Source: Candidatus Omnitrophota bacterium (GTDB taxonomy: Bacteria > Hinthialibacterota > Hinthialibacteria > Hinthialibacterales > JAKPRU01). Taken from it: a stretch of DNA of 24,000 nt. The translations under genes and the position numbers were made by a program. Within the stretch, counting starts at the first letter, position 1. Every line of letters starts with the position of its first letter. Of this stretch, positions 1 through 24,000 are shown one piece after another. The notes under the pieces were generated by a model. The model worked only from the letters and a program-made list of their open reading frames with translations, had not been told where the DNA came from and made no database searches. Location: positions 52,585-76,584 of the forward strand of contig JAKQSI010000032.1 of NCBI GenBank assembly GCA_029570205.1. The letters run 5' to 3'.

Positions 1-597
1 TTCCTCCCGTTGCATTTCAAACAGGCCCGGACATTCTTCCTTACCGACGTGCTTCCCGTGGAGGCGCCTCAAGTCCACCACAGCTCCATATCGGAGAAAC
101 ACCTTTTCAAAGAGATCATATCGATACCCCCAGTAGACCATGGCACAGGACATCGGCGCACCTTTGCCGCTATCTTGTCCATGAACAAGAAATCGAAGGC
201 GCGTATCGTAGAGGAATGCAACAGCGGTTGCCGCACCCCATACGTGGAGTTTCCAGTGCCGGGTGTTTGTGGCTACGGGCACAAGCGCCAAGACTTCGGC
301 GCCGTACTTTAGATGCGCCTGTTCGCATTTTCGAAGCCAATCACGAATGGTCGTCTCTCGCTGTCTATCTGCCCCATAGGGTGGATTAACGAATATCGTG
401 CGGTAGTTCCAATCCGCCCTCAGCCCATCGATTTCGGGCAGGACGAATTCCACTCTTGCGTGCACGATTGAATGTTCATTGGAGCATGGATCCAGTTCGA
501 TGGTTCCGCCAAAGAAGTTGCGAATTGCGTTGACATACTTCGGCGGGGTGCACCAGTCGCGGCTAAGACACGATACATTGTTCCGTCCAGCAGTCAT
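1..597 (-). CDS. Phage-type (small Dam family, PF05869-like) DNA N6-adenine methyltransferase; 3' end runs off the window
   Basis: This gene is absent from the ORF track because it has no stop codon inside the window. My own minus-strand translation from the ATG at 597-595 stays open to base 1 (199 codons): MTAGRNNVSCLSRDWCTPPKYVNAIRNFFGGTIELDPCSNEHS...IDGLRADWNYRTIFVNPPYGADRQ...EVLALVPVATNTRHW...LRFL. The W-x-TP, (E/D)LDPC, DGL..W and NPPYG (motif IV) elements appear in the order typical of small phage Dam enzymes. A strong SD, GGAGGAAGGTGGGAGG, lies immediately upstream (minus-strand reading of 598-620). Confidence 0.8.
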   Translation of the reverse strand, partial: MTAGRNNVSCLSRDWCTPPKYVNAIRNFFGGTIELDPCSNEHSIVHARVEFVLPEIDGLRADWNYRTIFVNPPYGADRQRETTIRDWLRKCEQAHLKYGAEVLALVPVATNTRHWKLHVWGAATAVAFLYDTRLRFLVHGQDSGKGAPMSCAMVYWGYRYDLFEKVFLRYGAVVDLRRLHGKHVGKEECPGLFEMQREE

Positions 598-719
598 GCG
601 CCTCCCACCTTCCTCCAATCTTTGCCCGCCAAACGATGAAGATCGGACACGAGTTCCCTCAATCTACAGCCAGGCGGAGCAATCACATTGAACCAGGTTT
701 CGACCTGGGATTCGTGTGT

Positions 720-1726
720 TTAGAAATATTTTCGCAACGACTCGTCCGCAGCCATACCGATTCGAACCTTCGTGAATCTGTTCCGGCCCCCTTTTCCGGT
801 ATAGCTTGCGAGGAATGCCTCTCGCGCCGGATTCAACTCTCGAGTTGGATTCAGTAGAAGCCTGTCGATAAACCATGATAGGCCTTCATCCGTGAGGAAG
901 ATCAACCAGTCATAGGATTGGGCAAGAACCCGCAATTCTTTGTTGGGATTATCCGAGGTGAACCAATTCCCATGATTGCTGACAACACCGACAGTGAGGA
1001 TGAATTCACGGAGAAACTCCGGTCGTGAGCCTTCAATCACCTCCTTGAGGACCCGCGCATAGAGGCCGGTGTGGAAATTCCCGTCGGGCAGTTCGAGAAC
1101 ACCTTGGAATTGACCATTGCGCAAACGTACCTTTTGAAGGGCTGACACCATTCGAGCCACATAGGCCTTTGCTTGGCTTTCTCAATAGTCTGTGGCCCCT
1201 TTCGCATCCCTTGCTCCACCCCCACGCGCTTACATTCGAATATCGCGAATGGGTGATGAAAAAGATCACATACGGTCACACCACATTTGGAGGATCTTAT
1301 CTTGTCGAGATGAGCCACGAGGATACCCGTACGGTCCTCTGCGAGTACGCAAGCGTTGCGCTTCACATGATCCGTCGATAGGAGTTGCACGGACTTGAAC
1401 TCTTTTGCTTTCGGGAACGAAAAGTCTTTCTTGAGTTTCGCAGGTGTCAGCGGAAGACCGGCGACATTGAGCGTAACCGTCTGGCGTGTATGGATTGGAT
1501 GAAGCGAAAATTCCACATTGTGCAGTATATCAGGATTGGCAAATTCGGGAATCGAACGCTCGATGACGATATGATCTCGGAGATCCCACGCAAGCAGAGT
1601 GTAAAAAGTCATCAGTTCAACAAGCGTGCCGAGCGCTCGTCCTGCCGCTTTCTTCCGGTCTGAGGCGTAGCCGAAAACGGATTCGGCCAGAGTCTTCTGA
1701 AGAACATCTACCGATCTGAATGCCAT
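720..1726 (-). pseudogene. Type II restriction-endonuclease-like PD-(D/E)XK protein, split by a -1 frameshift near 1150-1181
   Basis: Two overlapping minus-strand ORFs in different frames (1037..1735 and 720..1160) cover this region. The upstream frame reads ...VCDLFHHPFAIFECKRVGVEQGMRKGPQTIEKAKQ (D...E-C-K nuclease motif) and then becomes W/C-rich nonsense (RPMWLEWCQPFKRYVCAMV...). The second frame is open from the TGA at 1182-1184 and continues as plausible protein, (A)YVARMVSALQKVRLRNGQFQGVLELPDG...LRKYF*. One extra A in the run CAAAGG (plus-strand ttt 1168-1170) would join the two frames smoothly. The likely start is the ATG at 1726 (SD GGGAG 8 nt upstream), 35 nt after the ftsH stop. The specific REase family was not recognised. 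Confidence 0.55.
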
Positions 1727-1761
1727 GTTGCCCACTCCCGGTCTTTGTTCGTTCTACCCTG

Positions 1762-3747
1762 TCAACGTTGATCGACTTCCCCGGAAGTCGAATCGGGCGA
1801 CGGTTCGGACTCTGAAGGTTGGGTGAAATCTTCCGGCGATCCTTTCTCGGAAACGATTGCAGACTTTTCCGCAACAGGTCTCGATTCAACCGGCTGATTC
1901 TCCTCATCAGCGCTTTCCGCATGTGCCCCCGGACCGAGAATCGCCTTGACTTCCTCTACCTGCAGAACCTCTCGTTCCAAGAGGGCAGTGGCCAGTGCAT
2001 CCAGCCTGTCGCGATGTGTTTCCAGAATACTCCGCGCAACCGCGTGACATTCATCAACCAGGTGGCGAACCTCTTTGTCGATTTCGAACGCGATTTCCTC
2101 GCTGTAGTCTTTATCTTTATAGAAGTCCCGTCCGAGGAAAATCTGGTTTTCGTTCACCCCGAAAGTAAGCGGACCCAGTTTTTCGGACATCCCGAATTGA
2201 CAGACCATTTTGTGCGCAATGTTGGTAACCCGTTCCAGATCATTCTGAGCGCCTGTGTTGACATCACCGAAAACCAGTTCTTCCGCGACCCGACCTCCGA
2301 GAAGTCCGGCCATCCGGGAAAGCAACTCGGTTTTGGTTGTGAGATAGCGATCCTCGGTAGGCAGGTGCATGGTATACCCCAACGCCCGTCCGCGCGGAAG
2401 AATCGAGACCTTGTGGACAGGATCACAGTCCTTGAGAAAGTGCATCACAACAGCATGACCCGCCTCATGGTAGGCGACAATCCGTTTTTCGCGATCGTTG
2501 ATGGCTCGGCTCCGTCGCTCCGGCCCGGCGGTTACCCGTTCGATCGCTTCTTCGAAGTCGGACATGTCGACGGCGTTTTTATTGAGTCTGGCTGCCAGCA
2601 GGGCCGCCTCGTTCACGGCATTTTTGATATCTGCGCCGGAGAACCCCGGCGTTCGTCGGGCCAGCAGGGCCAGATCGACATTCCGTGCCAAAACCACATT
2701 CCGGGTATGAACCTTGAAAATCGCCTCCCGGCCTTTGAGATCCGGACTGTCCACGACAATCTGACGGTCGAATCGTCCCGGACGAAGAAGCGCCGGGTCC
2801 AAAACATCCGGACGATTGGTGGCCGCGATGAGAATCACTTCATCGTTGGAGTTGAAACCGTCCATTTCGACGAGCAGCTGGTTGAGAGTCTGTTCGCGCT
2901 CATCGTGGCCGCCCCCCACGCCGGCGAAACGCTGCCGACCGACGGCGTCGATTTCATCCATGAAAATCAGGCACGGCGCGTGTTTTTTACCCTGTTCGAA
3001 CAAATCGCGTACACGCGATGCCCCTACACCGACAAACATTTCCACGAAGTCGGAGCCGCTGATGCTGAAAAACGGCACGTTCGCTTCCCCCGCGACAGCG
3101 CGCGCCAGAAGCGTCTTGCCGGTTCCCGGTGGACCGTGCAACAGCACCCCGCGCGGGATCTTGCCGCCCAGTCGCTGAAACTTCTGCGGATCTTTGAGAA
3201 ATTCAACTACTTCTTGCAGTTCCTCTTTCGCCTCGTCGCAGCCCGCCACGTCATCAAAGGTAACTTTCGGTCCCCCTTCCTGCTGGAGCCGCGCTCGGCT
3301 TTTTCCGAATGACATGGCCTTGGTTCCACCGATCTGCATTTGACGCAGGATGAAAAACCACACCCCGATCAGCAACAACACCGGGAAAACATTCAAGAAT
3401 GCGCTGAACAGCCAGCTGCTTTGAGTAGAAGCCTCATACTGAAGGGACGGATTAATTTCTTTCTTGTAAGTGGCGAGACGGTCCCGGATGCTCTCGGAGT
3501 ATTCCGGCAGGATATGGACCTGGAATTCCCGCTCCGGCTCGGTTCCGTCCGGTCCATCCGGATCGTATTTCCCCTGGATACTGTCGAGGGAAACAACGAC
3601 ATAAGTCAGCACACCACCTTTGCCGTCCAGGAGTTCATCGAACTGGTCCAGTTTCATTCGGACCAGCGGGGTCTCCTGCACAAGGTGGACGACCACAATG
3701 ATGACGATAAGCAGCAGCCCGTAAAACAGAACGGTTCGATTGAACAA
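1762..3747 (-). CDS. ftsH: ATP-dependent zinc metalloprotease FtsH
   Basis: This 661-aa ORF has an N-terminal TM helix ([17 protein letters not shown]) and a second TM ([23 protein letters not shown]). It carries Walker A GPPGTGKT, Walker B IFMDEIDA, the SRH motif [19 protein letters not shown] and the zinc site HEAGHA. It uses a TTG start with SD GAGG 7 nt upstream. The C-terminal tail is acidic and S/P-rich. Confidence 0.97.
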
Positions 3748-3922
3748 GTAAGTACCTCAAGGTTTCGGTTGCCTCACAGGCCCCACGATTCGCACCGGGG
3801 AAAAACGAAACAGCCCCGCATTTCCCCCGGATTATATTTCATTCTTATGGTAAACTTTTCACAAAGCAATATCAAGCAGAATGGCCAATCCGCCCCGGGG
3901 ACACGCCACACGGGAGGACAGT

Positions 3923-4375
3923 ATGAACTTTCCGCTCAAGAAAGTGATTGTGTATCTAGCGATTCTCATTGCGGTCTGGTACGGATACCGGCGTTTGATG
4001 GACCTGCCGGTAACCTGTGTAGCCTTTGTCGAACCCACTCTCAAAAAAGGACGTCCAAATGTCCTTGAGATTCTCCTGTCTAAAGTTGTGGACAGCCGCC
4101 GGGAACTGACGGGTAACGATCCGTACAAGGTGTATGCCTTTGCCGGGGATAAGGACCGACTCGAATCGGTCTCGTTCACCCATAACGGTCAACCTGTTCC
4201 TTTCAAAGTTGATCCGGAAACGGAGACCAGTTCGGTTGAAGTCGACGGGGACACGGAACCGGGGTTACACACTTATGTTCTGAAGGCGCGTGACACCAGG
4301 GGACACGAATCTGTTGCCAGGCTGATTATCAACATCAGACTGGTGCCGATTGTCCCGGTGGGCGGGGTGATGTAG
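3923..4375 (+). CDS. Hypothetical membrane-anchored protein (N-terminal TM helix, beta-rich ectodomain)
   Basis: I trimmed ORF 3881..4375 to the ATG at 3923, which has SD GGAGG 5 nt upstream. The sequence begins MNFPLKKVIVYLAILIAVWYGY (TM helix), followed by a beta-strand-like region (HTYVLKARDTRGHESVARLIINI). I recognised no family. Confidence 0.5.
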   Translation: MNFPLKKVIVYLAILIAVWYGYRRLMDLPVTCVAFVEPTLKKGRPNVLEILLSKVVDSRRELTGNDPYKVYAFAGDKDRLESVSFTHNGQPVPFKVDPETETSSVEVDGDTEPGLHTYVLKARDTRGHESVARLIINIRLVPIVPVGGVM

Positions 4376-4400
4376 GGCATCCTGGGGGACTCGACATTTT

Positions 4401-4434
4401 CCTCACCCCGGCCCTCTCCCGGAGGGAGAGGGGG
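4401..4434 (-). repeat. REP-like palindromic element, copy A (inverted orientation)
   Basis: The plus strand reads CCTCACCCCGGCCCTCTCCCGGAGGGAGAGGG. Its reverse complement, CCCTCTCCC-TCC-GGGAGAGGG-CC-GGGGTGAGG, matches copy B at 27 of 32 positions. It forms a perfect 9-bp stem (CCCTCTCCC/GGGAGAGGG) with a 3-nt loop. It sits in the convergent gap between 3923..4375 (+) and 4505..6571 (-). Confidence 0.85.
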
Positions 4435-4504
4435 ATTGGGATTGCTCTTGCAGAATGGGAAGGGACCGACAGGGCTTATAGGACCCATACGATCCATAAA
4501 ATAC

Positions 4505-6571
4505 TCAGAAAAACGCGATCTCCGGTGGGGGCGAGACAGGAGTTCCCGCAAGGTTGAGATGCGCATAAAGCGCCCACGCAAGAGCATAGACCGTATCGTC
4601 ATGCACTGTCCGGGAACCTTCCGGGTGCCCGAACGAGAACCGTCCGGTCGCCTCACGTCGATACTGAAAGGCCTTCAGTTCGGAGATCAGAGTCTCTGAG
4701 ACATCGAGCGGAATCTCGATCTCTTTCCGACGGAACAGGTTATACAGCGTATTGAAAATAATTTGCTGGGTGGCAGCGGTCGGCGCGATCAGTTCCGTTT
4801 GCACCCCCAAAGCGGTCAGGTAGTCCGCAAGGCTTTTGCCCTGGTATTGCTCGACAGCCGCGTGAGCAATGCCGTACCTCTCCACCAGACGCGCGGCCTC
4901 ACGGTGGATTTCATTGGTATCGGCGCGGGTCAGACGGACAACATCGATGACCCGATATCGTAATTGCGTTTCTTCCTCGGATTGCACATAAGGCCACGGA
5001 AGATTCTCCTCGGCTTCCATAGAGACTCCATACCTCGCCAGGACCGCCAACGCCGATGCATCATGGGAATCGTCGTAAGACAGGGCCAGGTCCGCGCCGA
5101 GGGTGGCCATTTCTCCCTCGCCGAGTTGTTGTGCCGCGTGGGGCACAATCATCGGGTCAATCAACCCGGCAAACAGGCTATGGCTACCCTCTACCCACTC
5201 CGCCATCACCTCGGCGCGGAACTCCAGTTCTGTGCGTGACCGTCTCAGCCGTTCGATTTCTTCTTCCCGAATTTCCGGATTGACTGTACTGGGCCATTGA
5301 AAAGAAATGATGTCATCCCTCTTCTCCTGGCCGTCCCGGAATAACGGGTACACCCAGGAATGGACCGAGGACGGAGAAGAGACAATCGCCATCCGCCCCT
5401 GGTCTTTCTCTGTAGTAATCATGGCGTACTCGACAGCGGCGCGGATTTCCTCGCCCTGTTCCATATAACAGGCCTCATCCAGGATTACGGAAAGGCTGCC
5501 GGTCGTCTCATCGGATTTGCACGGATGATACCCGCGAATAGTCGCTGCTTTTGCAGGCAGGAAAATGATTCGAGACTTGTTCCGGAGAGTGATCCGTTCG
5601 GCGCCGGATTCGGTAACAAATTTTTTCAAGTCCGATGAGTCCAGCAGATCGAGCATCCTCTTGCCGAATTCCGAGCACATCCGCACCCCCGAGGACACAA
5701 CCAGCACAGTGTGATTGGATTTACGGCAGGCGGTATAGAGCGCGAATACCCTTGCCGCCATCGATTTGCCCGCGCCGCGACCGGCCATCATGATCACGAC
5801 CCGGTGAGGCGCATTGCAGAACTCCACCTGGTGAGGGTACAGAGTCACCCCAAGGGCCTCACGCGCGAAGGTCGCGGGATCGGCCAACCGACCCAAAGGG
5901 ATGCTATCGGCTTGTTCGTTGATTTTCGACGTCGTATGCTGCTCGATTTCCTTGAGGAGCCGCATCAGGATGGTGGTCTGCTGCGCGCGGGTTTTTCGAA
6001 GCGCATCACGTTCTTTCGGTTCGAGGCCGCCCCAACAGAGTTCCCGGTCGATATCGGCGAGGGTCTGTTCGGTGGCGGCGAACTGTTCAATCAGCGGCAG
6101 TAAGAGCGCGTTGCATCCGGTCATCTGTTCGAGTTCGCGAATGCGGGTTTGCAAGGGTACCTCATGGTCCATTCCACCTTGCTGCGCCGGCGGTTGCAAG
6201 CGAAGCCGGATGAGTCGCTGCCCGCGTTGCAGCCTGTATTCCACAATCCGTTCGCTTGCTTTCAGAATCACGAGTGTGCGGCCGATGGTGCGTCGATCTC
6301 GTTGGATCTCTCTGGCCAGTTCGCGGATATGAAACTGGACCATGCCTATCTCGTCGCAATGGCTGTTCAGCCATCGGCTGACAAGGGTTTCCGTTGTGGG
6401 GGCTTGTTTTGTTCTCACGGAAATCGTTTCTCCTATTATTAGAGGGAATCGGCGCAGAAAGGGGGATTTTGATGCGCGGGTGGCCGGTGTGATGAATCGA
6501 GACGTAGCGGAAGGATGGATACGGGGCGGGGTATTGAAATACAAACCGTCAATGACATTGAATGCCTTCAT
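4505..6571 (-). CDS. Terminase-large-subunit-like ATPase/nuclease with an N-terminal winged-HTH and coiled-coil extension (orphan)
   Basis: This is a 688-aa ORF. Its motifs are Walker A VIMMAGRGAGKSMAA, Walker B LSVILDEACYM, a coupling-motif-like IVSSPSS, and RNaseH-like nuclease acidic motifs LGADLALSYDDSHDASALAV, AAVEQYQGKS and TVHDDTVYALAWALY. This pattern is typical of phage TerL (Terminase_3/6-like). The N-terminal ~230 aa include FHIRELAREIQRDRRTIGRTLVILKASERIVEY (wHTH-like) and a helical segment. A more likely start is the GTG at 6418 (AGGAGA upstream), because the first 51 codons look non-coding. Confidence 0.8.
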   Translation of the reverse strand: MKAFNVIDGLYFNTPPRIHPSATSRFITPATRASKSPFLRRFPLIIGETISVRTKQAPTTETLVSRWLNSHCDEIGMVQFHIRELAREIQRDRRTIGRTLVILKASERIVEYRLQRGQRLIRLRLQPPAQQGGMDHEVPLQTRIRELEQMTGCNALLLPLIEQFAATEQTLADIDRELCWGGLEPKERDALRKTRAQQTTILMRLLKEIEQHTTSKINEQADSIPLGRLADPATFAREALGVTLYPHQVEFCNAPHRVVIMMAGRGAGKSMAARVFALYTACRKSNHTVLVVSSGVRMCSEFGKRMLDLLDSSDLKKFVTESGAERITLRNKSRIIFLPAKAATIRGYHPCKSDETTGSLSVILDEACYMEQGEEIRAAVEYAMITTEKDQGRMAIVSSPSSVHSWVYPLFRDGQEKRDDIISFQWPSTVNPEIREEEIERLRRSRTELEFRAEVMAEWVEGSHSLFAGLIDPMIVPHAAQQLGEGEMATLGADLALSYDDSHDASALAVLARYGVSMEAEENLPWPYVQSEEETQLRYRVIDVVRLTRADTNEIHREAARLVERYGIAHAAVEQYQGKSLADYLTALGVQTELIAPTAATQQIIFNTLYNLFRRKEIEIPLDVSETLISELKAFQYRREATGRFSFGHPEGSRTVHDDTVYALAWALYAHLNLAGTPVSPPPEIAFF

Positions 6572-6690
6572 TTATGGGGTGAAGCAAGCACAACCGAGCA
6601 TTTGAAGAACGGTGGATGGACGCTTCCGGGAAACCATGCAAGAATGAATTGTGTGAAGGGAGTAACCGACAATGAAATGTGAGTATCACA

Positions 6691-7716
6691 ATGCAAAGAA
6701 AGCTTTTTGACGATCCGGTCTGCTCCATTCCGCCGAGAAATGGCGAGACCCGCGAACCTTATGGTCGGATTGATGCTGATCCGGAGACCCATGCCAAATT
6801 ACTGGCCTATTGTCGGTTACGGCCAGGGGAAGTCTGGTTGGATTCGGAGAAAGGGCATCGGGTGGGTGTGCTGGATGCAACGAATGTCGAACATGTCGCA
6901 GGAGTTGTGGGGGAAGATAGACCCGCGCTTTTCGTAAACGATCCGCCTTACAACGTGGCTGTCGGGAATTCGAATACGTGCAATCTTCCAAAGACGGAAC
7001 TATCCGCCTACATGGTTTTTTCGAGAAAATGGGTGGAGAACTGCGCCAGAGTTATGGGCGATAACGCCCACTTTTACGTTTGGCTAGGGGCTGATGTTCG
7101 CGACAATTTCCAGCCTCTGCCGGATTTCATGATTATGATGCGTGATATTCCTCAACTGAAGCCGCGCAACTTTATCACACTGCGCAACCAGAGAGGCTAT
7201 GGAACCCAGAAAAACTGGATGTGGGTGAGACAGGAACTACTTCATTACATCCATGGCGATCCCGATTTCACCGTGCAGTACACCAATATCCCAAAGATCC
7301 TCCGAGGTTACTACAAGAACGTGAACGGCAAGATAACGGAGAACATAGAGCGCAGTAAATCGGGTAATATCCGTCCCGGCAACGTGTGGGTAGATGTGCA
7401 ACAGGTGTTCTATCGTATGGAGGAGAACGTTCCGGGATGTTACGCGCAGAAGCCCCTCAAGGCGATCGAGAGAATTCTGCTGTCAAGCAGCAAGGCCGGC
7501 GATTGTGTCTTGGATTGTTTCTCCCACTCAGGAACCACACTGATCGCAGGAGAGAAACTTGGCCGACGGGTTGTGACCTGCGATATCGATCCTGTATTTG
7601 CCGAACTGACGATCAGGCGGCTTGAGCACTACCGAAAAACCGGAAGAACGGGATGGCAATGGCATAATCCGTTTCCTGAGATGGAGCAAGTCTATGACGC
7701 AGCGGCAACTGCGTGA
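6691..7716 (+). CDS. Beta-class N6-adenine/N4-cytosine DNA methyltransferase (N6_N4_Mtase, PF01555-like)
   Basis: Motif IV (FVNDPPYNV) precedes motif I (VLDCFSHSGTTLIAG), which is the beta-class circular permutation. The flanking residues ALFVNDPPYN and QKPLKAIERILL are typical of the family. I trimmed the ORF from the GTG at 6679 to the first ATG at 6691. Confidence 0.9.
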   Translation: MQRKLFDDPVCSIPPRNGETREPYGRIDADPETHAKLLAYCRLRPGEVWLDSEKGHRVGVLDATNVEHVAGVVGEDRPALFVNDPPYNVAVGNSNTCNLPKTELSAYMVFSRKWVENCARVMGDNAHFYVWLGADVRDNFQPLPDFMIMMRDIPQLKPRNFITLRNQRGYGTQKNWMWVRQELLHYIHGDPDFTVQYTNIPKILRGYYKNVNGKITENIERSKSGNIRPGNVWVDVQQVFYRMEENVPGCYAQKPLKAIERILLSSSKAGDCVLDCFSHSGTTLIAGEKLGRRVVTCDIDPVFAELTIRRLEHYRKTGRTGWQWHNPFPEMEQVYDAAATA

Positions 7717-8413
7717 ATACCTGGACGCATTCATCAGAACACTCGGACAGCAGGACAGAGATTTCCTTGATGCTCGTCTGCAATCCCTCGCTTCCGTATT
7801 CCCGTTCAACGAGTACGAGTATATCCTTATGTTTCTTCGGGATCGGTCGGTGATCTCCTTCCAAGAGTATGAAGATTTGAGGAACAGGTATGTCTCGGCC
7901 AACCGATACTTGAACCTTTTTGGCCTTGCTCCTCGGATATTCGGCCAGATCTGGGGCGAACAGCATCTCAGGGATCTGGATTCGAGGTTCAGGAAAGCGG
8001 ATAAAACTGTCGATACGGATCATGAAGGACAGTATGATCTGTGGATCGAAGGTGTCCGCGTTGAAGTAAAGGCGGCGCGGGCAATCGACACGAAAAAACG
8101 TGGAGACTTGGTTTCTAAGGCCCTGAGAACGGATTCGGAACGCCCATTCTGGATGAATTTCCAGCAGTTGAAATTGGATATCTGTGATGTGTTTGTGTTC
8201 CTGGGTGTGTGGGTGGACGCCATCTGCTATTGGGTGTTGTCCCACAATGATGTGAAGAACAGTCCTTACCTCAGTCACCAGCACAGGGGAGGCATCGAGT
8301 ATCAGATCGGGATCAACCACAAGAACATTTCCGCGTTTGAGAAGTATCTTGTTGACCCCCCTCATGTCGCGGAAAAAGTGATCGCACTTGGCCAGCGGAA
8401 TGGAAGGCGATGA
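7694..8413 (+). CDS. Putative restriction endonuclease (PD-(D/E)XK-like), partner of the upstream methyltransferase
   Basis: I trimmed ORF 7622..8413 to the first ATG at 7694, which has SD GGAG 7 nt upstream. It overlaps the methyltransferase 3' end by 23 nt, consistent with translational coupling. The candidate catalytic motif is GQYDLWIEGVRVEVKAARA (D...E-V-K). No specific family was recognised. Confidence 0.55.
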   Translation: MTQRQLREYLDAFIRTLGQQDRDFLDARLQSLASVFPFNEYEYILMFLRDRSVISFQEYEDLRNRYVSANRYLNLFGLAPRIFGQIWGEQHLRDLDSRFRKADKTVDTDHEGQYDLWIEGVRVEVKAARAIDTKKRGDLVSKALRTDSERPFWMNFQQLKLDICDVFVFLGVWVDAICYWVLSHNDVKNSPYLSHQHRGGIEYQIGINHKNISAFEKYLVDPPHVAEKVIALGQRNGRR

Positions 8414-8443
8414 ACCCTGCGCAACCACAGGGGGATTGCCGCC

Positions 8444-8476
8444 CCCTCTCCCGGCGGGAGAGGGTTGGGGTGAGGG
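8444..8476 (+). repeat. REP-like palindromic element, copy B
   Basis: The sequence is CCCTCTCCC-GGC-GGGAGAGGG-TT-GGGGTGAGGG, with a perfect 9-bp stem. It lies 30 nt downstream of the stop of 7694..8413. Confidence 0.85.
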
Positions 8477-8666
8477 TCTTCTTGCGTTGAATCGGCACTC
8501 TATCGTTGTATGATTCCTGCGGCACCCACAGGCGGATTGCCCCCGCGCAAGAGGGGGATTAATCCGGCATGATTGCCGGACCATAAATCACGGTTAAAAT
8601 GACCGCACCTTGGGCGAGGGAATACGGTGTTGGGAAGGAATTTCTGTTCTGGCTACTCAATCATCG

Positions 8667-9068
8667 ATGAACCAAAGCACAAGGAATGCGATCTTCGCTA
8701 TTGTGATAGTCGTCACAATCGTGGCTGTCCCTTACGGGTGGCTCTTTTTTGGCCCCATACTCAAAGACTATCTACAGCGCACGGAATTCAATTCAGAGAT
8801 CTGGAAAGACACAAAAATAGCACATAAGCCGCCGTACCCTCGTATCAGAATAGTGGATGACCTCCTTCGCCGGAATATGCGGATGGGCATGAACCGGGAG
8901 GAGGTTGTGGTGTTGCCTGGTGAATGCGACCAGAAACGTTATGGGGAGGATTATTTTGTATACTTCCTGGGGCCGGAACGATCTTTAATTCCTCTTGATT
9001 CGGAGCGGCTGATAATGAAATTAGATGCGAACGAGAATGTTTGCGAGGTTTTAATCCGTACTGATTAA
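8667..9068 (+). CDS. Hypothetical membrane-anchored protein (possible SmpA/OmlA/BamE-like fold)
   Basis: I trimmed ORF 8610..9068 (TTG start) to the ATG at 8667. The sequence begins MNQSTRNAIFAIVIVVTIVAVPYGWLFFGPIL (TM helix). The segment GMNREEVVVLPGEC resembles the G-M-T-x-x-x-V-x-x-x-L-G motif of BamE-like domains. No clear SD is present. Confidence 0.45.
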   Translation: MNQSTRNAIFAIVIVVTIVAVPYGWLFFGPILKDYLQRTEFNSEIWKDTKIAHKPPYPRIRIVDDLLRRNMRMGMNREEVVVLPGECDQKRYGEDYFVYFLGPERSLIPLDSERLIMKLDANENVCEVLIRTD

Positions 9069-9107
9069 GCGTCCAGGTTGGGAAAGATGGGCCTGCCGGG
9101 CGCTGAA

Positions 9108-9347
9108 TCACCTCCTCTCGACCAAATGCAGATTTGCCGCGACCGGAATTTCAAACAAGTCCCGGCGCATGAGACGAGAGGAAAAGAACAGGACTTCCAG
9201 GTTCTCGACCTCACCGGTAGTCGGATTCAAACGTGCAATCACATCGTCGTTCAGCTCTTCGGATTCCTGCTCTGGGTATGGGGGAATCTTGTCGATATGA
9301 AGAATGTCGCCTTCTCGGTCATATTTGAATGTCAGTTTCGTGTCCAT
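9108..9347 (-). CDS. DUF2283-family small protein (putative antitoxin partner)
   Basis: I trimmed ORF 9108..9488 to the ATG at 9347 (SD GGAGA). MDTKLTFKYDREGDILHIDKIPP...ARLNPTTGEVENLEVLFFS matches the M-x-x-x-Y-D-x-E-x-D-x-L-x-I plus G-E-I-x-G-I-E-I pattern of DUF2283. It overlaps the upstream gene by 16 nt. Confidence 0.7.
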   Translation of the reverse strand: MDTKLTFKYDREGDILHIDKIPPYPEQESEELNDDVIARLNPTTGEVENLEVLFFSSRLMRRDLFEIPVAANLHLVERR

Positions 9348-9658
9348 TCGGTTTCTCCTGCCGTCAAATTCTGCGTGCGATATGCGGTGACAATCCAATG
9401 CCGAGTTCGTTCCGCCTTCTCCGTGATGACAACGACAACAACGTACTTCCCACCGGGAAGGCTGTCGAACCACCGCGCGAACAGACATGCGTCAGAGCAG
9501 CGTAGACTGCGTCGAACACGGTCGGGATCTTCCAACGTCCCCGCGATGAGTTCATAGCACCTGGGAAGCATATCCGGATGTCTTTCAACAATGTGTTTCA
9601 TCCGTTCATCAGTCAATGCAACTTGACTGCCCAGATATGGACATGACAGAAAAGGCAT
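9332..9658 (-). CDS. Small toxin-like protein (H-I-V-E-R-H-P-D-M family, possible BECR/RelE-like nuclease fold)
   Basis: This 108-aa ORF contains LTDERMKHIVERHPDML...LEDPDRVRRS...GGKYVVVVVITEKAERTRHWIVTAYRT. From memory it matches a widespread small-protein family found next to DUF2283 genes, but I am not certain of the family name. An AAGG SD precedes the ATG at 9658, and the upstream region is AT-rich. Confidence 0.6.
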   Translation of the reverse strand: MPFLSCPYLGSQVALTDERMKHIVERHPDMLPRCYELIAGTLEDPDRVRRSLRCSDACLFARWFDSLPGGKYVVVVVITEKAERTRHWIVTAYRTQNLTAGETEWTRN

Positions 9659-9765
9659 TCTGAACCTTCATTTTATCAATATAGTATATCAGCAAATAGA
9701 CCAGGAGATCGGAAGCGTTTTCTGGAGTACGGTCCGGGGAGGGATACCGTGGTGTTCCGTGCCCC

Positions 9766-10740
9766 CTACTTCTTCAGCTCCTGCATCCTTTCATACATCT
9801 GTCGAAGCGAACCGGCAGCGCGAACATCGCTTCCGGAAATGAGGATTCGATACCCGTCTTTCAACCGTTGCTCGACCGATTTCTCATCCGCCCCGACAAT
9901 CAACGGCACATGGTGCTTCTTGCAGGCTTCGCTGACGGCCTGAAATCCTTCCATCACCTCCGGATGTTTCATATCCCCATCCACGCCGCAGCTGAAACTG
10001 TAATCGTAAAGCCCGAAAAAGATCGCACCGACACCGGGGACAGACAGAATCTCGTCGATGTTCTTCCTGCCCTCTTTGTCTTCAATCATCAGGATTGCCA
10101 GCAGATCGCCGTTCGGGTCCAGCGGCCAGACATCGGCGCGGGACACGTATTCCTCCGAGGTCAATCCCCACAGATAGGCGCACATGTCCGGTGAGGCCCC
10201 CCGTTTGCCTTTCGGCAGAGGCTGCGGATCGCCTTTCGGCTGGGGATACCGGCACGCCGAAATAACCCGCTGTGCGTCCTTCGCATTGGTGCAGTGCGGC
10301 ACAATCACCCCAAACGCCCCGGCATCCAAAACCTGCTTGATATACGGTTCAATCGGACCGGCGGCATCGCACGGAATCCGCACCCACGGCGCAATGCTCG
10401 GCTGCAAACTCCCCGTCTCCAGGACCTCCCGTTTTGAATGAAACGCCATCAGGATCGTCTGCAAGCGCTCGATATCGAACGGCAGATGCTCCATGTCGAT
10501 CAACACATAGTCGATCATCGGGGTCTTGAGGCCGGTATCGCGGTCTACATGCGCATTGGACTCCACCAGCCCGACGGCCGTATAAATCGACATCGACTTA
10601 AACCAGCTTCCCAGTGCGACTTGGTTCCGCTCCAGCTTCACGATTACCTTGTTCAAATGCTCGTCTGCCTGTCCCAGTACCGGGACCGATATTGCGGTCA
10701 GGACTGCCGAAATCACGATATGCATTCTCTGAATCAACAT
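9766..10740 (-). CDS. HpcH/HpaI-family aldolase with an N-terminal signal peptide
   Basis: This is a 324-aa ORF. YVLIDMEHLPFD, VIVPHCTNAKDAQRVISACRYPP-like and LAILMIEDKEGRKNIDEILSVPGVGAIFFGLYDYS match the HpcH/HpaI TIM-barrel aldolase signature. The N-terminus MHIVISAVLTAISVPVLGQADE looks like a cleavable signal peptide. Confidence 0.75.
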   Translation of the reverse strand: MLIQRMHIVISAVLTAISVPVLGQADEHLNKVIVKLERNQVALGSWFKSMSIYTAVGLVESNAHVDRDTGLKTPMIDYVLIDMEHLPFDIERLQTILMAFHSKREVLETGSLQPSIAPWVRIPCDAAGPIEPYIKQVLDAGAFGVIVPHCTNAKDAQRVISACRYPQPKGDPQPLPKGKRGASPDMCAYLWGLTSEEYVSRADVWPLDPNGDLLAILMIEDKEGRKNIDEILSVPGVGAIFFGLYDYSFSCGVDGDMKHPEVMEGFQAVSEACKKHHVPLIVGADEKSVEQRLKDGYRILISGSDVRAAGSLRQMYERMQELKK

Positions 10741-10924
10741 GGGTTCGTATCTGCCTCGTCTTCCTGAGAATCACCCAGTACGATACTTGCATCCACCTTG
10801 ATGCGCACGGTTCATACCGTGCCTACTGCCGTCCGTTCGGTCCATGTCCGTCCTCACTCTGGGTTACAAAACCCGACGATTTGTGAAAAAGTATCGGTAG
10901 TTGGACCGCAGGAGGTTCCTCACA

Positions 10925-12934
10925 ATGCCAGGCAAAGTTTTCTCTCTTCTCATCCTCTTATCCGTCCTGTCCATTCCCATCCGGCCCTTTGCGCAAGATG
11001 AGTTCCCTGTGCCCATTATGATGGCGGAAAAAACCGGCGAGGTCCGCGCCGTTGTTGTTCCCGATGAGGGAATTGCGGGGCAGTACGGAACTTGGACCGT
11101 CACCTGCACCGTCGGCAAGAGCGGCATTCAAACCGGCGGCGGGATTCGGGTGCAACTGCCGGACTCGTTCCACGCCGGGCCGCGCAATTCCGCCAATCCG
11201 CTCCAGGCAACCGATCCTGCAGGGGAACACTATGTCCGTGCTGTATGCTCCTGCCCGGATGTTATCCTGAAAACCACCGTCGAAGCGCAGACGGATGGCT
11301 TGCTTGTGAAGCATTCAAAGGTGTCACTGGATGGGCGTTATGCACGGAATGTTTTTGTGGTTCGCACGATTCTTGAGAAAGGTACGCTTCAGGAAGGCGA
11401 CACCATTTCGGTGATCTATGGCGACCGCTCCAGCGGCGGCGCCGGACTCCCTGCCGGCACTATCTCCTTCCGTCCGAAAACGATTCTGATCGCAGTCGAT
11501 TCAACAGGGAAAAGCCGCTTCCATGAACTGGAAAATCTTCCCACAATTTCCTGCCGACCCGGAGCGGCTGAGCATATCCTGTTTCATTTTCCATCCCAAG
11601 CCGTTGTCGGGCAACCGATACGCGGTCTTATCTCACTGATGGATGGCCGGTTCAACCCGGTGGAACACGTGTCGTTGATCGATTTGTCACAGGGAACCGG
11701 CGAGGCTGATTTTCCAAAACAGGTCTCCGTTCCGCCCAAGACCGGCTACGTCGAATTTGAGATCGTTCCCAAAGCGCCAGGGGTTCTGCGGATCAATGCC
11801 CGCACCGCACGCGAGGAGTTGCTGACGACCTCCAACCCGGTTCGCGTTACCGTTGAGCCGCCGAAACAGAATGTCTATTGGGGAGATATCCACTCCCACA
11901 CTCATTACAGCTGGGATGGTGTCGGCGATGACCAATTTAATTTTGCCCGATATATCACCGGCCTCGATTTCTATGCCATGACCGACCACTCGATGACTCC
12001 CACAGAGCAGGGCTATACACGTGGCCTGAGCGACTACTGTTGGCCGGAATACACCGCGCTCAATGAAAAATTCAATGTCCCCGGCCGGTTCGTGACCATC
12101 CAGGCTTACGAATGTTCGTTCGGCACCCCGTATGGGCATCATAATGTCTATTTCCGGAACAAGCCGGGAGCGTTACTGGACCCGAAGAATTGCACGCTGG
12201 AATCTTTGTGGCAGGCGCTGGAGGCCGGAAATGCGCTGACCATCCCTCACCACACCGGCAAAATGCCGAAAGACATCACCTTCGCAGATAACAACGCCGA
12301 ATTGCGCCGCAATATCGAGATCTATTCGGCGCACGGTCTCAGCGAGGTATACAACCCAAAACACCCGCTGGCTTTCGAGAACAGCCTGTTCACAAGCGAT
12401 TCGCAGAGTGCGCAAGCCGGCTCCTATGTGCAGGATGCCTGGATGAGGGGCCTGATGCTTTCCACGATTGCCTCCTCCGATGACCACCGGGCGCATCCGG
12501 GCCTGCCGCATCACGGACTGGCAGCCGTCCGTGCGACGCAGCTCACGCGCAATGATATTTTTCAGGGTTTGTATGACCGCCACACTTACGGTACAACGGG
12601 CGCGAAGATCATTCTCGATTTCACTCTGAACGGCGTGGAAATGGGTGAAACCGCTGTATTGCAGGGGCCGGCCGTGCTGCGGGTCAACATAACCGGCACG
12701 GACTTGATCGACAACGTGGAGATTCTTCGGTATGACCCGATACAAGGCGCCCCGTTCTTCAATGTCATTCATACCTGGAGACCGGATACCACGGAGTTTG
12801 AGAGCGAATATACCGATCCCAACGGGAAACCGGGCGCGATTTACTATGTCCGGGTGACCCAGAAGCACAAAATCCTGGACCGCTGCGTTATGGCCTGGTC
12901 CTCTCCGATCTGGAGCAAAGCGCGGGAGAAATGA
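10925..12934 (+). CDS. DUF3604-family (PHP-like) metal-dependent hydrolase, exported
   Basis: I trimmed ORF 10901..12934 to the ATG at 10925, which has SD GGAGG 9 nt upstream. The signal peptide is MPGKVFSLLILLSVLSIPIRPFAQ. The metal-binding motifs are VYWGDIHSHTHYSWDG, DFYAMTDHS, YGHHNVYF, TIPHHTG and SSDDHRAHPG. Confidence 0.75.
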   Translation: MPGKVFSLLILLSVLSIPIRPFAQDEFPVPIMMAEKTGEVRAVVVPDEGIAGQYGTWTVTCTVGKSGIQTGGGIRVQLPDSFHAGPRNSANPLQATDPAGEHYVRAVCSCPDVILKTTVEAQTDGLLVKHSKVSLDGRYARNVFVVRTILEKGTLQEGDTISVIYGDRSSGGAGLPAGTISFRPKTILIAVDSTGKSRFHELENLPTISCRPGAAEHILFHFPSQAVVGQPIRGLISLMDGRFNPVEHVSLIDLSQGTGEADFPKQVSVPPKTGYVEFEIVPKAPGVLRINARTAREELLTTSNPVRVTVEPPKQNVYWGDIHSHTHYSWDGVGDDQFNFARYITGLDFYAMTDHSMTPTEQGYTRGLSDYCWPEYTALNEKFNVPGRFVTIQAYECSFGTPYGHHNVYFRNKPGALLDPKNCTLESLWQALEAGNALTIPHHTGKMPKDITFADNNAELRRNIEIYSAHGLSEVYNPKHPLAFENSLFTSDSQSAQAGSYVQDAWMRGLMLSTIASSDDHRAHPGLPHHGLAAVRATQLTRNDIFQGLYDRHTYGTTGAKIILDFTLNGVEMGETAVLQGPAVLRVNITGTDLIDNVEILRYDPIQGAPFFNVIHTWRPDTTEFESEYTDPNGKPGAIYYVRVTQKHKILDRCVMAWSSPIWSKAREK

Positions 12935-12940
12935 GAGGAG

Positions 12941-12966
12941 AGGATGAAGGATGAAGGATGAAGGAT
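12941..12966 (+). repeat. Short tandem repeat (AGGATGA)x3 plus a partial unit
   Basis: AGGATGA AGGATGA AGGATGA AGGAT is read directly from the sequence. It starts 7 nt after the stop of 10925..12934. Confidence 0.9.
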
Positions 12967-13045
12967 TTGATAGGACTCGTGAGAGCTATGGGACTTATTT
13001 CCTTCCCCCGAATTCTCGCACCCAACAATCCGTAATCCGCTCTTA

Positions 13046-13074
13046 TCGACAATCCTGTTTTAAATTACTATACT
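13046..13074 (+). promoter_or_regulatory. Sigma70-like promoter candidate (TCGACA-17 nt-TATACT) for the porin gene, implying a leaderless or very short-leader mRNA
   Basis: The elements are TCGACA at 13046-13051, a 17-nt spacer, TATACT at 13069-13074, and the ATG at 13082 only 7 nt downstream. No SD is visible. The consensus for this lineage is unknown. Confidence 0.3.
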
Positions 13075-13081
13075 TTTCAAT

Positions 13082-14416
13082 ATGCAAAACATGCGAATCA
13101 AGAGGATAACGGTGGTCCTTTGTTTGCTTTGGCTTCCAGGGGGGGGACCGGCCGAGGTTGATCCATCCACTCAGCAACGTATTGAACATTTGGAGAACGA
13201 AAACCGCGAACTGCGGACACTGGTGGAGGAACTTCAGCGTCGCCTGGAGGCGGTCGAGAAACGCTTTCCATCTCCCAAAATCTCCGAGGAATATCCTACA
13301 TCCGCCACACGACCGCTTCAGGACCTGGACCGCCGGGTGCAGGTCCTCGAAGATTTGGAGGAGAAATTCGAGAAAGGCTGGCTTCGTTCGCTTCGACGGA
13401 AATGGTTGGAACTCGGCGGGGAAATCGAACTGGAATACCGGGACACCCAACGCGAGCGGCACAGCCGGGCCGATGTTACCGAGGATCCCTACGGCCAATT
13501 CCAGATCGACCATGTCCGGCTCAGCCCACGGGTTCGGTTTACCGACGACCTGATACTGGAGGCTGATTTCGATGCCGGGCAGCAGGCCACGTCGGATCTC
13601 CAGGAGGTTTATCTGCTTTGGCGAAACCTGCCCCTCCATTCCGAATTGACCATCGGCCAGCAGAAAAAGTTCTTTCGGCCGGATCGTAAAACCGAATCCT
13701 ATCCGCTCGCCGGAACGGCATTCTGGCATGACCGCGATCTGGGTGTCAGCGGGAAATCCGAATGGGGACCCTTTTACTCTCACTTGGCCGTAATGAACGG
13801 CCTTCGCATGGATGATGATGAAATCGGGGAGGATGAATCGTTCCCCATCCTGGCCGATGACCTCGAATATGGCGATTCCAATGCGAACAAGGAGATCAGC
13901 GCCGGCCTTGGTTGGAAGGAGAAATCCGGCGAATGGGGCAAAATCGACCTGATGTTGTTCGGTGTCTGGGGAGAACTGTCCGATGACGATGAGATTTTTC
14001 TTCTGGGGCTTCCGAAATATCGGTTGATCCAGGATGGGAATGACCGTAACCGATACGGGGCAAACCTGGATTACCAGTGGAATGAGGCGAACCTGTTTTT
14101 TCAGTACATCACTTCGGATGATGGCGGATTGGAGCGGGATGCCTGGTATCTGCAATCTTCCTATCGATTCAAACCGGAGTTGAAATATCTTCTATCCGTT
14201 GAACCACTTGTGCGGTACGGTGAATTGAACCTGAACCTGGATCCGGTTTCCACCAATTCCAGAACGTGGGACCGCCGACAGTGGACCGTTGCGTTGATTA
14301 TGGAACTCGTGAAAGATGTTTTCCTGCGCACCGAATACACGATCAACGATGAAGAAACCGGCGCGGATGATATTCGGAACGATGAAGCATTGATCCAGTT
14401 GGAATTGCGCTTCTGA
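13082..14416 (+). CDS. Outer-membrane beta-barrel porin (OprO/P-like) with an N-terminal coiled coil
   Basis: This is a 444-aa ORF. It has a signal peptide (RITVVLCLLWLPGGGPAEV) and a coiled coil (QQRIEHLENENRELRTLVEELQRRLEAVEK). It also shows alternating beta-strand patterns and a C-terminal ...ALIQLELRF ending in Phe, which is typical of OMPs. Confidence 0.65.
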   Translation: MQNMRIKRITVVLCLLWLPGGGPAEVDPSTQQRIEHLENENRELRTLVEELQRRLEAVEKRFPSPKISEEYPTSATRPLQDLDRRVQVLEDLEEKFEKGWLRSLRRKWLELGGEIELEYRDTQRERHSRADVTEDPYGQFQIDHVRLSPRVRFTDDLILEADFDAGQQATSDLQEVYLLWRNLPLHSELTIGQQKKFFRPDRKTESYPLAGTAFWHDRDLGVSGKSEWGPFYSHLAVMNGLRMDDDEIGEDESFPILADDLEYGDSNANKEISAGLGWKEKSGEWGKIDLMLFGVWGELSDDDEIFLLGLPKYRLIQDGNDRNRYGANLDYQWNEANLFFQYITSDDGGLERDAWYLQSSYRFKPELKYLLSVEPLVRYGELNLNLDPVSTNSRTWDRRQWTVALIMELVKDVFLRTEYTINDEETGADDIRNDEALIQLELRF

Positions 14417-14473
14417 TTCATCACAGGCTGGAAGCCCGTGCCACCCGATTTTTTCTCTCTTTCCGGGAAGATA

Positions 14474-14513
14474 CTCTTCTCCCTCTTCTCCCGGGAGGGG
14501 GTTGGGGTGAGGG
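14474..14513 (+). repeat. REP-like element, copy C (degenerate stem)
   Basis: The sequence is CTCTTCTCCCTCTTCTCCCGGGAGGGGGTTGGGGTGAGGG. It shares the CTCTTCTCCC left arm and the TTGGGGTGAGGG tail with copy B and the CTCTTCTC/GGTGAGGG ends with copy E. It lies about 60 nt downstream of the porin stop. Confidence 0.7.
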
Positions 14514-14610
14514 AAAGAACGATAGTTGGCGCGAGGGTAATTCGGGGTGGCGCCGGCCTCTTGCTGGTGATCTTTGCGGACAGGGCCATTGACAATCTTG
14601 GGTATACAAC

Positions 14611-16374
14611 ATGATTGAACACTCGCAAGCGCGTCCGTTTTTCCTGGAACACAACTTCTGGCGCCTCTATGCCCGTCTCTGGCGGCATGTGCGGCCGTAT
14701 TGGAAACTCTGTGTTGTCTCCATGATCTGCATGATCCTGATGATGAGCTTTCTTGCGGGTCGTATCTGGGTCATCAAGCCTCTTCTCGACGCCATCGAGA
14801 AGGGCACACTCGCCGAAAACCTTACCTGGATTCTTCTTTTTGCCCTCTGCGTAACTCTGCTGCGCGGCATAGTGGACTATACCCACTCTTTCCTTACGCG
14901 GTATGTCGGACATCGAGCCATCCGCGACCTGCGCAATACCGTGTACAACCATATTCTCTCCCTCAACATGAGTTTTTTCGACCGTCAACGGTCCGGCGAT
15001 CTTCTGGCCCGGTTGACAGGGGATATCAATGAAGTCCGCCAGTCGGTCAAACTTTTGTTCAGCAGTATTTTTGTCAAACCGCTGGAGTTATTCGTGTATA
15101 TCGGCCTGATGGCGTCGCACAGCTGGCAACTCACTCTGATGCTTCTTCCGTGTGTGCCGGTAATTTCCTGGGTGATTCGACAAATCAGCCGCACCGTCAA
15201 ACGATTAAGCCGCGCCAGACGGATCGAGAATGCCGTACTCTACGGTATGATCTCCGAGAGCCTGGCCGGAATGCGCATCATCAAGGCGTTCAATCTGGAT
15301 AAGTATCACCAGAACCGATTCGAGCAACAGACCGAACGACTATTTCAACTCACCATTCGTTCGCACATTTTCCAGGCGATGAGCTCCCCGCTCATGGAGG
15401 TAATCATTTACAGCAGCGTTGCGGTAGTTGCCTGGATAGTGCTCGGATTCATGACCAGCATGACCCTCGGCGACAAAGGAGTGTTTTTCGTTGCCGCCTT
15501 TATGAGTTTCAAACCGATCAATAACCTGACCGACATTCAGTACAGCATTATTGAAGCGCTTGCGGGGGCCGAGCGGGTTTTTCAATTGCTGGATGAGCAA
15601 CCCACCATCCGGGACCTCCCCAACGCCGTGGTAATGCCTGCGCCGCGTCACGCCGTAGAGTTCCAGAATGTCTCGTTTGCTTATGACCGGGACTATGTTC
15701 TCCAAGACATCGATTTCCGCGCGAAGATCGGTGATACGATTGCCTTTGTCGGACCCAGCGGGGCAGGAAAGACTACATTGATTAACCTGCTGATCCGTTT
15801 CTATGATCCGACACAGGGACGGATTTTAATCGACGGCCGCGATATCCGGGAAGTACAGATTCGTTCATTGCGCTCCCATACGGCCCTGGTGACCCAGGAA
15901 CCGATCCTTTTTAACGACACGGTCCGGAACAACATTACCTGCGGCTTGGAGCATTTCGACGAGGAGCAGGTGTATGATGCGGCGGTGGCCGCGTTTGCGC
16001 ACGATTTTATTTTGCAGCTGCCGGATGGCTATCAGACTATTGTAGGGGAACGCGGCGCGATGATCTCCGGCGGGCAGCGACAGCGGATCGCCATTGCGCG
16101 CGCGCTTCTGCGCAATCCCTCCATTCTTCTTCTCGACGAGGCCACCTCTTCTCTTGATTCCGAATCGGAGAGGATCGTACAGAGCGCGTTGGAGCGGCTC
16201 ATGCAGGGACGAACAACTTTTGTAGTTGCGCATCGACTTTCGACGGTCGCGAACGCGAAATGCATCTATGTTCTGGACAAGGGACGAATCATCGAGCAGG
16301 GAACCCACCAGGAATTAGCCGCCATGGGAGGACTATATGCCTGGCTGTATGAAGCTCAGATGCAGCCGGTGTAG
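14611..16374 (+). CDS. ABC exporter, fused permease/ATPase (MsbA-like lipid or multidrug exporter)
   Basis: This is a 587-aa ORF with an N-terminal six-TM-type domain. It carries Walker A GPSGAGKTT, signature ISGGQRQRIAIARAL, Walker B ILLLDEATSSLD and the H-loop VVAHRLST. Confidence 0.9.
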   Translation: MIEHSQARPFFLEHNFWRLYARLWRHVRPYWKLCVVSMICMILMMSFLAGRIWVIKPLLDAIEKGTLAENLTWILLFALCVTLLRGIVDYTHSFLTRYVGHRAIRDLRNTVYNHILSLNMSFFDRQRSGDLLARLTGDINEVRQSVKLLFSSIFVKPLELFVYIGLMASHSWQLTLMLLPCVPVISWVIRQISRTVKRLSRARRIENAVLYGMISESLAGMRIIKAFNLDKYHQNRFEQQTERLFQLTIRSHIFQAMSSPLMEVIIYSSVAVVAWIVLGFMTSMTLGDKGVFFVAAFMSFKPINNLTDIQYSIIEALAGAERVFQLLDEQPTIRDLPNAVVMPAPRHAVEFQNVSFAYDRDYVLQDIDFRAKIGDTIAFVGPSGAGKTTLINLLIRFYDPTQGRILIDGRDIREVQIRSLRSHTALVTQEPILFNDTVRNNITCGLEHFDEEQVYDAAVAAFAHDFILQLPDGYQTIVGERGAMISGGQRQRIAIARALLRNPSILLLDEATSSLDSESERIVQSALERLMQGRTTFVVAHRLSTVANAKCIYVLDKGRIIEQGTHQELAAMGGLYAWLYEAQMQPV

Positions 16375-16385
16375 ACGAATACGAA

Positions 16386-17972
16386 TTAAAACTTATTAAA
16401 GGATGGTCCATTAGAAACGATACGGGCGCAGGGCTGTGAGCCTTCTTCTCCTTGCGGGAGAGGCCGGCCATGGGGAGATTGATCTTGTTCCACCCCCGTA
16501 GCCAGCGCCATCACCCGCTCCTGATCCAATTCCTCTACGCGAAACTTGCGGCTGATTGTCCCCCGGCACATCACATACACAGAATCGGCCATACCGAGTA
16601 CCTCCGGCAGATAACTCGATACAAAAAGGATGCCCCGGCCTTCCTCGGCCAGACGATTCATCAAGCGGTAAATCTCATTTTTGGCTCCCACATCAATACC
16701 CCGTGTCGGCTCATCCAGAAGCAACACCTTCGCATCGGCGCAGATCAGCCGGGCCAGCGCCACTTTCTGCTGATTGCCTCCTGAAAGTTCCCGGACGGCC
16801 TGGGAAGGCGATTTCGCTTTGATCCGAAACCGCTCAATCAACGCCTCGGATACACGTTCCCGCCGTGTGTGCGACAGAACCCCCCACCGGCTGATTTGCT
16901 CCGGCGCGGAAAGGGTCATATTCACAGCAACAGAGAGGTTCTGCGCAAGACCCTCACCGCCACGGTCCTCGCTGAGAAATCCGACCCCATGATGGAGCAT
17001 ACGGTGAGGAGATGGAACCCTGATGCGCACATCCCCCAGCGTGAATTCCTCAACATCCGCCGAGTCCAACCCGAACAGCGCCCGAAGCATCTCGGTTCGG
17101 CCTCCGCCCACCAACCCGGCAATTCCGACAATCTCGCCCGCACGGACCTCCAGAGAGGCATTTTTTGTCCCGTTCGGGCTGTTCAGGTTTTTCAGGCGCA
17201 GGAGAACCGGGCCAAATTGCGGCTGCCGTTTGGGATACAGGTCCTCAATAGTGCGCCCCACCATGTGACGGATGATCTCATTGGGAGATGTCTCGGCTGC
17301 CGGACCTTGCCAGACCCGATGCCCATCCCGAAGGACGGTCACCATGTCGCCGATCCGCTCGAATTCCTCCAAGTGATGAGAAATGTAAATGATTCCCACT
17401 CCTCGCTGCCGAAGCGAATCCACAACCCGGAACAGGTTCTCCGATTCCTGCTCCGATAGAGCGGCGGTCGGTTCATCCATGACAATCAACTCCGCATCCG
17501 CCCCGATGGCGCGGGCAATCTCAACCAGCTGACGTTGCGCAATACCCAGCTGACGAGTCGGAAGAGTGGGGTCGATATCGGCTCCCAGCATCCTGAAAAG
17601 TTCACGTGTTCGTTGTTTTTGCTCCGATTCCCGCACAACCCCCGCAGACCGGATTTCCCGTCCCAGGAAAACATTTGCGTGAACCGGAAGGTGCAGGGCC
17701 AGGTTGAGTTCCTGGTAAATCATGGCAATTCCGCTCCGAAGAGAATCAATCGGACTGTGCGGGCGGTGCATCCGACCTTTCCAGCGGATCTCCCCCCGGT
17801 CGGCTTTCTCAACCCCCATCAGGATCTTGACAAGAGTACTCTTCCCAGCCCCGTTCTCCCCCGCCAAAACATGGACTTGTCCCGGAAAAACGTCCAGATT
17901 CACACCGGCCAAAGCCACAGTCTGGCCGAATGTTTTGTGTATGCCGCGAAAGGTCAGGAATTCCTCTGCCAC
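16386..17972 (-). CDS. Sugar-type ABC transporter ATP-binding protein with tandem ATPase domains (RbsA/MglA/XylG-like)
   Basis: This is a 528-aa ORF with a GTG start. Domain 1 has GENGAGKST and LIVMDEPTAAL. Domain 2 has GLVGGGRTE, LSGGNQQKVALARL and LLLDEPTRGIDVGAK. The last ~30 codons (SPHGRPLPQGEEGSQPCARIV...) are encoded by REP-like copy D, so the C-terminal tail is probably not ancestral. Confidence 0.9.
   Translation of the reverse strand: MAEEFLTFRGIHKTFGQTVALAGVNLDVFPGQVHVLAGENGAGKSTLVKILMGVEKADRGEIRWKGRMHRPHSPIDSLRSGIAMIYQELNLALHLPVHANVFLGREIRSAGVVRESEQKQRTRELFRMLGADIDPTLPTRQLGIAQRQLVEIARAIGADAELIVMDEPTAALSEQESENLFRVVDSLRQRGVGIIYISHHLEEFERIGDMVTVLRDGHRVWQGPAAETSPNEIIRHMVGRTIEDLYPKRQPQFGPVLLRLKNLNSPNGTKNASLEVRAGEIVGIAGLVGGGRTEMLRALFGLDSADVEEFTLGDVRIRVPSPHRMLHHGVGFLSEDRGGEGLAQNLSVAVNMTLSAPEQISRWGVLSHTRRERVSEALIERFRIKAKSPSQAVRELSGGNQQKVALARLICADAKVLLLDEPTRGIDVGAKNEIYRLMNRLAEEGRGILFVSSYLPEVLGMADSVYVMCRGTISRKFRVEELDQERVMALATGVEQDQSPHGRPLPQGEEGSQPCARIVSNGPSFNKF
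16442..16477 (+). repeat. REP-like element, copy D (degenerate), inside the 3' end of the ABC ATPase CDS
   Basis: The sequence is CTTCTTCTCCTTGCGGGAGAGGCCGGCCATGGGGAG. A 7-bp stem forms between 16445-16451 and 16457-16463 with a 5-nt loop, and the tail is diverged from GGGGTGAGG. It lies 67 nt downstream of the MsbA-like stop. Confidence 0.6.
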
Positions 17973-18129
17973 CGGTATCTTAAATCCACAGATGTTTTCT
18001 GCATCGCAAAGATGATAAGATGGAAAAAGCGCATTATTCTAATAGTATGGAGATATAGAGAATACCTTGAGGCCCGTTAGCGGTAACCGGAATTGTGCCG
18101 GGAAGCGATGGGTAAAATCCAACAAGTTC

Positions 18130-18152
18130 GCTTCCTCCGGGGAACCGGAAGC
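18130..18152 (-). terminator. Weak hairpin downstream of the radical SAM gene (possible terminator)
   Basis: The minus strand reads GCTTCCGGTTCCCCGGAGGAAGC, with a 6-bp outer stem and an imperfect interior. It is followed by GAACTTGTTGGATTTT (T-rich). It begins 14 nt after the stop at 18166. Confidence 0.25.
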
Positions 18153-18165
18153 CCGCGAAACAGCA

Positions 18166-19203
18166 TCAGGCCAGGGCGCTGTTCTCCAAACTCTCCAGTC
18201 CAACTCCGTCGATCGGCGTTCCACAGTGGCCGCATCGTCCGTCTTTCAGGAAATACCCTGTCACCGTAAATCCAAAACGCTCGATCACTATTCGCCTGCA
18301 TGAATAACACCGCGTACTTTCCGTGGGATCACCGGGCAGATTTCCGGCGTAGATATATCTCAACCCCGCTTCCCTGCCGATTTGTACGGCATTCCCGATC
18401 AACGAAACCGGCGTTCGCCCCCGATCCGTCATGCGATAATCGGGATGAAACACGCTGATGTGCCAGGGAATCTCCTGGCCCACGGAGGCAATAAACTGCG
18501 CAATCTCCCGAATCTCCTGCTCGCTGTCGTTCATGCCGGGCACAAGAAGCGTTGTGACCTCCACCCAGAATCCCAGTTCTTTGGACGTTCGAATACTCTC
18601 CAGCACCGGCTCCAGCCGCCCCCGCATCACCCTCCGATAGGTTTCATCCCGAAAGCATTTCAGATCAATGTTCAGCGCACCCAGGTACGGCTGGGCGGTC
18701 TCCAGCGTTTCGCGGGTCATAAATCCGTTGGTCACAAAGACATTCTCTATCCCGCGTTCCTTTGCGAGACGCATGATGTGATAAGCATATTCAAAATAGA
18801 TGGTCGGCTCGGAATACGTGTAGGCAATAGTCCGGCAGCGGGAGCGTTCCGCCGCCAGGACAATCTCTTCGGGCAAGGTCTCCTGCCCCTCGAATCGGCC
18901 TTCCCGTCGAACCGATTGCGACAGGCGCCAGTTCTGGCAAAAATCGCATTGAAAATTGCAGCCCGCCGTGGCAATGGAAAAGGAGGCGGTTCCGGGATAA
19001 TAATGAAACAGCGGCTTTTTCTCGATGGGGTCGATATGCCGGGCTTGCAGCTGCCCATACACCAGGCTGTACAGTGTGCCGCCTTCGTTTTTGCGCACCA
19101 TGCAAATGCCGGTTTTTCCATCCTCCATTTTGCAACGATGGGAACACAGGTTGCAGCGAACCGCGTTCCCCTCAAGACGTTCGTACAACATGGCCTCTTT
19201 CAT
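18166..19203 (-). CDS. AmmeMemoRadiSam-system-type radical SAM enzyme (PflA-like activase fold)
   Basis: I trimmed ORF 18166..19293 to the ATG at 19203 (SD GAGGA). It has an N-terminal Cys cluster (CNLCSHRCKMEDGKTGICMVR) and the radical SAM motif ATAGCNFQCDFCQNW (CX3CX2C). A C-terminal Cys pair (CYSC...CGHC) is also present. The pattern matches what I recall of TIGR04337-type proteins. Confidence 0.8.
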   Translation of the reverse strand: MKEAMLYERLEGNAVRCNLCSHRCKMEDGKTGICMVRKNEGGTLYSLVYGQLQARHIDPIEKKPLFHYYPGTASFSIATAGCNFQCDFCQNWRLSQSVRREGRFEGQETLPEEIVLAAERSRCRTIAYTYSEPTIYFEYAYHIMRLAKERGIENVFVTNGFMTRETLETAQPYLGALNIDLKCFRDETYRRVMRGRLEPVLESIRTSKELGFWVEVTTLLVPGMNDSEQEIREIAQFIASVGQEIPWHISVFHPDYRMTDRGRTPVSLIGNAVQIGREAGLRYIYAGNLPGDPTESTRCYSCRRIVIERFGFTVTGYFLKDGRCGHCGTPIDGVGLESLENSALA

Positions 19204-19209
19204 GGTATT

Positions 19210-19250
19210 CCTCTTCTCTTTCTCCCTCCGGGAGAGGATTACGGTGAGGG
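19210..19250 (+). repeat. REP-like element, copy E
   Basis: The sequence is CCTCTTCTCTTTCTCCCTCCGGGAGAGGATTACGGTGAGGG. The stem is TCTCCC/GGGAGA with loop TCC. It sits between two copies of an 18-nt direct repeat at 19201-19218 and 19291-19308. Confidence 0.8.
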
Positions 19251-19371
19251 TACTTACCTGTCCGACAATCTCCCAATCCGTCCATATTATCATGGAATTC
19301 CTCTTCTCCCTCGCCGTGCGCCCGCCATTACGTTACACTGATTGCGCATACGAACCGGGAGGATCTCCATC

Positions 19372-20127
19372 ATGTCCACGCAATTCTATGAAGACCTCGC
19401 AGACCGTTACGATGTGTTCATCAACTGGCGCAATCGGGTCAAACGAGAGAAACCGTTTTTTGATCACCTTCTCCGCGAGCGATTCGCGACCTCCATCCTG
19501 GACTGCGGCTGCGGCACAGGCGAACAGGCGATTTTCTGGGCGGATGAGGCATACCGGGTGAAAGGCATTGATCCGTCTCCGCGCATGATCGACATCGCCC
19601 GGGGAAAAGCAGCAGAACGAGAGATTGAAGTCGATTTCGAGGTACTCGGCATCGAGGAGCTGAACGGGAACATCCACGGCACATTCGACCTGGTGGCCTG
19701 CCTGGGAAACACACTCGTGCATTTGCTGGATGAACCGAGCTTGCAGAGAGCCGCCACAGCATTCCGGTCCGTGACAAAACCCGGCGGATTGCTCGTAATT
19801 CAGTTGCTCAATTACACCCGCATTCTTACGTTCAACGATCGTTTTTTCCCTTCCAAGAACGGCCCGCTGGGAAACGATGAGTATATCTTCGTCCGATTCT
19901 ATGATTTCGGTCCCACTCGGTTGACATTCAACATGCTGACCCTGCACAGGGAGGGCAAAGAATGGAAGATGGACATTGCCCGCACGCCGCATTATCCCTG
20001 GCAGGAGGCGGAGGTCACGCAGGCCCTGCTGCGCGCAGGGTTTGAGGAAGTAATCTGCTATGGAGGATTCGACTTCGCCCCCTTCGATCCGGACCGGAGC
20101 AGCGATCTGATCCTGGTCGCCGAATAA
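19372..20127 (+). CDS. Class I SAM-dependent methyltransferase (Methyltransf_11/25-like), substrate unknown
   Basis: I trimmed ORF 19342..20127 to the ATG at 19372 (SD GGAGG upstream). Motif I is ILDCGCGTGEQA, post-I is VKGIDPSPRMI, and motif II/III is FDLVACLGNTLVHL. Confidence 0.85.
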   Translation: MSTQFYEDLADRYDVFINWRNRVKREKPFFDHLLRERFATSILDCGCGTGEQAIFWADEAYRVKGIDPSPRMIDIARGKAAEREIEVDFEVLGIEELNGNIHGTFDLVACLGNTLVHLLDEPSLQRAATAFRSVTKPGGLLVIQLLNYTRILTFNDRFFPSKNGPLGNDEYIFVRFYDFGPTRLTFNMLTLHREGKEWKMDIARTPHYPWQEAEVTQALLRAGFEEVICYGGFDFAPFDPDRSSDLILVAE

Positions 20128-20142
20128 GAGGTTGAATCCGTA

Positions 20143-21042
20143 ATGGAATCTTCCCTTGACTCGGCGGGAAACCTGGCAACTCTTCGTAAACCTCCCTGGA
20201 TTAAAGCGCCATTGTCCACGGGAACAGGATATGCCACGGTTCGCTCTCTTGTGGACCGGAACCGCCTCCACACGGTCTGTCAAAGCGCGAGATGCCCCAA
20301 TATCGCCTTGTGCTGGAGCAACGGCACGGGAACATTCTTAATACTGGGATCGGTGTGTACCCGATCCTGTCGGTTCTGCGCGGTCAAGAAGGGACACCCC
20401 AACAAACCGGACCCCGATGAATCCTCTCGCACAGCCGATGCGGTAAACACCCTGGGATTGAATTACGCGGTGATTACGTCGGTAACGCGGGATGACCTGC
20501 CTGATGGCGGCGCATCGGTTTTCGCTGAAACCATGCGGGCGATCCGCACCGTTCGACCCGATTGCCGTATCGAACTGCTCATCCCCGATTTTGCCGGGTC
20601 GATGGAGGCATTAGATATTGTGCTGAACGCGGGGCCGGACGTACTCAATCACAACGTAGAAACTGTTCCACGCCTGTACCCGCTTATACGACCCTCCGCC
20701 GATTGGAATCGGTCTCTGGAGATTCTCCGTCACGCCGCAAGAAAAGGATTTCTTACCAAGAGCGGCCTCATGGTGGGATTGGGCGAATCCAGGAGGGAAC
20801 TCACAGCGGCCCTGACACAGATCGCGGCGGCAGGCGTTCACATTCTCACCATCGGCCAGTATCTCGCGCCCACATCGGGACATCACCCCGTAGAACGTTA
20901 TGTCGCACCGGAAGAATTCGAAGACATTCGGGCGGAAGCGCAGTCACTCGGATTTCGCTTCGTGGTCGCGGGTCCCCTGGTGCGCAGCTCGTATCGGGCC
21001 GAAGAGGCTTGGCAGGCGTGTCTCACGGCAGATCCTTCATAA
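20143..21042 (+). CDS. lipA: Lipoyl synthase
   Basis: This is a 299-aa ORF. The auxiliary cluster is CQSARCPNIALC (CX4CX5C) and the radical SAM cluster is CTRSCRFC. KPPWIKAPL...LHTVC and SGLMVGLGES are typical of LipA. It starts 15 nt after the methyltransferase stop. Confidence 0.95.
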   Translation: MESSLDSAGNLATLRKPPWIKAPLSTGTGYATVRSLVDRNRLHTVCQSARCPNIALCWSNGTGTFLILGSVCTRSCRFCAVKKGHPNKPDPDESSRTADAVNTLGLNYAVITSVTRDDLPDGGASVFAETMRAIRTVRPDCRIELLIPDFAGSMEALDIVLNAGPDVLNHNVETVPRLYPLIRPSADWNRSLEILRHAARKGFLTKSGLMVGLGESRRELTAALTQIAAAGVHILTIGQYLAPTSGHHPVERYVAPEEFEDIRAEAQSLGFRFVVAGPLVRSSYRAEEAWQACLTADPS

Positions 21043-21385
21043 CAAAATCCGGGATGTTCGTCACCCCGTATTCCGTGCCCGGAAACATCGATTTTATATG
21101 TGCAGCCAGGAATCCCACCGCCCGCTTCACCCCGTTCGATTTCACCGGATCGGTCACTGGGTCCACACGCACAGTCAATCCCTCGTCTCTGGCCGAAACA
21201 ATCAGGTAGAACTTCTGGCTTCTCCCGTGTTCGGTCACCGAGGTCTGGAACAGGAGCGTTTTTCGGTTGTAAAGCATATAGGGAGGGTCAATGATAATCG
21301 GGTCCGGTTTCAGTTGTTTCAACGGCCCGATACTTTCCCACATTCGCTCCATGGAAATCTCGCCTCGAATCTGAATATGCGGCAT
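21023..21385 (-). CDS. Hypothetical protein (120 aa)
   Basis: SD GGAGGGG lies 4 nt upstream of the ATG at 21385. It is third in a tight minus-strand operon (18-nt gap to the upstream gene). The opposite-strand ORF 20900..22000 is R/H/P-rich shadow. I recognised no family. Its 3' end overlaps the convergent lipA by 20 nt. Confidence 0.5.
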   Translation of the reverse strand: MPHIQIRGEISMERMWESIGPLKQLKPDPIIIDPPYMLYNRKTLLFQTSVTEHGRSQKFYLIVSARDEGLTVRVDPVTDPVKSNGVKRAVGFLAAHIKSMFPGTEYGVTNIPDFVMKDLP

Positions 21386-21403
21386 GGAACCCCTCCGGCA
21401 AGG

Positions 21404-21670
21404 TTATCCGAGATTGTTCACCAGATCGTCAACCTCACGGGGGATGCAAAACTGCTCGATCAGGCGGTTGACACGCGCGCCGTAAATCCGATCGATCAGG
21501 TCCAGCTGATCGGGTACACAACACGCCAACTCCCGGCGCACCTCAATCCACCGTTCCCGTGCCTCCCACGAAACCAACCGCCCGGACGCAATTTCCCTGC
21601 ACAGCGGATCAACCCGCTCCTGCAAGTCCCGACGGACTTGGGCATCCCATGGTTCATCCTGTTTCATCAT
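21404..21670 (-). CDS. Hypothetical helical protein (88 aa)
   Basis: This ORF starts 12 nt after the flavoprotein stop. Its composition is plausible for a helical protein (DAQVRRDLQERVDPLCREIASGRLVSWEARERWIEVRREL). I recognised no family. Confidence 0.45.
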   Translation of the reverse strand: MMKQDEPWDAQVRRDLQERVDPLCREIASGRLVSWEARERWIEVRRELACCVPDQLDLIDRIYGARVNRLIEQFCIPREVDDLVNNLG

Positions 21671-21682
21671 TTCCGTTTCCGC

Positions 21683-22255
21683 TCAGACCAGACATTTCCC
21701 GAATTGGTAGGCCCTGTTCAGCAACGCTTTATCTTTCCGGACATCATCGGGTGCGGACAGATTGGCCGCTACAAAGTGTCCCCGGTAATCGGAATCCACG
21801 TAGCGCGCAAGACGCCGAATGGTCTCCACCGCCAAATCCGCTCCATCGAATTCATCCCCTCCGGCGGTCAACACAGCGGCGATGGCCTTGTCCTTGATGA
21901 GGATTCGCGGCGACTCCGATTCCTCAAACTTGAAGAAACAGAACATGCGGTCCAGAAGAATCTTCATCTGGGCGCTGACACTCCAGCAGAACACCGGTGA
22001 GGCAAGAACAATCACATCCGATTCAAAAAGCCTCGCGTAAATCCCGACCATATCGTCTTTAACTGCGCAGCCCGGCTCATCGGGCACAGACTGACAAACC
22101 AGGCATTCCCGGCAGGGGCGCAGGTCCATCCCATGGAGAAACACGCTTTCGACCTCCGCACCGGCATCCCGTGCCCCGGCCAGGACCCGTTCCAGTACAA
22201 TGGCGGTATTACCTTGTTTCCGTGGGCTGCCGAGAAAGGCGATGATCTTTTTCAT
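21683..22255 (-). CDS. Flavodoxin-like NAD(P)H-dependent FMN reductase / iron-sulfur flavoprotein family
   Basis: MKKIIAFLGSPRKQGNTAIVLE is the FMN_red N-terminal signature. It also has a Cys cluster (RPCRECLVCQ...PGC) and the segment VIVLASPVFCWSVSAQMK. Confidence 0.8.
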   Translation of the reverse strand: MKKIIAFLGSPRKQGNTAIVLERVLAGARDAGAEVESVFLHGMDLRPCRECLVCQSVPDEPGCAVKDDMVGIYARLFESDVIVLASPVFCWSVSAQMKILLDRMFCFFKFEESESPRILIKDKAIAAVLTAGGDEFDGADLAVETIRRLARYVDSDYRGHFVAANLSAPDDVRKDKALLNRAYQFGKCLV

Positions 22256-22279
22256 TGTAATGCTCCGGTCTTTAAGGGA

Positions 22280-23212
22280 TTATTCCCCGGCAAATTCCTG
22301 CCAAATCTTCTCGACATCCCATGATTCACCCTCCGCCGGTTTGCCGGCGGCGACCGCACCATAGCGAAGATGCCATTGTTCCCCGGCTTTCAGGACTTTC
22401 GCTTTTTCCATGTTCGGAGAAGAAGAAATAAACTGCATATCTTTTTCCAGCACGTAAAACCTGGTCGGATGGCTGTCATTGGAAGGATGATCCAGGATGG
22501 CGGCGAGAGCCGGTCGGCCTGCCTGAATGCCGGAGATGGCACACCATTTGGCGGTCTTTCCTCGGCATTCATCCGCGCCTTCTTGTCCGTTGGAATTGAA
22601 GACACGAATTTGCTCAAACGGACCATTGCGCAGTGTGAATCCATGATACTCGCGAGGCTTATCCTTGTCGGAACCGAACACCACTTCCGGGGCAAGCGCG
22701 GTAAGAGTCAGGTCTACATCCACCAGCTGAAGGTTGCCTTGCGGGAGCAGGAAAGTCCACATACATTGCTCGCGAACCAGTGGTTCGCCGTTCTGACGCA
22801 CCCAGAGGCTTTCTTCGCGAATTTGAGCGCTTCCATCCGGCAGCGTCCGGGTCTCAATTCCCGCCGGGATCATTTTCCCGCGCTGCCCCTGGGGGGAGTT
22901 CAACTCGGCCCAGAAATCCTCGCCGGAAACATCCGGCCAGCCCACGCACAACCCGCGATGATGAAGGTGATCGGCTGGGGAATCGTAAGTAATTACCCGG
23001 CCGTCAGGGCTTCGCAGCGGATGGATGTAACTTTTGTCCAGCGCAAGACCGCTGTGAAAGATCGCCACTTCCTTGCCGTTCAGCGACACGGTGATTTCCT
23101 CTCGCTGAGCGCGGTCGATTGTAAATCCTGTTTGTCCCTGTGAATTGGCCGTATTACAGAACATCAAAGCCGGCATCACAAACAGGCAGATTGTCGGAAT
23201 GCTCCTTCGCAT
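22280..23212 (-). CDS. PmoA-family / DUF6807 protein, exported
   Basis: The signal peptide is MRRSIPTICLFVMPALMFCNTANSQ. The core motif is YIHPLRSPDGRVITYDSPADHLHHRGLCVGWPDVSGEDFWAE. It is adjacent to a Gfo/Idh/MocA gene, the family's usual neighbour as I recall. Confidence 0.75.
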   Translation of the reverse strand: MRRSIPTICLFVMPALMFCNTANSQGQTGFTIDRAQREEITVSLNGKEVAIFHSGLALDKSYIHPLRSPDGRVITYDSPADHLHHRGLCVGWPDVSGEDFWAELNSPQGQRGKMIPAGIETRTLPDGSAQIREESLWVRQNGEPLVREQCMWTFLLPQGNLQLVDVDLTLTALAPEVVFGSDKDKPREYHGFTLRNGPFEQIRVFNSNGQEGADECRGKTAKWCAISGIQAGRPALAAILDHPSNDSHPTRFYVLEKDMQFISSSPNMEKAKVLKAGEQWHLRYGAVAAGKPAEGESWDVEKIWQEFAGE

Positions 23213-23249
23213 GGTTTCCTGCTCCTTTCATGGCCGCCTGCCTCTGAGA

Positions 23250-24000
23250 TTATCGCAACGGCAGTCGGACGGGTTGTCTGGTTTCGTAACACTGCTGCGC
23301 CGCAAATACCACTTCATGGGTATTGATGCTGTCTTCCAGGTTGCAGTGAGACTCCCGGTCGTTGAGAATGCAATCCACAAAATGGTTCATCTGCCCCTGG
23401 AACGGATGATGAGTGACATCCGCGCTCACCGGCAAAATAGTGGGGATCTCCACCCAGTCTTTCTGGCCGGGGAACTTGTGTGACCAGACCCGGTTGTCTC
23501 TCACAGAACCCTTATCCCCGAAAATCTGGATGGGGAATGTATATGGCATGACACAATCGAAATTAACCGAGACTTTTCCGATCGCGCCCGTGTCGAATTT
23601 CACGAGGACCACTTCCAGCCCGTCATATTCCATCGGGGGAACATTCTCTACCCATGTCCCGGTGAGGTAATCAAATTCGCGAGTCAGTCCCTTCCGATAC
23701 CCGCCGCAGTACGCAAAAACCTCGGTAATCTTCGCCGGTTGGTATCGCCCGCGCCCGGCAAACCACCGCGCGGCATCGATGGCATGGCAACCGCCCACGT
23801 TCAGTGCGCTGATCCCGGTCGACTTCTTGCGGACATCCTCGAATCCCGACCACCATCCGGCAATATCGTGTTCGTAGTCGGTTTCGACATAATAGACCTG
23901 CCCGAAAGCGTCATCGGCTATCATCGCCTTGAGAGTCTCAAACAGGGGATTCCAGCGCAGGACAAAACTCACAACCGTCTTGACGCCTGCCTTGCGGACC
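23250..24000 (-). CDS. Gfo/Idh/MocA-family oxidoreductase, C-terminal part (5' end beyond the window)
   Basis: ORF 23250..23972 remains open upstream to the window edge (…VRKAGVKTVVSFVLRWNPLF…). The sequence DDAFGQVYYVETDYEHD and NVGGCHAIDAARWFAG is typical of the alpha/beta C-terminal domain of this family. Confidence 0.8.
   Translation of the reverse strand, partial: VRKAGVKTVVSFVLRWNPLFETLKAMIADDAFGQVYYVETDYEHDIAGWWSGFEDVRKKSTGISALNVGGCHAIDAARWFAGRGRYQPAKITEVFAYCGGYRKGLTREFDYLTGTWVENVPPMEYDGLEVVLVKFDTGAIGKVSVNFDCVMPYTFPIQIFGDKGSVRDNRVWSHKFPGQKDWVEIPTILPVSADVTHHPFQGQMNHFVDCILNDRESHCNLEDSINTHEVVFAAQQCYETRQPVRLPLR

Follow-up and report, generated by a model that had tools for sequence, protein, structure and literature searches.

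Phage large terminase subunits (TerL), such as those of the Thermus phages P74-26 and G20c and of phages D6E and T4 (gp17), have a two-domain fold with a Walker A motif that includes an arginine, a Walker B motif (DE), a candidate arginine finger and acidic nuclease residues, all of which are shared by the TerL-like protein described here. Like the small terminases of SaPI/PICI elements and like gene transfer agents, whose gene sets may be split across several loci, it is a packaging component encoded on a host chromosome outside a complete phage. Satellites and gene transfer agents, however, cluster integrase, regulatory or capsid genes, whereas this terminase is a single gene with no conserved partner. 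The genes that lie next to it call for comparison with two kinds of restriction systems, namely type II restriction-modification (R-M) systems, which combine a PF01555 methyltransferase with a PD-(D/E)XK endonuclease, and the type I, type III and McrBC systems, in which a translocase-nuclease adjoins a modification enzyme.

The window, i.e. the whole 24-kb stretch of DNA that was analysed, had been thought to carry a functional cassette of three genes, and the corresponding open reading frames (TerL-like, methyltransferase and nuclease) were confirmed at the coordinates given in that sequence-only reading. Its account of the components, an orphan TerL-like protein with a helix-turn-helix (HTH) region, a beta-class methyltransferase and an overlapping PD-(D/E)XK nuclease, stands apart from the start of the terminase gene. 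The minus-strand frame 4505..6571 is open for 688 aa as far as ATG 6571; translation probably begins at GTG 6418 instead, giving a protein of 637 aa (4505..6418). This codon has AGGAG 12 nt upstream, homologues start at the matching position and, since homology to close relatives stops at 6470, the extension to ATG 6571 is not conserved. The gene is divergent from that of the methyltransferase, with an intergenic region of ~270 bp. Searches of the 24-kb window with Pfam and PHROG found no gene for a portal, a capsid, a small terminase or a tail and none for integration or lysis, in line with the earlier remark that such genes are absent nearby, and the window contains no tRNA and no Rfam match.

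The region also includes a toxin-antitoxin-like pair (DUF2283 and PBECR2), located in the same low-GC stretch as the R-M genes, where the GC content is ~51% versus 55–57% on both sides. A G+C-rich REP-like hairpin (CCTCACCCC..CCCTCTCCCGGAGGGAGAGGG; 4401..4434, no strand assigned), which is probably a terminator or a repeat element, lies where p164 and the terminase gene converge, between their 3′ ends, and the same element is found in loci L001, L022 and L015. An inverted copy (8442..8475, no strand assigned; 88% identity over 34 nt) is located just 3′ of the restriction enzyme stop codon. In the strain of the window, the terminase gene is flanked on either side by inserted foreign DNA.

Pfam and PADLOC searches assigned both plus-strand genes. 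The first (6691..7716, with an alternative GTG start at 6679) encodes a beta-class N6/N4 DNA methyltransferase (PF01555, E = 2e-24; PADLOC MTase_II, E = 3.5e-27), in which the DPPY motif precedes an FxGxG-like motif, which is the beta-class order; its translation contains DPPY as catalytic motif and DCFSHSGTT as AdoMet-binding motif. Because DPPY is present, m6A is its probable product. The second (7694..8413), which overlaps the methyltransferase gene by 23 nt, encodes a PD-(D/E)XK type II restriction endonuclease (PADLOC REase_II PDLC03414, E = 3.7e-45) of a family with more than 1000 homologues; its residues D115, E124 and K126 (the latter two forming E124-x-K126) are invariant in 18 homologues. 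Homologues of the methyltransferase (72–79% identity) are found directly 5′ of a nuclease homologue at three loci (L024, L026 and L027), at one of which (L026) the 23-nt overlap recurs, and the two genes form a unit, with the methyltransferase immediately 5′, at these loci and at L028, surrounded by unrelated housekeeping genes. No terminase was found at any of the four. Judged from its sequence, the pair is a self-contained, ordinary type II R-M system that was acquired horizontally: it matches the models of both proteins, has the 23-nt overlap, moves jointly between unrelated genomes and shows no unusual feature in comparison with type II systems. The methyltransferase would protect a specific site and the endonuclease would cut unmodified DNA, the overlap would couple translation of the two, and the module would extend from 6471 to about 8475.

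The sequence-only reading had proposed that the three genes form one modification-dependent defence or packaging-interference system, in which the packaging motor would provide ATP-dependent translocation for a restriction-like complex. The genes are indeed adjacent and divergent with only ~270 bp between the two parts, and there are other defence-type genes (DUF2283 and PBECR2) in the region. The proposal fails by its own linkage criterion, however, as the trio was not found together in any other genome: tblastn searches for the methyltransferase and the nuclease found nothing in any of the fetched terminase loci. Relatives that are 93% and 78% identical at the nucleotide level retain the synteny of the terminase gene, p164 and ftsH and lack the R-M pair at this site; upstream they carry instead a gamma-glutamyltranspeptidase (L029) or a spermine synthase (L001), and in the 93%-identical relative the homology ends at window position 6470, 52 bp before the terminase start codon. 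The R-M pair is intact elsewhere without the terminase and fits the model of an ordinary type II restriction enzyme, the GC content differs between the two parts, and a PADLOC search with the TerL-like protein gave no match up to E = 0.01. A single three-gene system is therefore hardly credible. The likeness to type I, type III and McrBC systems exists in the genome of the window alone; unlike theirs, the components are unlinked in any other genome and the R-M pair is complete without the terminase. Most probably, the region consists of two independent units that are neighbours by chance, an acquired type II R-M module and a lone terminase derivative.

Assignment of the latter to the terminases is supported by Pfam (Terminase_6N, 45.1 bits against a gathering score of 22), by PHROG (phrog_2, terminase large subunit; E = 2.4e-35) and by phmmer, which matched it to the nuclease domains of G20c (solved structure, 5m1f) and P74-26 with the HDD motif aligned. 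The AlphaFold2 model (mean pLDDT 85) has the two-domain terminase fold, and Foldseek matched it to the large terminases of phages D6E, T4, Sf6 and HK97, with E-values down to 1.8e-17 (D6E, 5oeb). The ATPase domain (residues 195–405; 5204..5836, minus strand) corresponds to the PF03237 match at residues 260–469 of the 688-aa frame and resembles the ATPase domains of P74-26 and T4 in Foldseek searches. In an alignment of 40 homologues with 38–91% identity (637-aa numbering), its Walker A motif AGRGAGKS (K218; 5762–5785, minus strand) and residues D314 and E315 (5474–5479, minus strand) of its Walker B motif LDEAC are invariant, and so is R246, a candidate arginine finger. The same holds for D443 (5090–5092, minus strand) and H606-D607-D608 (4595–4603, minus strand) of the RNase H-like nuclease domain (residues 437–621; 4556..5110, minus strand), which was delineated by phmmer, invariant columns and Foldseek (5m1f and 5tge). 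Thus, the ATPase and nuclease motifs are intact, as previously proposed, and alignment and model together show a protein that retains a complete predicted terminase ATPase and RNase H-like nuclease.

Two additions to the N-terminus distinguish this protein from the phage enzymes. A helical hairpin or coiled-coil region (residues 89–170; 5909..6154, minus strand), seen in the AlphaFold2 model and the alignment of homologues, is found in all members of the lone-gene family and not in ordinary phage large terminases, which match the family profile only from about position 80. It is preceded by a winged-helix DNA-binding domain (residues 9–72; 6203..6394, minus strand; AlphaFold2 H-E-H-H-E-E, pLDDT ~90) with weak Foldseek matches to the winged helices of MarR, Z-alpha and Rep and to phage replisome-organiser and HTH proteins. 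This domain occurs only in the subclade of the window (P0002–P0006) and is missing from the homologues of 525–545 aa. The family has thus gained a helical hairpin and the window's subclade a winged helix in addition. We also considered a fusion of a small terminase to the large one and rejected it, as a structure search with the N-terminal region found no match to any small terminase.

The lone-terminase family comprises about 45 clusters, all from metagenome assemblies; among 185,579 species genomes, 13 carry it, at 14 loci in all. It is well delimited: with the family profile, every member reaches 700 bits or more and the next match 361 bits. Two clusters are named Candidatus Hinthialibacter and SURF_12 (L021) belongs to OLB16, i.e. 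Hinthialibacterota, formerly placed in Omnitrophota; all named members are from Hinthialibacterota (OLB16; Omnitrophota in older records), an uncultured bacterial phylum. No member was found in IMG/VR, where the best match was 22–28% identical, and terminases of cultured phages are 24–29% identical to the TerL-like protein, so that, overall, phage terminases share only 22–29% identity with it. The nearest outgroup, P0168, sits in a phage-like contig.

Unlike phage TerL genes, members of the family are always alone among cellular genes. This was the case in all 10 contexts annotated with Pfam (the window and nine others), where the neighbours are housekeeping genes and no small terminase, portal, capsid or other structural gene is present within about 10 kb. 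As its relatives are never found in head-morphogenesis modules, the terminase is a true orphan. An all-against-all comparison of open reading frames of at least 60 aa, with flanking frames of at least 30 aa, revealed no neighbour conserved across 16 loci beyond close relatives. The neighbourhoods are not defence islands.

These contexts bear on the possibility that the gene supplies the terminase for a dispersed, gene-transfer-agent-like or otherwise domesticated particle system with capsid, portal and tail genes at other loci. The splitting of gene sets known for such agents, together with vertical inheritance, purifying selection and intact packaging motifs, would fit a working packaging enzyme. 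Nevertheless, structural genes are absent from about 10 kb around the gene in the ten annotated contexts, the small terminase is missing as well and the family-specific N-terminal additions suggest an altered mode of action, which makes such a system quite improbable.

The gene has been passed on vertically and kept by purifying selection within a lineage in which every named member belongs to Hinthialibacterota. Its dN/dS is 0.10–0.23, compared with 0.08 for ftsH, and its dS values are close to those of ftsH (0.77 versus 0.96 and 0.17 versus 0.26); close relatives have synteny blocks, including ftsH, in common. Purifying selection and divergence in step with the neighbours leave the alternative offered by the sequence-only reading, a prophage or satellite remnant, unsupported. 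It is true that large terminase genes are hallmarks of phages, that the nearest outgroup comes from a phage-like contig and that foreign DNA flanks the gene in the window's strain. However, a last survivor of a decayed prophage or phage satellite, lacking a present function, would not be expected to show such dN/dS and dS values, to keep all catalytic motifs invariant across homologues of 38–91% identity or to be the lone gene in every examined context with family-specific N-terminal additions and its own upstream motif, and independent decay would not spare the same single gene about 16 times. The window itself contains neither a disrupted terminase frame nor nearby phage genes. We consider this explanation very unlikely.

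The upstream motif, AATCCCC-N4–8-TGCG-N16–18-TAGRRG (6430..6468, minus strand), is promoter- or operator-like, and homology with relatives begins exactly there. Of the 18 loci for which a start was assigned, 11 have the TGCG...TAGRRG part of the motif at most 65 nt upstream of it; an extra copy is present 5′ of the gene in L040, and there are only 30 matches in total on both strands of 645 kb. The promoter-like motif travels with the TerL-like gene as a cis-element, a feature that, like its vertical inheritance under purifying selection, sets the lone terminase apart from phage TerL. One genome has two copies of the unit with unrelated flanks; the copies share 97.8% identity across 1704 bp, beginning at the AATCCCC motif and ending 8 nt beyond the stop codon. 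The sharp, recurring boundaries and these two copies hint at mobility over simple domestication.

Could the promoter-plus-ORF unit be a selfish single-gene mobile element, with the terminase-like nuclease-ATPase driving its own movement in a transposase-like or homing-like manner or by cutting its own upstream site? Besides the two near-identical copies in unrelated surroundings, such an element would account for homology blocks that begin at the AATCCCC motif in three independent comparisons, for the unit being flipped relative to a flank common to L015 and L022, for a second leader copy 3.9 kb upstream in L008 and for the local repeats that bracket the unit in L006, L015 and L022. REP-like repeats are, however, generally abundant in these genomes; terminal inverted repeats, a conserved right end and target-site duplications were looked for and not found. 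Moreover, more than one copy occurs in just one of the 13 genomes, the other 12 having a single copy, and synteny with matching dS points to long-term vertical descent. Terminase nucleases are known for DNA hydrolysis and not for strand transfer. On balance, we find a mobile element unlikely.

In the two-unit explanation, the second unit of the window (4505–6470) is a self-contained promoter-plus-ORF module for a lone derivative of the terminase large subunit. As to its function, our best guess is a DNA translocase-nuclease that has been exapted and can dispense with a portal. Operating in the absence of any procapsid, the enzyme would be directed to DNA by its winged helix and would assemble by itself through the helical region, which would replace the small terminase and the portal; the ATPase would translocate double-stranded DNA and the nuclease would cut it. 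The target would most likely be foreign or replicating phage DNA, or the activity would interfere with packaging by an infecting phage. A more far-reaching reading, which we regard as possible rather than probable, is that a viral TerL became a stand-alone, vertically inherited cellular gene whose product, equipped with DNA-binding and oligomerisation domains of its own, acts as a capsid-free translocase-nuclease; promoter and ORF would form one separate module, and its boundaries would coincide repeatedly with rearrangement breakpoints, perhaps because the enzyme cuts at its own upstream site.

The R-M pair is routine and the lone terminase is not. Being intact, selected and syntenic, restricted to one lineage and without phage partners, the family would be a rare example of cells having recruited a packaging motor. 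In these genomes, a terminase match alone does not mark a prophage. The lone terminase would be a new kind of ATP-driven nuclease, with phage defence, DNA processing and gene mobility as its candidate roles.

The three ORFs that a sequence-only reading had combined into one defence cassette, coding for a TerL-like protein, a methyltransferase and a nuclease, were all found in the window at the positions given for them. The TerL-like ORF (4505–6571, minus strand) matches the Pfam family Terminase_6N with 45.1 bits (cut-off 22) and the terminase large subunit family phrog_2 of PHROG (E = 2.4e-35); a PADLOC search with it gave no match. Its location stands and its start does not. Conservation does not extend to the ATG at 6571, as the DNA homology between the window and its close relatives stops at 6470, and the homologues start at the position of GTG 6418, which has an AGGAG 12 nt on its 5' side. 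Thus, the protein is probably 637 aa long and starts at GTG 6418.

In an AlphaFold2 model built with 40 homologues as input (mean pLDDT 85), this protein consists of a winged helix (residues 9–72), which bears out the predicted N-terminal HTH, a helical hairpin (residues 89–170), an ATPase domain (residues 195–405) and a nuclease domain (residues 437–621). Foldseek fits the model to the large terminases of phages D6E, T4, Sf6 and HK97 (best E-value 1.8e-17), and the C-terminal part of the protein can be aligned, HDD motif included, with the nuclease domain whose structure has been solved for the terminase of Thermus phage G20c. Among homologues that are 38–91% identical to it, the Walker A (AGRGAGKS) and Walker B (LDEAC) motifs, the candidate arginine finger R246 and the nuclease residues D443 and H606-D607-D608 are all invariant. 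Both the fold and the invariant residues therefore agree with the earlier description of a TerL-like protein with intact ATPase and nuclease motifs.

The other two genes have a different distribution. The methyltransferase (6691–7716, plus strand) matches PF01555, and its DPPY motif precedes the AdoMet-binding motif, the order of the beta class. It overlaps by 23 nt the gene for a 239-aa nuclease (7694–8413, plus strand), which matches a type II restriction-enzyme model of PADLOC (E = 3.7e-45) and had no match among PDB sequences or plasmids. Residues D115, E124 and K126 are invariant in the nuclease family and form the PD-(D/E)XK site, so that this part of the reading was correct. We found more than 1000 nuclease homologues, mostly of ∼ 238 aa; the best 120 of them are 64–91% identical to the window protein, and the few named ones among these come from Phycisphaerae and Parcubacteria. 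Both nuclease loci that were inspected carry a PF01555 methyltransferase directly upstream (72–79% identity to that of the window; nucleases 75–85%), with the same 23-nt overlap in locus L026, and both lie among unrelated housekeeping genes with no terminase. The methyltransferase and the nuclease thus travel as one unit, since their homologues recur jointly among unrelated neighbours, and are best described, from their sequences, as an ordinary, autonomous type II restriction-modification pair of standard working. The stretch of the window that holds the pair has a GC content of 0.51–0.52, the flanks 0.55–0.57. The low-GC stretch (∼ 6.5–9.7 kb) also includes two overlapping ORFs on the minus strand (9108–9658), coding for a DUF2283 protein (126 aa) and a protein with a PBECR2 nuclease fold (108 aa), which resemble a toxin-antitoxin system.

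Conserved linkage of the three genes was not found elsewhere, because no tblastn hit to either the methyltransferase or the nuclease was obtained at any of the loci with a terminase relative and because homology breaks just upstream of the terminase gene in two related loci. Locus L029 is 93% identical to the window at the DNA level and retains the order terminase, p164 (a small neighbour gene), ftsH. Similarity to the window is lost at 6470 (52 bp 5' of the terminase start), and the next gene beyond the break codes for gamma-glutamyltranspeptidase. Locus L001 (78% DNA identity) has the same break, with spermine synthase upstream. The cassette is thus a juxtaposition, the result of the insertion of a routine type II pair directly 5' of the promoter that belongs to a lineage-specific lone terminase gene, and the proposed three-gene system is not present.

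As the earlier reading had noted, there are no phage structural genes near the terminase gene: none were detected across the 24-kb window, nor were tRNA genes or Rfam matches. The remaining genes of the window code for FtsH, an HpcH-family aldolase, a metallohydrolase, ABC transporters, radical-SAM enzymes, lipoyl synthase and similar proteins. All ten terminase contexts with Pfam annotation (the window and loci L001, L005, L006, L007, L008, L029, L030, L043 and L044) contain cellular genes only, among them those for MnmG, PurF, asparagine synthase, a TonB–ExbD set, UvrB, G6PD, Obg, sulfatases and oxidoreductases. Local synteny is retained in other subclades as well: a GDSL lipase gene lies upstream of the terminase in both L005 and L030 and a GFO/IDH/MocA oxidoreductase gene in both L007 and L043. 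When all ORFs of 60 aa or more from the window and 16 distinct loci were compared with one another, no neighbour proved to be common beyond close relatives, and the outcome was the same for ORFs of 30 aa or more located up to 800 nt from the terminase gene. On these local contexts, it is unlikely that the terminase serves a dispersed particle system whose other components are supplied from elsewhere in the genome.

The alternative put forward for the cassette, a prophage or satellite remnant, fares no better. Among close relatives, dN/dS of the terminase gene is 0.10–0.23 (ftsH, 0.08; p164, 0.14–0.20). Its dS is 0.77 against L001 and 0.17 against L011, another close relative; the corresponding values are 0.96 and 0.26 for ftsH and 0.50 and 0.16 for p164. 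As these values are similar, the divergence of the terminase gene has kept pace with that of its neighbours. Purifying selection, in-step dS and the local synteny that has been kept therefore exclude a decaying prophage remnant, and on these comparisons the gene is evidently maintained by selection and vertically inherited. Long antisense ORFs span the whole terminase gene in L015 (552 aa, 9845–11503) and L022 (651 aa, 6230–8185), and the corresponding frame of the window has only about five stops; codon usage is the putative cause. Just downstream of ftsH, the window (720–1735, minus strand) contains overlapping ORFs of 232 aa (1037–1735) and 146 aa, possibly one frameshifted gene, with no match in Pfam, NCBIfam, PADLOC, PHROG, PDB or plasmids. 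Homology with the 93%-identical L011 stops at 1695, beyond which L011 has folP. This segment looks like a second strain-specific insertion.

The terminase family is small. A word-indexed search yielded 45 clusters, two of them named Candidatus Hinthialibacter; a scan with one genome for each of 185,579 species detected 14 loci, distributed over 13 genomes, and a metagenome scan contributed only three further usable loci. Several of the genomes carry the label Omnitrophota. One of them, SURF_12, belongs to OLB16, a group that is now Hinthialibacterota and used to be assigned to Omnitrophota (PMC9324843). In a profile search over 1.84 billion representative proteins, family members scored at least 700 bits and the next protein 361 bits, followed by a continuum of terminases below ∼ 280 bits. 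The continuum terminases lack the family's N-terminal extension, as they align only from about profile position 80. The contig of the nearest outgroup (361 bits) is phage-like: it also codes for a serine recombinase and an excisionase-type HTH protein, and a small ORF overlaps the terminase start. No family member was found in IMG/VR (best match 22–28% identity), and cultured phages reach at most 24–29% identity. The next-nearest terminase-like proteins (P0169, P0171, P0173 and P0174; 485–491 aa, ∼ 250–280 bits) may have an inactive ATPase, because the Walker A lysine is missing (e.g. KGRGAGGS, KGRQAGGT). A literature search on lone or exapted terminases returned nothing relevant.

Every family member has the N-terminal helical extension, and the winged helix is confined to the subclade of the window protein (P0002–P0006). 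When the N-terminal 195 residues were modelled separately (pLDDT 80), the PDB matches were generic winged-helix proteins, none below E = 0.01, and those in the viral structure library BFVD were weak resemblances to phage replisome-organiser, replication-initiator and HTH proteins. A fusion to a small terminase is unsupported, as neither set of matches included one.

Divergent members of the family have in common an upstream motif, AATCCCC-N4-8-TGCG-N16-18-TAGRRG. In 645 kb (both strands), the TGCG...TAGRRG part has 30 occurrences, 11 of which lie within 65 nt upstream of a terminase start. They represent 11 of the 18 loci for which a start was assigned; L040 has an additional copy upstream of its terminase gene. 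Palindromic arms at individual loci are not in a common register and RNAalifold found no consensus structure in 14 motif sequences. We therefore regard the motif, with its fixed 16–18-nt spacing, as promoter- or operator-like rather than as an RNA hairpin. In each of three independent comparisons, this motif is the exact point at which the homology block starts: the window versus L029 and L001; L017 versus L018 (9746–11449 in each), two intergenic copies on different contigs of one long-read MAG (SBF912LR0HQ0026) that have unrelated flanks and are 97.8% identical over a segment starting at the motif and ending 8 nt beyond the stop; and L015 versus L022, in which the unit also has opposite orientations with respect to a flank common to both. 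In L008, the leader and promoter recur 3.9 kb upstream (5976–6093 versus 9881–9999, 97.5% identity); this second copy diverges 1 nt short of the ATG position and is followed by unrelated genes. The promoter-plus-ORF unit thus behaves as a discrete module in rearrangements. Such behaviour might suggest transposon-like mobility, but we consider this a minor alternative because inverted ends, a conserved right end and a target duplication were not found.

Repeats adjoin the gene in L008 (9596–9960, 11.5 tandem copies of a 23-bp unit), L015 (8544–9811 and 11611–11789, more than two copies of a 362-bp unit upstream and a partial copy downstream) and L006 (9067–9833 and 11603–12236, with a 111-bp inverted pair that flanks the gene). 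The window has none of these large repeats, tandem or dispersed, and upstream tandem repeats, also missing from L001, L017 and L018, are not a family feature. All four window copies of GGGGGATT are on the plus strand (4430–8560), a count within chance (reached in 8 of 100 shuffles); two belong to a local direct repeat of ∼ 35 nt (CCTGCGSCACCCACAGGSGGATTGCC) 3' of the restriction enzyme gene (8417–8448 and 8517–8560). The G+C-rich REP-like hairpins (CCTCACCCC..CCCTCTCCCGNNGGGAGAGGG) at 4401–4434 and 8442–8475 are intergenic, occupy terminator-like positions and recur in related genomes (L001, 13117–13151; L022, 12062–12103 and 15266–15305; within the 362-bp repeats of L015), and were rejected as element ends or cassette boundaries.

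The lone gene thus codes for a terminase derivative with an intact motor and nuclease, added DNA-binding and helical domains and no partners. Such a protein would assemble and act without a procapsid, and its target may be foreign DNA or phage packaging. It is this family of lone terminases, and not the three-gene system proposed earlier, that is the interesting part of the finding.

What the first reader, a model, noticed from the sequence alone, without database searches (positions are those of the whole stretch)
4505..6571. Terminase large subunit fused to an N-terminal winged-HTH and coiled-coil domain
Canonical TerL proteins rely on a separate small terminase for DNA recognition. Here about 230 residues precede the ATPase. 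They include an HTH-like segment (FHIRELAREIQRDRRTIGRTLVILKASERIVEY) and a long helical region (RIRELEQMT...ILMRLLKEIEQH), so DNA recognition may be built into the protein. The catalytic motifs look intact (GRGAGKS, ILDEA, the D / E / HDD nuclease triad), which argues that the gene is under selection rather than decaying. The annotated first 51 codons look non-coding, and a GTG at 6418 with an AGGAGA SD is the more credible start.
Basis: partly seen in the sequence, partly recalled or inferred. Interest (0 to 1): 0.65.

Follow-up and report, generated by a model that had tools for sequence, protein, structure and literature searches.

The report
Solitary chromosomal terminase-like ATPase-nuclease gene
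A bacterial chromosome carries an intact copy of the viral enzyme that cuts DNA and pumps it into virus shells, here with an extra DNA-binding domain and no other virus genes nearby; about 45 equally isolated, conserved relatives in related uncultured bacteria suggest the enzyme has been put to a new, still unknown use.

Summary
ORF 4505-6571(-) encodes a terminase large subunit (TerL) homologue. Walker A/B and the nuclease acidic residues are intact. About 180 extra residues sit at the N-terminus, and AlphaFold2 models them as a winged helix followed by three long helices. The GTG at 6418 is the better start.

The context changes the interpretation. This is not a phage gene. It lies between ftsH and a type II restriction-modification cassette, and no phage genes occur in the 24 kb window. 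It belongs to a small, sharply separated family of about 46 protein clusters from MAGs labelled Omnitrophota or Hinthialibacter. In all 22 loci examined the gene is solitary. It diverged together with its neighbours (dS 0.77 against 0.96 for ftsH), is under purifying selection (dN/dS 0.18) and has host-like GC.

The helical extension is present across the family. The winged helix is confined to six clusters and has no detectable relatives elsewhere, TerS included. A family-specific, promoter-like leader motif travels with the gene, and synteny breaks at that leader.

Best reading: an exapted, TerS-independent TerL. Whether it works with capsids encoded elsewhere is unresolved.

The parts
4505..6418 (-). 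Coding sequence of the TerL-like protein: 637 aa from GTG 6418, stop codon at 4505-4507.
   Evidence: ORF. Start supported by homologue starts, by the end of DNA homology at 6471 and by the conserved helix 1.
6419..6571 (-). In-frame upstream extension (the '51 codons'). Non-coding leader, not part of the protein.
   Evidence: Not conserved as protein. Contains the conserved DNA motif. Homology to L002 ends at 6471.
6430..6468 (-). Family-specific leader motif: AATCCCCC (6461-6468), TTTCTGCGCC (6451-6460), a spacer, then the TAGGAG box (6430-6435). The geometry is promoter-like, with TGCG and TAGAG 20-22 nt apart. It may also be a cis site.
   Evidence: Found in front of nearly every family member. 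A stringent pattern hits 9 times in 324 kb, always at a TerL leader. Sequence checked.
6203..6394 (-). Winged-helix (wHTH) domain, residues 9-72 of the 637-aa protein. Specific to this subclade.
   Evidence: AlphaFold2 topology H-E-H-H-E-E, pLDDT 88-95. Local Foldseek matches to winged-helix DNA-binding domains, rmsd about 2 A over 63-69 residues. dN/dS 0.33.
5906..6154 (-). Three long helices (residues 89-171), a helical hairpin or coiled-coil-like extension. The last two helices are shared by the whole family.
   Evidence: helices 89-100, 104-128, 134-171. Alignment A1 shows that short-form members align only here. dN/dS 0.19.
5165..5878 (-). ASCE ATPase domain. Walker A GRGAGKS at 5762-5782, Walker B ILDEA at 5471-5485.
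   Evidence: Pfam Terminase_6N, E=1.2e-11. Invariant columns. Foldseek to the T4 gp17 and P74-26 ATPase domains. Coordinates.
4532..5164 (-). RNase-H-like nuclease domain. D494 at 5090-5092, E574 at 4850-4852, HDD at 4595-4603.
   Evidence: PDB profile hits to the G20c/P74-26 TerL nuclease with E574 and HDD aligned to its catalytic D and HDD. Foldseek. Invariant columns.
4508..4531 (-). Conserved extreme C-terminal tail PPPEIAFF (family consensus PPxIxF), after a low-confidence linker. Possible docking peptide.
   Evidence: Alignment A1. pLDDT below 50 at residues 625-633. The docking function is inferred only.
4401..4434 (.). REP-like hairpin just downstream of the stop (CCTCACCCCGGCCCTCTCCC-GGA-GGGAGAGGGGG). 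A dispersed element and a possible terminator. Not specific to the gene.
   Evidence: Further copies at 8442-8475 and about 14475-14517, and in L002/L004.

Best explanation
The gene encodes an intact terminase-large-subunit homologue, but it is not part of a phage or prophage.

Shown:
- It is a stand-alone chromosomal gene. It belongs to a small, sharply delimited family of about 46 clusters (at 90% identity) found in MAGs labelled Omnitrophota or Hinthialibacter.
- It is inherited together with its neighbours and kept by purifying selection.
- It is always solitary and is always preceded by its own conserved leader motif.
- Every member carries a helical extension in front of the ATPase. The window's subclade has added a winged-helix domain.

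Inferred mechanism:
- The enzyme is a self-contained, TerS-independent terminase.
- The winged helix, where present, binds DNA.
- The helical hairpin brings subunits together, which is the job that the TerS ring and portal do for phage TerL.
- The ASCE ATPase translocates DNA, and the RNase-H-like nuclease cuts it.
- The likeliest place of action is its own 5' leader. That is the one conserved non-coding element, and it is where synteny repeatedly breaks.

I lean, weakly, towards a role that still involves capsids made elsewhere (a dispersed GTA-like system or a helper phage). The reason is that the complete packaging architecture is conserved, including a C-terminal tail. A capsid-free role in defence or DNA processing is nearly as likely.
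For: Identity and integrity.

Solitary state:
- The window holds ftsH, a type II R-M pair, an aldolase, ABC transporters and radical-SAM genes. No ORF hits a PHROG family.
- Ten Pfam-annotated homologous loci show only housekeeping neighbours, on contigs up to 1.64 Mb.
- All-against-all ORF clustering over 20 loci finds no conserved neighbour.

Discrete family:
- 45 hits of at least 333 bits, then nothing.
- A profile search adds only one 36-bit hit.
- No close relative in 2.9 million IMG/VR contigs.
- Best GenBank phage TerLs are 24-29% identical.

Vertical inheritance and selection:
- Window against L002: TerL dS 0.77, ftsH 0.96, small ORF 0.50. dN/dS is 0.18.
- L022/L047 and L014/L021 keep the gene at the same locus.
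- GC content equals that of the neighbours.

N-terminal module is new.

Leader motif:
- It is specific to the gene.
- It marks the 5' edge of the conserved unit in window/L002, in the L016/L017 duplicate pair and in L014/L021.

5'-flank instability:
- An R-M cassette is present here but not in L002.
- The leader is duplicated around a 3.9 kb segment in L007.
- Tandem arrays abut the leader in some loci.
- Three assemblies break 255-295 bp upstream of the start.
Against: - No experiment and no expression data are available. All genomes are MAGs.
- The winged helix is missing from most family members, so built-in sequence recognition cannot be the family's core trick.
- The helical region's role in oligomerisation is only an analogy.
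- The leader motif may be nothing more than a promoter for a dedicated regulator. Its inverted-repeat character is weakly supported: 68.8% of cells paired against 65.1% in shuffles.
- The 5'-flank instability could simply reflect long REP-rich intergenic DNA. The flanking direct repeats look like REP or tandem-repeat pieces.
- No capsid or portal gene was seen, and the rest of these genomes could not be searched.
- PADLOC has no model for the protein, which neither supports nor excludes a defence role.
- The two 97.8%-identical copies in one MAG and one in-place inversion hint at some mobility, which sits uneasily with pure domestication.
Confidence: 0.55

Rival explanations
1. Capsid-dependent variant. 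The protein is the packaging initiator of a dispersed gene-transfer-agent-like system, or a minimal hijacker of helper-phage proheads. It cuts at a pac-like site in its own leader. It then pumps the gene and the DNA on its 3' side into capsids encoded elsewhere.
For: The full TerL architecture, with all motor and nuclease motifs, is conserved, together with a C-terminal tail after a flexible linker. From general knowledge, this tail region is where lambda gpA, T3 gp19 and P22 gp2 bind the portal. The conserved leader lies directly 5' of the gene, where pac sites lie relative to terL in pac phages. In window/L002 and L022/L047, synteny is kept on the 3' side and lost on the 5' side. Host-like GC, vertical descent and purifying selection resemble GTA genes.
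Against: No portal, capsid or tail gene occurs in any of 22 loci. In known GTAs the TerL gene sits inside the head-tail cluster. No integrase or primase is present, unlike in known satellites. dS equal to the neighbours gives no sign of recent transfer. Only three synteny pairs exist, and one of them is an inversion.
Confidence: 0.3
2. Capsid-free variant. The protein is a domesticated ATP-driven endonuclease or translocase used by the cell for anti-phage defence (for example, cutting or competing for phage concatemers) or for some chromosomal DNA transaction.
For: It is solitary in every locus with housekeeping neighbours, inherited vertically and under purifying selection. The added N-terminal oligomerisation and DNA-binding module would free the enzyme from portal and TerS. 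In the window it sits beside a type II R-M cassette.
Against: No PADLOC match. No conserved partner gene and no consistent defence-island context: the R-M neighbour is unique to this genome. An unregulated TerL nuclease in the cell would be hazardous, and no immunity or regulator gene is seen.
Confidence: 0.27
3. Single-gene mobile module. The unit of leader plus TerL-like gene (about 1.65-1.7 kb) moves or is copied as such. The RNase-H-fold nuclease would then act like a transposase or recombinase.
For: Two copies in one MAG are 97.8% identical over exactly 1704 bp, with sharp ends at the AATCCCCC motif and 6 bp after the stop. The same unit is inverted relative to a conserved 4.2 kb flank in L014 against L021. 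Genomic contexts differ between distant members. Direct repeats of at least 40 nt flank the unit in 3 of 15 loci, against 1 of 61 control ORFs.
Against: No terminal inverted repeats or target-site duplications. The gene is single-copy in nearly all genomes. It co-diverged with its neighbours in three pairs. The flanking repeats are REP or tandem-repeat fragments. No TerL is known to catalyse strand transfer.
Confidence: 0.1
4. Ordinary prophage terminase or a decaying prophage remnant. This is the frame the first reader assumed: a phage TerL with a TerS-like domain fused on.
For: It is annotated 'phage terminase large subunit' by sources. Sequence and fold are clearly TerL.
Against: No phage gene occurs in the window or in any homologous locus. 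Catalytic residues are invariant and dN/dS is 0.18. The gene is conserved at the same locus between genomes whose neighbours are 80-87% identical. It is absent from IMG/VR and GenBank phages. The N-terminus has no TerS similarity.
Confidence: 0.04

Closest known systems
Phage terminase large subunits of the Terminase_6N/6C (T4 gp17-like, PHROG 2) type. Nearest solved structures: Thermus phage G20c/P74-26 TerL, T4 gp17, Geobacillus phage D6E TerL.
   Same: Two-domain architecture of an ASCE ATPase plus an RNase-H-like nuclease. Walker A/B and the acidic nuclease residues are in place. Full-length fold match.
   Different: At most 29% identity to any GenBank phage TerL. About 180 (or 70-100) extra N-terminal residues. 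Never next to portal, TerS or capsid genes. Chromosomal, vertically inherited, with its own conserved leader.
Small terminases (TerS), e.g. lambda gpNu1. From general knowledge: an N-terminal (winged) HTH plus a helical oligomerisation core.
   Same: The order of elements in the window's N-terminus mirrors TerS architecture: a winged helix followed by long helices. It could supply the same two functions.
   Different: No sequence or fold similarity to any TerS family. It is fused in cis to TerL. The winged helix is absent from most family members.
Gene transfer agent terminases (e.g. the RcGTA large terminase).
   Same: A phage-derived TerL kept in a bacterial chromosome, with host-like composition, vertical descent and purifying selection.
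   Different: From general knowledge, GTA TerL genes lie within a head-tail gene cluster next to TerS and portal. Here no structural gene lies within 10 kb in any locus.
Packaging-redirecting phage satellites (SaPI/PICI TerS-like proteins, P4).
   Same: A chromosomally resident packaging component that could act on capsids made by something else.
   Different: From general knowledge, satellites carry an integrase, replication genes and TerS-type rather than TerL-type proteins. None of these is present here. No tRNA or att-like context.

Membership tests
Phage terminase large subunit (TerL) | N-terminal ASCE ATPase with Walker A, Walker B and coupling motifs. | tested here: met
   Pfam Terminase_6N, E=1.2e-11 and 45 bits against a cutoff of 22. 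GRGAGKS and LDE are invariant. Foldseek to the gp17 and P74-26 ATPase domains.
Phage terminase large subunit (TerL) | C-terminal RNase-H-like nuclease with conserved acidic metal ligands. | tested here: met
   PDB profile hit to the G20c/P74-26 TerL nuclease, with E574 and HDD aligned to its catalytic D and HDD. D494, E574 and D658/D659 are invariant. Pfam Terminase_6C is below threshold (E=0.23).
Phage terminase large subunit (TerL) | Encoded in a virus or prophage morphogenesis module, next to TerS, portal and capsid genes. | tested here: not met
   22 loci were examined, 10 of them with Pfam-annotated neighbours. None has a phage structural gene and no neighbour is conserved. No family member was found in IMG/VR.
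Phage terminase large subunit (TerL) | Packages DNA into proheads through the portal. | not testable with these tools
   Needs biochemistry or virion sequencing. Only a conserved C-terminal tail hints at a docking partner.
Small terminase (TerS) domain fused to TerL | Homology of the N-terminal region to a TerS family by sequence or fold. | tested here: not met
   No Pfam or PHROG hit. The profile against 1.84e9 representatives finds only its own clade. Foldseek against PDB and BFVD gives generic winged-helix, Rep and replisome-organiser matches and no TerS.
Gene transfer agent | Host-controlled head-tail gene set that includes the terminase. | tested here: inconclusive
   No structural genes lie within about 10 kb of any copy. 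The rest of the carrier genomes could not be searched.
Phage satellite (PICI / P4-like / PLE) | Integrase, replication module and packaging-redirection genes in a discrete island at an att site. | tested here: not met
   No integrase, primase or tRNA in the window or in the annotated homologous loci.
Insertion sequence / transposon | Terminal inverted repeats, target-site duplication and multiple copies per genome. | tested here: not met
   No TIR or TSD at the sharp ends of the L016/L017 unit. One genome with two copies, the others single-copy. The 34-nt inverted repeats at 4401 and 8442 belong to a dispersed REP family.
Known anti-phage defence systems (PADLOC-DB) | Match to a model of a known or candidate defence protein. 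| tested here: not met
   No PADLOC family at E<=0.01 for the TerL-like protein. Only the neighbouring MTase and REase match.

The most novel reading that the evidence does not exclude
The family may be a one-gene, self-contained terminase. Under this reading it recognises a cis site in its own conserved leader and cuts there. It then either (a) loads itself and the 3'-flanking chromosome into capsids supplied in trans, making it the smallest conceivable capsid-hijacking or GTA-type element, or (b) creates a recombination and insertion hot spot at its 5' flank. Under (b) it would be the first TerL-derived site-specific DNA rearrangement module. The window's clade would have evolved its own winged-helix targeting domain in place of a small terminase.
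Probability: 0.2. Interest if true: 0.85.

Novelty: new variant of a known kind. Interest (0 to 1): 0.6.

Why it matters
Lone terminase genes in bacterial genomes are routinely written off as prophage debris, and they are used as phage markers in virus-detection pipelines. This family is different. It is consistently solitary, inherited with the chromosome and kept intact by selection. It also has its own N-terminal additions and its own conserved leader.

If it is truly exapted, it would be a rare case of the viral DNA-packaging motor-nuclease being recruited on its own. The recruiter could be the cell or a minimal selfish element.

It would also provide a natural TerS-independent terminase for studying how these motors are targeted and assembled.

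On the practical side, the family is a source of false-positive 'prophage' calls in Omnitrophota/Hinthialibacterota MAGs.

Tried and rejected
- N-terminal region alone in the word-indexed protein search returned nothing, even for P0002, which carries the domain. This is a tool-sensitivity artefact. The exhaustive profile search replaced it.
- AATCCCCC/AGGGGGATT as a meaningful flanking pair: rejected. The count does not exceed chance, and the two copies belong to different elements.
- The 34-nt inverted repeats at 4401-4434 and 8442-8475 as transposon ends around TerL plus R-M: rejected. The same REP-like hairpin recurs at about 14475 and in L002/L004.
- A conserved hairpin or operator in the leader (CTCTAT..ATAGAG): only weak support. 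68.8% of cells pair against 65.1% in shuffles, with covariation reached by 11 of 500 shuffles. It is not claimed.
- TIRs or TSDs at the ends of the duplicated L016/L017 unit: none.
- Flanking direct repeats as att sites: 3 of 15 loci against 1 of 61 controls. They are pieces of REP or tandem repeats, and the control genes have shorter intergenic flanks, so this stays unresolved.
- An apparent strain difference 5' of the gene between L052 and L053: an assembly artefact caused by an N-run and an indel.
- Rfam and tRNA scans of the window: nothing.
- PADLOC: nothing for the TerL-like protein. NCBIfam: only weak terminase-model hits, far below their curated cut-offs.
- Literature searches for solitary or exapted terminases and for terminases in Omnitrophota or Hinthialibacter: nothing relevant found.
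- Distant TerL-like genes on small plasmids (pDJL3, pSR11): these are phage- or satellite-like replicons, 25-28% identical, and are not the same family.
Full report
**1. The observation**

The ORF 4505..6571 on the minus strand (688 aa) exists. It is a terminase large subunit (TerL) homologue:
- Pfam Terminase_6N, E=1.2e-11, over residues 260-469. Terminase_6C is only weak.
- PHROG_2 'terminase large subunit', E=2.4e-35.
- An AlphaFold2 model built on 45 homologues (mean pLDDT 85.2) matches full-length TerL structures: T4 gp17 at 2.5e-17, plus D6E, Sf6 gp2 and HK97.

- GRGAGKS at 5762-5782.
- ILDEA at 5471-5485.
- D494 at 5090-5092.
- E574 at 4850-4852.
- HDD at 4595-4603.

In profile alignments to the solved G20c/P74-26 TerL nuclease, E574 and HDD line up with its catalytic D and HDD.

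**2. Start codon and N-terminus**

The closest homologues are 637-655 aa long and begin at the position of the GTG at 6418. L002 uses GTG too. Three further points support this start:
- The residues just after the GTG are conserved and form the first helix of a modelled domain.
- DNA similarity to the 76%-identical relative stops at 6471.
- A conserved non-coding motif occupies 6430-6468.

Residues 9-72 of the 637-aa protein fold as H-E-H-H-E-E, a winged helix (pLDDT 88-95). Helices 89-100, 104-128 and 134-171 follow. Fold searches with this region alone give no significant global match. They do give local, roughly 65-residue, 2-A superpositions on winged-helix DNA-binding domains: CodY, RbkR, Z-alpha, MarR and plasmid Rep. 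Against viral models they give weak matches to replisome organisers and replication initiators. No small terminase appears.

Pfam and PHROGs find nothing in the region. A profile of the six N-termini, run against 1.84 billion cluster representatives, recovers only the same clade plus coiled-coil noise.

**3. It is not in a phage**

The window is ordinary bacterial chromosome. It holds ftsH (1762-3747), a small membrane protein, the TerL-like gene, a divergent type II methyltransferase and restriction enzyme (6679-8413), and an aldolase. It also holds DUF3604, ABC transporters, radical-SAM enzymes and oxidoreductases. None of ten further ORFs hits any PHROG family. There is no tRNA and no Rfam match. 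The GC content of the gene equals that of its neighbours.

**4. The family**

A search of 5.8 billion proteins returns 45 clusters scoring at least 333 bits, and then nothing. A profile search adds only one 36-bit protein.
- Six clusters, including the window's, are long forms (612-697 aa as called) with the winged helix.
- The rest are 475-590 aa. They lack the winged helix but keep 70-100 helical residues before the ATPase.

Source names, where present, are 'Candidatus Omnitrophota bacterium' and 'Candidatus Hinthialibacter'.

The family is absent from recognised viruses:
- A pattern scan of 2.9 million IMG/VR contigs found only 25-33% partial relatives.
- The best GenBank phage TerLs (HGTV-1, Meiothermus and Thermus phages) are 24-29% identical.
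- PADLOC has no model for the protein.

**5. Always solitary**

I looked at 22 distinct loci, on contigs up to 1.64 Mb. Ten have precomputed Pfam annotation of their neighbours, which are housekeeping genes such as thioredoxins, sulfatase, GidA, asparagine synthase, TonB/ExbD, UvrB, YbeY and DAHP synthase. All-against-all clustering of ORFs from 16 and then 20 loci finds that the TerL-like ORF is the only gene shared.

**6. Inheritance and selection**

Between the window and L002 the block TerL / small ORF / ftsH is syntenic. Synonymous divergence is similar across it: TerL 0.77, ftsH 0.96, small ORF 0.50.

dN/dS for TerL is 0.18. For comparison, ftsH gives 0.08 (dN 0.075 over dS 0.96). By region, TerL dN/dS is:
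- winged helix 0.33
- helices 0.19
- ATPase 0.12
- nuclease 0.17

L022/L047 keep the gene at one locus, although the protein is 64% identical while the neighbours are 80-87%. This is a resident, moderately fast-evolving but constrained gene. It is not a relic.

**7. The leader**

Nearly every member is preceded by the same composite motif: (TT)AATCCCC, about 5-8 nt, TTTCTGCG(C/G)C, then TAGAG(A/G). The TGCG and TAGAG boxes lie 20-22 nt apart, and the start codon follows 11-50 nt later. A stringent pattern for the motif occurs nine times in 324 kb of loci: eight times directly in front of a family member and once in a duplicated leader.

The geometry is promoter-like, a hexamer pair with a spacer of about 17 nt, but it is not the sigma-70 consensus. 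An inverted-repeat tendency around the TAGAG box is only weakly supported.

**8. The leader marks the edge of a module, and the 5' flank is unstable**

- Window/L002 similarity ends at 6471, three bases beyond the AATCCCCC.
- One long-read MAG has two copies that are 97.8% identical over exactly 1704 bp. The shared stretch begins at TTTTAATCCCCC and ends six bases after the stop. The flanks are unrelated, and both copies are intact, with dN/dS 0.30.
- Between L014 and L021 the 1644-bp unit, running from motif to stop, is 85% identical. It is inverted relative to a conserved 4.2 kb neighbouring block.
- In L007 the last 119 bp of leader are duplicated 3.9 kb upstream.
- Tandem arrays abut the leader in L007, L014 and L029.
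- In the window a restriction-modification cassette occupies the 5' side, where L002 has spermine synthase. A partial second copy of the motif (AATCCCCCTCTTGCGCG) lies at 8544-8560, beyond the cassette.
- Three independent assemblies of the L002 population end 255-295 bp upstream of the start.
- Direct repeats of at least 40 nt flank the unit in 3 of 15 loci, against 1 of 61 control ORFs. They look like REP or tandem-repeat pieces, so I give this little weight.

**9. Interpretation**

Shown:
- An intact TerL homologue with a novel N-terminal module.
- Solitary, chromosomal and vertically inherited.
- Under purifying selection and carrying a family-specific leader.

Inferred:
- The helical extension, and in this clade the winged helix, replace what TerS and the portal give a phage TerL, namely assembly and DNA targeting.
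- The result is a self-contained ATP-driven cutter and translocase.
- The leader may be its cis site as well as its promoter.

I cannot decide between two roles. One uses capsids encoded elsewhere, in a GTA-like system or by hijacking a helper phage. It is favoured slightly by the fully conserved packaging architecture and by the conserved C-terminal PPxIxF tail after a flexible linker. The other is a capsid-free role in defence or DNA processing. A single-gene mobile module is a minority reading, and a prophage relic is essentially excluded.

**10. Comparison with what is known**

The protein works like a TerL and passes the two structural membership criteria. It fails the contextual one, which is a place in a morphogenesis module.

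The N-terminus resembles a TerS only in the order of its elements. It fails the homology test.

GTA terminases share the chromosomal, selected, vertically inherited status, but they lie within head-tail clusters. Satellites share the 'packaging part without a capsid' idea, but they encode TerS-type proteins together with an integrase and replication genes.

Literature searches found no description of conserved solitary terminases or of this family. The library is limited, so this is absence of evidence only.

**11. Verdict**

Its frame, a phage terminase with a TerS fused on, is not right. The more interesting fact is the solitary, conserved, chromosomal family.

- Novelty: a new variant of a known kind.
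- Interest: 0.6.
- The main uncertainty is function, which needs whole-genome co-occurrence analysis, read-end mapping and biochemistry.

Noticed in passing
window 6679-8413 (+): A type II restriction-modification pair: an N6/N4 DNA methyltransferase at 6679-7716 and a PADLOC REase_II at 7622-8413 (E=3.7e-45). It lies directly 5' of the TerL-like leader. It is absent at the equivalent place in the 76%-identical relative L002, so it is a recent insertion or replacement.
   Followed up: partly
window 8544-8560 (-): A partial second copy of the leader motif (AATCCCCCTCTTGCGCG, against AATCCCCCTTTCTGCGC at 6452-6468). It lies on the far side of the R-M cassette in the same orientation, so the cassette is bracketed by the motif. 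My rough estimate of the chance probability is about 0.01-0.02.
   Followed up: partly
window 4401-4434, 8442-8475, about 14475-14517; also L002 13114-13157 and L004: A dispersed REP-like hairpin element (CCTCACCCC..CCCTCTCCC-N3-GGGAGAGGG..). Two copies in inverted orientation bracket TerL plus R-M, but the element is genome-wide. Other REP-like repeats are common in the intergenic DNA of the homologous loci.
   Followed up: partly
L016 and L017 9746-11449 (MAG JBMNGS01, two contigs): Two copies of the leader-plus-gene unit in one genome. They are 97.8% identical over exactly 1704 bp, with unrelated flanks and no TIR or TSD.
   Followed up: yes
L014 9816-11459 against L021 6201-7844: The TerL unit is 85% identical and collinear between the two genomes. 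The adjacent 4.2 kb block (L014 11803-16052) lies on the other side and in the opposite orientation in L021 (5817-1626). The single-gene unit is therefore inverted in place.
   Followed up: partly
L007 5976-6093 and 9881-9999; array at 9652-9914: The last 119 bp of the leader are duplicated 3.9 kb upstream (97.5% identity). A 23-bp x 11.5 tandem array (GGGGGATGAGGAAGAAACAACCG) abuts the leader. L014 has 362-bp tandem units and L029 has 17-bp repeats in the same position.
   Followed up: partly
window 4508-4531 (-); last 8-10 residues of all family members: A conserved C-terminal tail (PPxIxF; PPPEIAFF here) follows a low-confidence linker. It may be a docking peptide for a portal or another partner such as a sliding clamp. 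Nothing was tested.
   Followed up: no
L003, L004 and L028 contig ends, equal to L002 8113-8151: Three assemblies from other samples carry the same gene, and all terminate 255-295 bp upstream of its GTG. This suggests population heterogeneity or a repeat at that point.
   Followed up: partly
window 3881-4375 (+): A small ORF with an N-terminal membrane helix, 85% identical to its counterpart in L002. Its true start is probably the internal Met (MNFPLKK...). It has no family match and is not found next to other family members.
   Followed up: partly
L049 (Rhodococcus plasmid pDJL3) and L050 (Salinibacter plasmid pSR11): Small 11-16 kb plasmids carry distant (25-28% identical) 'terminase family' genes. 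Alongside these they carry a tape-measure protein and an integrase (pDJL3) or a P4-type primase (pSR11). These are satellite- or phage-plasmid-like replicons and are unrelated to the family studied here.
   Followed up: no
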